This document shows positions 1 through 64,000 of a stretch of 64,000 bases of DNA, one piece after another (position 1 is the stretch's first letter; every line of letters begins with the position of its first letter). The notes under the pieces are model-generated. The model made no database searches. It saw only the letters and a list, made by a program, of their open reading frames with translations, and was not told where the DNA came from. The stretch is taken from the NCBI GenBank assembly GCA_951406725.2, contig OX597828.1, forward strand, positions 54,870,001-54,934,000. The letters run 5' to 3'. Both the position numbers and the translations under genes were made by a program. This DNA comes from Octopus vulgaris (lineage: Eukaryota).

Positions 1-59
1 CCTCTGATTTTGTTGCTTGTTTCTAACAAAGATACAAAGCTCCATCGTTGGAATGCAGA

Positions 60-1640
60 TAAGAACGATTTCACACTTTGAGCTTGAGAAAGAAGAGTCT
101 TGCATACTTTTACTGTTGCGTTTACAAGCATTTCTAGATTGTCACTTAGACATTTATTTAAAAGCACCAACTATTAGTGATATTAATGTATAATCTGGTT
201 ATAGAAGTTGGACGTTTCGAAAGAGCTGTCCATAATTCTCCTCTTTCTCTTTGATTTTTGAAGAAATATTCGTATCAGCAGGGCAGCTGACTTCTATGAC
301 GGTTCACACTTTTTCTCTGACCCAAACAACAATACCCGGGCTGTTGTGTTTACACCTGACAGATGTATTGATGGAAACGTTCCCACCAGCATTCCTTGTG
401 TTGATGTTTGTGTATGTATCCGACGAAAGAGGGATTCTCTTTATGACATCTTTTTTTTTTTTCGAATAACATTGGTGTTTCTGAGACATTGCGTATTGTT
501 TCTAAGACAACGTTGTGTCGCACAGGGAGATAGTTTCTTGACGACATTTTGGGGCAGCTGCTAATCTCGTGTGATGTCTCCAACAGAAATATGATATTAT
601 TGATATTTTCGGTTGCACCTTGGAGCTCTAAGGGCTTCACTGTTCTATGTTTTATTACGCATTTCGTGGCCATCTCCTATTCTTGGATTGCAAATACATA
701 ACCTTCGTAGTGTGGTGTGACGTAGTGGTCACAAGTCCAAGAAAAGCTGCACTTTTGATAATTCTGTCTTCTTCAAGTCTTCAGGAAACATACCCATAGT
801 CGTTTGTTCATATGTTGAATATTTCACATCCAGGTCTTCTTTGAGGTATGTTAGTCAGGTTGTTTTGGGGATGTATAGGTCATCACGAAGAGGGTGCTTC
901 CCAAGAAGATCACTGTTGATACTTCAGTTTTTCTTTTTTTTTTTTTTTTGCTTTTCAGCATTATATTTTTGCTGCTATTGTTTACCAGATGCTTTATGAG
1001 AGAGACTATACGACATTCGAAGGCTGTTTGCGCTAATCTCAAGGCTCTGCCCTCATCATCTCTTCTTAGCTGGAGCCTCTCAATATCACAATTTCTATGA
1101 ACATTTCCTGTTCATGTCAGTATTTTGCAGATTTTAATGTCTATGGAATGAATTTCCTCTATAGACCAGTCAATTATAATTCTCGAATGTTGGTATCAGC
1201 ACGGGTACTGCAAATGCATTGTGGGATATTGTCTTGTTATGATAGCGAGGTTTTTCGTTCAGCATCCCGAGTTCATGCTTTAGAATACTTAGCTTTCTCT
1301 AAAGAAGTTTGGCATGAAGAGTCACCAAAGAGCTTTGCTACATTTTGCATAAGATGTAATTGATATGGTGTAATCTCATTATTTTCTTGACATTTTATTA
1401 TCGTGGCTAACTATCCAATATGTGTCTTCTTCCAGTTTTATTTTCAATCAAAGTTGCCTCCGTTTAGTAATTTCATTACCATGTATACTGCAGATTTCTA
1501 CTAGATGTTCTTTAAGTGTAATAGTAACTGTGTATATGAGGGCGTTGATATTCTAGTAATTAACATCACATAGTTCAATGTGTTCTCCAGCAATACCGTC
1601 GATAACTTTCAATATTAGCGCAGTTAGATTTTATCTTAAT
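60..1640 (-). mobile_element. Decayed RLE-endonuclease LINE (R4/Dong-like) fragment
   Basis: Minus-strand frameshifted peptides H.ISSCPKMSSRNYLPVRHNVV (CCHC knuckle remnant), WW.NVSINTSVRCKHNSPGIVVW and IEVSCPAD (restriction-like endonuclease region). Confidence 0.75.
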
Positions 1641-1869
1641 CTTGTTGAGTACGGCCTCTGGCTTAAAAGAGAAGTTTACAAAGAGCAGAAAAGACATTTT
1701 TTTTTTTACGTACTGTGCTTTGAAAATGTTCTTAATTTGAATGTATTCCACAGTCGTCTCTGTGGAATTGGATGTGGAAATATATGAGAGCTTAGTGATG
1801 ACGGCAGTGGTTTGCTTGCATCATCTTCGAATTATGTATGTATGTATGTGTGTATGTCAGTATGTTTTT

Positions 1870-2262
1870 TTGTCTTTTACTTGCCTCAGTCAGTTGAGCA
1901 CTGCCTTGAAAAATTGTAGATGTACGGATCGATCCAAGTACCTATTTCTTTTAAAACCTGACTACTAATTCTAACCGCACTTTTAGCCAAACCGCTAAGC
2001 TACGGGGACGCAAACAAACTAACATCGGTTGTCAAGCAGTGGTGGGGGACAAATACAGATACAAACACACACAAACATATATAACACACATGCACACACA
2101 CGATGCGCTTCTTTCAGTTTCCATCAACCAAATCCACTCATATGGGATTGGTTGGTTTAAGGCCATAATAGAAGACACTTGCCTAAGATGTCACGCAGCA
2201 GGACTGAACCCGGAACCATGTGATTGGGGAGGAATCTCTTTACCATACAGCCTCACCTGCGT
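1870..2262 (-). mobile_element. tRNA-derived SINE family A copy
   Basis: Reverse-strand match to the copies at 6605 and 13527. Confidence 0.8.
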
Positions 2263-2264
2263 CT

Positions 2265-2631
2265 TTGTATGTATATATGTATGAATGCATGCATGTATGT
2301 GTGTGTATGTATGTATGTATGTATGTATGTATGTATGTATGTGTGTATGTATGTATGTATGTATGTATGCATGTATGTATGTATGTATGTATGCATGTGT
2401 GTGTATGTATGAATGTATGTATGTATGTACGTATGTATGTATGTATGTACGTACGTAAGTATGTATGTATGTATGTATGTATGTATGTATGTATGTATGT
2501 ATGTATGCATGCATGTATGTATGTATGTATGTATGTTTGTATGTATGCATGTATGTATGTGTGTATGTATGAATGTATGTATGTATGTATGTATGTATGT
2601 ATGTATGTATGTATGTATGTGTGTGTGTATG

Positions 2632-2663
<32 letters not shown>

Positions 2664-2760
2664 TGTATGTATATGTATGTATGTATGTGCATGTATGTAG
2701 GCATGTATGTATGTATGTATGTATGTATGCATGCATGCAGGTAGATAGTTAGGTATGTAT
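2265..2760. repeat. (ATGT)n microsatellite
   Basis: About 500 bp of imperfect TATG repeat. Confidence 0.97.
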
Positions 2761-3520
2761 AAGATATATGTCATAAATTGGAAGAAAGTGTTCAATTTAC
2801 ATATTTTGAAATCGCTAAGATTCCTTCTGCTGCAACTCAGAACTTTCCACGATATTTGATCACTCTGGTGATATATCCAACCTGCTTGTTTTTTCTTTTA
2901 AATAATAGCGCATTATTTGTAGGAGATTTAACTGCTATTTCAAGCAAGATTATCATTTAGCTGACCTTTGGGTGTGACAGGTTGTACATGTGATAACGAC
3001 TGCGATTGAGTTGTTTCCGTTAACATTAATCAGATGATTGCATATTGATGGTAAAAAGATAGCTTTTATATTTCCCTCTTTATATTTGTCAGAGTCTGAG
3101 ATTTAACAGGAGATATTGCTTTTTAATTGACTTTCTGTCTACGTTTGTTGAAAAAAACCTGTTTGATGCCTCGTGTTGAAGATGCATCGTCAACTGCCAT
3201 CGAAATTTCGTACATGTTTCGCCAGTCTTTTTTATGATACGACATATGCAAATTCTGTTGCTACACTTCCATTGATGTTTTTGTTGTTGTTATTGTCTAA
3301 ATCCTGATCAACCACTTGTTAGATATATCTATTAGTCAACGTATTCTAACCATGTCCATACGCTCTTCCTGGTATCATCTGTCTTACTTACGAGAGTAGG
3401 AATTTAATTTTAGAGATACATTGCAGCTCGGCAACGTTTACTTTGCTACACACCATCACATTAGATATTAAGCAGCAAAATAGGGAGTGGGAGACAGAAA
3501 GAGAAAGAGAGAGAGAGAGT

Positions 3521-3566
<46 letters not shown>

Positions 3567-3891
3567 CTGGGTAATTTGCTTTCTTTGTGAAATTTGCTGT
3601 AAGAATGACTGAAGCAATCTATATTGTTCTTTCTCTTGAATGTTAAGTGTTAATTACGTGTCCATGGCTTTTACTGTTTCACATATTTCCTATTACTTTC
3701 TATGTGACGCTCTACTTTCCACTTATTTTACTATTCAACGAAATCTAAATGTATAAAACTAAATGTAATTTATGCCTGCAGCCTTCATTTTTAATTATCA
3801 TCCTTAAAAATTCTTTCATCGGATTTATAATGAGTATTCAATTAATTTTTGCGGTTACTTACAGACTCAGTATGTGCGTGTGTGAATGTGT

Positions 3892-3933
<42 letters not shown>

Positions 3934-4755
3934 TTTAGTGTAGAGAAGAGTATTTATTTCCAAGATGAATTCATTGATAGTAACGTCTCCAGTTTGTATA
4001 GCATTTATTGGTTATATTCTTTTTGCTGCTTATTCCTTTTGTACGAACGTGTAACATCAACTTTCCTTTCAGAGCAGATCAATAATCGAACATACATAAA
4101 ATGTATTCCTCAGAGCCGACACTAACCAACTGGTATATTATAGATGACGTTCGCTCTGCGCTATGGAAGAGCGCACGGCTAAGTTCCACGCGAGAGGCTG
4201 ACGTTCTAATCTGTGTGGAGACAATTTTATTGCTTCCCAGTCAACATTGTGGAACCTTTCAATTAAACAACATTTCCCTAAACCATGTTGCCCCTTGAAA
4301 TGTTTAGCCTTTCATTCGTTTTTAAAACTTATCAGAATGAATTAGGGAAACTCCTGTGATATTTTAGAGGATTTTTATGACTGCTAGGAACCTACCCCAA
4401 ATGCTGAAAATAGCCCATAGCCAGGTGGGGATTTTAAATCAGGCTGTGGATTAAATTTATAAATCGAATGATAAATTTACTGACGTGAAAAGAATTAAGT
4501 GACCTGACCCCGACTCACAACCAGACATTAGCAGCAATACAATATGAACTTAAGACTTCTGAACTCGCCTGTATTCTATCTACTCAACCTTTTAACCTCG
4601 AATCTATTTTTTCGTTCTTTTTTGGTTTCTTTACTGGGTAGTGGATGAAATTCCTTTTGGACTTAGAAGAACATTTTGATAAATGAAACTTCAATAACGA
4701 CTCTCAATCAATTTCTCTCTCTAACTCTCTATCTCTCTTTCTCTTCTCTTTATTC

Positions 4756-4791
<36 letters not shown>

Positions 4792-5545
4792 ACACTCCTA
4801 TTTATTAACGAGTAGAGTATTTTGCTATTACCCAAAGGGGGGAAATATCTCTATAGCAATTTTTAGAAATAACACTAATTAATGGAGATTCTCTCTCCGT
4901 TTTCTGGAATTAACGGCTTTTAGCTAAGATGTGTTATTTTTCTATTGAGTTATCAACATTTTTTCAAAGCCTACTCGATGTTTAAAGATTTCCACAGGGA
5001 AATATTAATAATGCAAATAAAGCTTTCAAGAAAATATGTTCCGATGGACCCAGAGTTTCCAATCTATCACCAGCTATTTCAACTTTCTTTTTTGTCTTTA
5101 ATTCTCTCTCTTCCATTCTGTTTTACTTTCTGTCTTTTCTCTCACACTGTCTATCTCTTTAATTTCTTTTCTGCTCTCTGTCTTTCTCATTCTCTCTCTC
5201 TCTCTTTCATTCTCTATCTCTCATTCTTTGTCCCTCATTCTGCCTCGCTTTCATTCTCTGTCTCTCACCCATTCTCTCTTTCTCCTATTCCTAATGTAAA
5301 CATAGAAATTTCTAATCAATAACGTGAAAAAGCTTAGGAGGAGAAGTTAAAAAACAATTCGAAAGTCCTTCCTTGTTTTCGTTCTGCTGGTGTTACGATT
5401 CCCTTTATTAGTTTCCTGCTGTTTAACGTTTACTTGGAATTAATATTCCACCTAAATCTCAGATTTGAACTCCCCTTCTTCTCATCTTCTCACCAGTTGC
5501 AAGACCCTAAAGGAAAGCTGCCCTTAATTCTTTGACTGTATGATT

Positions 5546-5927
5546 TCTCTCTATATAAACGGCAGTTTGTCTGTCTGTGTGTCTGTGTGTCTGTTTGCTT
5601 GTACCCTCACCCTGACCACGGCTTTCAACCGATTCTGATGAAACTTGATACACACATAGCCCAATGTCATAATTCAAAACTAACGCAGCGAAAATTTTGA
5701 AAAGTTCCCCCAGTTCTGAAAAAAATCGATAAATTCGACATGAGGTCGAGAATCAGAAACACAAACCACAGACTGTCTAGGGGACGCAACTCGACCTTTT
5801 TAACTCTCAAAAAACATTTACCATCATTTTTTTTCCATTTTTTTGCTATTTTTTGGCTATAACTCTCTAAAAATGCTTTATAGTTATTTCCCTTACAAAC
5901 CCGAGCAACGCCGGGCGATACTGCTAG
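5546..5927 (+). mobile_element. Non-autonomous Helitron
   Basis: 5' TC..TATATAAA and (GTCT)n, 3' hairpin CCCGAGCAACGCCGGG then CTAG|T. The 3' end is shared with 61680-61764. Confidence 0.8.
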
Positions 5928-6009
5928 TTAAAAATAAAGCTTAAATAATCTAACACGTGACAGTTATCAATGTTGTTGTTGTTGATGATGATATTGTTTT
6001 AGCCACGAA

Positions 6010-6222
6010 AGGCGGCGAGCTGGCAGAAACGTTAGCGCGCCGGGCGAAGTGCTTAGCAGTATTTCGTCTGCCGTTACGCTCAGAGTTCAAATTCCGCCGA
6101 GGTCGACTTTGCCTTTCATCCTTTCGGGGTCAATAATTTAAGTACCAGTTGAGCACTGGGATAGATCTAATCGACTGGCCTCCACCCCCAAAATTTCGGG
6201 TCTTGTGCCTAGAGTAGAAAAG
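6010..6222 (+). mobile_element. SINE family B with Nin/Deu-like core and ~18-bp TSD
   Basis: Head GGCGGCGAGCTGGCAGAA..GAGTTCAAATTCC and core CCGAGGTCGACTTTGCCTTTCATCC. GATATTGTTT(T)AGCCACGA flanks both sides. Confidence 0.85.
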
Positions 6223-6410
6223 ATATTGTTTAGCCACGAGACAATCTTGATCGAGAAAATTTATGATAAAAAAGAATTCCAAAATAGCAGTAACGCCGGT
6301 TCCTATGGAACAGCCATGTTTAAGTGGTGATAAGCATTACTTCTCAGTATAGTTACTGTTTGTGTCGAACTCAGTTATTGTATCGGAATTTCGAACAAAG
6401 GTCGACACAA

Positions 6411-6456
6411 GATACCTGAAGAAGGCTGGAGCGTACAACAGCCGAAACGTAGTGAA
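6411..6456 (+). ncRNA. Minimal type I hammerhead ribozyme-like motif (Penelope-like element remnant)
   Basis: CTGAAGA-a-GGCTG..CAGCC-GAAAC-GTA. Stem I is weak. Related to the 47527 copy. Confidence 0.6.
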
Positions 6457-6604
6457 AACTACAAACAAAATGAGGACACCAGTCCGACAAAATATATATA
6501 ATATAAATTCCTCATCTCAGAAATATAGAATTGTATAGATTATTAGTTCACACTCTGTGTATAGACAAAAATAAACGACTTGTGAGTATATAGAATATTT
6601 TCGT

Positions 6605-6758
6605 ACGCGCAGGAGGGCTGTGTGGTAAGTAGCTTGCTTACCAACCACATGGGTCCGGCGTGGCACTTTGGGCAAGTGTCTTCTACTATAGCCTTGCGTC
6701 GACCAAGCCTTGAATGGATTTGGTAGATGGAAACTGAAAGAAACCCGTCGTATGTATG

Positions 6759-6830
<72 letters not shown>

Positions 6831-7040
6831 TGTGTCTGTGTTTGTCCCTCCCCCAACATTGCTTGACAACCGATGCTGGTGTGTTTACGTCCCCGTAACT
6901 TAGCGATTCGGCAAAAGGGATTCGATAGAATAAGTACTAAGCTTACAAAGAATAAGTCTTGGGGTCGATTTGCTCGACTAAAGGCGGTGCTCCAGCATGG
7001 CCGCAGTCAAATGACTGAAACAAGTAAAAGAGTAAAAGAG
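6605..7040 (+). mobile_element. tRNA-derived SINE family A, near full length
   Basis: Head GCGCAGGAGGGCTGTGTGGTAAG, internal (TA)/(TG) tract, tail GAAACAAGTAAAAGAGTAAAAGAG. More than 10 copies in the window. Confidence 0.9.
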
Positions 7041-7419
7041 TATCAGGAAAGAAGAGCTCAGTCGGACTAATTTCAATTGATCCATTTTCTAAAAGTGAGA
7101 ATGGTTTCCAACAGAACCGTAACTTAGAAAAGAAAAACAACAGTTTGTGTGTTTGTGTATTTCTCTCTTTATATAAGTGAAGATATCTGGTGCCCGCTTC
7201 ATGGACCAACAGTGGAATGGTTCTGCAGCCGTCGATGAGGTTCAAGCACAGAGCACGGAGAAACAGACTAAACCAAAAACCGTAACAGTTATCAACTACG
7301 ATACTCTACCGTTACTCAGTTGTCTTGCATTGTTGATGATGATGATGATGATGATAATGTATAGTAGCAAATCGATACTTACAGAATCATGCCAACTCCT
7401 AAGGGCAGCTCGATACTTA

Positions 7420-7620
7420 TAGCACCATACGGACTCATAGGGGCCGGTTTCCCGGTTTCATGGTGTTTATATTCCCCATATTTTTGCCAGCTAAATGGAC
7501 CGGCGCAACGCGAAATGAAGTGTTTTACTCAAGAACACTACACATCGCTCGGTCCAGGAATCGAAACCACAATCTTACAATCATGAATCCAACACCCTAA
7601 CCACTAATCCATGCGCCTCT
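7420..7620 (-). mobile_element. tRNA-derived SINE family D copy
   Basis: Reverse match to 17230 and 48080 (TAGTGGTTAG..GGTTTCGATTCC..CACTTCATTTC). Confidence 0.7.
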
Positions 7621-8099
7621 ACTACTTCCAGTGTAGACTTATTGTCATAAGCTTTCCAGCCGAGGCCACCACATCTGCTCGTTGTTTTCATACATAGTGT
7701 ATCAGATGTATATTTCAGTTTTTTTTTTGGTGGGGGGTGCTCTTTTTATTAAAACAGTAGGATGACATTTGAGAAAGACGAAGCTGCCAGTTCTATCAGG
7801 TTGGGTGAGTAACTTCATTGAAAGTATTTCTATTACACATTTTATTAATTAAAATTTCAATGTGATACAATGCACAGCCTTGTGAGCATCAACTGCCTCG
7901 GAACTTATGCGCATTAAGTGTCCACTATGTTATTCAACTTATTCAACATTTTAACATCTGCGCCTACTCAGTAACGTCACATTAAAAATGCAGTATAAAT
8001 GATACGATATAAAATAATACGAATTTTAAGTGTTTAAATCAGATATTAATAAATGAAAGAATGGTTATAAAAATAACTGTATACTTGAGATACACAAAC

Positions 8100-8443
<344 letters not shown>

Positions 8444-9109
8444 AAAGAGAAACTGTGGAATAAAAACTAGAGATATAGCTACATTCTGCCCTCAATGCCT
8501 GTGTGTGTGTGTCTGTGTCTGTGAATAATATTTTTATATCATTAAATATGTGTATGTGTCCTGGCATGAATAAGAGAGAGAGTGTGTGTGTGCGTGTGTG
8601 TGTGTGCGCGCATGCGTGCGTGCGTTCGTGTATTGCTGTTAAAAGCGAAAAGCAAGCATTTGAAAAGCCGAAAAATATAAAACTAATTTAGGAGAGGACG
8701 TTGGAGAAAGAAATTCTTTGGTGCAATAAAAGATGTCTGAGTAAACGTGTTTGAGTATTGTTCGAAGGTTTTTCGTTGCAATTAAATGAGAATGCTGGAA
8801 ATATTCTTTTTGTAATTGTCTGCGATAGAATGATTGTAACATTGCCTTAGAAATACAGCCAGTATTTTATGTTGTCGTTCTTACCAATTCCCCAGATCCC
8901 CATCATTACATTCAAACCATTGTTAACTGTTTCTAACAAAAAAAAAAAATAATAAAATTTGAAAACTACATAAATAATAAAAAAATAAATAAATGCACAA
9001 AAATAAACAAATGCAACTAAATAAATAGCAAACAAACAATTACAATAACTATAGCAAATACTAACAATAGCAGTTTGTTGCTATGGGAAATATTTAGAGA
9101 ATACTACTA

Positions 9110-9111
9110 TC

Positions 9112-9150
<39 letters not shown>

Positions 9151-9159
9151 GTAATAATG

Positions 9160-9193
<34 letters not shown>

Positions 9194-9195
9194 TG

Positions 9196-9256
<61 letters not shown>

Positions 9257-9270
9257 TAATAATAATAATA

Positions 9271-9363
<93 letters not shown>

Positions 9364-9365
9364 AG
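9110..9365. repeat. (AAT)n/(GAT)n compound microsatellite
   Basis: Direct reading. Confidence 0.97.
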
Positions 9366-9456
9366 ATAGATAATAGATAATATACAGTGCAATAACTCTA
9401 TAAAGTGTAAACATAAAGTGCTTGGTTGTTTGATTCCCTTAATATATGCAACAGAG

Positions 9457-9497
<41 letters not shown>

Positions 9498-9555
9498 ATC
9501 ACGCACACACATACACACATGTAGGTGTTTTATTGTTGTTTTGTTGTTGCATTTA

Positions 9556-9592
<37 letters not shown>

Positions 9593-10233
9593 TGTACCAA
9601 TCAAACAAATACACATAGCATCTACCCATACAGAACAAAACACACGACTCCATCAACAATGTTGGGACACTGTACGAGTGAGTCGTCTCTCTCTCTCTCT
9701 CTCTCTTCTTCATCTGTCTCCGGTTGAAGGCCCATCCATTAGCATTTCCATCCAGAAACACTTTCAGTCCAGGGATTTATGAAGTAAACTGTAAGAATAT
9801 ACTTATCTGCCCTTCCTCGGTGTATCATTACTCATTCAAGACCCAAATCTCTATAGAATGCTTAGTGTGAATCCACCGACACATTTGCCCGACAACACTC
9901 CTAATACTTCTCTTACCACCAATCCTCACATCACCAAGACGGCAATTCCACCAAAAGAGACTAGTTGCAGAAGTGCGTTCTTCGCAGATATTTACAGCTC
10001 AATGCTTCAGTACTTGTCTTTGTGATATCAGTGATGGTAACCCGAGTAAATCATCAATGAATTTTTACAGCCGTCGAACGCGTTCTTTCCTCCAGAAACA
10101 AACGAGCAGACGTCCCAATCTAATTAAAACTGTTGTGGACCAAATAATGATTTCACAGCAATATGTTACGAAGGTGGTGTACGTATTCACTACCTCAACC
10201 GGATAGTTCAGGGATAATTTCCTCCGAACCACT

Positions 10234-10852
<619 letters not shown>

Positions 10853-10934
10853 AAGAAGAAGAAGAAGAAGAAGAAGAAGAAGAAGAAGAAGAAGAAGAAA
10901 AAGAAGAAGAAGAAAAAGAAGAAGAAGAAGAAGA

Positions 10935-11260
10935 ATGAAAGGTTAGCTTGAGAAGTTAAGCAGTTGTGGTCGATAAAAAAGGTGGTAGTAGTACCAATAA
11001 TTGTCGGAGCCCTGGGAACAGAGAGCAAAAGTCTCAAAAGTACGTGGAACAAATAGGGGCTGCAATAAGGGTGGAGCACTTGCAGAAAAGAGCACTGCTT
11101 GGAACTGCTCGAATACTCCGGAAGGTGCTCGAAAAATAAGAGGTGTTACCTTAGTTCACTGGTAGTGAACAACTGACACTGTAGTACATCTCCAGCGTTA
11201 GAAGCTGTGCAAAGGCAATAATAATAATAATAATAATGATAATAATAATAATAATAATAA
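10935..11260 (+). mobile_element. R4/Dong-like LINE 3' end
   Basis: EVKQLWSIKKVVVVPIIVGALG..LQKRALLGTARILRKVLEK* followed by a short UTR and (TAA)n. Confidence 0.85.
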
Positions 11261-11408
11261 TAATGATGATGATGATGATGATGATGATAATAAAGTGATT
11301 ATTACCGAAATATTTCGACAAGTATCTGCTGGTAGAGTGGAGATAAAATACTTGTACGATTATGCAACAAAACGTGTTTGCCCTATCACATCTCTCCTGT
11401 TTACACTT

Positions 11409-11645
11409 GTATGTATGTATGTATGTATGTATGTATGTATGTATGTATGTATGTATGTATGTATGTATGCATGTATGTATGTATGCATGTATGTATGTAT
11501 GTATGCATGTATGTATGCATGTATGTATATATGCATGTATGTATATATGTATGCATGTACGTATGTATGCATGTATGTATGCATGTATGTATGTATGTAT
11601 GTATATATGTATGTATGTATGTATGCATGTATGTATGTATGCATG

Positions 11646-11677
<32 letters not shown>

Positions 11678-11735
11678 CATGTATGTATGTATATATGCAT
11701 GTATGTATGTATGAATGTATGTATGTATGTATACG
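11409..11735. repeat. (ATGT)n microsatellite
   Basis: Direct reading. Confidence 0.97.
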
Positions 11736-11940
11736 CGTACACGCACACACACACTCACATACACACAAACTCACACACACGCATATATATAAGGAATATA
11801 TTATATGTTAAAAGCTGCAAACACAGACACAAATATGCAGATATTTGTAGATATTTGTAGATAGGCAGAAATGTGTGGAATGCAAGTGTGTGTATTTGTA
11901 TGTATTTGTGTGTGCATGTTTTTGTATGCGTGCACTCGTA

Positions 11941-12007
<67 letters not shown>

Positions 12008-13526
12008 ATGGTAAAAAATGAAGCTGATTTTCGTTTCCTTGATGTTGCTGAATGGATGTTTTAGTTTCTCAGCCTTGCTTTCCATGATCTCACAAATACT
12101 GTACACCTTAAAGCTTTCGTTGACACGAAGGGTAGGAAGCGCGCTAATATTGAACCCGGAACCTCATGTATGCCAACCAACCTCTTAACGAACGATACCT
12201 GTAGCAATATTGACATGGAAGTCAGTCAAAAACGTTATATCTAAAATTAGACGCTGCAATTTGACTTCTAGAGAAGACGAAGTACTGCAAAAGAAAAGAA
12301 GGAAGTTAAAACCAACAAGGATTAAACACAAAATGAACTCTTCCAGAATCGTACAAAACAGCGAACTGTTCTGGAATTGTACAAAATATAATGGATTTTT
12401 CCTGAATTGGATAAAACATAATGGACTTTTCTAGAATTGTGCAAAACACGAGCAAAAAAACCCCCCTCATTTACGATTCTTAGGTAAAATAATTTTTAAG
12501 GATACTAAATATAAAGTTAGAGTTTATATATGAAAAGCAAAGTTACTGTTCACTTTAATCTGTATAATATGTCAATAAATAGAGGACGATCTTGAATAAT
12601 GTCGTAGTCTCTTTGCTTTTTGATATAGACACGCACCTATATATGTGTGTATGTTTGTATATATGTATATATGTGCGTGTGTCCACATAAATGTGTGTGT
12701 GGAGTATGTCTGACTCTAGGATTGGTAAGAGATGGGTACATAACGAAGGGCAAAATATCGTAAAATCGATCAATTTTCTCTATTTACAAAGCTATTTACA
12801 AAGAACAAAGATCAATACTTTTGTAAATGTAAGCAAACAATGAAAGGGTTTAATAGAAAGACACTGGAGTGCAATTTTGGATTAAATTGTTTACAGTGTG
12901 AATGATGAAATGTAAAACGAATGAATGATATCGGCAAAAAAAAAAAATAACAGTGAAAAGGAAAAAACACACGGTCAGAAAGCTTGATAAGTTATTCGGT
13001 AAAAGATAAAAAAATACAAAAAGACCCGCAAAACAAACGAACATGAAGTCAATAGTTAGGATATAATAGGTTAGAAATTTCAAGTTGATACTTAAATCTG
13101 CCGCTTCGTAGTCGAAACTGTTTCGGATACAGCTCAAAGCATTTCATGATTTAGGCATCAAGGGAAAGCTAGCTCCAATGGGTCTCTGCGGGCTCTTCGA
13201 ATCTAGCGGGAAAAAGGTGGAAATGTTGACAGTTGCTGGTTTACTGAAACAGTAAGTGACGTACCAAAATATCGAAATATTTATCTTCACACTGGAGACA
13301 TGATTCAAGGGTTTGTTAAAGAAGTCACCCAAGGAGGACCAGATTGTAGTTTTAAATAGGTCGACGGATTAATTCTACAAATTGACAGAGGGTCTCCTCT
13401 ATTTTAATCACAGGTCTTGAGTCAACCCCAGACTGGGGATGTAGACACTTGATCAAGGTGCTATGCAGTAGGATCGAATTAAGATTTATGCGATTGTGAA
13501 GCAAATTTCTTAAGCATGCATCTATA

Positions 13527-13917
13527 GGCGCAGGAGTGGCTGTGTGGTAAGTAGCTTGCTTGCCAACCACATGGTTCCGGGTTCTGTCCCACTGCGTGGC
13601 ACTTTGGCCAAGTGTCTTCTACTATAGCCTCGGGCCGACCAAAGCCTGGTGAGTGGATTTCGTAAACGGAAACTGAAAGAAGCCTGTCGTGTATATGTAT
13701 ATATATATACGTGCTTGTGTGTCTGTGTTTGTTCCCCCAACATCGCTTAACAACCGATGTTGGTGTGTTCATGTCCCCGTTACTTAGCGGTTCGGCAAAA
13801 GAGACCGATAGAATAAGTACTGGGCTTACAAAGAATAAGTCCCGGGGTCGAGTTGCTCGACTAAAGGCGGTGCTCCAGCATGGCCACAGTCAAATGACTG
13901 AAACAAGTAAAGAGTAA
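13527..13917 (+). mobile_element. SINE family A, full length
   Basis: GGCGCAGGAGTGGCTGTGTGG..GGTTCTGTCCC A/B boxes; matches the other copies. Confidence 0.9.
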
Positions 13918-14239
13918 CGAGTACCTGCACTTATGGTTTGTCGAATATCTTTATTGGACCGGCTCAAATATATTAATGCAGAAAGGCAAAGACTAAATGA
14001 ATGCAGTATTGGAAATTCTTGTTCCTAATTTGTGAGTTCAAATCCTCTGTACATGTTTCCTTGTATTCGCCATTCTACATTAACTTATTTGACCGAAATA
14101 AGTCCGTACCACATCAGTTGTCTATAAACAGCAATAAACAGGTGAACTGTCTGATCATTTGGTTAAGTCACCTGTGAAACATAAGTGTACTATCCACAGC
14201 ATTTGGCTACGTTACCGGCGATGTTCCGTTGTGTATATG

Positions 14240-14275
<36 letters not shown>

Positions 14276-14279
14276 TAAA

Positions 14280-14575
14280 GACTTCCTTTGGTCATGAATG
14301 ACTGTGGGATTGCACCTGGAAAGTTACCCTCCGAAGTACAAGTCCGGGCAAAGTCGTTTATGGAAGACCAGCTTTCACCCATGCATACCAGCCACCCGTT
14401 TAGACCGTAAAGGCCGAGGCAGTTTGGTACCAGTGAAATCGCATTACTACAGCTGAGTGAACTGGAGCAACGTGAAATAAAGTGTCTTGCTCAAGAACAC
14501 AACACACACCCCGATTTGGGAATCGAACTCACTATCTCATGACTGTGAGCCCGACGCTCTGACCACTGAGCCATA
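14280..14575 (-). mobile_element. SINE family D copy
   Basis: Reverse match to 17230-17550. Confidence 0.8.
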
Positions 14576-14859
14576 TATTCATTGCACATTGTATGGATTT
14601 ATATAACCCTGTGATAATCACAAAACGGCTCTTTTAGTGGGCCCGGTTACAAACCACATAGGAGACCGTAGGTGTGTAAAGCAGAGTCCTAGTGCAGTCA
14701 TGTAAATTAATTTATCATACACCTAATAAATCATTTTTGCATGATGTCGACTGTGAAACGGCCGTAACCCGATGGATATCAACTGGGGAAATAAATGTTT
14801 TCATCTCATACCTCCCGACTTTCTTTATATCCCTCCCCCTCTCTCCCTCTCTCTCTCTC

Positions 14860-14914
<55 letters not shown>

Positions 14915-14918
<4 letters not shown>

Positions 14919-15322
14919 GTACCACTTTAAAGGGCTTTTTAGTCACAGGAATCGAACCCAGGACGTATTCTTTGTAAGCCTAGTATTTATTCTGTCGGCC
15001 ACTTTCGCCGAACTGCTAAGTTACGAGGACGTAAACACACTAGCATTAGATGTCAAGCGATGGTGGGGGTGGGGGATAAGTACAGACACAAAGACACACT
15101 CACATAAATATATACATATATATGCATATATATACATATATATATATATATATACACGACGGGCTTCTTTCAGTTTCCGTCTCGCAAATCCACTCACAAG
15201 GCTTTGGTCGGTCCAAGGCTATAGTAGAAGACACTTGCTCAAGGTGCCACGCAGTGGGACTGAAACCGGAACCATGTGGTTGGGAAGCAAACTTCTTTAC
15301 CACACAATCACGCCTGCGCCTA
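14915..15322 (-). mobile_element. SINE family A copy
   Basis: Reverse match to 13527. Confidence 0.85.
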
Positions 15323-15333
15323 TATAAAGTGTC

Positions 15334-15376
<43 letters not shown>

Positions 15377-15940
15377 TGTATTTCACGCCAAAGAACCTAA
15401 TATGATTACTGGTACTAAAGAAGGTCTGCGAGGGTCAAGAGAGATTTAGTATTTACATTAAACTACAAAAATGTTATTGGTTTTTTTTTTTTTGTCAGCG
15501 ACTTCAGTTGTACTAAAAGACAAAGATGAACGAGTCGAGATTCGAAACTAGTGTTAATAAGACGGTGAACCAATTATCTTGAAAACAGTTTCTACTTTAA
15601 CCAAAGAAGAAGAAAAAGGAAAAAAAAGAGAGAAAGCTTGTGCTTAATTTTCGATAACCCAACTATATTTTTTGCGAATATAAACCACATTAGTTCTAAA
15701 TAAAACACAATCCCTGATATATTAAACATATTTCATTCAGGAAGAATATGCTTTCCTTTTGTCTCGTTCATTTCATTCTGGTTTGGTTCTTGTTTTCTAT
15801 TTGTTTTATTTTCAATTTTGTATTTCTGCTTTTCTTTTTTTTTCCTACATGTTGAAGTTTGAATTTGATTGAGAAACTTGAAAACACACACATAAATAAA
15901 CGAATGAATGGATAAATAAATAAATAAATAAATAAAGGAA

Positions 15941-15990
<50 letters not shown>

Positions 15991-16462
15991 AATGAAAATA
16001 AATAACAAAGAAGGAAAATACAAAAAAAAGAAGAATTGGTGTAGTTAGTGTTACTGTATTGTCAAACGTTAAATGTATAATTATTTTCCATGGTTTAACA
16101 ATAAATCTATTGATTTAGTTTTATTCTTTATTCTGATACCTTTAGAACAACTTTATTGATTATTTTAATAGTCGGTGGAGGTAATTGTGAAGGTCTAAGT
16201 GGGGAAAGAGAGGAAATAGTTGAAGCAAACTGGAAGAGAAAAAAATTCTTCTGATCTCGAGAATGGCTATTGGTAAATTTTAAATGTATTTCTACCTATT
16301 GTAATGGACAAATTGGGGGAGATTTGTACAAGATAAGTAAATTTGTAGAAGTGAATTGAAAGATAATTTCCTAGTGAGGTCAGAAGTAATAAAGAGAGTT
16401 TCCATTTACTGGTTTGTCTATTTTTATTTCGTGTTTTCATTCAATTACCGTCATAACACTAA

Positions 16463-16520
<58 letters not shown>

Positions 16521-16707
16521 ATCATTTTTGCAGGAAACGGTGAGACAACAATAAACTTTCGTTTCTCGTGAGCAACTCTACAATTCTAGAACGGAGTATT
16601 CACCACTGGAACGCCTTCATCAAGAATAACCAAGGGCTATAAAAACAACGAAAATTATATCTACATATTTGCCACTTTATATATATGTGTATATATATAT
16701 GTATATA

Positions 16708-16758
<51 letters not shown>

Positions 16759-16826
16759 GTAGGTCCCGAGTTGAGTCGGGGTTAACCACAGTAAATAAGG
16801 TACTCAATACATAGCAGAGTAAATTA

Positions 16827-16912
16827 ATTTATTATATAGAAGGAGCTTCTACAGGACTAGAACTGTTTCATGAATGAAACAGTTCTAGTCCTGTAGAAGC
16901 TCCTTCTATATA

Positions 16913-16918
<6 letters not shown>
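16827..16918. repeat. Perfect palindrome, 45-bp arms, 2-nt spacer, in (TA)n context
   Basis: 16827-16871 is the exact reverse complement of 16874-16918. Confidence 0.95.
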
Positions 16919-16996
<78 letters not shown>

Positions 16997-17033
16997 AGTG
17001 AGAGAGATTAAGTGAGAGACAGTGAGAGAGAGT

Positions 17034-17070
<37 letters not shown>

Positions 17071-17229
17071 CTACTAGCATAGATAAACATTGTCAAACCC
17101 GAGACATATTTATGTGGAACACAAAATGCGTTTATAAAATAAAGAAAACAAATAACAAAGTAGAAGAAAAATATTATGTAAAGTCTTATCTCGGCAGCTT
17201 TTTCAAGACGGCTATAACTTATGTAATAA

Positions 17230-17550
17230 CCATGGTTCAGTGGTTAGAGCGTCGGACACACAATCATGAGGTACTGAGTTCGATTCCCATAGCGGGCTGT
17301 GTGTTGTGTTCTCGAGCGAGGCACTTTATTTCACGTTGCTCCAGTTCACTCAACTGTAGAAATGAATTGTGACGTCACCGGTGCCAAGCTGTCTCCGCCT
17401 TTACCTTTCCCTTGGATAATATCAGTGGAGTGGAGAGGAGAGGCTGGTATGCATGGGTGACAGCTGATCGTCCATAAACAACCTTTACCGGACTTGTACC
17501 TCGGAGGGGAACTTTCTAGGTGTAGTCGCATAGCCATTCATAACCGAAGG
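17230..17550 (+). mobile_element. SINE family D, full length
   Basis: tRNA-like head ATGGTTCAGTGGTTAGAGCGTC..GAGTTCGATTCC. Other copies at 43265, 46810 and 51832. Confidence 0.85.
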
Positions 17551-18994
17551 ATGTATTTTAAGTAATACTGTGCAGTCCAACGACGTGACCCGATGAAATT
17601 GTTGAAGTAAGCTAGGTGTTCGTTTCCAAGAGCAGACTGGCAAATGTGAATTATCTAGCAGTGTCTATGAGTATCAATATTCAAAAAGAACAGAGAGGTA
17701 GAGTGAGGAAGGAATTCAAAGACTCGAAAGGAAATAATGAGCTAGCAGTGGTTACGAAGCGAGACGAGATGAGGATACAGCTTGACAAAGATCAGATATA
17801 ATGAAAAAACAGAGTTAATAGCTAGCCGGAGAAATAGTGTTGTCAGTTAAATCTAGCGATGAGGGGGGGACAGAGTAGTTGTTCTCAGACATGATAAATC
17901 AGTTAAGAGTGGCAGAGGCAACAGACAGATAAGCATGAGAAAATTAAATGTTGTGGTTAAGGAGTGGAGGTATTAGGAAAATAAAATGCAATGAGAAAAG
18001 AGAATTTCAGTTAAGATAATGAGAAATTATAATGACTTTACATAGTGAGTAAAGACTCAGTAGAATTTATTCCTGCAAGAGAAGATTACATTAGAGAATC
18101 GATTAAATAGAGAGGTCTCATTTTAACATTATATTGTGAGCGATTCCCAGCAACATCATTTACGAACGCGATGATTTGCATTGCAGGGGGTGCAAACACA
18201 ATCTATTGGTTAGGACATGGTATAAAGCGCGCCCTGGGCTTGAAGAAGTGAGTGTAGGTGGCTAGAGAAGTACATTGTTTAGAAGCCCTATTTGAAAAGT
18301 AGCGCAGGTGAGTAAGGTAGCGTTGTCTGAAGTTGATGTAACGCAAGCAGCGTACTTTCCAACTACACGCTCATAGAAATAGGAATTTCTATGTCTTTCT
18401 GACGTCGCTAGTGTATGAATACTAATATCAACGACAGCATGTGACTTTCGTTGACTAATACAGACCCAATCTTCAATAGACCTCTTAAATGTTCTCCATT
18501 TTGTTACCTGAGCCTAAAGAACTAGGTACGTCTTACGAGCCTAAGCAATTATATGTTACGTGGAACCGAATCAAACTTTTTATTAAATAATACACACACG
18601 CACATGTGTATGTGTGTGTGTACCATTATCCAGTCATTTTCCTGTATAGTTAATTGTTAGTCCTACCACTGTATATAGAAGTGTTACTAGTTATGCTTTA
18701 CAGACCATATGTTGGGGAATATTAAGATAAAAAGAAAACCCAACCATAAATAATTAGCTCCCATGTACGTTTCACCATTGTAGTTATTTGGAACTCAACA
18801 CTGGATGTTTCAAGTGCATTTAGAGATGCCTAACTGTAATGAGTCATAAGAGGAACACCATATTGCAATCTGTTACAGAAATCTAATAAAGTGTCCCCCG
18901 GACGATCCATTGCGGTTAAACATCGAAATGCACTTAGAAAATCCAATGCTAAGTTCCATATATCTACAATGGTGAGACGTAAGTAGCAACCAAT

Positions 18995-19364
18995 TATTAC
19001 TTCGGTCTTAGCAAAGGCGGAGGTATTGTTTTCAGTCGTGTTTGTTTGTTTGTCCGTGGACAAGATATCTCAAGAACCGCTGGATGGATTCGGATGAAAC
19101 TTTCAGAGATGTTTGGCCCCCTGACTGGCACGAACTGATTAGATTTTGGGATCGATCCCGTTCTGGATAAGGATTCTGGATTATTTTTCGGTTTTTTCTT
19201 TTACTTAATTTTTGAGAGTGGTCGGGTTCATTTTAGTATTCTCCTTTGTGCGAGCAGTCGAGTTTATTTCAGGTATTCTCATTTTAAAAATCATCTCTGT
19301 GTAACCGTTGAGAGGACGTTGGTGTTGCCTTGGCGGAGGTTTGCGCTCCCTGAGTGCTCTTGTT
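18995..19364 (+). mobile_element. Helentron-associated (HINE/DINE-1-like) element
   Basis: 5' ATTAC(C/T)TC.G..TTAGC..GGCGGAGGT, (GTTT)n, 3' TTGGCGGAGG plus hairpin GCGCTCCCTGAGTGC. Inverted sibling at 24943-25264. Confidence 0.7.
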
Positions 19365-19908
19365 TAACCGAAGTTATTTCTTATTGAAGTATAAGTCTGA
19401 AAGCTGAGTCAACAGTGAGGAGTTCCAACGATTTAAATGCACAAGTCTTTGATATCCAAGTAGTTAAAAAGTGTCAGCAGAAGGGTATCCAAGCGTCATA
19501 GCCTGGATGGGGCCCCACCCGGCCTCCTTAAAGTTTAAGAAGTTAAAAGCCGAAATACTTGCCTAAGATTGGTTTCTTCTCTGGAGTTATGATGTTCAGT
19601 TCTTCTAAGAGTTTCTTACCACTACGTGTATGTCTGTGTGTGTGTGCACGCGCTTGTGTGTGCACGCGCTTGTGTGTGTACGTGCGTGTATGCGTGTGGG
19701 GTAAGTACAAAAGACACAAAAAAGACGAGGTAAAAAACAAACGAACAAACGGTATGTATTAGGTTGACGCTCAAGAAAATTGAAAGAACTCTTTAACTTT
19801 TCGTGTCTACACTCTTCTACAGGAAGGATAGCTGAGGAGAGGGAAAAATAGAGAGAAAAAACAAGCGTCTCCATTAGATGGTCACCGCATACTTACATAT
19901 ATATTTAT

Positions 19909-19939
<31 letters not shown>

Positions 19940-19989
19940 TGTATACACTCATGTATGAATAAGTGTATATATGCATGCATGCATGAATA

Positions 19990-20014
19990 GAGATAAACAG
20001 ACAGACAGACAAAC

Positions 20015-20095
<81 letters not shown>

Positions 20096-20110
20096 AACAG
20101 ATAGACAGAC

Positions 20111-20190
<80 letters not shown>
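19990..20190. repeat. (AGAT)n/(AGAC)n microsatellite
   Basis: Direct reading. Confidence 0.97.
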
Positions 20191-20579
20191 TGCTTCTGTG
20201 GATGAACGCAAAATGGTGATATAATTCCAAACAACGTCGGACGAAAATTAGTTTGCTTTGCTCCGTCTTTCTTTGGATTAGTGAAATGGTTAAATATTAT
20301 TCTGATAATTAAAGCTCTCGCTTAAACTCATTAATATTTATTGGTTCATTACAGCGAATAAACTAGTGCCTATTTTATTATTGCGTTATCATGTGACAAA
20401 CGAACCTGGGTAATTTTCCTGTAGTCATTTTTCAAGTTATTTAACCACTTAGTTTCCATTCTCTAAAAGCCTATATATTGTCTAAACTTTGTCGGATCTG
20501 AAGTAACGAAGAGAATATGATTTGCTAAGGAGGCCTAATAAGAACGAAACATGTACGAAATTATGTCCTCACTGCTAAG

Positions 20580-21011
20580 GATCATGGTCTTAAAAATTTG
20601 TCCTATGAAGAAAGGCTGAGGACGCTCGACCTTTATTCTCTAGAAAAACGCCGTCGCCGTGGTGATCTCATTCTCGCCCACAACATCATAAGCGGGAAGT
20701 GTAACCTCTCGAAAGAGCTGTTCTTCACTCCTGCTCCGGAGCGTCGGCTGCGGGGTCATTCCGAAAAGCTCTACCTGCGACGATTTCATCTCAATCGAAG
20801 GAGAGGAGCTTTCTCCGTCCGAGTTGCGGATCCGTGGAACAAGCTGCCAGACGAGATGGTAAAGATGCCGATGACCGCTTTGTTCAAAGCCTCCCTGGAC
20901 CTCAAGTGGCCTGAACTCTTTACATGAACACCACCCTGTACTTAACTCCATGTCCCCCTACATGGCCTTGCTATTTGCTTTTGAGCCAAATTAACTAACT
21001 AACTAACTAAC
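20580..21011 (+). mobile_element. CR1-clade LINE 3' end, 5'-truncated, ORF uninterrupted, (TAAC)n tail
   Basis: LSYEERLRTLDLYSLEKRRRRGDLI..RGHSEKL..FSVRVADPWNKLP is the canonical CR1 ORF2 C-terminus. Confidence 0.93.
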
Positions 21012-21207
21012 ATATTCATTTCTATTGATTTTTGAAAAATCGATGCCGATTAAAAATCATCGATTTTTAAAAAGATTCCAAGTGATCGCATGGGTATCAG
21101 CCCTACATACGTGTCTGGTTTCATTAAGATCGGTTGGATAGTCGCGGATGGGTTAAAGTAACAAATTCACAAACACACACAGAGCCACAAGCAGACAGAA
21201 ATTGTCA

Positions 21208-21282
<75 letters not shown>

Positions 21283-21974
21283 ATATATAGGTATGTATAT
21301 ATATATATATTATCTTACACCTTTTTCTTGTTTCAGTCATTAAGTTCTTTTGTCGTGCCGCTAAGTTACGGGGAGCTGAGTACACCAACACCGATTTTCA
21401 AAGACAGATAGTTACACACACACACACACACACACACATCATACACACACACACACACACACATCATACACACACGAAGAAATTTACAAGTGATATTAAT
21501 AATGAACACATCAACACTGTTGCTGATGGGAAATGCCTCAGGGTTGTGTTCTGCATACTAAATACACAGATGGTTGGGTGTCACATATACGCAATTGAGT
21601 GAAGTGAAATGCACCTTTTCCTTCTCTACAACCAAAGTACCACTCCCTTTTTTCTCCCTTTTTCTGTCTCTCCCTCTCTCTTTCTCCCCTCTTCTCTCTC
21701 TCCCTCTCTCTCTCTCTCTTTCTTCTCAGACAAACGTTCCAGAAATTCAGGTTCTTCGCACCTCACGGCAATTGGTCTTTTTGAACTTTCCTATGAACAC
21801 CTCCCTTATTAAATATCACAAGGTTAACCCGTGTTAGGTGAACCGGGTCTAGAAACCGGCTCCCTTAAGCTGCACTGCCCTTTCACAACCTACATACGCA
21901 AAACCAGCGTTTACGGCCGGTCTAAACATCAATTAGTAGTTTACAAGGAATCCTAAGTGTTGTATTTTAATTCT

Positions 21975-22014
<40 letters not shown>

Positions 22015-22059
22015 ACATCGTCATCATCGTCGTCATCATCATCATCATCATCATCATCG

Positions 22060-22118
<59 letters not shown>

Positions 22119-23352
22119 GTCATCATTAGTGTGTGGGGTGTGCCATTTCAGCAGCTGTTGGAAGCTAAAGTAATTTTAGGAGTGAGGGTGGTGGTGGTGG
22201 TGGTGGTGGTGGTGGTGTATGTGTGTTTGAAGTATAAATGGTTCTCTGGCTCCAAATCGGTTAAACCTAGTTTGACTTTCTCTCCCGCCTTCTTTTCTTT
22301 TTTCTCCCTCTTTCTCTCTCCTACTGTTTCTCTTCCTCTTTCTCTTATCTCTTTCTCTCTTTCTCACCCCCTCTCTTCTTCCTCTCTCTCCCCTTTTTCC
22401 CTTATATTTAAAAGTGACTGATAAAACAGCCATCGATAATCATTGTGTGGTGAAGGTGTGAGGGCAAAACTAGACTCTATGTCTGGCATTTCCAATTGGT
22501 GTATCGCCGCCTTGCCACACAAATGCTGCCACAATCACTTCCAGCACTCCTCCACCATGACCATCACCACTGATACTAAACTGCCATCTATCTCACTTTG
22601 TATTTCTGTGACATGTGTTTGTCTACATTGTAAACAAACTACAACTAAACAATTTGCCATTATAACATAGCCCTGTAAAAATTTGTATATCATGTGTGTG
22701 TATGTGTGTGTGTGTGTGTGTGGATGTGTGGTTGGGTGTGCGTGAGTATGCAGGTATGTGTATACTGTGCACACATACACATTGACTCCAAGAATCAGGA
22801 TGGAACTGGTGTATGGTGAATGTCTGCGTGTAATCAATGTAGATAAAGCCATGAAAATGAAAACACGAAAGACAAGATAAAGTACGGTAATGGTTTTTAT
22901 TATTAATTTCACATTCAGAGAAGCAGAGATAGACATGTTCTAACGTTCCAGACAGAATCCCTTCATTTCATCTGAAAGAGTTTCAGATTCGCACATCTAC
23001 TTTTATCGCTTAACAATTTTTCTTTGTTCCTTCTTTTTTTATACCCCACCCCACAGTTGTCTTTCCTTCTTTTCTTTTTTGATGAAGGTCTTTCTCTGAA
23101 ACGTTAAAGCATTTCCATTTCAGTCTTTCTGAGCTTGACACTTAATAATAAAACTACTTATCGCCTTACACTTGGTTTCATTTGTCATTTTATTGGAAAT
23201 ATTTCCAATTATCACACAGTCTCGCAGGTAATTGTTATCGAATGGATTACCACCTCAGGTTGTCGTTCGATTACTGACATTGCATAATCACTTCCTCGGA
23301 TTACAAGATGTATATATGTATATATATATATATATATTTTTGTACATCTCTC

Positions 23353-23399
<47 letters not shown>

Positions 23400-23629
23400 C
23401 TTTACTCTGTGTGTGTTAATCCCGTCTGTGCATATATATGATTAAATCCAATCTGTCAGTGACCATCCCGTCTATAATTTCAACTCATCGTTTACTTCAG
23501 ACTATCTAATACATGAGTCTTCCTTTCTAATAGAAGAGTGTATTTTGAAGTCTATTTGACACACAAGTATATTTATGTGTGTGCGTATGAATGTATGTAT
23601 GTATGTATGTATGTATGTATGTATGTATG

Positions 23630-23686
<57 letters not shown>

Positions 23687-23794
23687 GTGTATATATATAT
23701 ATATATGTATGTATGCATATATGTATTTTTGTATGTATGTATGCATCTATCTATCTGTCTATACACAAACACGCACACACACACACATATATAT

Positions 23795-23825
<31 letters not shown>

Positions 23826-23899
23826 CATACATACATATAGATGCGTGTGTGTATGTGCGCGTGTGTGAATGTATATATATATTTAAGTATACCTATAAA

Positions 23900-23940
<41 letters not shown>

Positions 23941-24539
23941 ACATATATATATTTACATACATACATACTTTCATGCAAATCCTTACGCCCGTACGCATGC
24001 GCACATGCATAATACACTCAAACAGACTTTTTTAATTAAAAAGTAATTGTTAGGGAGGCGTCATTTTCGCGCCCAAACTGGATGTTTGTCTGTAGGGGTT
24101 TTGCTAAACCGTTTTCAGTTGATGAGTTTCATTGCGTATTCAGCGTTTTCAATGAGGCGAATAGTCTAGAATTTCTTCGATGGTATTTGGGTGATTTGAA
24201 TGCCACGGATCGGCAGATTGTTTCTCCGCCTTCAGGTCTGTTTTCCTGGTTTGTGCATAATTTTTGTCCGGTGGTAGCGGATATGCGGTTTCGATACACG
24301 CCACTGAATCATTACTCGATAAACGTAGTAGAATTTATACTTATATTTCATATCTGACTCGCATAATTATTTATTCCGTTGCTATTCAGAGTTTCCTGCC
24401 ACATGTGGCTTATGATATCGTGTCCTCTTTCTCTAGTTTGCAACTAAAAGTGTATGCATATATGAATGTATGTATGTGTGTGCTTTATGATTGTATTGTT
24501 TAACAGGGATATTTTTGCAGCAAGTCAGGTGACTCATAG

Positions 24540-24725
24540 CACAATAAAGGAAATGTACAGTGGAAGGTCATTCAACAAGATTCAGCACCTTCCCACAATT
24601 CCAATGCAACCCAAGAATAGATGTCAGACAATCTTTACGATCATGAAACACCAAATTTCTTTCCTCCAAACTCATCAGATTTAAATCTCAGCGACTACTA
24701 CGTTTGGGGTGTTGTTGAAAGGAAA
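24540..24725 (+). mobile_element. Tc1/mariner transposase remnant
   Basis: QQDSAPSH..TQE*MSDN..PPNSSDLNLSDYYVWGVVER matches the QQD.AP.H / P.SPDLNP.D catalytic region. Confidence 0.8.
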
Positions 24726-24942
24726 TTGATATTTTCACAATACAACAGTTCTGTTTTTATCGTTATTTTGATTTTAATTCTTATCTTGAGGAGTTCGTTT
24801 GAACGAATGACAGCGCTAATAATGAAGAATTATCCAAAATTCTGACTGCCTCCTTTTTTCTCGATATACAATATCTGTACACCACTTCAAACATTCTATA
24901 CATATGTGTGTGTGTGTGTGATAAAATGCAATAAGATATTAT

Positions 24943-25264
24943 AACAAGAGCACTCAGAGGGCACAAACCTTCGCCAAGACATACACCAATGTCCTCTCAA
25001 CGATTAGCCAGAGATGATTCTTAAAATGAGAATATCTGAAATAAACTCGACTGCTCTCACAAACGAGAATACTAAAAATGAACCCGACCGCTCTCAAAAA
25101 TTAATTTTAAAAACAGGAAAAATAATTCAGAATCCTTGTTCGGTACCGAGTCGATCCCAAAATCTGAACCATCCAGCGGTTCTTGAGATATCTTGTCCAC
25201 GGACAAACAAACAAACAAACACGACTGAAAACAATACCTCCGCCTTTGCTAAGGCCGAAGTAAT
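24943..25264 (-). mobile_element. HINE/DINE-1-like element (internally deleted sibling of 18995)
   Basis: Reverse-complement match to 18995-19364. Confidence 0.75.
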
Positions 25265-26271
25265 AATATATTAATATATTAAGATACATTATAATATAGG
25301 TGGTCGTAGCAATTAAATCTAAAAAGATAAAATTAATAAATGAGGGTAGAAAATAGTATCTGCTAGAAATGAAAGTTAAAATTTAATTCGAACAACTAAA
25401 CATGAAATATTCGAGACTGCGAGCAGCAAGCTACAACATCTTTGTTTGGCGAGATAAACTCACAGAATGGAATAGTTTGATGAAATCTTATCACGACATT
25501 TTGAAATTTGATCAATATTTCTTGTTTCTCATCAGAGGTTTCTATAATTACTCCGAGTTAAAGAGAGAGCTTGTCTCCGATTAGTTCGTGAGAAAAACCG
25601 TTGAAAGGCGAGAGCTAACATTTAAATCGGTTAAAGTATATGGTAAAATTTTAGCGCTCACTTTCTCGTGACTTAATAGGAGGTAGGCTTTCTCTTTAAC
25701 CCGGAGTAATTGTGGAAACCTCTGATGAGAAGCAAGATCATATTGATAAGGTTTTATCAAACTACTTCATTCTGTGAGTTTATCTCGCCCAAGAAAGATG
25801 CAGCTTGCTTTTGTGTGGCTGTTCAAGTTACATTTTACTCCCAATTGCAAGAGCTGTTCGGACTTAGCCCGAGTATAAATTTAGTAAAAGGAACGTGTAT
25901 TTGCAAGGTGATTTCTGCAAACACTGACTTCAAGTATTTAATTGCAGCCAAATATCTCGGGGCCCCTTTTATTGAGCCTGGTTGCATTTCATTTATTTCC
26001 GTTCAGCGTCTGACGGTCGTCATAGAGGTGCCCTGTCTCAAAAATTGTCATTCGTAGCCGACGTTCTCTCAACATCGTTCACACGCGACTGACTCGAGCT
26101 CGGAAGTTACAGTGAGGCATTCTTTCGTTAAAAGTAGCAAACTTGCTTACTGTTAAATTACCCGAGCATATGTAAGTCTGCGGTGTGCATTACGTCTCTT
26201 ACCTTCTTTTCTACGTGTGTCTCATGCAAAATCTGTGATGAGCCCGAGTGAGACTGATGACCTGAAGTCGC

Positions 26272-26321
<50 letters not shown>

Positions 26322-26322
<1 letters not shown>

Positions 26323-26513
26323 TCCTTTACTCCTTTACTTGTTTCAGTCAGTTGACTGCGGTCATGCTGGAGCACCACCTTTAGTCGAGCAACTCAACCC
26401 CGGGACTTATTCTTTGTAAGCCCAGTACTTATTCTATCGGTGTCTTTTTGCCGAACCGCTAAGTGACGGGGACATAAACACACCAGCATCGGTTGTCAAG
26501 CGATGAACGGGAA

Positions 26514-26566
<53 letters not shown>

Positions 26567-26725
26567 GTACGACGGGCTCCTTTCAGTTTCCGTCTACCAA
26601 ATCCACTCACTAGGCTTTGATCGGCCCAAGGCTATAGAAGATACTTGCCCAAGATGTCACGCAGTGGGACTGAACCCGGAACCATGTGGTTGGTAAGCAA
26701 GCTACTTACCACACAGCCACTCCTG
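26322..26725 (-). mobile_element. SINE family A copy
   Basis: Reverse match to 13527. Confidence 0.9.
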
Positions 26726-26776
26726 GTGTGTATATTTATGTATATACATGCGTGTGTGTGTGTATATATATATATA

Positions 26777-26849
<73 letters not shown>

Positions 26850-27273
26850 ATGTATGTATGTATGTGCCTCCGTGTGTGTAGTATAGGAAAATAATAAATG
26901 CTTGCGACATCTGCGATGAACGAAACTTGCGTTATGTTAATGGGAAATTTTAATTTCTATGACGTATGAACTCTGGTATTAAAATGCAGATGAGTACTTA
27001 TCTGTGTGTATAGAGGGTGTGTGGGTGTGCGCGCGTGTCTGTCTGAGTGCGTCCGTATTTGAGGAAGATACGTTTATTCATTTCCGTCAATGCATATATT
27101 ACATGCGCATTTCATTGAGCATATGTGACCGAAAATGTGTGTGTGTGTGTACACGTTTAAGTATGTAATCATGTCAGTAATTCCGCGTGAGAGCTAGAGA
27201 AAGTATGGGGTGAATGTGTATGAGTGTGTGTGTAAGTGTTTGTATGTATGTGCGTATGTGAGTGTATATGTAT

Positions 27274-27304
<31 letters not shown>

Positions 27305-27639
27305 CACATGTAGCTGTGTTTGTGTATATAAAATATATTCTTTATGCTTACAAAGCTAACCTACACTTAAAGGGAGTTGCAGATGTGACTCAGAGGAAAT
27401 TAACATTCCATATTGTTTGAAATGTGACACGTTCAAATCCAAAGAACCCAGTTTTCGGCATTATGATTACGTTCCAATCATCATTATTTTGCCTATTATA
27501 CACTTAGAGTAAACCAAACAAGTCACAATTTCCCTTAAATATCAACAGGATTTCGGGTCTTGAAATTTTGCATTGTTGTAGTTGTTGTTGTTGTTGTTGC
27601 TGCTGCTGCTGTTGTTATTGTTGTTGTTGCTGCTACTGT

Positions 27640-28022
27640 TGCTGTTGAGCGCTATTGCTGTTGAGCGAAGCGGTTTTCGTCCCAGTGGGAGAAGTCCGAA
27701 ACGTTGTCCTTTGCTATTCGTAAGACCCGCAGAAGAGAAAGCAGGTCCAACCCCCGACACCGAGAGCATCGACGGAGGGATGAATGCGCATCCAGGCTCA
27801 GCAGTTGCGTAGGACGTCGGGGACAAGAAACAGAAAGAAAGAGTGAGAGAAAGTTGGGCCGAAAGAGTACAACAGGGGTCGCCACCACCCCCTGCCGGAG
27901 CCTCGTGAAGCTTTTAGGTGTTTTCGCTCAATAAACACACACAACGCCCGGTCTGAGAATCGAAACCGCGTTTCTCCGACCGCGAGTCCGCCGCCTTAAC
28001 CACTGGGCCATTGCGCCTCCAC
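27640..28022 (-). mobile_element. tRNA-derived SINE family C with (CAA/CAG)n tail
   Basis: Minus-strand head GGAGGCGCAATGGCCCAGTGGTTAAGGCGGCGGACTCGCGG..GGTTTCGATTC. Sibling at 39145. Confidence 0.85.
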
Positions 28023-29432
28023 TGCTGCTGCTGTTGTTGTTGTTGTTGTTGCTACTGCTGCTGTTGTTGTTGATGTTGTTTATGGCTTCAAATGCAAATG
28101 CTGAATACCGGTAGCGATGTTATGGGTGTTGAAACAGCTCATGATAAACGCTTCACTTTCATTAATTTTCAATGAAATATTCACATCTGGCTGGCAGCTG
28201 ACCTCCACATCGCTACACCCTTTTTTCTTTGTTTGTTTGTTTTTGCTTTTCCTTGTACTCAATTCTTTTAAATGTGCAGCTGCTACTACAGCTGTTGTTG
28301 TTGTTGTTTGTGGTGGTGGTGTTTTTTGTCGATGATGTTGATGATAATGATGATTAGCCCCAAGACATTCCTGATCAAGCAACCCTCTGACAATAAGAAT
28401 TGAAACCATGAACATCCTTTCTATCGCTTCGTTTTTTGTCTTTTTAGATGCAGTGTATCAAAGACAACATTATCTAATGTGACCTTGCTGTTTTATAAAG
28501 CTCGAATTTATTTGAGGGCGATCTGTATGCTATTTCTCACAAGTCGAACCACCTTTTAGACAGGTAGGGCATACCTCACCCCAATTAATGGGAAAATTTC
28601 ATCCATACGTTTCGTTTTGGGATTTGGTTTGCAAGATTCTTTACATGAGTTCGTGTATTGAAGCATATTCTGTTGTGTCTGGGGAGAGTCAGTTTCTTTT
28701 TGTGCCTTATAACTTAACACACTCACCGGTAAAATTTCCACTTATTATTTTTATTTTCCTGAAATTTTCGTTGCGTCTTGCAACCTTTTCAATAGTCATC
28801 CATATGCTAATTAGAAATCACTTCCTGCCAAAGTCATAAAAATATCTAATCTTAAAGATCAAACAATAATTTAGTTTAATTTACATATCTATGAATTTAT
28901 AAAATTAAAGATTCTATATTTTCTCGGCACAGTAGCGCCCTCCCAGGTTCAGTGTTTTATGTAGTTCGCCCTTGAAACTTAATTGGTTCGTCAGTTTTGA
29001 CATCATTTGTCTTCATTCGTTCCGTGTTTCTCGTTTTGTTCTCTTCAGTAAAAAAAAAAGGAAGTATAATTAATTGTTGCTGCTTAGTGTTGTGCTTGTT
29101 GTTTAACCCCCGGGTGAACCCGGATCGAATGGGTCTATAGCTTTAACGACTATCATGGGCCTATCATCAAACAGACCTATGATAGTCATTCCAGCTATGA
29201 CTAAGCTGTATTCTTTTTTGTCTACCAAGAGTTAAATTATTCAATGTGTTCTTCCCGTTTTTAAGGCAGTCGTGAGCGTTTTGAGGAAAGACTAGGCAGC
29301 TATATCTAGCATGTCTAACAACTACGTAGAGCTCTTCCTGTAAGCTTGTAGTTCCATGTTGTGACCACAGTGAAGGAAGTTGGTGACAGAAACTCAGTCG
29401 ATTAAGGACAGTTGCTCATCCTACTTTGATGG

Positions 29433-29475
<43 letters not shown>

Positions 29476-29483
<8 letters not shown>

Positions 29484-29869
29484 TCTTTTACTTGTTTCAG
29501 TCATTTTACTTTGGCTATTCTGGAGCACCGCCTTTAGTCGAGCAAATCGACCCCAGGACATATTCTTTGTAAGCCTACTACTTATTCTATCGGTCACTTC
29601 TGCCGCACCGCTAACTTACGGGGACGTAAACACACCAGCATCGGTTGTCAAGCGATGTTGGGGAGACAAACACATACACACACATATATATATATATACA
29701 TACATACATATATACGACGGGCTTGTTTCCGTTTCCGTCTACCAAATCCACTCACAAGGCTTTGGTCGGCCTGAGGCTATAGTAGAAGACACTTGCCAAA
29801 GGTGTCACGCAGTAGGACTGAACCCGGAAGCATGTGGTTGGTAAGCAAGCTACTTACCACACAGCCACT
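29476..29869 (-). mobile_element. SINE family A copy
   Basis: Reverse match to 13527. Confidence 0.9.
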
Positions 29870-30039
29870 GTGGTAAGTAAATTTCCGTTGATCGAAGTTC
29901 ACCAAGTCATATTCGAGAGAAATCTCTAAGTCCATACCGATAAACTAAACAAAATATTCATTAATTATAGACTGATTCGACCGCTGCTTATAATGACAAG
30001 TTTATTCTCTTACCATGGTTCATATTTACTGTTAACTTA

Positions 30040-30222
30040 GGATCTTTTCCTTTTGATAGCCAGAGTTCAACACAATTTCTAGTTAACTAAACAATTTGAA
30101 ATTTCGTATACTGGTAGACTGTGTCAAAAGAAAACATTATTTTCACTTGGGTTTTTTGATAAATTTGTAATTTGTAAGTTTAACGTAGTTTAATTCTTCG
30201 AATTTTAACCAGGAAAAGATCC
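30040..30222. mobile_element. MITE with 11-bp TIR GGATCTTTTCC and 8-bp TSD TTAACTTA
   Basis: TTAACTTA|GGATCTTTTCC ... GGAAAAGATCC|TTAACTTA. Confidence 0.85.
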
Positions 30223-30838
30223 TTAACTTATGTTCACCGACAAAGACCTTCGGCTGGTAAATCGATGATGTGAAAGAAGCAAAAAAAAAAAACATACCAA
30301 TTCACAACCTGCGAAGATGTTATCCTATCGATCGGTCGGTTGTGACTTTGTAAACTTCTTTCGTACAATGTACACTATTGAATTGAATAATAATGTTTAC
30401 TATAGAATAGGGTTCGGCAGGCACTACCTTATGTCCGATTAAACGTTGTTTTTTGTCGCTTGAACAAATTACTTTATGTCTTTCAATATTTATATCAAGT
30501 AGAGTCACAACCCAACAAAAAGCTTCGTGCTAAATGGAAATAAACTCGACGTTTATTGTTCTGGAGGAGGGGATCATAGAATAAGCACCATTGAAGAAAT
30601 AAGTACCATTGAAGGGATGTAAAAAGGATCAAATGAGTTATGTCTTTTCTCGCAAAATTTGCCTTTAAACCTTTCATGGAAAAAAGTCGATATGTATTTG
30701 TGTTATTTCCTTTGTGAGCAAATCTCCCACAAAGCAACAAAGCTTCTTTTATTTGGGCTCTTTTTTTTTGTTTTGTTTTGTTTTTGTATAGCGTCAATCG
30801 TTTGTAACCATATTTACATATTAACAATAACGCTACCA

Positions 30839-30872
<34 letters not shown>

Positions 30873-31542
30873 CAACACCAATACTACAACCGACACCACC
30901 ACCACCGCCGCCGCCGCCGCCGCCACAATCGCCATCGCTACCCCCCCCCCAATACTACCACTATCACCACCACACCCATCACCACCAACAACAACAACAG
31001 CAATAGCATCATCATCATCATGATCATCAAAAATAACCATCAACGTTGCCAGCACCGCACCAACTGCTATCACAACTCCGAGCATTTTTTTTTCCTTTTT
31101 TTGCAATTTCCCCCTTTTTTTTTCCTACAGATAATGATTTCTTGCATAAGCACAAGGATAGGTGGACGAGGATAATCTTTAAAAGGGAAGAGGGTCTTAG
31201 GAAACTGAATCGATGTTGTGTACATTAGTAATATTTCTTACGGTAATTTTGGTGGGATTTCAATTCAGTTGTAAGAAGGGCAAAAACCAAACTCCATTAC
31301 TACAAAATGGTAAGGATGGTGTTCTACCGTTTCTGCCTTTCACACATCTTGAAATATTAGGAGACCAGAGTTGTTCGAGGCCTACAGACAGAAACAAACG
31401 AACAAATATCCACACGAGTCAGCGACGGAGCCTCAACGTGGTCACTGAAATTACTGGAAATAGCAGTGAAATATCTTCCAAACGTCGTACGCTCTTCGGT
31501 CAATAAGTAAGAAAAAGGATATACCAGATAGTATCGCCATGA

Positions 31543-31947
31543 TACTAGCGGTGTCATATGAAATTGTCACCCATAATTATGACCCTAGAATCGATCTATT
31601 GCATTTCAATCTATTTTAGATTTAGGGTTAGTTAGGGTTAGGGTTAGGGGTGTGGGAAAGGTATCTTTTTTTTCTTCACAAATGTAAATAAACCCAATCT
31701 GTTTCTTAAACGAGGGACATATTCATACGGCACAGAATGCTTTCACCTCAATAGACAGTAACTGATTGGTTAAAATTGCCGAAATGCAAGAATTTAAAGA
31801 CGAAATATGTTACAAACTACAGAATTTTCTCAAGAAAGCCAAGAGAAAATGATGTTTTATAAACACATTCTATCAGTATACGAAGTTTAAAATATTTTAG
31901 TTACCTAGAAATTATGTTAAAAACTGCCGTTCAAACCGAAAAGATCC
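31543..31947. mobile_element. Non-autonomous DNA element containing (TTAGGG)n; related to 30040 and 37346
   Basis: Ends GAAAAGATCC. About 350 bp shared with 37370-37716. Confidence 0.75.
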
Positions 31948-32159
31948 CAGGCTCGCTCCTCCCTATTCAGGGAGGTCGGCGGAGCGATCTTAGAGAGTAA
32001 TTGAGAGATGAGCAATTGATGTGGCTGAAAGAATGCAGTAATGACAAACAGGAGACGAATAACGATGGCAAAGGCTTAGAGATTTGGTAGCTGAAAAGGT
32101 TATAACTAACATGGTACCACACTTCTATGAATTTTCTCTGAATTATTATTACTTAACAG

Positions 32160-32605
32160 CAGGAGGAGGCGAGCTGGCAGAATCGTTAGTGCGCCGGGCA
32201 AAATGCTTAGCAGCATTTCGTCCGTCTTTACGTTCCGAGTTCAAATTCCGCCGCGATCGACTATGCTTTTCGTCCTTCTAAGGTCGATAAATTAAGTACC
32301 AGTCGAGCACTGGTAATTGATTAGTCCCCTCCCCCAAATTTTCAGGCCTTGTGCCTATAGTAAAAAGGATTATTATTTAACCGCAGGGCGGTGGGTCAGC
32401 AGAATCACTAGAAGATTGGAAAAAATACCTTGAAGTATTTGTTTCGTCTCTTCACATTCTGAGTTCAAAAGTCACCTAAGTTAAATTTGCTTTCATTCCT
32501 CTGAGTTCGATAAGATAAATAAAAAAGTGAACTTCTGGAATTGATTTAGTCCAGTAACCTTTTTCTCCAGACTTCTGGCCTTGTAATCTATACTAGAAGC
32601 AATTA
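32160..32605 (+). mobile_element. Two tandem SINE family B copies (second one diverged)
   Basis: Match to 6010-6222. Confidence 0.75.
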
Positions 32606-33028
32606 TTTCGTAACCGCCGTTAGACCGGCAAAATGAATATTCCGGCACAAATCTCCACCCAAAGATTCCAGTAAATCGGTGGTCTGCTATATATCATCCG
32701 AATGGTACATTTTGAATCAATTTCATATTTAATTTTACTTCCGTTCAAAGAAATCTTCAATTATAGTTTTAATACATTTCTTTTTTTTTCAGCAGCTTTT
32801 GTTGTTGTTGTCGGTATTAACATGAATGAATTCTAAATAAATCTAATTAACAATAATACCAAGATAATTAATAGTAATTAATTAGTTAATTAGGTCAATC
32901 TAATTTCATAGATATTTTGCCGAATTACAATCTGCCATTTCCCACGATTTAAACATTTGTCTGTTACCCCCCACCCCACCTCACAACGCACTAACTTTCT
33001 CTCTCTCTCTCTCAAGCACGCACGCACA

Positions 33029-33091
<63 letters not shown>

Positions 33092-33634
33092 GCATATACA
33101 CAAAGACAAACACGCAAATACACAACAAAAATTGGCAGCGAGTCTCAAAATAGCCGTTTGATGTGCTAGAAATAACAGCTAAATCTTTCTCAAATCGTAC
33201 CAGTTGGGTGGATCTGACTAATATAGTCCTAAATGCATAATATCCCAAAATATGACGGAATGGTCATAACTGGAACGCTTTTGATTACAGATTTACACAC
33301 ATATATACACATACATACGCACACGTACTGACAAATCTCTACAAATATTTAAACATACACATTCATCATCGTGTTACAACAATTCACTCACATACACCCT
33401 CACACAATATACTCGTACACCGAAACACTACTTTTCAATGTAAATATAATACATGAATATATGTGTATAATATATATGTATATTTATCTATGTGCGTATA
33501 CGTGTGTAAATATACATGCACATAAAAATATACATACACTCACACATATAACTATATGTGTGTGTGTGTATGTGTGTGTGTGTGTGTGTGTGTATGTTTG
33601 TGTGTGTGTGTGTGTGAGTGCGTATGTATGTATG

Positions 33635-33711
<77 letters not shown>

Positions 33712-33721
<10 letters not shown>

Positions 33722-34228
33722 GTTTAAGAGACAGAAGCAACTTAATCATCATTGAACGACATTATCTCATTATCCACGATAGGTACATATAGAACTAAAT
33801 ATTAAAATTATCAAAATTAATACTTTCAATTCTTATTCTAAATCATATATTTTACATTATGTAGACTACGCGCGTTTCATGACAATATATTCCTCTATAT
33901 TGCTGAAGTAGAAGGTCTCAAATACAATACCATATTATAATGATTATATTGCCAATCTTCAGGTCTAGATTATATGAACTTATTTTGCTATTTACATCCT
34001 ATATAAAGACATAAATTATATAACTAGAAGTTGTCGGAATAATTTTATTTTAGTAAATAATGAACAGAAGTCTATACAATGCAAAGTATATGATTTAGAA
34101 TAAGAATTGAAGGTATTGATTTTGATAATTTTAATATTTAGTCCTATATGTATCTATCGTGGATAATGTCGTTCAAGGATAATTGAGTTGCTTGAGGGTG
34201 ATTCTGTCTCTTAAACCTATCTATCTAT
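33712..34228. repeat. Imperfect inverted repeat, ~155-bp arms (33712-33867 / 34069-34228)
   Basis: The arms are reverse complements with scattered transitions and small indels. Confidence 0.9.
33862..33967 (-). ncRNA. Type I hammerhead ribozyme (Penelope-like), complete core
   Basis: Minus strand: TAGAC-CTGAAGA-t-TGGCAATATA...TATATTGTCA-t-GAAAC-GCGC-GTA|GTCTA. Stem I is a perfect 5 bp, stem II about 10 bp, and stem III is palindromic (ACGCGCGT). Confidence 0.75.
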
Positions 34229-34337
34229 ATATATATAATACAGTGAGTAATTCATTTTAGTACCACTAAATTGAACTTCTCTCCCCTGTGGACTTGGAAA
34301 TAACTTCTCTAATATTAATATTTATTTTATATGTATG

Positions 34338-34388
<51 letters not shown>

Positions 34389-34396
<8 letters not shown>

Positions 34397-35013
34397 ATAT
34401 TTCGGAATGGTCATATTGCCAGTTTAGCCAATAAAAACACACGCACTATATATTTGGTGTTATTTTGCTTCAGTGATATTTATTTTTTACATTAATCTTA
34501 ATCTTATTTCGGCCAAAGTTCTTTTTTTTTCTCGATTAGATTTATTATTATTATTACTAATATTGTTGTTATACATACATACAAGCATATGTAATGATAA
34601 TAATGGGTGGATGTAAACACATGAATAAAATTAGAACAAAAGCAACAACAACAAAAACAAAATACAAATTACAAGAATGTATATAACCAGAAGATACAAA
34701 TATTACAGGCATCCCCCCCACACACACACTAAATAAACATAGACGCACATAGAGATATAAGCATGCGCAAATGAAGACATACAATAGAAATACAAAATGG
34801 CTGACGGTTAGTAAGGAGAGACACAAGTAAGTGAGAAGAAAACAAAGGACCACTGATGCGGTCACAGGAGTGTGACGAAAGAACTTTGGCCGAAATAAGA
34901 TTAAGATTAATGTAAAAAATAAATATCACTGAAGCAAAATAACACCAAATATATAGTGCGTGTGTTTTTATTGGCTAAACTGGCAATATGACCATTCCGA
35001 AATATAACAATAT
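34389..35013. repeat. Near-perfect inverted repeat, ~135-bp arms (34389-34523 / 34878-35013) between (TA)n tracts
   Basis: Direct reverse-complement comparison. Confidence 0.93.
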
Positions 35014-35066
35014 CTGTTTCAACACACGACTTCACATAAAAAATCTTGCACAACAAATATTTAAAC

Positions 35067-35118
<52 letters not shown>

Positions 35119-35425
35119 CAGTTGTATACAGCCAACTTAACGTGACAGTCTCATAAAGGGAATTACACCACCACTCTTTAGCCCTAGGAAGCATCAACGC
35201 TTCCTGTCGGCCTTGACACATTTCCTGTGTTCTTATATTTGCAAAGGGGAGGCGAGCACCCCCAACAGCTAGGCCTACATCCAGATGCTTGTGTCTCCTT
35301 TGTAAATATAAGAACACAGGAAATGTGTCAAGGCCGACAGGAAGCGTTGATGCTCCCTAGGGCTAAATAGCGGTGCTGTAATTTCCTTTATGGGACTGTC
35401 ACGTTAAGTTGACAGTATACAACTG
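35119..35425. repeat. Inverted repeat, ~130-bp arms, ~45-nt loop, between (TA)n tracts
   Basis: CAGTTGTATAC..CCTTGACACATTTCCTGTGTTCTTATATTT / AAATATAAGAACACAGGAAATGTGTCAAGG..GTATACAACTG. Confidence 0.93.
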
Positions 35426-35480
35426 CCCTCTCGTTGCACCACTGCTTATATCTCTCTGAGATATTTAAAAATTTAATATT

Positions 35481-35516
<36 letters not shown>

Positions 35517-35551
35517 ATATATATATGTATATATATATATATTTATATTTA

Positions 35552-35677
<126 letters not shown>

Positions 35678-36796
35678 CATACATACATACATAATATATA
35701 TTGCGCAGGAGTAGCTGTGTGGTAAGTAGCTTGCTTACCAACCACATGGTGGTGCTGCTGCTGCTGTTGTTGGTGCTGGTGGTACTGCTGCTGGTGGTAG
35801 TGGTGCTAATGGTTGGAAGTGATGTTGACAATAGGGAGGAGGAGCGATGGTTGTGGTTGTTGGGGATGGTGATTATGATGGTGTGATGGTAGTAGTGGTG
35901 GTGGTGGTGGAGGAGGAGGAGGAGGAGGAGGAGGAGGAGGAAGTCTGATGGTGGTGGTGGTTGGTGATGATGACGACGAAAATGGCAACGACGACGACGA
36001 TGATGATGACGTTATGGTGGTGGTGGTGGTAGTAGTGATGATGTTAATTCTGATAATGATGATTCTTACACGACCGACTTTCCCTTGTAAACCCACAAAT
36101 TTGTTTTTCGTATATTTCACTGTCACAATAAGTATTCATTTCTTTCCATTTTATTTCTGAGAATCATAAATTTACAAATTTACATACAACCACCGAAGAA
36201 TATATTTCATTAAATCGACTCCAGTACTTCTCGGCTATTTATTTTAACTCTGCAATTATGAAAACAAACTCTTAACCTGACTGAACTTGAACTTTCGGAC
36301 AGTCGACTTAATCCGTAGACCTACTTCATTCCGGCCCCTGGACCTCGGATGACATGAGTAGAATTCGTTGCGTAATAAATATTCGAGACAGATCTCCGGT
36401 CTAATGATGCCTCCATCGCAGCAATCTAAGACACCTTGAAAGGGATCATAAGTACTGCGTTTTCGCTTCTAATAAAATGCGAAAATTAATTTTAAAAAAA
36501 GTCCTCTTAGGCGTTTGAAAGGTGACGTTTAGTCTTGGTTTCACATTTTGACACAAGGCCAGCAACTTCGGCAAAGGGGTTAACTTGATTACATCGACTC
36601 CAGTGTTCAAATGATGCTTATCTTAACGACCCCGAAAGGATGTCGGCAAAGTCGGCCTCGGTAGAATTCAAACTCTGCGCGAAACGATTAAGGGAAATAA
36701 CTCTATAAACATTTCGCAAAATAGTTACATCATCTCCCTTTATAATATAAAGATTTTCGTAGCCCAATTTGTGGAAGAAATAGCACACATATGATG

Positions 36797-36845
<49 letters not shown>

Positions 36846-37345
36846 AATTATTGTATACAGTGCTCAGGTGCACCATAACTTGTCAAAATTGCGTATAAAG
36901 TATATTCAGTAATGTACAAATGTCTGGAAAGCGAACAGTGTATGGAGTCAGATACATGCTTGCGTGTGTATGGAGAAAAATCAGGTGTAGTGTTGGCGTC
37001 AGGTGAATTATAGTCGACGCTCAAAGGTTTAGCCTTGTCTTACACGGTTTCATGTTTGAGAATTAGGTGAAGTGTATACATGTCTATGGTATACATGATC
37101 ATTTAACGAGTAAATAGTTCAGTCGTTGAGTTGATCCAATAAACTGCACATCCACGATGGAAACAGGCATGCATGTATGCATGCGCGCGTGTGTGTGTGT
37201 GTGCGCGGGCGTGTGCATCCATGTGTGCAGAGAGAAAAAGAGAGACAGTCAGATGAGGAGAAAGAGAGATACCGTCCAACTGTCCATTATTTTGGTGTTG
37301 AGTTCCAGACAAATTCAGATTGATGCCATAAATATCTGTAAATAA

Positions 37346-37716
37346 TTTTCGGTTTGACCGGCAGTTTTTTCTAGTGGTGTCATATGAAATTGTCACCCAT
37401 AAATATGACTCTAGAATCGATCTATTGCATTTCAATCTGTTTTAGAGTTAGGGTTAGGGTTAGGGTGGGGGGAAGGGTATCTTTTTTTTTTGTTCAGAAA
37501 TGTAAATAAACCCAATCTGTTTTTTAAACGAGGGACAAATCATACGGCACAGAATGTTTTCACCTCAATAGACGTCATTGATTGGTTGAAATTGCAGAAA
37601 CTGAAAAAAACAAACAAAAACAAATATCTTACAAACTATAGAATTTTCTCAATTAAGCCAAGAGAAAAAGATGTTTTATAAACACATTCTACCAGTATAC
37701 GAAGTTTAAAAGTGTT
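37346..37716. mobile_element. (TTAGGG)n-containing DNA element, second copy
   Basis: Matches 31543-31900. The left end TTTTCGGTTTGACCGGCAGTTTTT is the inverse of the 31947 end. Confidence 0.75.
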
Positions 37717-38219
37717 TCTGACATGTTTGGTTGCTTTTGATATGAAAACATCCTTGCAGCCAAAGTTAAAATCTCTCTCTCTTTTTCTCTCTCTGACGAA
37801 GAGCAAGGATCCAAACCGTTAGCGTCTTCACACTCTTACGCTAATTTAAACTTAACGAACTTATCTGTACAGCAACATTGTCAGATACTATCTTAATGAG
37901 ATTCTACGACATCAAAAGAGAAAAGGGCGATTGATAAAATTTGTGAGGTTACAGTGTGCGTCGGGGAGGTTCTTATGTTCCATGTAAAATCCTTCTTCTA
38001 AACATGTTTTTTAAAAGTAAGTCTCTTTTAATCTGTTTTTTTCTTTTTTTTATATCGTTTTTGGAAAAAGCCCAGTCTCGAAATGCGAAACATATCCCCT
38101 TCACTGTACACAAACTTATCTTTAATTTACGGATGTTGTAAATATGTCAGAATCTAGGAATATTAATGACAGGAAAATAAACTGGAGAAAGTTTTAGAAG
38201 GGAAACATTGGGAATTCAT

Positions 38220-38703
38220 AGAGTTACTTCCCTTGACAGAGGAGTAAGGAAAGTGTGAAAGGAAAGAGCGAGAGAGAAAAAGAGAGACAGAGAAGGAAAT
38301 GGGAAGAAGGTGAGGGTTTAAAAGAAAAGGAAAGGAAAAGAGGAAGGATGAGAAAAACAAGACAATAAAAAAAGGATTTAGAGAGACAGAGAAAGAGAGA
38401 GAGGTAGGGGAGAAAGAAAAGGAAAGAGGGAAAGGAGAGTGAGTGAAAGAGAGGAAAGGAAAGGTAAAAGTAATGAGTGAGGGAAAAGGCGAGTTACACA
38501 GGGAGGGAGTGAAAGAGAGAAAAGGAAAGATAAAGATAATGAGTGAGTGAAAAGGCGAGCGACACAGTAAGTAGAAGTGGTGGGAGGAAGGGGAGGAGAG
38601 TTCCAGGTTTTCAAAATGGCGACGTAAACAATTTATTTTTGCTTGAATTTAATGAAACTCAAATCGAACTGATTCGAACTGGAATGATTGTGCGATAATC
38701 GAT
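38220..38703 (+). promoter_or_regulatory. Probable promoter/5' UTR of the LRRC61-like gene: purine-rich tract followed by YY1-type motif CAAAATGGCGAC (38612-38623)
   Basis: The YY1 consensus AANATGGCG is common near metazoan housekeeping TSSs. The region retains CpGs and lies just upstream of exon 1. Confidence 0.55.
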
Positions 38704-54527
<15,824 letters not shown>

Positions 54528-56355
54528 ACACATTTTCATATTTTGATTTGTCCTCTCTAAATACCAATGACACGTGTCTGCTGTGGAGGTGGAGGTGGGA
54601 ATGGTGAAATTTATGGAAGAAAATCTAGAAATTCCTGTGTGATGAAGAACTGGGTGAAACTTGGAAGAATTTGGACTCAAGAAGGGCAGAAGCGGAAACA
54701 GTTTGGCATTTTATCCAATCCTGATTCATTTCTGTCAAATTGCTCTCTTCAGATGCATTCATAAGATTAAATATATTAGAATCCTTTCATCATTTTCTCA
54801 ATTTTGTTTTTAATTTACAAAGAAAGTTTAGTCCTGAGTCAGATTTCATTTTATACCGTTCTATAACCAGGCATTCCAGTCATGACTATCTCATGTTTGT
54901 ACACCTACAATTACATTGCTTAAAGTGTTCAATTGTAAGACTGTAGAGTGTCATATGAGGTAGATCGGGCTGCTATTTCTAGCAGTGTGAACGGCTGCAA
55001 AGGTTTTTTGAGAAGTTTTTAAATTAATTTAGAAGTTGTTAGTATTGATATATTCTCAATGAAGCTGATTTAGTTTTGTCTCTTGGAAAGGCATAAACAT
55101 CACTCTTTCACATTACTTCTTTTAATGATGCAAAACAGTACTCTTTCTTCATGTTGATAATCTCCTCAACAAGACACCATAAACATCACACAATCTCCCA
55201 GACTTTTAAAATCTTGACATCAGATGAAGAAAGAAATGAACAGCATAGAGGAAGAAGAGTTATAAAGAAGACCTCCTGACATGCTTAATCAACAGTGTGT
55301 GGTTTCAATTCCAAGTTAATATCAACCTACCACAGATCACTAATACAAGAGATCATATTTAAATAAAAAAAAGAAAAAACCTTTATCAAAATCTCATTAG
55401 CATGATAACAAGATCTCAGTTGACCAACATCAGCATAATATACAAAATATATGTAATTATATAATATACAAATATACAAAATATCAAATTACCAATATTT
55501 TATGAAAACCCCTACAAAATTTTCATTATATTAACTACTTGAAACACAGGCTTTGTAAAACATTTAAAGCTATTTTATTTGTCAGTTGGAAGGGCATGAA
55601 TGCCTAAAAGTCACATTTCCCTAAAATCTGAATATTCTTTTGTGTATATCAGTGCCCATTAAAAATCAAAGCATTCATATTCTAGATCACTCCACAACAT
55701 AACATACACATGTTTATCCTACTTCAAACACCTTTTGTTTTAATTTTTCGTTTCAACCTTCTACATTTTGAGTTCCAATTCTACCAAGACAGATTTAGTA
55801 TTTTCTTCATTTAGGATCACATCATTCCAGATCTAAGAAATTCTAGCAATAACAGTTCCAGCTGAAACTACATTACCCAGTGCATTCTTCCCTTTTTTAA
55901 GCTAATAAGGTGTATTTTCAGAAGGACTTGGCTGTTATTTTTGCACCTCATACAGGCTCTCACATTTACCAGTAATATAATCATCATCATCATCATCGTT
56001 TAACGTCCGTTCTCCATGCTAGCATGGGTTGGGACGGTTCGACCGGGGATCTGGGAAGCCAGAAGGCTGCACCAGGTTCCGGTCTTATCTGGCAACGTTT
56101 CTACAGCTGGATGCCCTTCCTAATGCCAACCACTCCGTGAGTGTAGTGTGTGCTTTTTACGTGCCACCTGCACTGTAGATGAATTAAATAAACTCTTTTG
56201 TAACCTGCAGTCAGCCATGGATCTATTCAACAGAACTTTAAATACACTTTTTAAAAAATACACATCCCATCGCCAAAATTCTTTCATGCGCATTTCATAT
56301 TTTGAATTGAAATATATATATATATGTAGAAGGTTGAAAAGGAACACATGAATTG

Positions 56356-56818
56356 ATATATATGGAAAATAAAGTCAAGCTAGAAAATGCTAAAATAATT
56401 TTATAAAAAACATTTCAGTACCGGTTTCAGTCATTGACTTTTCCAACTGTAAGTATGGAAAACAATTAAAGTTTGGAAAAATTAAAAGAAAAGTTTTTTA
56501 AAAGAATATTTGTAAAGTGTTCAAATACAAGGAGCATTTTTCTTGTTTCTGCCTGTTTCTGTCTCTCTTGTTTATTCTTGTGGGTTCAAGGTCGTAAGAG
56601 TAAACAAGAGACAAAAACAGGCAGAAACAAGGAAAATGCCCCTTGTATTTAAATACTATGTAAATATTCTTTTAAAAAAACTTTTCTTTTATTTTTTCCA
56701 AAATTTAATTGTTTTCCATACTTACAGTTGAAAAAGTGTCAATGACTGAAACCGGTACTAAAATGTTATTTAAAAATTATTTTAGCATTTTCTACCTCGA
56801 CTCTTTTTTCCATATATA
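56356..56818. repeat. Inverted repeat, ~225-bp arms, short loop, in TA-rich context
   Basis: Arms about 56356-56582 / 56593-56818, imperfect reverse complements. Confidence 0.92.
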
Positions 56819-59436
56819 CATATATATATATATATACATATATATACATACACATATATTACATACTCATGCTAGCATGGAAGGCAGACATTAAATGATG
56901 ATACACATGTATTTTGAAATAAAATTTTGAAAGGTTTAGTGCAGTTTTCTCTTTTATTTAATGAAATTAAATATATTATGCCACACCTTGTTATTGTTTA
57001 GTCCAAAATTAAACAGAGATCTTATCAAAGGTATTCCATGACCACCCTGTCATTTTAATGGTATCTAAGGAGTGTGATATTTTGACTTGCATATGACATG
57101 GATTAAAGTGAGGGAGGGTAGTGCAACATTATCTTCCCCACTCTCTCGTCCCTTCCTATGTGACTCCAGTGACAGGACAAAGTCAAGATGACCAGAGATA
57201 AGTCAGGATGCAGTGGATGGCTGTAGTGTCCTTTATGTCTTACTGTGCCTTGTTTGTGCTTCACAATGCTTGCTGGTCTGACCTCCTACTCATTGAACCA
57301 CGTCCAGTCTTTGCATGCATAGTTAGACAAACCCTAGCTCACCAACGGTTTGAAAGTGATTAGCAGCCCTCACTATGATTCAGGTGGCCTATGAGAGCCA
57401 TTGCATGGGGTGTCTGGACTGGGTAGTACCTTTGACTAGGAAATGCAGTGCTCTTCATAGTAGTTAGCCTGCTTTGGTCCTCACCTGATACCCAGCAAAG
57501 CTGAATGCATGCAAGTGGCTACACCCTGGTATCTAGGGCTACATCTTGTACATTATATCTTGTTCTCAATTGGATATTTTCAACAGAAAAAGAAGAGTTT
57601 TATAAAGTATCTTTTTATTTTGTCTGTCATTAGCCTTTTAGCATTTAAACCGGCCAAATGTAGCTCACATGCTCTATGTTTGAACTGGCCAGAAGACCAA
57701 GAAAAATGGAAGCTGTTATAGTAAGAGTAAAAATGTAAATTAATGAAATAATGAGGCTAATGAAGATTGGTTTCAAGAAGTTCCAGGTTGGATTTTTATT
57801 GGAAAAATCTCTCAAAAATATTTCTTCCATATTATTTTAAAACATTTTATAACAATGTGAAGAGAAGAAAGAAAAAAAATGCAAAATAAAAAGTAAATAA
57901 TAAATAAAGATTTGATGGAAAAGATGATGTGAAAAATGATTGACAGAAATTATTTCAGTAAAACTGTTAATTCCACTAAACCCTTCTGATATTTGTGATT
58001 TTAGAGTTCCTCCATCAGCATTTTAAGTTTGATTGAAAACTGAAAGACTAAAAAAAGAACCAAAAAATTCTTTTGCAAATCTTCAGATAAGATTGTCTTG
58101 GAGGTTCAATAAATCAAAAGTTCTGTGAAAACCGGTCTTATTCATTCTTTGAACTTCCATTCCTGTCGACACATTGGACACAATTGGTGGACCTGTTGTG
58201 AGTTGAGCCACTTCACTATGCAGTGGATATGGAAGCAGTGAGAACACTGACCCCACACTGAAAATACCAAAAATAACAATAATGATATTAGACATTTTAA
58301 ACAGAAATGAGAGAGAGGAACAGATCCATAGACAGGATTTAATACCAGTTTTATATCTTCAGTTCAGTGACAGTGTTACTGAAAACTAGAGAGCTGGCCA
58401 TTACAACATGGGAAAGTACCTGCTACTATAGCCCCAGGCCAAGAAATACTTTGTAATTGATAGATGAATATGATATGGAAGCAAGTAAGAGATATACGAC
58501 TCAGACTCTGCAAGTGGACTTCTATCATTTTTCTGTCTCAATTGACACATTATAATGGTAACCAATAATTTGTACTTAATGATTAATGAAATGTTCCCTC
58601 ATCTGTGACCCAGAAGAAATTATTTAACTCTTTTTAATACAAACTAACATAATACTATCTTGGTTCCATTGATGTGTTTCCAAATGCTCTTAAACCATAA
58701 GCCCTTAACCGTCTATCATTTAAACCAGCAATATCAGGCCCAAATATTCTAACTGTTTTATGTTCAAACTGGACAGATCTGGCCTTTCACACCTACCTTA
58801 CAATGTCATTCTAAAAATAAACAGTCACATCTTCAAAGTCTAGAAGCTGTGCTATAATGCAAGATAAATTCAAAACAAAGTGAATAAATAAGCATTATAT
58901 TTCAAAGAGTAATCTAAATGCTGAAGGGTTCAAATAATTCTGTGTAAGAACTTTTTGTTAAGTCATGTTCCAAACATCAATTTATCAGTGACAAAGTTTG
59001 ACACTTTACAAAATATTTCCAGATGTTTTAGGTTATTTTCAATATTTAACGAAAGACATGGCAGAATTTTTTAAATGCTTCTTCAAAGTGTGAACTATGG
59101 TTGATATGAAGCAACTGAACAGCTCAACTACTGGACCAGCAGTTCATAGACATTGGTGATCAAATCAAACTCAAACATGTTTTTATATCAACAAAAAGAC
59201 ATTTTAATATGTGGCTTGGTTTATTGGTCTATATAACTGTATAGAATAGAATAACTACAAGGATCTGTGGGAGAGAAGTCAACCAACAATAGGCTGGTAT
59301 CCTAGACGATAAAAACATTGTCTCATTCACTTGGTACACAACAGTCTTAATGTACTCCTGTCTTTGTGACAAAGTTAAAAACATTGTAGGGAAAGCATTT
59401 GAAAATATTCCCAGACTGTGGTTTAATTTCGTCAGT

Positions 59437-59516
59437 TCACTGTACACGTAGCAGGATTAAATGCAATAAGATAAATTTAGGATTAATTTTATTACTTGCA
59501 AATCTGGTGACGTGTA
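59437..59516 (-). CDS. Candidate terminal exon of the unidentified convergent gene
   Basis: Minus strand acceptor tagttttcttcccttgatcaacag|TACACGTCACCAGAT followed by non-repetitive UTR-like sequence. The frame cannot be fixed, so the end is approximate. Confidence 0.25.
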
Positions 59517-59609
59517 CTGTTGATCAAGGGAAGAAAACTATATGGGAAAGTAAGCCATGTTTATCTCACATAAATTAACATATATTGGAGTTAACACACA
59601 CACACACAT

Positions 59610-59995
59610 AGGTGCAGGAGTGGCTGTGTGGTAAGTAGCTTGCTTACCAACTACATGATTCCAGGTTCAGTCCCACTGCGTGGCACCTTGGGTAAGTGTC
59701 TTCTATTATAGCCTTGGGCCGGCCAAAGCCTTGTGAGTGGATTTGGTAGAAGGAAACTGAAAGAAGCCCGTTGTGTATATGTGTGTGTGTTGTATGTCTA
59801 TGTTTGTCCCCCCCCCCCCCCCGCAACATCGCTTGACAACCAATGCTGGTGTGTTTATGTCCCCATCACTTAGTGGGTCAGCAAGAGAGACCGATAGAAT
59901 AAGTACTAGGCTTACAAAGAATAAGTCCTGGGGTCGATTTGCTCGACTAAAGGCAGTGCTCCAGCATGGCTGCAGTCAAATGACTGAAACAAATA
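59610..59995 (+). mobile_element. SINE family A copy followed tail-to-tail by an inverted partial copy (60030-60200)
   Basis: Match to 13527. Confidence 0.88.
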
Positions 59996-60426
59996 ATAGA
60001 AAGAAAGAAGGAACAAAAGAATATAATTTCTTTTACTTATTTCAGTTAATTAGACTGTGGCCATGCTGGGGCACCATTTTGAACAATCTTTTAGTCAAAC
60101 GAATCAACTCCAGTACTTATTCAATCAGTCTCTTTTGCTGAACTGTTAAGTTATGGAAATGTAAACATTCCAACTCCAGTTATCAAGCAGTGGTGGTGGA
60201 CAAAAAGACACATGTACACAGATAATATATACACATATACGTATGTGGGATTGTTGGTATGGCTGTTATTGTATGTGTGGAACAGTATTATAAAACATCC
60301 ATCTGATGTATATATAAATTTAAAATAATAAGGGTGAAAATTGAATATTAATTTGAATTAATATCAATTTAAAACCAGTGGTCTAGCATATTAAAACCCA
60401 AAGATTCAGAAAAATTATATTACATA

Positions 60427-60645
60427 ATATAAGAGGGATGACCACTAAGCGGACATCCATTATGCTAGAAGTAGATCCACTATGGTCTTACCACTAAGAA
60501 AGGAATGTTCTCAGAAAATTTAGCAAACACTCACGTTCTGGTGTTTGCTAAATTCTCTTGAGAACATTCCTTTCTTAGTGGTAAGACCATAGTGGATCTA
60601 CTTTTAGCATAATGTATATCCACGTAGTGGTCATCCCTCTTATAT
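60427..60645. repeat. Inverted repeat, ~104-bp arms, 10-nt loop
   Basis: AGTAGATCCACTATGGTCTTACCACTAAGAAAGGAATGTTCTCA / TGAGAACATTCCTTTCTTAGTGGTAAGACCATAGTGGATCTACT. Confidence 0.93.
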
Positions 60646-60662
60646 GTGCATATATATATATA

Positions 60663-61764
60663 TCTCTTATTATAAAAGGCAGATTTTATCTGCCTCCCTT
60701 TGTCACTTATAGAAATCTACAATATAGGATTTCTTCAATTACAATTTACCTAGCATTTTTAAGAGTAGAATGCATCGGGTCATGCCAGGTCCAGTTTTTA
60801 AAATTTAAACTCCAATTAAGCAAAATTTACAGAAAACTCACATTCTGGTGTGTATGTCAAATGCTTTTCTTAGTCTGGTTTACAGCACACGCAAACGCAC
60901 ACACACAGTGTGCAACGAATAAAGTGAAACTAGATATAATATTTGTTTCTGTCTATCACGCTGATAGATACATGAGTAAAATGTATGGCAAGCTAAGAGA
61001 TAAGAGTGAGTGAAAATGTTCTTGGAAGAGAGTAAATAGCGACAGAGTGATTTGAGGAAGACTAAACTGAAAGTATGAAACAGTGTTTATGTATAAACAG
61101 ACGACACTTATATATAGTTATTAATAAATGTATGCATCCGTTTAACCCTTTCGTTACCAAACCGCCCGAATTTACCTATTCATATTTAAATGAGAATATC
61201 AGAGTAAATCTCTTTAGTACATTCGTGAAAACACGTATTATACTTCGTAAACACTTCAAATACAGTTTTGTACAAAAATCGAAGTGTAATTTTAATTCCG
61301 TGAATTATGGGAGATTTTTTTTCCGAAATTTGTTCCTATTGTATTTTCAAAATTTGTAATTCTGACAAAAAATGGATACGAATTTCATTATATCAAGCAG
61401 CGAGTCAGAATTCGAAGGATTTTCTACTGAAGACCTTCATAAATCTAACTCTATGATTGAAAAAAAAAAGCATCTTTATATAAGAGTGAAGTTGTGTGTC
61501 TGTCTCCTACGATTTAGATTCGTAACTACTCCCACATTTTGCGGTGCAGTTTAACCAAAAGCGGGTATCTTATAGTCGTGATCCATATCGAGCCCTTCTG
61601 GGTATTAGCGCGCGTCTACGGAACGATTTAAAAAAAAAAAATTTAGCTTAATTTTTTTTCAATTTTTAATGCATTTTTTTGCTATTTTTTGGCTATAACT
61701 CTCTAAAAATGCTTATATAGTTATTTCCCTTACAAACCCGAGCAACGCCGGGCGATACTGCTAG
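60663..61764 (+). mobile_element. Composite non-autonomous Helitron (two 5' ends, captured piggyBac-like fragment)
   Basis: A|TCTCTTATTATAAAAGGCAG at 60663 and a second A|TCTTTATATAAGAGTG at 61473; one 3' hairpin plus CTAG|T at 61764. Confidence 0.75.
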
Positions 61765-62904
61765 TATATATAAACACGTAAAATCAATGGGCTTTTTTTA
61801 GTTTCTGTCTCCCAAATCCACTCACAAGATTTTGGTCAGCCCAAGGCTATAGTAAAAGACATTTGCCTAAGGTAGTATGCAGTGGGACAGAACCCAGGAC
61901 CATGTGGTTGGGAAGCAAGCTTTTTACCACACAGCCACCTGTGCTTATATATATATATAATAAAAAAAAAAACTAGGTGTAATAAAATAAGAGTACCCAC
62001 CAAGAGGACAGTCATCGCCAGGAAGTTTGCAATCAGGACAGCAACCATCGAATGCCATGCGACAAATTCCACAATTATCATCATTGGCAATCCATCGCCA
62101 TGTGGCTACAGCTGTCCAGCTGAAACAATGTGAAGGATCAGAAATCTATCAATAATATTTACATGAATCAGAAGAGTGTGTGTTTGTGTGTGTCTTTCTC
62201 TATATTTGTCCCCCACCACTCTTTGACAACCTGTGTTGGGGTATTTATGCCTCTGCAACTTAGCAGTTTAGCAAAAGAAATTAATAGAATAAGTACCAGT
62301 TTTAACCCTTTCGTTACCAACCTGGCTGAAACCGGCTCTGGCTCAGTATACCAGCCTGTGGGTGCAATAAAATGAGCTCATAGGCACAATTGCACCTGCG
62401 GGCAGGGTTTCCCCACCCTTGATTTAATAGAATCTATTTCACATGGTCTGTTATTGATATCTGTTACTGTGAATTTACTTCTTACAAAATCCATCTTTTC
62501 TGTCAGCACACCTGTGATTCCACTTCATTTCTCTTTCTCAATGTGTGTTGATGAAAGAAGTAAACAATGAGCAAACCAGAAAACTAGTTCTTTCTAATAA
62601 AAATAACAGCAATCGCTTGGAACTCAAGAGCTATGATTTGGAAATCAAGTACCACAACCATCCAGCTATTTCTTTTCAACTCTCTTAACCACAGACCTTA
62701 GCAGAAACAAAAGACACACAGACTGCAACCAGGAAAAAAATATGACACTTCACATAGTTGTAGCCTACAATAAAGATGCCACATATTAACATTGTAAATT
62801 GGAACTTACAAGTTGATCCTATGTCTACCAGAGAGGACGGTCACAGTACTTACATGATTAATTGATTGAACGAGGAAGAGAAGTGACATTCACATTTTTC
62901 TATC

Positions 62905-63650
62905 AGCCTCCCCTGGCACGTAAAAAGCTCTATCTGTACGTGGCCAATACCAGTGCCGCCTTGACTGGCTTCCGTGCCAGTGGCATGTGAAAAGCCCCAA
63001 CCGATCGTGGTCGTTGCCAGCCTCCCCTGGCACATAAAAAGCACCCACTACACTCATGGAGTGGTTGGCGTTAGGAAGGGCATCCACTGTAGAAACACTG
63101 CCAGATCAGACTGGAGGCTGGTGCAACCTCCTGGCTTCGCAGACCCCAGTCAAACTGTCCAATCCATGCTAGCATGGAAAACGGACGTTAAACGATGATG
63201 ATGATGATTTAACGTTAGTTTTTCCATGCTGACATGAGTTGGATAGTTTGACAGGAGCTGACCAGCTGAGGGGTCATTCAGGCCCCCTGTCTGTTTGGCA
63301 TGGTTTCTACAGCTGGATGCCCTTCCTAATGCCGTCCACTTCACAGAGTGTACTGGGTACTTTTACGCAGCACTGGCATGGGTGCTTTTTACATGGCACC
63401 AGCACCTACAAGCCTGTGAGATTAGGGATACTCAGCTGAAGAGGATTGCAGGGGACGAGCCTGTATGCAAGGACAACTACTTACTTAGCTTCACATGTCT
63501 TTTCAAGCACAACAAACCGCCAGGGGTCTCGGTCCCCTGAAATCCCTTCTGTGAGTTCTAACGTCTGTAAATCCTTTCTCACCACTTTGTCCCACGTCTT
63601 CCTGGGTCTACGCCTTCTATATGTTCCCACTCCAATTATAGATCAGCATC
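62905..63650. mobile_element. Tail-to-tail pair of RTE-type 3' ends (+ 62905-63205; - 63207-63650)
   Basis: The minus copy encodes RRRPRKTWDKVVRKDLQTLELT..DRDPWR (RTE C-terminus). Both copies share GGAAGGGCATCCA..CATGGAAAA..ACGTTAAA. Confidence 0.8.
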
Positions 63651-63732
63651 TCTAATGTTCATCAATAAAGCGAAATAACTCCAACCAGAATTTAAATGTC
63701 ATGTAGTCAGAATTGGTATACCTGAATCTTAC

Positions 63733-63762
63733 CTCTTGGCTGTAGCACACGGGACAGAGAAA
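63733..63762 (-). CDS. Candidate 30-nt exon of an unidentified convergent gene
   Basis: Minus strand: T9-atttctaaag|TTTCTCTGTCCCGTGTGCTACAGCCAAGAG|gtaaga. Open in all three phases (FLCPVCYSQE in phase 0). No homology recognised. Confidence 0.35.
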
Positions 63763-64000
63763 CTTTAGAAATAAAAAAAAATCCTTTTGTGATCAGGAAA
63801 CCATTCTTTCTTACCAAACTGCTACTCACCCTGTAATACAGAAAAGAAATTTCATAATCATAGATGACAATCAAAGGAAAGTATGACTTAATGTTTGAAT
63901 GATAGGATAGGTTAATATACATTGATACAGGAATGGTAGAGGAGAGAAAGTGCACATTTGAATGACCAAGAGAAAATACATTAAAAAATATTTATTTTCA

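Follow-up and report, generated by a model that had tools for sequence, protein, structure and literature searches.

Judged from its own letters and from those of its relatives, the element described here is an aged copy of an abundant non-coding repeat, made of two 5'-truncated unit pieces that are joined head to head, one of which carries a type I hammerhead motif. It lies in the window, i.e. the whole 64-kb stretch of octopus DNA that was analysed, and in this copy the other piece ends at the predicted cut of the hammerhead. The reading as a retrozyme with two arms is highly probable, and we lean slightly towards the view that, in the window copy, the end of arm B marks the 5' end of an RNA that had cut itself. 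What we present is a single suggestive copy; elements of its kind are already known from animals. The coordinates of its features are collected in Table 1.

Table 1. Features of the two-armed element and its flanks in window coordinates; unit positions are counted from the predicted cut 33867/33866, +1 being the first base 3' of the cut.
Feature	Coordinates	Strand	Basis
Left copy of the target-site duplication (likely), (TATG)3(TA)n	33623..33654	+	Sequence pattern
(CTAT)n/(CT)n microsatellite prolonging the 3' end of arm A	33655..33720	-	Sequence
Arm A, 5'-truncated unit piece, -202 through the ribozyme to about +155	33712..34069	-	Sibling contigs
Type I hammerhead motif	33862..33967	-	Descriptor scan and shuffles
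Predicted promoter	33975..34005	-	Inferred only, from TATA-like box and initiator-like TCA
Head-to-head (5'-5') junction, 1-nt microhomology (A)	34069	.	Loose ends on both sides
Arm B, unit piece from +1 to about +260	34070..34329	+	Contigs bridging 34228
Right copy of the target-site duplication (likely), (TATG)3(TA)n	34330..34391	+	Sequence pattern

Anatomy of the insertion and of its hammerhead motif

Comparison of the window with itself by BLAST pairs 33702-33867 with 34069-34236 as an inverted repeat (82% with gaps, E 6e-49), and in a global alignment of 33712-33867 with 34069-34226 the arms are identical at 137 of 148 aligned bases, with further indels of 8 and 10 nt, which confirms the arms of ~155 bp given in a preliminary description of this DNA. 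The inner limits stated there also hold, the left arm ending at 33867, where the predicted cut coincides with it, and the right arm beginning AGTCTA at 34069, with one A common to both. Since this A fits both arms, and since loose ends occur on both sides, the break lies at the predicted cut or 1 nt before it. The same description placed the end of the element at 34228 and took it for a foldback element, and neither claim survives: the right-hand copy extends ~100 nt past 34228, to about 34329, and the arms are overlapping pieces of a longer unit, with siblings crossing both arm ends. Only 34070-34226 of arm B belongs to the inverted repeat, 34227-34329 being more unit sequence, and arm A is without 9 nt that siblings have behind 34012.

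Concerning the flanks, (TATG)3(TA)n occurs just twice on the plus strand among the 53 TA runs of the window, at 33623 and at 34330, and the insertion is likely to comprise 33655-34329, bounded by this duplicated flank. The duplication is itself a microsatellite, hence its length is uncertain, and the TA run of its right copy also contains the end of a neighbouring element. The microsatellite that prolongs arm A may reflect slippage at the priming site or later expansion; the siblings show loose ends into differing flanks at the place matching it, at 34228 and 34237 among the contigs listed. The unit sequence has a GC content of 26.5%. Self-comparison of the window reveals no direct terminal repeat, and thus no LTRs, the longest stop-free frame within the element has 45 codons, and the window copy holds no open reading frame for a reverse transcriptase (RT) or GIY-YIG endonuclease, the siblings being visible only 30 letters further upstream of 34069.

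The hammerhead motif on the minus strand is composed of a stem I of 5 Watson-Crick pairs (33967-33963 with 33866-33862), the core CUGAAGA at 33962-33956, a 10-bp stem II (33954-33945 with 33889-33880) with a U.U at its base and a 57-nt branched loop, and GAAAC-GCGC-GUA at 33878-33867, in which a 2-bp stem III carries a palindromic GCGC loop and after which the cut is predicted (33867/33866). The descriptor has one strict match in the whole window, and 40 dinucleotide shuffles gave 10 loose matches, none of them combining the palindromic stem III with a Watson-Crick stem I. The type I motif previously noticed in the spacer is thereby confirmed, as no shuffle equalled it. Its assignment to the minimal Penelope hammerheads is in error, given the 10-bp stem II with its branched loop of 57 nt; as modelled, a ribozyme with such a long stem II is of the retrozyme type.

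Duplexing of two copies through stem III is predicted at -15.3 kcal/mol, and the lowest-energy fold of the aged window copy is not the hammerhead (-18.6 vs -15.8 kcal/mol for the constrained fold; z 0.19). Rfam searches returned no hammerhead in the window at the gathering level and none locally at E<=10, where the matches were weak and driven by microsatellites only. The consensus of the loose ends in the family retains the 3' core of the ribozyme. Among the siblings listed, both sides of stem I position 33968/33861 are variable (A-U or C-G) and a wobble is retained in stem II at 33886, the sides being unphased in both cases. The pattern of the ribozyme 3' core has 0 matches in viral contigs and 0 in metagenome contigs; a second pattern met 14 metagenome loci, which are alike over the pattern's own 20-24 letters only and were rejected as chance.

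A second, young two-armed element occupies 34389-35068 in the adjoining TA run. Its arms, at 34389-34524 and 34878-35013, show 100% identity to each other, and the plus arm extends to about 35068; a hammerhead-like motif starts at 34853, with a variant core CUGAUGC, a 6-bp stem II, a predicted cut at 34886/34887 and no Rfam match. The short arm of this neighbour overshoots its predicted cut by 6-9 nt; its template was therefore uncut. A third hammerhead-like motif (CUGAAGA, short GC-rich stem II, GAAACGU) is found at 6416 (+) and 47567 (-) in a different dispersed repeat. The window also contains self-complementary foldback repeats of 90-470 bp (56357-56818, 44916-45207, 35119-35425, 60427-60645, 25425-25809, 63037-63364, 18749-18998 and 16827-16918), in which a relaxed scan met no hammerhead core. 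Other repeats include about ten copies of a dispersed repeat of ~400-450 bp (13520-13920, 26320-26740, 29470-29880, 46350-46810, 53270-53760, 59600-60020 and others), which we take to be an octopus SINE, as is presumably the sequence near 35705, and two 524-bp copies of a young mobile element in opposite orientation (10234-10757 and 49997-50520; 97% identical, 40 kb apart). At 20529-20927 (+), 132 codons without a stop resemble, we assume, the C-terminal end of a LINE reverse-transcriptase protein.

Sibling copies and the position of their breakpoints

Siblings were read from the contigs of seven public sequencing runs of four coded organisms. Contigs matching the element number 717, 852, 430 and 511 in four DNA or unlabelled runs of three organisms, and 511, 790 and 237 in a further set of three runs, of which one is a repeat and which adds the fourth organism. 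Their identity to the window element is mostly 90-95%, and since no contig among those listed closely matches the locus along its length, the sampled runs may come from related species. Summed contig depth was not used as copy number, and "hundreds" of copies is a rough reading. None of the runs listed is recorded as RNA. Run X9, guessed to be RNA, has 28 contigs in 26 of 29 bins, the contigs being without strand or ends and the run without a silent control stretch, and was left aside as evidence of expression.

These contigs run through both arm ends. Those bridging 34228 (e.g. 34099-34277, 34056-34320, 34114-34307 and 34182-34317) reach at least 34307-34320, hence a longer piece begins with the right arm. 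Behind 34069 siblings carry other letters, common to them (7, 6 and 7 contigs; 12, 6, 1 and 6 in the second set), and this shared continuation identifies the spacer as truncated unit sequence: loose ends that precede 34069 carry the ribozyme consensus (8 and 7 contigs), and those behind it carry upstream unit sequence. Joins of unit end to unit start, i.e. head to tail, number 0 among the contigs listed, whose cover ends at 34310-34352. The junction of the window copy is bridged by one contig of run X6 (33872-34149, 37 differences, 19 gaps, 87% alike), which may be an ortholog or a repeat event; of the hundreds of contigs, those listed as crossing position 34070 number one each for X1 and X6 and zero for X3 and X7.

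Siblings covering 33867-34083 include a variant that lacks ~11 nt directly after the cut (two contigs each in X2 and X11, one in X9). Its stem I would break, its depth is several times that of a single contig, and it is possibly an amplified subfamily with a dead ribozyme.

Concerning the breakpoints, 29 joint rows were mapped, drawn from 15 of 30 and 15 of 20 joints together with the tables of letters between them. They comprise 5 unambiguous head-to-head joints, 2 inversions of untold direction, 7 joints of unstated kind, 3 short tandem duplications, of which two represent one event, and 11 same-sense joins, including the ambiguous 33975-34069. Rows marked as skips were taken as head-to-head joins, which is our interpretation of the table categories, and the row 33869-34068, labelled automatically as an inversion, was excluded manually, since it has only 3 reference letters on that side and represents a substitution within an uninterrupted copy.

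Among the joints listed, the five head-to-head ones lie at +50/+103, +24/+113, -20/+120, -165/+200 and -147/+136, and the two inversions of untold direction at +52/+180 and +63/+173. All ends of these seven clear inversions lie more than 19 nt away from the cut (35% of junctions as the 95% upper bound), the nearest being -20 and +24, and one of the seven joints of unstated kind ends at -2. The pile-up of sibling breakpoints at the GUA site, proposed earlier as a check, is accordingly absent among the joints listed. An exact match to the cut is expected by chance at 0.8% per junction; with roughly hundreds of copies, several such coincidences should therefore exist, and a reader would select them. 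Small deletions ending at the cut (-8/0, -2/0, 0/+3 and 0/+14) were excluded, because the reference breaks there and favours them. Some larger same-sense joins (-53/+14, -56/+32, perhaps -78/+18 and -2/+30) take away the cut site or the ribozyme's 3' half; they may stem from jumping on a cut template or from broken alignments of divergent copies.

The joint 33975-34069 recurs in runs X1, X7 and X2, i.e. three runs of two organisms, with no letters between listed in X2. It is ambiguous: arm A may have stopped as in the window copy and been combined with an arm reaching to the predicted transcription start, or the join may lie exactly at the cut. On either reading, breakpoints would fall on predicted RNA ends.

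Proposed route of insertion and competing explanations

A unit length of ~490 nt is suggested by the far 11 letters of the upstream loose end, which within 34069-34345 fit only at 34318 (9/11, background 0.0007 per position), a match that stands in AT-rich DNA. A TATA-like box at 34005-33998 lies 30 nt before an initiator-like TCA, whose A is position 33975, 8 nt ahead of stem I. Such TATA/initiator-like sites occur 2 times in 619 nt of unit sequence and 75 times in 128,000 window positions, and this promoter scan was done after the 33975-34069 joint had been seen. On a 490-nt unit the stop of arm A is at +279, about 18 nt past the start of arm B at +260, while arm B stops at +1. The two arms would thus tile one linear RNA without overlap and with a gap of ~18 nt, which, with that unit length, is the pattern of twin priming; the argument is post hoc and depends on the 490-nt unit.

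The explanation that we prefer, and to which as a whole we give an even chance, is that of a non-LTR retrozyme inserted by a Penelope-type RT primed from both strands of a cut TA microsatellite, one arm having run off the self-cut 5' end of the RNA. Transcription of tandem units would begin at a TATA-type start immediately before the ribozyme; the first ribozyme would cut and the next one stay uncut, and the resulting linear RNA would begin at +1 and exceed one unit in length. One target strand would prime at ~+155 of the second unit and be copied back through the uncut ribozyme, this copying of arm A halting ~18 nt short of the second priming site, and the other strand would prime at ~+260 of the first unit and be copied up to the RNA 5' end at the cut. 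The two cDNA ends would then join over the 1-nt microhomology. Most siblings would be early-stopped products, for which the cut would be the upper limit of one arm and not a family rule.

Parts of this route have precedents, as far as the available text of the cited reports goes. In twin priming, a duplicated target flanks two fragments of opposite orientation between which some sequence is lost (PMC2837659); Penelope-like elements typically bear at their 5' end a 5'-truncated copy in inverse orientation and favour microsatellites as targets (PMC8557442); and a Penelope-type protein cuts AT-rich DNA, extends both target strands and starts at two sites inside the RNA (PMC11167929). At this locus, no Penelope protein was found or linked.

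The view that the inverted arm was copied from a self-cut RNA, already advanced in the preliminary description, stands insofar as the arm does end at the predicted cut and twin priming would explain it; the observation comes from one copy only. Several points argue against it: the selection of a rare coincidence, the overshoot in the neighbouring element, the non-ribozyme lowest-energy fold, the scattered siblings, and results obtained in other animals. In vitro the cut proved dispensable: ribozyme mutants of a lizard Penelope-like element left insertion unchanged, and in the portion of that report available no RNA-seq reads began or ended at the cut (PMC11167929). Frog retrozyme dimers, according to the accessible text, cut themselves in vitro in only 1 of 9 cases (bioRxiv 2026.07.22.740005).

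A competing account keeps the same element and the two-ended priming but takes as template an uncut circle or multimer, or two RNAs, the stop of arm B being due to chance or to a stall at the three-way junction of the ribozyme. We consider it rather unlikely. It accommodates the scatter of breakpoints among the seven clear inversions listed, the neighbour that stops 6-9 nt inside its own ribozyme core, and the circles described as the main RNA form of animal retrozymes in the part of PMC7229834 at hand, at the price of leaving as coincidences both the exact +1/0 end (0.8%) and the stop of arm A ~18 nt from the start of arm B, and of leaving unexplained a sibling joint that falls on both 33975 and 34069. 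It is improbable that the arms instead come from a protein-coding Penelope-like element and represent its 3' ends (pseudo-LTR plus tail), both heavily 5'-truncated. Inverted 5'-truncated copies, a ribozyme near the 3' end, optional tails and microsatellite targets would all fit, going by the available text of PMC8557442, retrozymes are described as deriving from pseudo-LTRs in what is accessible of bioRxiv 2026.07.22.740005, and the visible siblings reach only 30 letters upstream of 34069; yet the unit seems to be closed, at 490 nt, by the fit of those 30 letters to the end of arm B, the long stem II is unlike the minimal Penelope ribozymes in the description of PMC7229834, and there is no coding frame.

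Stronger than the preferred reading is the claim that self-cleavage fixes the inner arm boundary family-wide, and that the element spreads as a foldback unit. The exact coincidence in the window copy, the X6 contig bridging a similar junction, and, among the joints listed, the one of unstated kind at -2 and the ambiguous one at 0 speak for it. This claim is largely refuted and quite improbable, with 0 of the 7 clear inversions listed at the cut, 34070 crossed by so few of the hundreds of contigs in those listed (one in X1, one in X6, none in X3 and X7), and loose ends before 34069 that are intact ribozyme and not foreign flank; the idea that the ribozyme sets the palindrome geometry of the family finds no support, given the same lack of inversion ends within 19 nt of the cut. 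Least credible of all, and very improbable indeed, is that the ribozyme-like motif arose by chance within an assembly artefact or within a DNA transposon (MITE or foldback) that ends in inverted repeats. The window does hold many palindromic repeats, but here the repeat is not terminal: another 100 nt of arm B follow it, and both arm ends are crossed by siblings. The differences between the arms, 11 of 148 sites and two indels, argue against a read artefact, and the hammerhead motif beats the shuffles. A MITE or foldback transposon is moreover refuted by sibling contigs that read upstream sequence, ribozyme and arm in one direction.

Returning to the twin-primed, partly cut template, the window copy could, as a tentative reading that we hold at somewhat below even, be a genomic fossil of hammerhead self-cleavage in vivo, i.e. 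the complete twin-primed copy of a partly cut retrozyme multimer, one arm having run off the cut 5' end and the other having halted at the second priming site. The sibling with the joint 33975-34069 would, as part of the same tentative reading, show the same halt combined with an arm run off the uncut transcription start. If this is true, linear, partly processed RNAs would serve as templates of retrozymes besides circles, and the arm ends found throughout the genome would chart where these RNAs start and are cut in vivo. The circle-template model of retrozymes is presented as a proposal in the available text of PMC7229834, and a genomic excess of arm ends at the cut would show cut linear RNA to be a real template.

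Comparison with known systems

Among titles and the openings of abstracts we found no published description of the element (a retrozyme in octopus) or of the mechanism (Penelope combined with twin priming); subscription literature is thinly covered there, and supplements may list relatives. The likenesses and differences given below follow the available portions of the cited works.

By sequence, the element is best filed as a metazoan non-LTR retrozyme, with cleavage and circles as predictions only. It shares with this group a type I hammerhead, a short, low-GC, non-coding and multicopy unit, and a long target duplication, and such retrozymes are proposed to be moved by Penelope-like elements (PMC7229834; bioRxiv 10.64898/2026.07.22.740005). 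The features that characterise retrozymes are found here as a hammerhead motif, a short non-coding unit with GC below 50%, many copies (237-852 contigs per run) and a target duplication longer than 4 bp without LTRs. The axolotl HHR_Amex2 resembles it by description in the 2-bp stem III with a tetraloop and in the U.U at the base of stem II. The inferred unit of ~490 nt exceeds the 150-450 nt of Cervera and de la Pena (2020, PMC7229834) and falls within the 51-972 nt of Li, Clavereau and Pollet (2026, bioRxiv 10.64898/2026.07.22.740005). It differs from retrozymes in the 57-nt branched loop II and in having two inverted partial units in place of a tandem array.

EN+ Penelope-like elements also have an inverted 5'-truncated copy joined at the 5' end, a hammerhead and a microsatellite target (Craig et al. 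2021, PMC8557442; Frangieh et al. 2024, PMC11167929), as well as two internal 3' ends, one of them optional (PMC8557442; PMC11167929). Here, the inverted 5'-truncated copy is that joined at 34069, with 5 head-to-head sibling joints listed besides, and possible 3' tail ends are the recurrent loose ends of siblings at 34228-34237 among the contigs listed and a second end at ~34329 in the window copy only. In contrast to those elements, ours shows no RT/GIY-YIG frame and its ribozyme is not minimal (PMC8557442; PMC11167929), and its two 3' ends lie ~100 nt apart, against a tail of 30-40 bp (PMC8557442; PMC11167929). On the visible sequence, with no open reading frame and a non-minimal ribozyme, it would not be an autonomous Penelope-like element, and the earlier proposal of a small non-coding, ribozyme-bearing, retroposon-like repeat with Penelope-type anatomy is supported.

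Twin priming of L1 likewise places two fragments of one RNA, in opposite orientation and with a short stretch missing between them, within a duplicated target (PMC2837659, PMC2246262); it differs in that the present element has no poly(A), both its priming sites are internal, and its RNA would be a partly cut multimer (PMC2837659, PMC2246262). Finally, the HDV-like ribozymes of R2 (PMC3774820) and the twister variants of Perere-3 (PMC8501958) offer a parallel in which the cut defines the 5' end of the copied RNA and can be read from genomic junctions. In those systems the cut governs the 5' junction of full-length, protein-coding elements (PMC3774820, PMC8501958), whereas here a hammerhead sits in a non-coding element and would account at best for a minority of arm ends.
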